Source: Hormiphora californensis (lineage: Eukaryota; Animalia; Ctenophora). From it: DNA of 64,000 nt. Positions 1 to 64,000 of the stretch are shown piece by piece. Under the pieces are notes generated by a model that did not search any database, was not told the origin of the DNA, and was given only the letters and a program-made list of their open reading frames with translations. Position 1 is the stretch's first letter, and each line of letters begins with the position of its first letter. Location: NCBI GenBank assembly GCA_020137815.1, contig CM035356.1, positions 7,564,001 to 7,628,000 on the forward strand, written 5' to 3'. The position numbers were made by a program, and so were the translations under genes.

Positions 1-384
1 ACTGGGTACGGCCACGGGGAGGTCATTAATGGGTACGGGAAGTTGTTCACCGGTGAATGTTTCTTGTTCATGGCTGGGGATGTCACTACTGGGCTGTTCT
101 TGTTGTTGAGCGCCCACTTCCAATCTTCGGCTGCTGCTGTTATCACCACTGGGTGTTTCTTGTTCATAGCTGGGCTCCCCGGTTGGGCGAACAGTTCCAG
201 TCGGTACTTCAGTGGCTTCCGTAAAGAAATCAGCTGAGTCACGATGTTGGAATGACTCTGTTTTGTCCCGTGTCACAGCTCCAGATCCAACTAGCTGGTC
301 AGGATCACTTCTTAGGTTAAAAAGCAAAATAAGAAGAGTACAAGTGGTCAGTAGGCAAACACAGCGTCGTTTTGATATCAACAT
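1..384 (-). CDS. 5' part of a putative type II membrane protein (Golgi glycosyltransferase-like N-terminus and stem); runs off the window edge
   Basis: Stop-free frame from ATG at 384 to base 1: MLISKRRCVCLLTTCTLLILLFNLRSDPDQ... (short basic tail, hydrophobic TM, then a Ser/Thr/Pro/Glu-rich stem). Absent from the ORF track because it has no stop inside the window. Confidence 0.6.
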   Translation of the reverse strand, partial: MLISKRRCVCLLTTCTLLILLFNLRSDPDQLVGSGAVTRDKTESFQHRDSADFFTEATEVPTGTVRPTGEPSYEQETPSGDNSSSRRLEVGAQQQEQPSSDIPSHEQETFTGEQLPVPINDLPVAVPS

Positions 385-705
385 TGCATTACAGGGTGTA
401 AAAGAAAATGTACTTTAGGGTCTACCAAGTGAACATCATGAAATAGTGTGCAATAATTATGCAACCACCCATTCACCACACTAAATGCTTGGCCTTAGGT
501 TCAAAGGAAGAGCGGTTATTTTGATCTACTGAACCCTCACAGAGCGTGCTCTGTTCAAAGGAACAGGCTAGGCTACAGCAGCTATTGGCTGACTTGTGCA
601 GCCTCCGAAACAACAAATAATGGCAATAATTATGTCGAAACTAAATGTACCTCAACAAATACGGTGCGATAACTAAATGAACCTCAACAATGACGTCATA
701 TGTAC

Positions 706-3700
706 CTCTTTAAACAGGCATGTTTCTGTGAGGAACACGGGTTGTCCCCCATCGCTCGGTAAGCAGTATCATACTCCCCAGCCTCCAGAGCATGTTTGAA
801 TGCAAGAGAAAAGAGGAGAGGGTGGTGGGTGCTATCAGTGAATTGGGTTGCCTCAGTTGCAAGGGATACTATAGAGGTATGGAGAGAGGATCGTTCCAGC
901 ATGGTGATACATTTGAGAATGTATTGGAGGGAGAGGGTCACCTTCGGGTCTGGTGTACCTGAGGGAGGTAGATCTGTTATATTTGGCTGTTAGGGTGTGT
1001 GGGGTTGAACCCCTTGTAGTTGGGGTGTGCAGTGGGTCTGAGAAAATATTATTCGAAAACAAAGCTTGTAAAAATTATCCTTGAAATGGTTTACGAAGGA
1101 GCAGTTGGTTGCCTTACCAACAAATATTTTGAGTAGCTCGCTAGACAAATCAATAGTTTTTGCCACACTTATAAACATCCCCACCGCAGTTGGGTGGTCT
1201 CCCGTTGCTGCGTACGCCTGGGCTGCGAGATGTGTCAGAGCCGGTCGTGTGTCCTCCGCTTTACGGTAGTACTCCTGAGAAATGATACATGTTTCAAATC
1301 TATATCCCGTCTTGTGTACGTATTTGACCCAAAACCATCCGACACATCAAATGATTTGATCTGATGGTTTTATTTACTCTCAGAGAAAACTATACCTTAC
1401 TCACTGTAAATCAGCGAACCTAAAATTAAGAATATGGCCAAAAAATATTCTTAATTTTGTTATTCTTAATTTTAGAGTTCCTTATTTTTCTACAATCTGA
1501 TGAGGGAAAGCGTATCATGGAGAGTGGCTAGAGAGCATCTGGCATCATTGATGCGTTGAAGTCTGAAGAGTGCACGTAGTGACAGTGTTGTAAATGATTT
1601 AGTTGACCCCTTTGCTTCAATGGCAATTTGAAACAAGTATAGATTGTATTTTAGCCTTTTTATCCAAATTTTGGTCATATTCTTCGCTAGAAAATTTATT
1701 CTTAATTATGTTATTCTTAATTTTAGAAGCGATAATTAACGGTTCGCTGATTTACAGTGAGTAAGGTATGCAACAGATAAGGAATATTACCTTGAGAAGT
1801 TCAAAGTACTGTGAAGTCAGTAGGAACTGTGGTAAATCCAACATCTCATTTCCAGGGTAGAGCGACCTAATCAGGTCCATAACCAAACTGCCAACATCCC
1901 CTAAAGACTCATACTGAACCCCTGGTTGTCTACAGGCCAGGAAATGATGGAGGATGGTTGCGGGTTTATCTTCCTCTCCTCCATCCTCTCCAATGGTTAG
2001 ACCCCCAAACTGGTCGGTATCTGTCTGACTGTTATCCCCACTGACAGAAGAAGATAAGATCCATTGGAGGAGCCGGAACCGATCCAGAATGGTTCTACAC
2101 TCAGGCAGGAGAGTCCGTCTGATGAATATCTGTTCAGCCTGACTAATGCCGTGGTGTTCATTTTCAATGTATACCAGACACACTAGAAGGACGGCAAAGG
2201 TCTTGTGTCCGTCAAATACACCCGTGTCTACAGCCCGGATTAGACACTCGCTACCTGTAGAAGTAGAAATGTGATTGGAAAGTGTCGTGGGCTTAGGATT
2301 GTCAATTTGATAAATTTACCAGTTTCGGTGGTCTATTTCATCAGCTCAGTTTACCAACTAATAACTAAGCGAACAGTAAATAAACCTACCGCTAGCACTT
2401 CTAAAGAGGGTGGGAGATTGAGAGGGGGCCAGGGTATTATCATCACAATCACTCCTAATACTGTTAATTGCAGAGCTCAGGGCTGGGATCAGGTCAGTTG
2501 TGTTAAGGAGGAGTCCCTCCAGTAAGGCAGATGCTTCTGGTGTTATGTGGTTGTTGAGGAGATCACGTGACACGCCAATGACGTCATCTGTACAACTCTG
2601 AGGGGAACCATGAGTGAGGGGTCAGAGAAAGAAAGAGAAACAGAAAAAATAGAAGAAACTCAGGAAAAAATCGAGGAACCAGGGTCCAGGACCTGCTACA
2701 AACCGGGGGAACTATTTTACAAACCTGCAGGTACTCCCACGCATCACCAGGAATCAACTCCGTAAGTTTCACCATTACCTCCCCCAACCCTTCGCTCTTG
2801 CTGAGGAAGTAATCCGAGCTGTTTGGGAGGAGTAACACCACATCACCACCCATCACCAAGACACCATCAGATATTGAGAGTGGGGTGGAGTGAACCAGAT
2901 GGAATGTCTCACATTCCTTGTGCAGGGAAAGCAGGGAATCCTCCAGATCTCCCATTCCTTCGTGTGTTTTTATGAAGGAGCACAGTAACTCCTCTATCGT
3001 TCCCTCGTCTGTGTCCTGCCCTAGTTTGTCAAGGGCAGTGCAAATTGTCGCCTCGGTAAACTCAGAGAGACAGAAATCTGTGAATCCCTCGGGGTCAGAG
3101 AAGAGGACATCATCAATCTCGGATGGTTCAATGAGTTGGGCCTCCTCCCACTGACCCTCTTCTGAGTCTGAGCCAACAAAGTCAAGTGATAGAACCCTGG
3201 GGGGGGAGGGAAATATTGAATAAAAGCGAAAACTAAAGTGTAAAATACAGATTTATTATTTCTTTGTGAAGTCAAAACAACAAAACTTTCCCTAAGTTTA
3301 ACTTGCTACTTTTTATCCTCTCTTACCGTGGTGTCCCGGCCTCATCGTGAAGTGCTAGGATCCGGTTGGATGTCAGAGAGAAGTGCTTCAGAGGTACATC
3401 CCATCCGGAGCAATAAAACAGAACTGTCATTGACAGTGCAGCCCCCTCCATGAAGGAAACTGAAATGAGGTCAAAAGTTAAGAATTCAAGTTCAAATTCA
3501 GGAGAGGTCATTGAAAAGAGTTAAAGAGTTAGAGAAGTCAGGACTCAGGAGCTGGCTGAGAGAGGTCATTGAAAATAGTTCGAGTTCGGGTTCAAGAGAA
3601 ATACTAACTTAGTATACATACTAACTTAGTAACAAGTTGTGTTGTCTGTTCTTAGTATTACTAAGAACAGACAACACAACTTGTTTACCCGAGAATGCAC

Positions 3701-5349
3701 CTAAATCTCTCCATCGTTAACTTACCCGAGTAAATTCGGAAGATATTAGAGTCAGTAAGGGAGAGATGTAGTCCCACAAGCGGGGGAGAGGTGGCACTGG
3801 CAGGTTTGTATGTCAGTAAGTTCGTTCCATCAGGTTTTTGAGGTGAGGTACAGTGAATTGCCTCAATGTTTATGCACTCCTTTTTAGTAACCTGACCAGA
3901 CACGTAGTTTTGTATCTCTAAAACGAGGGAGAGAGTGAGTTTAGTTAATTTAGTTCTCCTGAGAGTGAGTTTATTTTGTTGCCTGAAAGGGACAAAAAGT
4001 CAAAAAATTCAAATCCTCAACGATTGAAAACTAACTTGGTTAGAGAGAACAGGGACATGTCATGTGAAACTAACTTGGTTAGAGAGAAAAGGAACATGTC
4101 TGGACCGATTTGAGCCATGATAAGTGAGAGGGGAGCGGTATCAGATTCTACCATCATAGACCTCCTACTGACACCTGACCATAGCCGCTGCATCACCGAC
4201 CATTGGTGGAGGTCCGTCTGAAGGTAGAACATGTGTGTAATATGAGCTGGATCTAGTTGCAACTCCTTGAGGAGATTTGGTCTATTATATGGATCAGACT
4301 CTGAGCAAGAGTTAGGGGTTGCTATAATACCATAGTTACCAGAGGGGATTGCCATAGTTACCTGTAGAACGTCAGTATCAACACCAGGAGGGGGAAGAGT
4401 TACCAGTCTCAGATCACTAGATGGATAGGAGAAAGCGAATACTGCAGCCCCAACTTGTGAAAGAGCGGCAGTAGCCAGGGATGGAGCTACGTCGTGAGGG
4501 ATGTAGGAGAAGTAGTGCTTCCGTTGGAGTACTGTCGTATCTACCGAACTGTGAAAGTATAGTTGTTAGTAAAAACTCGCTATATATAAATATACAAATA
4601 TATTTGTAACAACTTATTACAAATTTAACCAGTTGGAACTTGGAGAATATTTGATGAAATATTTCTAAAAACTTACTCAAAAACGCTGACAGCAGTTTTA
4701 CTGAACCCGTTCACGTCTTGGGTGGATGGGTGCGAACAGATAATCCGGTGCACGGAGGCAGTAGTAGCAATGAGAATGCTGACAGTCAAACTCTCTTCAA
4801 CGATTGTAACCTGCAAAACAAACACAAAATATTGTCACTGGGAAACAAATAGTGTAACTGGGAATTGGGGAACGGTGTAGTCTGAGGGATTTCATTCCGA
4901 AACTTACAGGAGATAGGACCTCCCACACACGGAATGTGTCTACTTACAGGAGATAGGACGGCAGTATTGGGGAAGTAGAGCCGAAGTCCGTTCCCAGTGA
5001 GATTGAGGTGAAGAGACAGTTCAGATAACTCAATGGTATCATCCCTGACACGCCAAACTATCCAACGGTCTTTACAAAGCGGGTGATCAGATGCAAACCT
5101 GAACAGAAGTATTGGATTTAGAGTTCATACAATAAATTGAAACAACTTATTACCCAAATCTTGGATTGGGATACTGGCGTACACTGTACAAATGATACTC
5201 CTAACTCCAGTTCACAGTTACCTAAAAGCGCCTCCATCACGACCAAATGCTCTGATTGGTGGTGTATCTTTATCACTGAGAAAGTTGTACCCAACCTCAA
5301 CCCACTCCTTTACAAAATCTCGGAGAACACGGTCTCCTTGGAGCAACAT
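706..5349 (-). CDS. NUP160: Nuclear pore complex protein Nup160, multi-exon, 3'-partial
   Basis: Exon peptides DRWIVWRVRDDTIELSELSLHLNLTGNGLRLYF, WSVMQRLWSG, LKHFSLTSNRILALHD and FKHALEAGEYDTAYRAMGDNPCSSQKHACLKR match Nup160 motifs. Start ATG at 5349 (MLLQGDRV). Last visible donor GTACAT at 705. Confidence 0.85.
1395..1766. mobile_element. MITE with TA target duplication (Tc1/mariner-type) in a Nup160 intron
   Basis: TIRs CCTTACTCACTGTAAATCAGCGAACC / GGTTCGCTGATTTACAGTGAGTAAGG, flanked by TA on both sides; non-coding interior. Confidence 0.8.
3631..3685. repeat. Perfect intronic palindrome (27-bp arms, 1-nt centre)
   Basis: aacaagttgtgttgtctgttcttagta-t-tactaagaacagacaacacaacttgtt. Confidence 0.9.
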
Positions 5350-5707
5350 CAGCTGGGCTATTATAACAGAGTGGGGAGGTTAGTCTTTTGGGGGTGCGGC
5401 CAAAATTATTTATCGAAAATTCTCGCACTGATCAAACTTGTCCAGCCAGGCTCGGAATAATTAAAAAGTTGTGAATCATCATTTTCTTTTGTAACTAAAC
5501 ACCCATGTTAGAGCGAGAATTGTCGAGAGAACATGTGCATGTTATGAGTTATCTCTCTTCCAGAAGAAGAGCCTCGGTGTAATCGAAATTTATTGTTCCA
5601 TTTGTAATTTGAAGCCATTGATCACGCTCACGTCTCACTGTTCATTTTTTTTTTCAAATCTCCACCATATATCAAGTGGTTAACTTCTCCAACTATCGTG
5701 ATCAGGA
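5350..5707. promoter_or_regulatory. Putative bidirectional promoter region between Nup160 and the GH31 gene
   Basis: Divergent start codons at 5349 (-) and 5708 (+), separated by 358 bp. Confidence 0.5.
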
Positions 5708-8700
5708 ATGTTGCGAGAGTTTTGTGCTGGACTAACTGCCCCCGCTCGTCGGAGATGTGTTATTATTGGAGCCGTCACCACTGGGGTGGCCCTCTTTGTC
5801 GTAGTCTCTGTCATTGTAATTGTGAGCGGAAAAGAAAACGAGGTAGGTCGTAAATGGTTTTGTCAAAAACATTTTATCGTCATAATATGTCTATTCAAAT
5901 CAAAACAAGAGTATTAATGAAAGACATTTGTTTCTCTAGCGAACTAGAGACTGGTGAGTGGTGATCTAGAAAAACAATTGTCTATCATTAAAACTTGTGA
6001 TTTGATTTGCTATTTCATTGTCGACGGTCGAGTAATATGCCTTATATGCAGTTACTGCATGTGACAAATCATGTTAATTGGGAATTACCAACGTCCAATT
6101 TGTCAGGAACGCACAGAGGCAAGTGTTTGGAAATGTGTTATAGCGGGTGACAGTCCTTCCAAGGTCAGTACCTATTCAGTTCAGGTATTCATTAATAGTG
6201 TTGAAGATATTATAGTGTTGAAGATATTATAGTGTTGAAGTCTTCAACGCGAAGATAGTATTGAAGATATAATTATATATTTTTTCTTCTGTCTCAGGAG
6301 TCCTGCGAAAAGATCGGATGTGTTTTGTCTGAAGGAGAATGCTATTTCCCACGAAACTCCACAAAGTTAGGCTACAAAACTACTTCTGTCCTGCACGACG
6401 GGTCGCTTATCTTGTCTTGGACTGGTCCTCTCATTCACCCCACAGTCATTCCAGAGCTATTGGTGCAAGTGGAGACGATATCCAATGAAATATCTCGAGT
6501 TGTAATAAAGAATGCGAAACGGGATCGTTATGAGATACCGATACCACTAAAAAGGGACACCTGGTCTAGAATTGATCCAGATTTAGCTGTCGAAACATCA
6601 GGTGTCGGGGAAATGTTTTGGATGACTGTAACCCGTAAATCTACCAACACCACTCTGTTTGACACCCGGGACACAGTTCTGGTTTTCATGGATCAGTTCT
6701 TAGAGATAACGTCCAAACTGCCATCCAACAGGCTGTACGGGTTCGCAGAGCGGGGGGCTCCATTTAGAAGAAGTATGGACAACATCACTATGCCTCTTTT
6801 TGCTCACGACAACTTTCCCTCGCCTATAGGACAAGATATTAATCTGTACAGTTCTCAACCATTCTACATGATGGCTGAGGATGACGGGAGTGCTCACGGT
6901 GTCCTGATTTACAATAGCAACGCCATGGAGGCCCACTTGAAACCCATCCCATCCGTTACAGTTCGTGCAATGGGTGGAATATTGGATCTCTACTTTCTAG
7001 CCGGACCCTCGCCAATAGTAGTTACAGAGCAACTAACCGAGTTGATAGGAAAACCATTCCTCCCGCCCTACTGGAGTTTGGGATTCCATCTTTGTCGCTA
7101 TGGTTACAAAAACCTAACTGAGACACGTGAGACGTTCCTGAGAAACTGGGACCGACATCTACCGATGGATGTACAATGGCAGGACATTGACTACATGGAC
7201 AAGAAGTTGATTTTCACTATTGACCCTGAGAATTACAAAGGTCTGGGAGAGTTTGTGAGGAAGGAGGTTCAGACCAAGGGTGTTCACTATGTCATTATTG
7301 TGGACCCTGCGGTAGGGCGTACAGAAGGGTTTGGTGTTTTTGAGAGGGGTAAACTGAAGGACGTCTACATCAAGACTTCAAAAGGAGAGGACTTGGTTGG
7401 GAAGGTCTGGCCAGGTCCAACTGTTTTTCCTGACTTTACTAACCCAACTACCGCTGGTTGGTGGAAAGATGAAATGATCGAGTTTCATGAAACTCTACCC
7501 TTCGATGGGATATGGTTGGATATGAATGAACCCGCTAATTTTGATGAGAACGGCACACACGGCTCGATCCATGGGTGTGAGGACAATGTAGTAAACCATC
7601 CCCCGTACAAACCATGCACATCCGGGCCCACACTCTACTACAAAACGATCTGCCTAGATGCAAAACAGAAGTGGGGCATTCAGCGGGACTTACACAACAT
7701 TTACGGCCTTACTGAGACCATTGCCACACATGGAGCACTCGTGGAGTTGTTCCCGGAAAAGCGGCCGTTCATTATCAGCAGATCAACCTTCCCTGGATCG
7801 GGTCAGTACGGTGGACACTGGTTGGGTGACAACGAGAGCTCCTGGAAGCATCTCCGACAATCAATAATGGGCATCCTAGATTTCAATCTGGTGGGGATTC
7901 CCATGACGGGTGCAGATATCGGAGGGTTTATGGGGGAACCCACAGAGGAGTTGGCGATAAGGTGGCACCAGTTGGGAGCGTGGTACCCGTTCTGCCGAAA
8001 CCACAACATGATCGGATCAGCCGACCAAGATCCGGGTGTCTATGGGGAGGAGGTGTTTTGGAAGATAAAAAGGGCTCTGGAGATACGATATGATTTGCTT
8101 CCCTACTGGTACACACAATTCAAACTGACTCACCAAAAAGGAACCCCTATCATCAGAGCGACATTCCAAAATTATCCGAATGATAAAACTGCAGCTGCAG
8201 AAAACTTCGATGAAGACTACACCCAGTTTTTGGTTGGTGACTCCATCCTGGTAGCTCCTGTTGTTACAAAGGGAGATGAGGAGGTTAGGGTGTATCTTCC
8301 TGCTGTAGATGACTGGTTTATTCATAGGAACGATACTTACACACTAGTTGGGAATGGTTTACAGCTGATACCGGCACCGTTAGAGGAGCTGCCTTATTTT
8401 GTGAAAGCAGGGACTGTCCTTTTTCTTCAAAAGAAAGGCCAGACAACAGTGGACAGGAGAAAAAGCGACTTGGAGTTACACGTTCTTCTCAATGCGGATA
8501 AGGAGGCAACTGGATTTATGTATTTGGACGACGGGGAGACCATGGACACGGCGTACCACACAATTCGGGCCACCTTATCTCGGCGATCTTTGAAGTTAGA
8601 AACTTTCTCTTTCGGCAAAAGTGCTGGTAACATTAGTTTGCCAAAGGTTAGCAAAGTAGAAGTTGCTAACGTGGACCCTGATACGATTGAAAGTGAAGTT

Positions 8701-8802
8701 GTTTGTGGTTCGGAGAATATAGCTGTTTCAATAGAAAACGATACATTGATCATTGTGTTCGGCGAGTCAGCTTCACTTGTTGGATTAATCTGTAATTATT
8801 GA
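5708..8802 (+). CDS. GH31 alpha-glucosidase (lysosomal alpha-glucosidase / maltase-glucoamylase-like) with N-terminal membrane anchor and degenerate trefoil
   Basis: Exons 5708-5842, 6107-6163 and 6298-8802, all phase 0. Nucleophile motif GIWLDMNEP, acid/base motif HWLGDN, plus GADIGGF, PFCRNHN and LYFLAGPSP. Confidence 0.93.
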
Positions 8803-9060
8803 TCGTGGATATTTAGAAATATGACACTTACTCAGTTATCTTAACTATCGAGTCTTGTTTTGAAGTGTGGTTGTTGATTTTTTAGACCTGATTTTTTAGA
8901 CCTGAGAAAAGGTCCGAAACTGTGTCTACGTCTAAAAGCCCGAAAAATGGATACCCCGGCCGTGGATTGGGGGATAAAAAGCATGGTATTTACATTTTAC
9001 AGCGAAAAATCAAAAATGGTCAATTACCAGTCAAGAGCCAAAAGCATCCCGGGGATGCCA

Positions 9061-11441
9061 TAAGGAACCATAATAAAGTTCAAGAGCCTCCAAGAGCACC
9101 CAAGAGCGCCCCCGATCGAAGAGAGACCACACCTGAGAGCGCACCACACCCAAAAGAGACCACATCTTTTTTGAAAAACCGGGTTGACCGGGCCCATTAA
9201 TACGGAATATAACAATAAGTGTAATCAGTACATAAAGGTTAAAATAAATTAATTCGTTGCATTGTTTTTAATCAAGTATAAAATATTAAAATCATTCCTG
9301 TCTGTAAACCGTTTAGGACTGGAACCTCGGTGACCACGGAGGCTGACAACAAGGGTTTTCAAGAGACAAAATGATAAACGTTGCCGGATATACCTTATTG
9401 AGTCTGGGTATGATTGACCGGTTTTCTCAGAAAGACGATAAGCTATCTGTTTGTATAGTTTGTCAGCTTCATTACCAACGATACCGGATGTAGAGAAGAC
9501 GACGGGAGTAAAATAGCTTTTTTCCACCTGGAGGATGCGCTCTCCGTAGGCCCGTTTCTTCTCAACCTCGTGTTTCTTCAAGACCTTATCAACTGATAGA
9601 GATTTGTTTGTTGGCGCCCTAGAGTTGAAGATGCGAACATCGAGGAACAGTTTTGACATGTCAGTTTTTGACCTAACGCCACGAGCAGAAACGTCGAGAC
9701 GAGCTTCATCTGTTTTGATGGCAGTTTCATATTTGAGGGTCTCCCCGGTGAGAGGCAACAAGTGGGGTTCTACAACAACGTCTCTGCAACCGGCCTCAAC
9801 TAGCAGATTTGCGGTCAGGTCTCGGATCTGATTGTGCCTGAGATTAACATAGCCCCCACGAGCACAAGATAGGCAGTGTTCGATGGAATTCACTTTGCCA
9901 CAAGCACAGTGGTTAGGGAAATCATGGAGAGCCAGATCGTACCGCAAAGCTAGAGCATCCCAGAATTCTGATTTGTTGAGGTTGAAACCATGCTCCGCCA
10001 GGGGGAGACTAGTTAGCCAGGTGGACGAGCCACGTTTGCACAGTTCTTCATGAAGTCTCAGCTGGTCTGGACACAGTTTCTCAGCAACCGCCGCTAACTG
10101 TTTCTTGTTGGACATAGTTTTAGCATATGCAACCTCTTCCTTAGCCACCTTCAAGCTCTTGGCAACTGACACGAATCTCTCTTCAGTAATGGTTGTGTTC
10201 TGTTCGATTATTATCTTTGAGAGAGGTGTAGTTGCAACAAGGGATCGCTGGTGCTCAATGTCAGCGGCTGCACAAGGGTTATCGATGCCAAGTCCCCCAT
10301 TCCTGCACGGTAGTGAAAAACGTTCCCGGTGGAGAGGGGTAAAATGGTTGTTCACTGCTGCTGGAAGAAACAAGGTCGTGATTGCTGACTCCAGGGGTGC
10401 AAAAAGTTCTGAGATGTTTGGTGTTGTCCTCATCAGAAAAAGCCAGCGTTTAGAGAGTCCCATGCAGAAACCTGTGTAGGCAGCCTGGGGCTCTGTGTTG
10501 GCAATGTTTGCGATGGCCTGCACGTCTTCAACCCAACGTTGAATTTCCTTACACGCATAGTCCCGCTGGAATTCAAGAGACCCTATGGGGGCACCAAGGT
10601 AACGATGACCGTCAGATTTGATGATGACGTCAGTGTCTGCGAATATAGATGTAGCCTCCTCAAAGTGTTCTGGCTTAACAATGAGCACAGATTTGTCAGG
10701 GCGGGGGAAATACCCATAACCGGGACCGTTGGTTACCAATGAATCCCACCACTCTCTAACACCCATAAGAGTACCCGCAGCAGCACCATCGTCAGCATAA
10801 AATATTTGATTAGGGGGAGTGGCAGAAAGTTTTTCAATTAGCGGACGGAGACTGATGCAATAAAAGGGTGAAGCAATATTACACCCTTGGGTAGTCCCTT
10901 CTGAAGACAGAAGAATGGTACCATCCGAGAGAAAGAGGCGAACTGGAGACCGATATAGATTTATGGCAAAGATTGAGAGTGCTGGACATAAATACCTCAA
11001 GTTGACCAGAGCAGTCTCTCTGTTTAGGACATTAAAGGCATTACGGGCGTCAGCAAGTAAAACAGCCTGACAGTTATCGTCGTCAAAAAAGTGTCGCATT
11101 GAATGAACTGCAGCCTCGGCCCCACCTTGTTGTCCAGCAGCGAGTTGTAGCGGGCCACATCCAAGAGCGCACCACCTCCAGAAGACACCACTTCAAGAGC
11201 GCACCACATCAAAGAGAGCTCCCCATCCAGAAGATACCACGCGCAGGGGACACCACGCGCAGAAGAGACCAGCGCGGCGTTGTATTTGCGCGTGCGGTCT
11301 CTTCTGCGCGTGGTGTCCCCTGCGCGCGGTATCTTCTGGATGGGGAGCTCTCTTTGATGTGGTGCGCTCTCGGAGTGGTGTCTTTTGGAGGTGGTGCGCT
11401 CTTGGATGGGGTGCGCTCTTGAACTTTATTATGGTTCCTTA
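9061..11441. mobile_element. Palindromic TIR element (MITE/foldback) with a 14-bp target duplication, interrupted by a retrotransposon
   Basis: Perfect 27-bp TIRs TAAGGAACCATAATAAAGTTCAAGAGC at 9061-9087 and 11415-11441. Flanking direct repeat TCCCGGGGATGCCA at 9047-9060 and 11442-11455. AAGAGCGCACCAC-like subterminal repeats. Hairpin at about 11158-11408. Confidence 0.85.
9167..11159 (-). mobile_element. 5'-truncated non-LTR retrotransposon, CRE-like (RT + CCHC + restriction-like endonuclease)
   Basis: ORF 9249-11099 extends in frame upstream as CGPLQLAAGQQGGAEAAVHS. RT motifs ADARNAFN, GTTQG, YADD and RYLG; CACG..EHCLSC; RHNQIRD; RLDV..FLDVRIF..HEVEKKRAY. Short A tail at 9167-9172. CCACATC repeated at both ends. 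Confidence 0.9.
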
Positions 11442-12230
11442 TCCCGGGGATGCCATCCCCCCAAAACAGCAAAAACGGGCATCTTGGAAACGTGGAGGAC
11501 GAGCTGAAAAAAACTAACACATAACAAATGAATTTAAATACCCGCGCGCGAAGCTTGGCAACGCCGTAGTAAAATTAATCGCGCGTTACGTATAATGCTT
11601 AGCGCGTGTGCATTCGTACTAGGAAAATTAATGTTTCAGTCGGATTTCCAAGATGGCCGTTTTTGTCACTTTCAGGCATCGGCACGGGTCGCCCTCTTTT
11701 TTAGCTGTGGGGTGCAGTGTGGGATGCCAAAGACACGACTTTATTCATTTTAGTACGATTATTGGAAACATCAGTCCTTCACCTACCGTCTAAATATTAG
11801 ATCTTTGAAAATCGAAACGCATGCCCCTTGGGCCTCCAAAAAAATGGGCCTCCGGCTTACAGCTTACTGCCTGCACATATTATGCAGTTTGTTAGCTTTA
11901 TGAAACTTGTCCATGATTGAAATTTAGGCATTTTAGGGAAAATATTAAATACTCACAACCAGCAACATCAGGCCTTGGCATGCCTTGCAGACCCCTAGTG
12001 CACACGTTTCCCACGGCTTCTAGGGCCTTCAGCGTAGGCCAACATCAGGCCATCTGGGTCCCATCTGGGTCCTTGGATACACTTTATTGAGCTATCTCAC
12101 CGAAAATGCTGTGTAAAAGGGAGAAATAATTGCTCGTACATAGTTAAAAACTCGCAATTTGCAATGATAAACGATGATTATAAAAAATAGTATGACAGGT
12201 GGAACTTTATTTTCAGTTTATTTTTCACAT

Positions 12231-14561
12231 TTATCGGTCTTTAGCGGGTCCAGCCCGCTCCCTTGAAACTGGGGCCACATTTCTTTCAATGGGTGTCATT
12301 TCAGTTCCCTGGTCAACGGTCCTGACATCACTCGGACTAGTGTCCGTCATTCTATAGTCCAGGACATACAGGTACAGCGCAATCCAAACAGCCAGACTTG
12401 CTACAAACGCCAAACTAATCCAGAATATAAACCATCCAGTGTAGAACACTCCCTTACCCAGGGTAACCACTGCCATTATTGCAGCTGCCACGGCGATGGT
12501 TGTCAGGCCAATTCCGTACAGGGTCGCAAAGTTATTCCTCCCGAAATACCGTACCAGCACGACAGGGTAGAGAGAGAAGATTCCTCCACCGCCCAGGAAT
12601 AGCACCACAAATGCAATGAAGTAGAGAATCTTACCATAGAACATGGCAACATAAACAAGGACAGTCGCTATGGTGATAGCGATTGTCATGGTCAGCACCA
12701 GGCCCTCCAAATACATGAAATCCGAGATTATGCCCCACACAAACGCTCCAAGTCCCTTTGCCACACCCAGGGAACCTCCAACCTGGGCAAGGAACAAATC
12801 GTCGCGGATAAAAGACTGCCCGTAAACTTTGAACATGGTGAGACCGGTGAGTACAGGTGCAAGAGCGAATGAAAACAGAAAGTAGCACTTCCAGAATATG
12901 GGCAGTTGGAGGGATGTGGTGACTTCTAGTTCTTGTTTTGGTTCGTTTTGCCTCCTGCGAGGATTGGTAGATCAGTCAATAAAATGAGGCTAAAATTATC
13001 AAACTATTTAGAACTACGCCAAAGCTAAGATAATAAAGATCTACCAAACCTACGAAAAATTAAGATTAAATACCTGCGACGTCTAGCCCGGCTACTATTA
13101 GTTGTTTCCGTTATAATACTCTCTGTCTCCTCATCGGCATGTTGTGCATCCTCGGCATCCTCTGGTTGGCATGGATACCGAGCTAGAAATGCTATACCCA
13201 CTATCTGGACTATCGTCAGACCTATAATAGAGAGAATGAAGGTGAAGATCGTCAGACCTGTAATAGAGAGAATGAAGGTGAAAATATTTAAGTTACTCTC
13301 TCTCCGTGCCCTGCGACGGCAAATGTAAAGGAGGGATAGAACTAAGAACATAACAACTTTACAGGTAGTTTGTTATTTGTTAGAAACTGAAAAGTATTGA
13401 CCTAAGATAGCGAGAAGATACACTTTCGGAACGTTATTCAAAACACCCTCGTTCACAAAATATCGTTCCGTTTTATCGGCGTATGGAGCGTGAGAGGGCG
13501 AGACGTTGTGGGGGTTGATAATCAATGTCACTATCGGGTTTACTACTGCTGGTGCTGCAGCAAAGGCTCCATAGTTGATTCCATTTACCTGGGATGGGGG
13601 TGGTAGGGTTCAAAACCTCAAACATATCATGGACAGATGATAATAACGTGTTCTTACTCACCATGCCCTCCCATCGCGGGACCCATTTGATGGCCTCGGT
13701 GAGGGCTCCAATGGTTGCCAAGGTAACTCCAAATGCTATAAACACTGCCGATACAAAGTTTAGATAGTAGCTCATTTTGAGGGCGATGTAGCTGATAACA
13801 AAGGATAACGTGTACACTGCAGAACCAATTGCAGCTGATTGCCAACCTAGGTAACAAAATAAACAACGATTTAATGGTACTAAATAAATAAATTGACTGC
13901 TAGTTTTTTGTTACTAAAGGAGAAGGGAATAAAACTAAAAAATGTATTTTACCTCCAAGTTTTTGTGTGATAAGTCCACAAGGAATGGATGCAAAGCCGG
14001 TGAGAAGGACCCCAAAGAATATGAGAACTGATAGGTCGCTGTATCTGAGATCTGGATCTGCTCCTTCACCCCTCACTCTGGCATAGGATACCAGATACGT
14101 GACCTGGTTACCTGGGAATGTGTAACCTGGTTACCTAGGATACCAGATACGTGACCTGGTTACCTGGGAATGTGTCGGTGAAACTTGAAATCAATCAAAC
14201 GTACCATCTCTCAATATATCTCTCAATGTATCTGAACATTACTGATGGCCCTCAAATTATAGATCTAGGAAGCTAGAGATCAGCTTTATATCTAGGATAA
14301 TATCAGCTATATTTTACCTAGTGATGTTATTTATGCCTGATCCCACTTCCAACCCTCTATACTATACCTAGTGGTTTTGTTTGTGCCTCCCACTTCCAAC
14401 CTTCAGCTGGTTTACCTACCTAGTGATGTGACTGTTCCCACACTAAACTGGATCAGAGCCGACCCTATAAGGGCTACTGTCTGTCTGCATTTCAGGTTTT
14501 GACACTTTTGGGCATGTTTCTTGACCGTCCTCCACGCTCTTTCCAGCCCTGACCGGGCCAT
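12231..14561 (-). CDS. MFS transporter, oxalate:formate antiporter / monocarboxylate-carrier-like, multi-exon
   Basis: Hydrophobic TM exons: ALIGSALIQFSVGTVTSLG|NQVTYLVSY..DLRYSD, FKVYGQSFIRDDLFLAQVGG..GAFVWGIISD, GGGIFSLYPVVLVRYFGRNNFATLYG. Confidence 0.85.
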
Positions 14562-14902
14562 GTGATACCGGGCTGGAAATGTATCAAAGAACAAGATTAG
14601 ACATGATATACCGGGCACTTACAAAATCAAACAGCGATATCAAACAGGAAGCCACTAAGTTGACTACAGCTAGTGCTGCAGCACTTGTTATGTTCTAACC
14701 CTCGTTTACAAAGGGTCAATGCCGCAATAGGTTCTATACAATACACAGCTTTGATGTCACTATTTTGACCGACAGATTAATGATCGATGGGCCCAGTACA
14801 AGCAAACACAAAATTTATAGAGACACACAGATTCAGAATTACAGAGAGAGAGAGAGAGAGAGAGAAAAAGAAGAGAGAGAGAGAGAGAGAAAAAAAAGAG
14901 AG

Positions 14903-14975
<73 letters not shown>

Positions 14976-15928
14976 TAAAAAACATATGAACAGTCTCCAC
15001 CTTAGTTACTGTACCCACCCACGTGATACTGAAAGATGTGCCCGATTGACTGAACTGTTTAATTGAAGCTATTATCTCTTTGCTAACTGTATCAATAAAA
15101 ACTAATTTTCCACGGAATGACTTCCCGGTAAAGAGGTATAATCTTTCTGTAAACGTCGCCCCACCATATTGATCTACACCAGCTACACCTAGAAAGCGAC
15201 TTGTGTCTGGGTATTTTAATGGCAAATGCCTGCCTTTATTTAAATGTCTCTACACAACATGTTACGTACCATGGAATGCCATATATCCAATATAATATGT
15301 GCAAGTCGAGTTATGTAAGGAGAGTCATGTAAGGCGTGCTGATAGGTTTTTCAATTACTATGACAGAAAACAAAGAACTCCTGGCGCCCAGCTTTGTTAG
15401 AAAAGAAACAAAGTCTCAGAGCCTACACACACGCAAGATTCAGTTTGTTGACTTTATCACACATACTGAGCTAATTTTACCGTATTAAAACGTTAGTGTG
15501 TTGCACTAAAAACTAACTTTTTGATGTTTCAAACAAGGTCATTGAGTCTTGATTTTTTACAAAGATTGATCTCTATACAAACAAAGTTAGTAAATTATGT
15601 CAGCTTGATAAAATAACTTCTACCAAAACGCCTGCTTGAAAACTAATATATCACTCATATATATTTTTTGTCTCATCCTTCTTCTTCTTCTTTTCGAGTC
15701 CTATCGCTCTCTCTTTCTCTTATGTACAAAGTATATTTTTCCATTGAAACTTAATCTTCCTCGAGTTGAGGAAATCTTAATATAAACGTCGTATCATGGT
15801 TGTAAGGGGTCAACAGCTTATCATCGATGGGGAAAGACGATGAAAAGGGGTCGGAACCACACGGTCATTATATAATCGAGTTATGACCCAGAGAATATTT
15901 TCCAGATACATGTTGGTGGTGGTGGCGT

Positions 15929-18320
15929 CTACTGGATATCGTCAGGAAGGACTAGCCTAACATTCAGTTTGGGCTCAAAGTACTTCACAATCTGAAACAT
16001 ATTGTTGTATGAGAAGCAGGACCAAAATCCCTCAAATACTGAATGAAGCAATAAAGAAGTTTCATCAAAAGTTCCCTCACCCTACACAACGGCAGAGATA
16101 TAAAATAGCAGTATGATTTGGCTAAAGTAACATACGAGTAAGCAAAGAAAGGGAGGGGGGGGGGAAGGCCATTGACCAAAATCAGGGTTCCGATAGCATT
16201 TTTTGCGATGGATCCCCCTGGCCTTCTTTTTAGGGCTGGACCGAGGACCCCCAAAAAACATGTTATGTATACCTGTCGGATGGTGGGTTTGAACTTGAGG
16301 AAGATGGGATCTTCAAAGGCGTGGTTCATGTAGGATCTCAGGTGAGGGACATCATCGGGGATCTCAAAACCAGGCTTGAACAGGTTCGCTACAGACATCT
16401 TGAGACAGGGAAAAGTAAATTTTATAACGAGAATTTGTATGAACTTGATAGCCAGTTAAAAACATAACAGGTTAACAGGAGGAAACAATTAAACAATCTC
16501 ATAATAGCCAGAACGTACCAGGTTGTAGAGGGCAGGAACCATCCTAATATCCCAGAGGGTTAACCTCTTCTCCTTCATGTAGTCTCCCTCTTTACTGAAA
16601 TATAACAGAGGTCAGGATTAACACAACCCTAGTTCAAGCTCTGACAGACTCCACCCAGTATTACATAGTGGTGATGACAACATTGCACTTAACTTAATTT
16701 TCACCCGGTCAGCAAGACTATATTATAACCCTCCAAGATTTCAGTCCTAAAGACACAAGCCACAGGGGACTCAAGCGAAGGCCAATTCAAAAACTTACTT
16801 ATAAAATTGGACAAGATACAATTCAAAAACTTACTTGTGACATTGGACAAGATACTCGTCAAGTTGTCGGAATTCACTTTTCAGGTCCACCCAATCAGGG
16901 TTACTGTCATCGTAGGGTCGTACTGATTTCAGCAGACTGAGCGTCAGGTTCTTTACCGTCTTACCCCTGTGGTGTACAAGATGTTTAATTAATAATTGGG
17001 TGCATGTTCTCCAAACTGTTCCTAACAGAACAAGAATACAATCATGCTCCAATGTAAAACCAAAAACAAACCTGAATCTAGATGCGCCCATTCCACCAGC
17101 ACAAAGAAGGGGAACACGGAATTTCTTCTCAAGGGCCATCATAATCTCGGCAGAGCCAATCTTGTACTGTTCCTTGTCGTACCTAATAGATGGTGATTAA
17201 TTGTTTAGCACGGAACACATGGTGTCAAGCCACATAAAGATGAACAGGATAGGATGTCGGGAAATGAAAATCGGACGCCCTTTTCCACTGCTTAACCGTT
17301 TTGCAAGCATGTGCATTGGCCATTGTGCAATGTATATAACCTTCATAACAAAATCAAAAGTCTAATCTTACTTGGCCATTGGAAGAACTCCATCCCAGTT
17401 GTTTTTCCTGAACCACTCGGGCAAGTTTTTACTCTTCTCAGGCTCCACAATGTGCACCTGAGAAAAATCTTTAAATTACCTAAAGCACCTAAGGGCATAC
17501 GTTATTTAAAACGCTCCAGTCCTATGTATCCGTCGCTGTCAAAAACGTGTATACTAGAGGACTGCTGCAGTGCATGCCAATACAGAATATTACAGGTGCT
17601 TTTTGCACAAATCAACCTTTTATAAGCACCTTATGTGGGAATCCTTTCATTTCGAGGTAGATTTTCAGTTCCGTCGTTGTTGGATCAGCATTCACCTGGC
17701 CCTCCTCTACTCCCTCCTGAATTGGGGAGGTTGGGATTAGTCTTGCTGATGTCTGTAAGGTGTTGCAATCTGTTTGGCACATTCTGTGACCTGTTATGTG
17801 TGCTAAAGGTTTAATCTGTACTATTACTATATGTACTCGGTGTTTGTTTGGTGCATTCTGTGGTCTACAGCTATATCAAGTGTTTCTTGTTGGCTATAGG
17901 CACAGCTGCAGAGTATGCAGGTGTTTCCTGTTTGGCACAATTTGTATTTTACTGCACAGGTATAATATGGTTGTCTACTGTGCAGGTAGTTGTCGATTTG
18001 GCAGGTACAGGTTTGCCAGGTCGCTAATCTAGTTTTCAGTTCTGGCATAGCTCATAACACCCAACTATAGATAGCTATAGATGGATGGTCTAGGTCTATA
18101 GGTCACTAAAAAAAGGCCATTATAAGACAATAGAATCATATTTTTTAACAAATTACAACAGGCATATATATCTGCCCACCTTGAAGCAAACATTCAAATT
18201 CTTGGGATGAGGGTAATCGATGATTTTCTTCTTGTCAGCCCCAGCAGCACCTCTCTTGGTCCGTGCCCGCTGTTGAGCCCTAGCGTTGTAGCCGGTCCTC
18301 ATACTAATAACAGGAATCAT
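15929..18320 (-). CDS. GST-fold protein, CLIC/DHAR-like (isoform using the proximal first exon)
   Basis: Spliced peptide ...PKNLNVCFK|VNADPTTTELKIYLEMKGFPHK|VHIVEPEKSKNLPEWFRKNNWDGVLPMAK|YDKEQYKIGSAEIMMALEKKF...EFRQLDEYL...RLTLWDIRMVPALYNL...FEIPDDVPHLRSYMNHAF...PDDIQ*. Follows the CLIC/DHAR N- and C-terminal domain pattern. Confidence 0.75.
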
Positions 18321-18522
18321 GGCCGAGTTGTACAGGACGAGGCAGTGTAACGCAGTGTAACACAAGGCAGTGTAACACACACAAACAATAGAGCAACAAT
18401 AAAGAAGAGGAGGGAAATTAGAATTATAATCAAGTTATGTGTAGTTAAGTGTGTGTGTGGTGGGCGGGTAATTAATATAGTAGCGAGTTGTGGGTTCGTT
18501 ACCTCTTGTAGAATTAGAGGTA

Positions 18523-19257
18523 CAGTCGGACCCCGATTTACCGGGCCCCGATTTACCGGGACCCCGATTTACCGGGAGGATTTCTTTCCCCCGATTTTTT
18601 TGGAAAATTTTCGAAGTTTGGCCGGTTGGTAAACTTGTATTTGCAATTCGCTAGGTCTAATGGGGATCACGTATCGGTTCGTTTCGAACCGTCTAATTAG
18701 CGACAGGGCACGTGATAAGATGCACCGATTCGAAACACGATTCGAACGTGGCTGGTATACCTTAGAAAAATTTCATAACTTTTTTTTGCAAAATTTTACA
18801 GAATCATTGTCAATGCTTTGATCGATGCTCCCCGTAAATTTTCAGAGAAAAAGTTATTTTGAAACTTTGATACTTCCTGACCCCGCTTAAGGTGCCCAGA
18901 TTCGGCATGGTATCACGTATCGGGTCGTTTCGAACCGTCTAATTAGCGGCAGGACATGCGATAAGATGCACCGATTCGAAACACGATTCGGACTCGGTCG
19001 GGGTGGTTTACCTTAGAAAAAGTTTTTACATTTTTTTTTTGAATTTTTTAAATTTTCTATTTCTAATGACATAAGCAATGCAATGATCATATTGTCATCA
19101 ATATATGTATACTATACAGTTAGAGGTGTCTTGGTATAGAATTTTGGACAAAGTAGGATTTATGGGTCAAATATGCTCTACCCCGATATACCGGGCACCC
19201 CGATTTACCGGGCAAAATGGCTTCCCCCGAGAATCCCGGTAAATCGGGGTCCGACTG
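18523..19257. mobile_element. Tc1/mariner (pogo-like) MITE
   Basis: TA|CAGTCGGACCCCGATTTACCGGG ... CCCGGTAAATCGGGGTCCGACTG|TA, with an internal direct repeat. Confidence 0.88.
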
Positions 19258-19492
19258 TATATACAGTGTGTGAGAATGGGGAACCGGAAAACGGCAGAGG
19301 AAGTTTAAAATTTAAGCGAGATTTCCAATTGTCACAATAACAGTTCAGGCCAGTAAGGATAATGAAATAATGCGAATTTGAAATGTTTCAATTTTCATAG
19401 ATTCCACGTGTGTATGGGAAGCAGGGTGAGGGTTGTGAAAGAGTTCTTTGTAAGCTAGCACTCCCCCTTGTCAACACGATAGTAAAACATTG

Positions 19493-19556
<64 letters not shown>

Positions 19557-19796
19557 TCTACCTCTATCTCTATCTCTCCCCTTACTTTCTCAATTCTTAC
19601 ATCATATTCTATCCTTTATTTATTTCTGAATTTACTTTAAGCCTTCTAGAACCTAGTCCGTGAATTTCTAGATCTAACTTTTAAATTGAATATTACGTTG
19701 ATGACAGGCCTTGAATATGTGAATACAAGCTGAGCCTGCTGCACTACGAATCTGCAGAACGATTTTTGATTTGGAGAAGCTGAGAGACAAGTGTGT

Positions 19797-19842
<46 letters not shown>

Positions 19843-20714
19843 AAGATAAAGAAAGATAGAGAAAGATAGAGAGATAAAGAGAGATACGGAGAATCCAGAC
19901 TTTTGGTCCTGTTGACACACCAATTACAATACCGGTCTAGCGACCAAGACAGAAGGAGAGTGCCTTTTTAGAGATGACGAGGCTTGACACACACACTGAT
20001 GTTATGTAGCTTGAGGAAGTTTTTCGTCTAAAGGTCAACTGAAAATAACAGTTTGTGTCTCACTATGTAAGGTCGAAGCGCAAAGCAAAGAAGTTGACTG
20101 AAAGTAGTCTGCAACATGACTGTCTCTGTGCGAAGGGAGAGAGTGATAGATTATTGGGAGGGAGAGAGAGAGAGAGAGAGAGATAGGGAAAATAAAAGGG
20201 AAGAGTCATGTAGTAGTTGTGCGAGTGCTAAATTGATTTAAATTTTGGGGGAAAACCACGCACACGGAATATATATTATTTCCTGTCACAGAGGTTTCAA
20301 CCACCGCGAATGGCACTGGTATTCTAGAACCGAGCCAGAGATGGAGAGAGGGAGAGAGAGTTGGAGAGAGAGAGAGAGAGAGTGGAATAGAAAATTAAAT
20401 AAATAGAGATTGGTTGAAATACGCCAGATATTCTGGTGGTGGGTACGCTGACTGTTGCCTGACGAAGTTGTAGGATAAATTAATAAAAATAGAAGCACCA
20501 TCAGTATTTCCACACCAAATGGCATTCTTCAAAACTCGGTGTATGAAATTCCTAGTGAGCACCGATTTACAGTACAGCTGGAGATATGGTGTGTCACGTG
20601 ATACCCAAATATGGTGGTCACTTGGTGCCCAAATATGGTATGTCACGTGATGGTAACAATAGTTACATGCCAGTTATCAAAACACAAGGATTGTTTCTAT
20701 CCCAAATTACATAC

Positions 20715-20825
20715 CCGGTAGCAAAAGACCAGATTTCTCGGGTGGGGATAGTCGATTTTTGTGCTTTTTGCACCAGTCTTCTTGGCAGCCCGTGTTGCCG
20801 CTCTTCTATTGTAACCCAGCCTCAT
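20715..20825 (-). CDS. Candidate alternative first exon B of the GST-fold gene
   Basis: MRLGYNRRAATRAAKKTGAKSTKIDYPHPRNLVFCYR followed by a phase-0 GTATGT donor; homologous to the exon at 18180-18320. Confidence 0.75.
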
Positions 20826-21399
20826 TGTCAACTAGTCCAGTGTCAGGATACTAGATCAGCTGTTATAGCTTGAATACTGGTGTTTTATAGTTGGTATGGA
20901 GAACAACTAGCCAAAGTAGAGTGTAGAACAACTAGACAAATGCAAAGTATAGTCCAGGATATAACTAGACAGTATAGTAGTAAATAACAAAGTTATACTG
21001 ATGTACAAAAGGAAGCTATACGAATCCACGCCAAAAGCTGAGTCACTATCAAGACCGAGGGAACACATGTAATAACTCAGAGAGCGAGACAGTGATAGAG
21101 GCTTGTGCGAAAACTTGAAATTTGGTCCTCATTAGAGCAGCTATAAATAGACCATGTCTGAAACTCATATTGACACCCGGCCGAGTGTACCGGAACGACA
21201 GGTGAAAGTTAACCGGAAAGATGGGTGAAACACACGGAAGTGGGGAAATCAGTTACAGCCGGAATTCCAGGTTGGAACGCTCCATATCCTGCACTCTAAG
21301 TTTGTAACAAAATTAACAAATAGTATTATCCGCAATGAGACGTGAAATAAACCCGCCACAGACGGGGATTTGAGGCGGTGTTTAGCAAAACGGGAAAGG

Positions 21400-21987
<588 letters not shown>

Positions 21988-22481
21988 AGATAGGCGAGCT
22001 CGACCAGATGCAAAAACAAATGGAAACGTGCCGGGAAGGTTTAATTAATTTAGCAGCACATCACAACGGAGTGTTACCGCTGAACAGGGCGTGAGGTTGC
22101 GGGCAAAAAATACGTGCGACTTTCCCGACCACCTTATAAGACACACATGGCGGGGTAGAGAGATAGGGAGAGAAAGATAAAGAAAGATAATGAACTGAAC
22201 GATAAAGATAGGGGTACTGGTGAACAAGGAACTGACCGTAGAATTAAAATTCAAAGATGGAACTGTATGCCCAACAAGCACACATGGTACTGTGAGAGTG
22301 TTGAAAGGATAAATTCAGTACCAGCTAAGGCTGGATAAATTCAGCGTTTGTACCAGCGATGGATATTCAGAGTTTCTTGAAAATTAACGGGAACTGATAG
22401 CTGGATAAAGTTAAAAACATGGATGCTGTAGGAATCAGGAGACAGACATGCTCTACATTATATCTTGTTGACAGATATATA

Positions 22482-23451
22482 CGGTGGCAGATTCCGGCCA
22501 AGTGTTTTTTTAGTCAAGTGAAATATTTTTGCTTGAAGTTTTATAAAAAATTTATTTCAAAATAAAAATAAACATGTCGTTAAAATTATTGGCCGGAATC
22601 TGCCACGCGAGTGGCAGATCTCGGCCAAGATTCTAAAAAAACCTTGGCCAGAATCTGCCAATCACGTGGCAGATTCCGGCCAACAAACTGAAACTTACTT
22701 ATATCAAAGCGAAAACCGCTGTACCCGACTAATTTTGATACTCTGAATCACGTAAGCAACTTTTCCAATCCCTCAGAGGTCGGGAAAGTATCCTAATTGA
22801 GCATAATAGGGTCTAATTGACCCCACTTACAACTTTTCACCTGGAAACGATAGACGCTTATGTGAAGGCACTTTTCCGACTAATTTTGATAAGCTGAATC
22901 ACGTAAGCTATTTTTCAAAACCCCCCGAGGTCGGGAAAGTGCCCTAATTGAGCAATTAAGGCCAATTAGACCTAATTATACTTAATTAGGCCAAATTCCC
23001 GACCTCGGAGGGCTTGGAAAAGTTGCTTACGTGATTCAGCGTATCAAAATTAGTCGGAAAAGTGCCGTCACATAAGCGTCTATCGTTTCCAGGTGAAAAG
23101 TTGTAAGTGGGGTCAATTAGACCCTATTATGCTCAATTAGGACACTTTCCCGACCTCTGAGGGATTGGAAAAGTTGCTTACGTGATTCAGCGTATCAAAA
23201 TTAGTCGGGTACAGCGGTTTTCGCTTTGATATAAGTAAGTTTCAGTTTGTTGGCCGGAATCTGCCACGTGATTGGCAGATTCTGGCCAAGGTTTTTTTAG
23301 AATCTTGGCCGAGATCTGCCACTCGCGTGGCAGATTCCGGCCAATAATTTTAACGACATGTTTATTTTTATTTTGAAATAAAATTTTTATAAAACTTCAA
23401 ACAAAAATATTTCATTTGATTGAAAAAACTCTTGGCCGGAATCTGCCACCG
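22482..23451. mobile_element. Foldback-like palindromic MITE with TA target duplication
   Basis: TA|CGGTGGCAGATTCCGGCCAAG ... CTTGGCCGGAATCTGCCACCG|TA. Arms are near-perfect inverted copies almost to the centre (about 22960). Confidence 0.88.
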
Positions 23452-23727
23452 TAGATATATCAGTCGATGATTTGTGTACATTGAAGCAGATGAAGTTATA
23501 CTACATGATTATACTGATCCATTTCAAATGGTTCCGGTGCAACCCCTCCTCGTTTTGTTTTAGCCTTGGCTGAGAATGAACAACGATACCAAGTAACTTA
23601 TTATACCACAGACCATTGGAAAGCGCTACAGTCCTATCGTAGAGGGGACTGTAGCGTATACGCCAACACAAACCACTGTGATGTTATCAACCCTAATTTC
23701 TGCAGTATGAAAAAACAAAGCACTAAC

Positions 23728-23910
23728 CTCCTTGTTCGGTTTCCTGTATACAATCTGGAGATTCTTGGGACACTTATAACCCAACATCTTAGCAGCCTTG
23801 GCGTCCTTGCATCCCGCAGCTAACAGCGCCTTATTGGTGTTCTTACTACTGCTGCTCTTGGAACTCTTAGCAGCACCCCGCCGGGCTGCACCCGTATGCA
23901 TCGCAAACAT
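23728..23910 (-). CDS. Candidate alternative first exon C of the GST-fold gene
   Basis: MFAMHTGAARRGAAK...LGYKCPKNLQIVYRKPNKE followed by a phase-0 GTTAGT donor. Confidence 0.65.
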
Positions 23911-25807
23911 AACTACCACACGAACTACTAGACAAGGGCTGTGCAATTAAAAGTACGTACTAAACGAGCCTGCAACAAGAAATATGCGGCGGCGGGCTGA
24001 GTTTTAGAAAGAAAAACAGCTGGTATGCAACGTGTTTGTAGTAGCAGCGAGGCTCCTTGTGTCGACAGAAGCCTCTCCTTCTCTCTCTCGCATTCCATGT
24101 TAATGGTTTTATTCAGTTATAAAGGACAAGCAGTATTCAACTTAGTATCCTTTTTGGTGGTAGTAGGGGGAAACAAGGTGTAAACATGTTGACAAAATTA
24201 CAGATGACCTAATATTTCAAGGAAGTTCAGGGCCGGAACATATAATTCGAGATTATGTCAACTATCAGTTTATATTCCAAACTGTATTATTAATACATTT
24301 TATATTTTCCGAAGAAAGCAAACGCAGAGGAAGGTGTTCTCATCCAAGAAGAAAACTGTTCATTGAAGAAAAGTTTGAGCGGCTCAATAAGAGAAGCTCA
24401 AAAAGAGAAGTTCAAACGCTTTATATCAAATCTTGCCTTTTCATTAGACTGTCAACGCTTAATTACATGGTCTACCTGGTCTACATTCACTTTTTCTGCA
24501 AGATACCTTCGGTGTTGTGGTTCCTCCGGTTGCTCCTTCATAAAACCAATTATAGTACTTACCATGACAACAGGAACAATTTCACTGACTTTTCTGGTTT
24601 TACTTACGGTCAGTCCGGAACTATTTCACTCAATTGATGATGATTGCTTGTTTCTTTCTGTCATAGTCAGTATTGAATTTTTACTGGGTAATGCATTTTT
24701 ATCTCCCTCTCTCTCTCTCAGTCTCTCTCTCATGTGTCAAGAGGAAGTGCTATTCCATTGTGGTCAAGGGTATTTTAACCGTTTCTCTAATACCCCCACA
24801 AAAAACTTGTTTCTTGGGCTAGGTGTGACGTGAGTGAGCAATTTGGGGCGTTGCTATTTTAATTAAATGGACAACAAATTAATTGTATGGCCACGGTGGC
24901 ACGGTAGGCCACGTGAACTGTGAAATTTGCGGTTGTGTTTGAGAAATGAAAAGGATAGCAACATAGAAAAAAAGAGAGAACACCAAAAACCTAGAATGCG
25001 AAATTTAGCCGCTTTTATACGGCCTTCCCCCCGCCACATGGCCACAGGGAAACCAGGAAAAGTGTGTCAATATAGTAATGAAGGAGCTTTATGTGCTATA
25101 ATATGATTAGTCATGCGCATGCTAGCAGTAATATATAAAGTGTGAGCTGTAATAGAAGCAGGGGGAGTTTGGGCGCTCTAAATACTATTTGGCCGGATTC
25201 GAACACAGTTCTTGCCTTCCGAAGAATGAAGAGGGCAAGAATAAGAGAAATTAAGAAACTTGAAGCAGTATATGTACCGTTAGTGTGTAATTTTGATCTA
25301 CCGAATTCACATAAAACTTAGGGTTTTTTTTGTAACAAATATCCTTGCTGATCTTTACAAGTTCCTAAATCATTTTAACTGCATAATTGTTCACGATAAT
25401 ATGGTAGGTTTAAGATCATACATTGCAAAAAGGGGATTCAGGCAAGGAAATAGCTAGTGCAGAAACTAATGACGTGATGACAAGGTCGGTGTATGCATTA
25501 TCCAGAACAAACAAACGGACAAACAAATGTGCCCCACCCTGATATTTAACGGACGATGCTGACAGTCACACTTCAAGTTACACTTCCAGTTACACTTCCA
25601 TGTTCACACTTCAAGTCACACTTCAAGTCACACTCCTTTTTTTGTGACAGCATACCAAACTTGAACAAATTATAGAAATCACTTGAAAGAGCTGAACGCT
25701 GGTAGACGTGTGGCATTGTGTCTGCGCTATATGCGACGGAACAAAAAATGAACTATGAACAATCCAAGATATAATCCACGATACAGCTTCTAAAAAAGAT
25801 AACTCAC

Positions 25808-25963
25808 ATCAATATCAATGAGGGCGTGGTAGCATATCTCCAGATCACGAGGATAGGGGTAGTCAGGTTTTGGGGGACCTGGATTAGCCGCCGCCCTCAG
25901 TTGTTCCCTCTTCTTTATCTCATAGCTGCTGTCTCTCCGCTGCTGGTTCATGTACGACCTCAT
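25808..25963 (-). CDS. Candidate alternative first exon D of the GST-fold gene
   Basis: MRSYMNQQRR...KPDYPYPRDLEICYHALIDID followed by a phase-0 GTGAGT donor. Confidence 0.7.
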
Positions 25964-27748
25964 CTTGAGAGAGCTAGAGTTGGAGAGTTGGAAGTAAAAT
26001 AGAACTTTGGCATACGCTGCAGTTCCCAAGTGCACACATTTTTAACGGCAACTGATACAGGGGACTGCAGCGTAGGCCAAATGGAACTTTAAAAAAATAA
26101 TTTCTTGGAAACGAACTCAAAAGTGGTTGGACTGAAGTAAAGAGAACAAGTTTATATTATTTTTGTAACAACGGTTTCAACGTAAAACGGCAATTAATTA
26201 GAACTGGGAAGGTGGGTATATTTATCATACATTTGACAGAAGAAATCGAAGTTTCTAATTTGACACTTGACGAGCACTGTAGAACAAAAGTAAAACTGTA
26301 TGTAGCTAGGCCCAGGTCTACAAAATTAATTTATGCTACAGTCCGCGAATAAAAGAAAAGTTACACAGAGAGAGAGAGAGAGGAGCCATTGAGCCAACTA
26401 TGGGCCGCACAGTCCGCACTGGGGTGATAATTAGCAGCGTCAGCAGCAGTTGACCTAAAGTTGATTCTCGGCACGCGACCACCCACCTCTTTGGAGGTCA
26501 GTCTGGGAGATTCGTTAGTGAGTAGCGACCACCCCCCGGCCACGTGTATTAGAACACACGTGTTAGATATCAACACCATGACGGACACATCTTAGGATAT
26601 TTCTCCTCATAGCAAGCTGTTCCTTAATCCTTAGGCTTTCATCATTATCAAATATGCAATGTAGTGTATTCCAAGATAATAGTGTTCCTCCCTGTTACTA
26701 CATCGAGACATTATCTAGACATGATTATTCCAGCTCTTAGGGCTCCCACAGATTCCTTATCTTATGCTAGGCTTTCATCACTAAGGAATCTACATCAAGC
26801 TCCAAGCTCCATATCAGAATTCAAAGTGCAGGGACAGATGCACTGATATATAAGCGTTATTGTTACTCAACAACATAGTGACCGGAATGGAGGGTCAACA
26901 TTCAACAATAACTGTAAAGGGAAGCTTGAAGGAGTTATAGTTGTTACAAGTTGTTAGGCAAATGAGCCGTTAAACGTATCGGAATGAGAATTGCAACAAG
27001 AAAAGTCATATAGAAGACCCTTAAAAATTATGAGCCGATTTATCTGTCGAAATGATAGCTCCTTCCGAGATGGTCAAAAGAAAACGTTGAAATTTATCTG
27101 TGGTTTCAACTTTGGGAGGGGGACGTGGTTGATATCGATAATTAGTGAGCCGGTTTGGCCCCCTTCAATTAATTGAAATATATATTGACACGGACCACAG
27201 CTATTTTCCGTAAACCGTATAATTTTCAAACTGATGGAGTTCCAGAAATTCTAGAAATTACATGTTTTGAGTTGTAAAAATACCGTGCCAAGAATTCACA
27301 CCTTTCAAATACCTGACAACGAAATACCTGCCCCCGTCCTGGTCCAGCAGTCCTGGCTTATGAAAACATATATATGGTTGAAGTCAAATAAGCACAAGGT
27401 TGAGTAGTGTGTGCAGTATTTGCAGGAGATATAACTTTAAAAAGTAGGTAGGGAAGTATTACAAGAGACCTTATAACATATCTTTTACTCTCGGCAGAGG
27501 ATCGAGACAAAGAAGCTGAAACATAAGTCTCGGTAAATATCCTGCAATTTGTAATGACCGATCGGCAATCATTACTTTACCAGTTGTATACGTTTGTGTG
27601 TAACGGGTTGCACCAACGTCTCATCTGGTGCCCAAGAAACGATTGGATAAGTTCTGATTTTCTATGACACAGCAAGCAAATAATCCGTATAATATATAAC
27701 CCATATAATGTCACCTATCGGGGATATTCAAGAGAGATATTAAAGAGA

Positions 27749-27784
<36 letters not shown>

Positions 27785-27813
<29 letters not shown>

Positions 27814-28984
27814 TTTTGGCTGGAAAATTTAATGGTGGACAATACAGCAATGAAAATAAATAAATATTAAACATACTGAGTCCTGCCCCGTGCGAAGAGA
27901 TCGATACTCGTAAAGATAGACATTTAAAACAGGAAGATGATCTCCACAAGCTTGTGGGGCAAAATTTGGTGAGTTCTAGATGCACTCTATCACACCTTTT
28001 CTCAAAATATACTTTCTCTCTGGGTGCTCGTGTCTCAGTTCGTTAAGAGTTTTAATGGATTTCCTCCTTTCAACCCTCTCTTCAAAACTCCTGTCAGGCT
28101 CGATATAAACACGGCTATAACTGCCAGACTTTCTCAACTCACACGCCTTTCTCAAAAGAACAAGGAGACTGTCTCTAGACTGCAATGTCACTTTAACAGG
28201 CCTAACCTTACCCTCAACTTTAGATCCCAACCTGATACAGCTGTCCAGAAGTGGCTTCTCGTTCAGTTCCTCTAACAGAGACGTCACCGTGGCATCCACA
28301 GTACCTCCAACAGGTTCCTCAGGCAGCCCAAAAATCATCAGATTCTTGGAGCGGTCCTCTTGGTCAGCTCTTGGGACTGATGCTTTACTGACAGCTTCCT
28401 GGATTTTCATCGGAGCTAATGCGGCACTACAGTTCTGCGTCAAGATAGCTGAATAGCTCTTCAGGTCACGCTGTACAGACTTAGTCAAAGCTGCAGACTC
28501 AACATTTCGAATTTCATCTTTCAGTTGGATAACTTGATCTTGAAGATCAATTATCCTACGGTGGGTATCAGCCAGCTCCTTCTGTAGGCTGTTCCTCTCG
28601 TCCTCCCCATCAACACTGGAAGTTGACGGTCTCCTACTCCCCAGGGGGAATGCAAGATCAAAAAGTAGATTGCATGACTCCGCCAGAAAATACGCTAGGT
28701 TGTTCTTCATGTACTTCCTCCCATTAAATGTTTCAATACTGATATCAGGAATAGGCATTCCTCTACCTATCAGATCGTGCAGCTCATCTGGAGTAAACTT
28801 ATTCATTGAACCAGGCGATGTGTTGTTACGAATCATGTTATACAGCTTCGTAACTTTGTCAGGGGCAGGGTCTTTGGGATTCCACTCCATCATGATGTTA
28901 CGGTGATCCTCGAACGGTGAGACAATTGCAAGCAGAGATAACGATCAGAGCGATAAAAATCGCTCGCAGCAACAGCAATGTGAT

Positions 28985-28987
<3 letters not shown>
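27785..28987 (-). mobile_element. ORF1-only non-LTR (CR1/L2-like) element embedded in a (CT)n tract
   Basis: Intact 305-aa ORF 27976-28893 with a coiled coil and DRSKNLMIFGLPEE..RLG..RPVKVTL..VYIEPDRSFEER, typical of LINE ORF1. No ORF2. (GCCA)n 3' tail; microsatellite on both flanks. Confidence 0.7.
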
Positions 28988-29061
<74 letters not shown>

Positions 29062-29112
29062 AAGAGAGAGAGGGAGAGAGAGAGTGACAGTGACAGTGAG
29101 GGAGAGAAAGAA

Positions 29113-29192
<80 letters not shown>

Positions 29193-29339
29193 AAGTAAGG
29201 CCTGTCAACACGGCTCCGTCGGCGGTTAGTCTCTGGGTTTTGAGGCTTCATATAATAATGCTTGTACGTTCAGTTAGCACCTGAGGAACTATAGAGATGG
29301 TAAAAGAAACCGAGAATAGAGAATATTATTCGGCTACCA

Positions 29340-29420
<81 letters not shown>

Positions 29421-29992
29421 AGTTAATTAACAGTAAGTTTAACCAGCTTCCTAACGCACGTTGGCACCTCTCCATCAAAGTCGTATAATTCTGTGTGCAA
29501 AAATACCACCTTAGATGGTCGATATAGGTCGATATTACTTAGGTCATTCATTGGATGTCTGGCGACGCCGTCCCGATCTGAGAATGAAAGCGGGGTCAAC
29601 AATATAACTAACAAGAATGACACCTTATTGGGCCGGGATTCTGAACTCTCAATGGGACCGGGGGCAGAACTCCTACCCTAAATTCAGACCTAGTGCCCTA
29701 AATGTTGAAGTTCTACATACCTGCCAATGATTATTATATTTCATTTTTATGATCGATTCCCGTCAAAAATCACAGCATGTGTTGACGGCATGTACACATT
29801 GTTTACACAACACATTAGCTGGCGTTTGTGTAGTGGCTAGTATACTGTCAGAGCATTGGCCTGACCCTATTCTCATTTCTCTCTCCAGTTCTGCACGCAG
29901 AGCGTGCGAAAACTGTGGTCAGAGCATTGGCCTGACAGCTAGTATAACACTCGCCTTATTTTTATTCTAACCCATCTAACTATGTTGTAGTT

Positions 29993-32204
29993 ATGACAAG
30001 AACACTGAATGAACTTGTGGCGGGACATGTCAATAATACAGGTGAGAATTAGTAAACTTAAATGTAACGGGTGAACCACCAATAAACGTTGTTTTGTATT
30101 TATAACTGGTGAACAGGGGGCATTGGGAGTTTCGTAGTTTCACAAAGGGCCCCAACATAGCCTTCGGTGGCACTAAGGGCGCGGAGAGGTCGCGAGAAAA
30201 AATCTGGTGAACTTATTTAATGAACTTCACTTTCCACTCTGCAGAGTGCGAGAAGGCGACCCTGGGTAGGAACTGTGTCTACATTGTAGCTGCCGTGATA
30301 CTAAACGATGATAATAAAATACTGATGATACAGGAAGCTAAATCATCTTGTCATGGGCTGTGGTACCTTCCTGCAGGTATGTTCCTGGCCTTTACTCAAC
30401 ACAGTAGGCAGTCTGGTGTATTCTACTCGTGTATAATTAATCCTACTAGTATCGTGTATAATCGTGTTTATTCAGTGTAGTAAAACAATCAACTACCTCG
30501 AACTGTTTGAAAAGCACAGTAATACTTATTATCTGTTGAACAATTCCACAAAAAAATACCCTCTTCATGTCAGGAAGGGTAGAGAAAGGGGAATCTCTGG
30601 TGGACGCTGTAAAGAGGGAGGTTGAGGAGGAGGCCGGGGTCCAATTTGAACCGACTGGAATTACTTTTGTAGAGGGAAATAGCTTGTAAGTGGGGTTACA
30701 ATTTAGGAAATGTTATAGCTCCATAAATGTCCCATATGAACTGTATTATCCAAATCAGACTAATCAATGCATTATTGGTGATATTATAACCATTATTTTC
30801 AGCTGGCTGAGGACAACCTTTACTGGCCATATAACGGGTGGGGCACTAAAAACTGTACCAGACAAGGAAAGCCTGTGTGCTGCATGGTACCACCCTTTAG
30901 ATCTGCAAAACCTTCAGCTGAGGTAAAGGCCGGTAAATCAGGGGTTAGTAGAGGCCGGTAAATCGGGGGTTAGTAGAGGCCGGTAAATCGGGGGTTAGTA
31001 AAGGCCGGTAAATCGGGGGTTAGTAAAGGCCGGTAAATCGAGATCACACTGCAGTACCACGCCACTGTCTCTATTTTGTGTGTAAACGATAAAACTCCAC
31101 TAGGCACTATCTAGCACTGCTTACAGTTTCATTATTTCAGGGCACATGATGTGGTTAGTGTGATACGTGAGTCAGTGAAAACAATAAAATCTGACATGGT
31201 TGCTCCCCTTCCCATGTTGACCCCCGTTTATGGTTCATCCATTTCTGTCGCAGTAATCTCTCCAAGGTACTGTGAAAACGAGGGAACACGTTTGACGTCT
31301 GTGCTATAGTAATTGAGGCTAAAACATGATAACACCATACCTTATTTTGTTCAAGGTATATGATACCATTGTTAGGGTCACCCTGGCGTCAGAGCATATT
31401 GGCCTGATAGGGCTCACCATGAGATTGATCAAATACCAAATCTCAAATTTCTTGATGAACCTTACACAGCTATTACAATGAACATCACCATTTATATTAG
31501 AGTTAGTACATAAATGACTCTTCCAGCTATTACAATGAGTCGAGATATGTCATATGAGCTGCTACTGAATGTCTAACAATATTTCCCCTCAGTAAAAGAG
31601 TATTGGTAACGGATGGTCAGTTGCCTGGCGGACAGTGTATGATGTCTAGCCTGGAGCACACTGCAGTCAACATTTTGAAAGTATGTTTGAACACATAACA
31701 CTTCGTAATATGTACCTCGATAAAATTAGACACTTCCATTACCACCTATTTCCCCTGCAGCAAGTTTTACCGAAAGATAGTTTCAACGATAGTGACTTAC
31801 AGAAAATGTCCCTGATTTCAATAGTTCACGATGGACGACCATTTCAAGACGAACAGGTTTGTAACGCGCGACGACACCAAACATATTATCTCCGCGCGCA
31901 ATAGACGCTTTCCAGCGCTCACAGCGACCGTGGGAATTTTTGAGGGATTTTACGATCGGGAGCTTCCCAATCCCATATTTATGATTTGCCATTGAAACAA
32001 TTATCCGCTAACTCTCAGCTCCCTCTATCTCAGGGCGTTTCTAAAACCCATGATGGGGCCCACTTTGTGTACCGATACGAGGTAGAGGAAGAATTCCAAT
32101 TGAACCCAAAAAAGAAGAAACCTGATGCTTTTCCATGTTTGCAGTGGATTGACCAAGGGGTGGATCTGAGCGGGAAAGCTATACCAACAAAATCGAAGCC
32201 CTAA
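29993..32204 (+). CDS. NUDT18: Nudix hydrolase, 8-oxo-dGDP phosphatase NUDT18-like, multi-exon
   Basis: NCVYIVAAVILND..ILMIQEAKSSCHGLWYLPAG|RVEKGESLVDAVKREVEEEAG (Nudix box), then WLRTTFTGHITGGALKTVPDKESLCAAW..LR|AHDVV. Confidence 0.85.
30925..31040 (+). repeat. Intronic minisatellite, 23-bp unit, about 5 copies
   Basis: aggccggtaaatcgggggttagt repeated; resembles the TIR core (CCGGTAAATCGGGG) of the pogo-like MITE. Confidence 0.8.
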
Positions 32205-32730
32205 GGACCATTGACATTATAGATAGCAAGTTTAGTTTTAGTTTATTAGTTTTTACTATGTTTATCGATTTTGCAAACTTTTAGCTTTGCTCACTATGTG
32301 TGTATATTTGTCGATAGAGGTGTTGAGCTTGTATAGTTTTTGTAATTGTGGAACACTGTTTTCTATTTTTATTGATGTGTTTTATGTAAATTGACTGTAA
32401 ATATCACTTTCCGAAATCCCAAATTAAACTGTTTCAATTCATTGATACGTGTATAACAGGGGTGTCAAATAGGCCATACCACCTTTCTGACGGCGCCGGC
32501 CCGATCTGGGTCAAACAGAATCTGTTTAACAGATATTGCCCCGCCAGCCAGCACTGGTGGTCCTGCAGCAGCCTGGATAATCAGGGCCCGACTGTAGTAT
32601 TTTTATGTGAAAAGTAACATTGGAGAATGTGAAACACGTTTATTTTGGTGTTGGTGTGTATATGGTACAAATAGAATGTCGGTTTACAAATTATAAAGGT
32701 CATCACTGAACAACATCATCTCTCTCTCTC

Positions 32731-32915
<185 letters not shown>

Positions 32916-33315
32916 ACAATCCTCTCTGTCTCATCTTACATCTCTCGCTCTCTCTTCATCTTCTGTTAGTTCTCGCTCCCGCGTAGCTCTATCCTGGTCC
33001 TGCTGGTCAGTCATCTGTCCCTCCTCTCAATTGGTTCCTTGATCATTAGTTGTCCTCGAATCTCTGGAGCCTAGGGTCCTGGCCAGCCTGCAGTACCGGC
33101 CTCCTTTATTTCTACTGATTGGATTGGTCCTCAAATTTGGCTGAAGTATGGATTCAGAACTCGATCTTTCAAATAAAATGTGTCATAAAGAAACTCGATA
33201 TGAACAGCCCGGCAGATGGCCCTACTTCCCTCGCCCTCTCTGTAGTCTTATCCTCATTCTATCTTACTTGTTAACAATGTGTGCACACTCAGGGATAACT
33301 CCCTGCCCAACCCCC

Positions 33316-63728
<30,413 letters not shown>

Positions 63729-64000
63729 GAATGTCACCGCTCGATGTGTAGAAGTGGAAGCAAATTTACTACTTGAAGAATTGAGCTCCCTGATCTTTAG
63801 AGCTATAAAAACTACCTCGACATTAATCATTTTAATGAAGGAGCATGTTACTATGGCGACCAAGAAGCAGTGAAGCACGAAGGAGACAGGATCGAGAGGC
63901 AATTTTCAAATGAAATATGGCGTCAAAACCTACTACCGTGCAGATCACAGCTGCAGAGGTCTAATGACTATTCAAAGAGCAAGTACTACAAATTCAAATT

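What the first reader, a model, noticed from the sequence alone, without database searches (positions are those of the whole stretch)
17630..25963. Array of four homologous variable first exons upstream of one constant GST/CLIC-like body (UGT1/protocadherin-like layout)
Seen: four ATG-initiated minus-strand exons at 18320-18180, 20825-20715, 23910-23728 and 25963-25808 each encode a basic leader ending in a shared motif: DYPHPKNLNVCFK, DYPHPRNLVFCYR, GYKCPKNLQIVYRKPNKE, DYPYPRDLEICYHALIDID. All end in phase-0 GT donors compatible with the phase-0 exon at 17695 (VNADPTTT). I found no copies of the downstream GST exons between them. Inference: the motif is beta-strand 1 of the thioredoxin-like domain, so promoter choice would swap the targeting leader, beta-1 and the loop length next to the active-site helix.
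Basis: partly seen in the sequence, partly recalled or inferred. Interest (0 to 1): 0.85.

Follow-up and report, generated by a model that had tools for sequence, protein, structure and literature searches.

The report
Four alternative 5' exons, one gene
A comb-jelly gene for a cysteine-less relative of dehydroascorbate reductase/CLIC proteins carries four interchangeable start exons, and related comb jellies have matching start exons joined one at a time to the same protein body, so the array is old and most likely makes four versions that differ at the N-terminus.

Summary
Four ATG-started minus-strand exons (A 18320-18180, B 20825-20715, C 23910-23728, D 25963-25808) carry the only four copies of the motif in the window. 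Each ends at a phase-0 GT donor upstream of a body that looks single-copy in the genome (two exons tested).

Two boundaries need correcting. The shared acceptor is 17716, not 17695, because orthologues keep EGxxEGx before ADP. Exon A most likely starts at the second ATG, 18302.

No RNA from this species could be obtained. The comparative evidence is strong instead:
- Bolinopsis microptera LOC134818955 has four RefSeq isoforms with a 100% identical body and four different leaders. Three match types A, B and C here. The fourth is only weakly D-like.
- Three other ctenophore groups show two leaders on one body, taken from transcript-sized contigs.

The body belongs to the DHAR/CLIC branch of the GST superfamily but lacks the catalytic Cys. 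The variable exon supplies the leader, strand beta-1 and the length of the following loop.

"Promoter choice" is not shown. This genome has 639 spliced-leader copies, and two orthologous isoform mRNAs begin with a spliced leader. These exons are therefore trans-splice acceptor exons, not true first exons.

It is a new member of a known kind, of moderate interest.

The parts
25808..25963 (-). Variable 5' exon D (52 aa; leader near neutral, net +1; YPYP variant; 7 extra residues after beta-1). AG acceptor directly before the ATG (25965-25964), GTGAGT donor.
   Evidence: (orthologous D-type leaders P0010 and P0029, E about 1e-8)
23728..23910 (-). Variable 5' exon C (61 aa; net +12; G-Y-K-C-P variant of the motif; 5 extra residues after beta-1). 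GTTAGT donor.
   Evidence: (vs the Bolinopsis X1 leader, z 6.5, 0 of 300 shuffles)
20715..20825 (-). Variable 5' exon B (37 aa; net +9). AG 6 nt before the ATG, in-frame stop 3 codons upstream, GTATGT donor.
   Evidence: (vs Bolinopsis X4, z 19)
18180..18320 (-). The conserved start is the second ATG at 18302 (41 aa, net +9), with an AG acceptor at 18305-18304. GTGGGC donor.
   Evidence: (vs Bolinopsis X2, z 22)
17630..17716 (-). First constant exon (29 aa: EGVEEGQ, then NADPTTT in place of the CPF(C/S) active-site motif, then helix alpha-1).
17372..17457 (-). Constant exon 3 (beta-2 / alpha-2 region)
17072..17182 (-). Constant exon 4
16835..16966 (-). Constant exon 5 (one match in the genome search)
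16519..16594 (-). Constant exon 6
16273..16398 (-). Constant exon 7 (one match in the genome search)
15929..15991 (-). Last coding exon, ending in the TAG stop

Best explanation
One ctenophore gene (most likely Hormiphora californensis) encodes a roughly 255-280 aa, cysteine-less member of the DHAR/CLIC branch of the GST superfamily.

Its 5' end is an array of four old, homologous, mutually exclusive coding exons in the order D, C, B, A. Each has its own ATG and a phase-0 GT donor. Each is cis-spliced to the same acceptor at 17716. The result is four proteins with an identical body.

The variable exon supplies three things:
- a leader that is strongly basic in A, B and C and near neutral in D;
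- a conserved (D)YPHP cap plus strand beta-1 of the thioredoxin-like domain, including the Lys/Arg that ends the strand;
- the length of the beta-1/alpha-1 loop.

Shown: the sequence anatomy; orthologous exon types A, B, C and D in other ctenophores; one leader per mRNA or protein in those species; the fold family.

Inferred:
- That all four exons are used in this species.
- That each exon is an SL trans-splice acceptor exon. The most economical reading is that each is transcribed from its own start region, because an upstream donor would otherwise cis-splice into it.
- That the leaders change localisation or partners of a non-catalytic binding or scaffold protein.
For: - Anatomy and specificity of the four exons.
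- Body colinear with orthologues and apparently single-copy (two exons tested).
- Bolinopsis microptera LOC134818955 isoforms X1-X4 have a 100% identical body and four different leaders. X2 scores best with A (127), X4 with B (106), X1 with C (54).
- Three more groups pair one body (99-100% identical) with two leaders, from about 1-1.5 kb contigs: P0004/P0025, P0029/P0027, P0020/P0022.
- Intron-less contigs L009 (D-type) and L011 (B-type) join the leader directly to the EGxxEG exon and begin with SL-like sequence.
- The genome holds 639 copies of the published H. californensis spliced leader against 0 in the control. The paper reports the SL on at least 56% of Iso-Seq reads.
- AG acceptors lie 0, 1 and 6 nt before the D, A (M7) and B start codons.
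- Family: the profile matches plant DHAR at E 1.5e-11 over positions 31-254, beta-1 included, then CLICs. Foldseek puts DHAR then CLIC on top.
Against: - No transcript evidence from this species. The only run offered (X1) held nothing of the gene.
- For the C-type, the only joined evidence is a RefSeq model whose RNA support I could not inspect.
- Bolinopsis X3 is only weakly D-like (z 2.4).
- A leader tree is poorly resolved.
- The AlphaFold model is poor over the N-terminal domain (pLDDT below 50 for residues 35-55). The beta-1 assignment therefore rests on the sequence-profile alignment to DHAR.
- Pfam GST_N/GST_C hits fall below the gathering thresholds, except GST_N_3 in one orthologue.
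- Promoters and the function of the leaders are untested.
Confidence: 0.78

Rival explanations
1. There is one promoter (upstream of D, or read-through from the same-strand CNG channel gene upstream) and one long primary transcript. The isoform is chosen by which of the four acceptors receives the spliced leader, not by promoter choice.
For: - SL trans-splicing is pervasive in this genome.
- Orthologous B-type and D-type mRNAs start with an SL.
- AG acceptors sit just before the start codons.
- The neighbouring genes lie on the same strand.
Against: From established knowledge of trans-splicing in nematodes, an acceptor with an upstream donor in the same transcript is normally cis-spliced. A single transcript should therefore give concatenated leaders, yet none of about 30 orthologous proteins has two leaders. 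The 2.3-3 kb spacers leave room for separate start regions. There is no direct data either way.
Confidence: 0.15
2. In this species only some of the exons (for example A and B) are used. C and/or D are unused relics, or they splice to local terminal exons as micro-genes.
For: No RNA evidence in this species. C is the most divergent copy, and C-D similarity is at chance level.
Against: - All four keep an ATG, an open frame of 37-61 codons, the motif and a canonical phase-0 donor.
- The flanks no longer align.
- C-type and D-type exons are recognisably conserved in distant ctenophores.
- The tested body exons each match only once in the genome search.
Confidence: 0.06
3. The shared motif is a chance or low-complexity resemblance, and there is no array.
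For: None beyond the short length of the motif.
Against: The motif has four of four window occurrences in one 8 kb stretch on one strand, each in an ATG-to-GT exon. Orthologue leaders hit only these four places. The z-scores are 5-22.
Confidence: 0.01

Closest known systems
UGT1A locus and clustered protocadherins (variable first exons spliced to constant exons)
   Same: It is a tandem array of homologous 5' exons. Each has its own start codon and donor. One is used per mRNA, joined to a single shared acceptor and constant body.
   Different: - There are only four exons, and they are short (37-61 aa).
- They encode a leader plus one beta-strand of a domain that is completed by the constant exons, not a whole domain.
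- Unlike UGT1A and Pcdh variable exons, these have 3' splice acceptors and (in orthologues) receive a trans-spliced leader, so they are not the true first exon.
- A per-exon promoter is not shown.
Plant dehydroascorbate reductases (DHAR; PDB 5mye, 2n5f, 5d9w, 5el8)
   Same: They are the best sequence-profile and fold matches over the whole length. This includes beta-1 (ALEICVK), the cis-Pro strand and the C-terminal helical domain.
   Different: - The catalytic Cys of the CPFC motif is absent (ADPFT in orthologues, NADPTT here).
- Identity is about 22-26%.
- From my own knowledge, plants use separate DHAR genes with or without transit peptides. Here one gene carries four leaders.
Metazoan CLIC proteins (CLIC1-6, EXC-4, Drosophila Clic)
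   Same: They have the same GST-like fold and are the next-best matches. From my own knowledge, not tested here, CLIC5A/5B differ by alternative first exons.
   Different: Scores are much weaker than to DHAR (E 1e-3 against 1e-11). There is no CLIC active-site Cys. Membership in the CLIC family proper is not shown.
Alternative SL-trans-spliced 5' exons as in nematodes
   Same: The 5' coding exons are preceded by an AG acceptor and capped by a spliced leader.
   Different: Here four homologous, mutually exclusive coding exons share one downstream acceptor. This requires upstream donors to skip the intervening SL acceptors.

Membership tests
Variable-first-exon gene array (UGT1A / clustered protocadherin type) | Tandem homologous 5' exons upstream of one set of constant exons, with no copies of the constant exons between them | tested here: met
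   the two body exons tested match once each in the genome search
Variable-first-exon gene array (UGT1A / clustered protocadherin type) | Each variable exon has its own start codon and a donor in phase with one shared acceptor | tested here: met
   the shared acceptor is corrected to 17716
Variable-first-exon gene array (UGT1A / clustered protocadherin type) | Each mature mRNA holds exactly one variable exon joined to the constant exons | tested here: inconclusive
   Met in orthologues: Bolinopsis X1-X4, three other groups, and contigs L009 and L011. No RNA of this species was available.
Variable-first-exon gene array (UGT1A / clustered protocadherin type) | Each variable exon has its own promoter and is the true first exon (no 3' acceptor) | tested here: not met
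   Orthologous B-type and D-type mRNAs start with a spliced leader, and AG acceptors precede the ATGs here. The promoters themselves are not testable with these tools.
GST superfamily, DHAR/CLIC branch | Thioredoxin-like N-domain plus all-helical C-domain, alignable over the full length | tested here: met
   Profile against PDB: DHAR E 1.5e-11 over positions 31-254. Foldseek: DHAR 3e-6, TM about 0.67 on the target. Pfam GST_N_2, GST_N_3 and GST_C_5 score mostly below their cut-offs.
GST superfamily, DHAR/CLIC branch | Catalytic Cys in the CPF(C/S) motif at the start of helix alpha-1 | tested here: not met
   The motif reads ADPFT in orthologues and NADPTT here. The DHAR Cys20 is left unmatched in the alignment.
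SL trans-spliced mRNA | The genome carries SL genes, and the mRNA 5' end is the SL joined at an AG acceptor | tested here: inconclusive
   639 SL copies in this genome. SL-like 5' ends on orthologous isoform contigs. Acceptors are present here. The SL on this gene's own mRNAs was not observed.

The most novel reading that the evidence does not exclude
The array is an ancient ctenophore-wide system. The four trans-splice acceptor exons are each invisible to the cis donors of the exons upstream, so that D, C and B donors skip up to three usable acceptors. One cysteine-less DHAR/CLIC-like scaffold is thereby sent to different compartments or partners by swapping its leader, its first beta-strand and a ligand-site Lys. 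That would imply an undescribed rule separating cis-splice from trans-splice acceptors.
Probability: 0.2. Interest if true: 0.65.

Novelty: new member of a known kind. Interest (0 to 1): 0.45.

Why it matters
The array shows that a UGT1/protocadherin-style layout of variable 5' exons exists in a ctenophore. All four exon types recur in other ctenophore sequences, three of them in Bolinopsis microptera, so the array is old.

It acts on an unusual unit. The swapped piece is a leader plus the first strand of a fold that the constant exons complete.

It sits in an organism that trans-splices most of its mRNAs. That raises a concrete and testable question: how do upstream donors avoid the SL acceptors of the downstream alternative exons?

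It also gives a name to a ctenophore-restricted family that is currently 'uncharacterized': a Cys-less DHAR/CLIC-like protein.

No paper in the searched library describes any of this. RefSeq only lists unnamed isoforms.

Tried and rejected
- The look-up of sequencing runs on the whole 9.8 kb stretch listed only one run, X1, with a word share of 0.00.
- Read laying of X1 on 15900-21899 gave only hits to a repeat at 18521-18601 and 19221-19251. There were no gene reads, joints or loose ends at the exons.
- Exon-by-exon Pfam gave nothing.
- A region search with the Bolinopsis C-type leader found no further C-type proteins, because only cluster representatives are searched.
- A profile search found no relatives outside ctenophores.
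- The leader tree was largely unresolved, with 1 of 19 inner branches starred.
- AlphaFold did not model the N-domain with confidence.
- No SL copy lies in the window.
- The 5' exon of contig L010 has no counterpart in the window.
- The fourth genome hit of the strict motif (L004, on contig C6) was looked at in one frame only and taken as chance, given 2 hits in the control.
All searches used single exons by reference or database orthologues.
Full report
**Observation**

- The motif [DG]Y[PK]xP[KR][ND]L occurs four times in the six-frame translation of the whole 64 kb window, and all four are in these exons.
- A stricter back-translated DNA pattern has four hits in the 110.7 Mb genome, against two for the reversed control. 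Three of the four are exons A, B and D.
- The similarity covers whole leaders, not only the motif. It includes a shared start, M-R-x-G-Y-N.
- Z-scores against shuffles are 19.9 (A-B), 11.3 (B-D), 8.4 (A-D) and about 5.5 (A-C, B-C). C-D is at chance level on its own.
- Each exon ends after a full codon at a GT donor: GTGGGC, GTATGT, GTTAGT and GTGAGT.
- The DNA flanks do not align, so the copies are old.
- Body exons E5 and E7 each have one match in the genome search.

**Gene model**

Seven constant exons, from 17716-17630 down to 15991-15929, have consistent phases and end in a stop. They are colinear with ctenophore orthologues.

- The shared acceptor is the AG at 17718-17717, behind a pyrimidine-rich tract, so the exon starts at 17716. 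Every orthologue keeps EGxxEGx before (S/C)ADP. The window encodes EGVEEGQ there, and tblastn alignments run through it. Both sites are phase 0.
- Exon A's conserved start is the second ATG at 18302. The first ATG at 18320 lies upstream of an AG acceptor at 18305-18304.

Searches used single exons by reference, or database orthologues.

**Whose genome**

A 42-aa exon found three relatives among 1.8 billion representatives. One is a 176-aa Pleurobrachia bachei protein, 100% identical over that exon.

The genome has 45 contigs and 110.7 Mb. It carries 639 copies of the spliced leader published for Hormiphora californensis, against 0 in the control. It is that species or one very near it.

**Is the array used?**

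Direct RNA evidence for this species could not be obtained.
- My single run search used too long a stretch and listed one run, which held nothing of the gene.

The comparative evidence is strong.
- Bolinopsis microptera LOC134818955 has RefSeq isoforms X1-X4 with a 100% identical body from EGVEEGE onward and four different leaders.
- By best score, X2 is the A-type (127, z 22), X4 the B-type (106, z 19) and X1 the C-type (54, z 6.5). The C-type pair shares KAAK(L/M)LG(F/Y)K.P.
- X3 is only weakly D-like (z 2.4).
- Clear D-types exist in other species: P0010, P0020 and P0029. P0029 shares the first eight residues, MRSYMNQQ, with exon D here.
- Three further groups pair one body (99-100% identical) with two leaders, from about 1-1.5 kb contigs in Logan and JGI: P0004/P0025, P0029/P0027 and P0020/P0022.
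- Two JGI contigs are intron-less and join a D-type leader (L009) or a B-type leader (L011) directly to the EGxxEG exon.

The reasoning runs as follows. The exon types recur in several other ctenophores, the flanks have diverged beyond alignment, and all four exons here keep their ATG, open frame, motif and donor. I therefore take all four to be under selection and in use. This is an inference.

**Not true first exons**

The H. californensis genome paper reports a trans-spliced leader on at least 56% of Iso-Seq reads.
- L009 begins with a sequence that matches this leader and ends in TTTGAG, 33 nt before the ATG.
- L011 begins with a related leader joined 1 nt before the ATG.
- In the window, AG acceptors lie 0 nt before the D start codon, 1 nt before A's (M7) and 6 nt before B's. 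Several lie 14-59 nt before C's.

The exons are therefore most likely SL acceptor exons, and 'promoter choice' is unproven.

From what is known of trans-splicing in nematodes (my knowledge), an acceptor with a donor upstream in the same RNA is normally cis-spliced. No orthologue carries two leaders. Separate start regions in the 2.3-3 kb spacers are therefore the more economical reading, but it is untested. How the D, C and B donors skip the downstream acceptors is an open question.

**What the protein is**

- Pfam gives only sub-threshold GST_N and GST_C hits, with GST_N_3 just reaching its cut-off in one orthologue.
- A profile of nine orthologues matches plant dehydroascorbate reductases over positions 31-254 at E 1.5e-11. 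CLICs and GST omega follow at E 1e-3 or weaker.
- Foldseek on an AlphaFold model gives the same order. The model has mean pLDDT 67.6, with a good C-domain and a poor N-domain.
- In the profile alignment the end of the variable exon (xLEIxFK) lies on ALEICVK, residues 2-8 of DHAR. That is strand beta-1 of the thioredoxin-like domain; the strand assignment comes from my knowledge of DHAR and CLIC structures.
- The catalytic Cys of CPFC is missing. The motif reads ADPFT in orthologues and NADPTT here. The protein is unlikely to be a thiol-dependent reductase.
- No relative outside ctenophores was found, within the limits of the word-based search.

**What the swap changes**

- Leaders A, B and C are strongly basic: net +9 to +12, pI 10.4-11.0, and no acidic residue in the first 22-35 positions.
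- Leader D is near neutral: net +1, pI 7.9.
- The final Lys/Arg of beta-1 aligns with Lys8 of DHAR. As I recall, that is a ligand-site residue. It is K in A, R in B and C, and H in D.
- C and D add 5 and 7 residues to the beta-1/alpha-1 loop, as Bolinopsis X2 and the D-types of other species also do.

Different localisation or partners is the likeliest consequence. This is an inference with nothing tested.

**Novelty**

Searches for ctenophore with 'alternative first exon', and for ctenophore with 'chloride intracellular channel', returned no papers. A broader CLIC/DHAR evolution search returned nothing relevant. RefSeq lists the Bolinopsis isoforms only as 'uncharacterized'.

The kind (an array of variable 5' exons) is well known. 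This is a new, old and well-conserved member, with the twist of SL trans-splicing. Earlier notes of this scan on the same window gave the lead that the genome is a comb jelly's.

Noticed in passing
window 22475-23458: A near-perfect 984-bp palindrome (two 478-nt arms, 96% complementary, 28 nt apart) lies in the spacer between exons C and B. It looks like a foldback or TIR element.
   Followed up: no
window 21400-22000: A long GA/TC microsatellite switches strand at about 21493, forming 90-107 nt inverted repeats. Further GA tracts lie at 19490-19890 and 20130-20390.
   Followed up: no
window 18520-19250: An element bounded by inverted CCGGTAAATCGGGG-type repeats, with an internal 85-nt direct repeat (18663 and 18909). 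Its ends were the only part of the stretch hit by contigs of run X1, at high word depth.
   Followed up: no
L010:1-122: In another ctenophore, a contig with an SL-like 5' end carries a 76-nt 5' exon joined to the EGxxEG exon. That exon has no in-frame ATG and a short upstream ORF. It may be a fifth, non-coding 5' exon or a truncated isoform. It has no counterpart in this window.
   Followed up: partly
window 27976-28893 (-): An uninterrupted 305-aa ORF lies between exon D and the upstream CNG channel gene. It has no Pfam family; the only hit is a weak coiled-coil-like match to ATG16.
   Followed up: partly
window 12233-14590 (-): A same-strand gene starts about 1.3 kb downstream of the stop codon, with long hydrophobic exons that look like a multi-pass membrane protein. 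With the CNG gene upstream, that makes three consecutive genes on the minus strand.
   Followed up: no
G000:C6:1221814-1221836 (L004): This is the only other genome hit of the strict motif pattern (D-Y-P-S-P-N-D-L/F). It was looked at in one frame only and is probably chance, since the control gave 2 hits.
   Followed up: partly
protein P0013 (Mnemiopsis leidyi KAL5269319.1): This Mnemiopsis gene model replaces the leader, beta-1 and alpha-1 with an unrelated 13-residue start. It is probably a mis-annotated 5' end of the orthologue.
   Followed up: no
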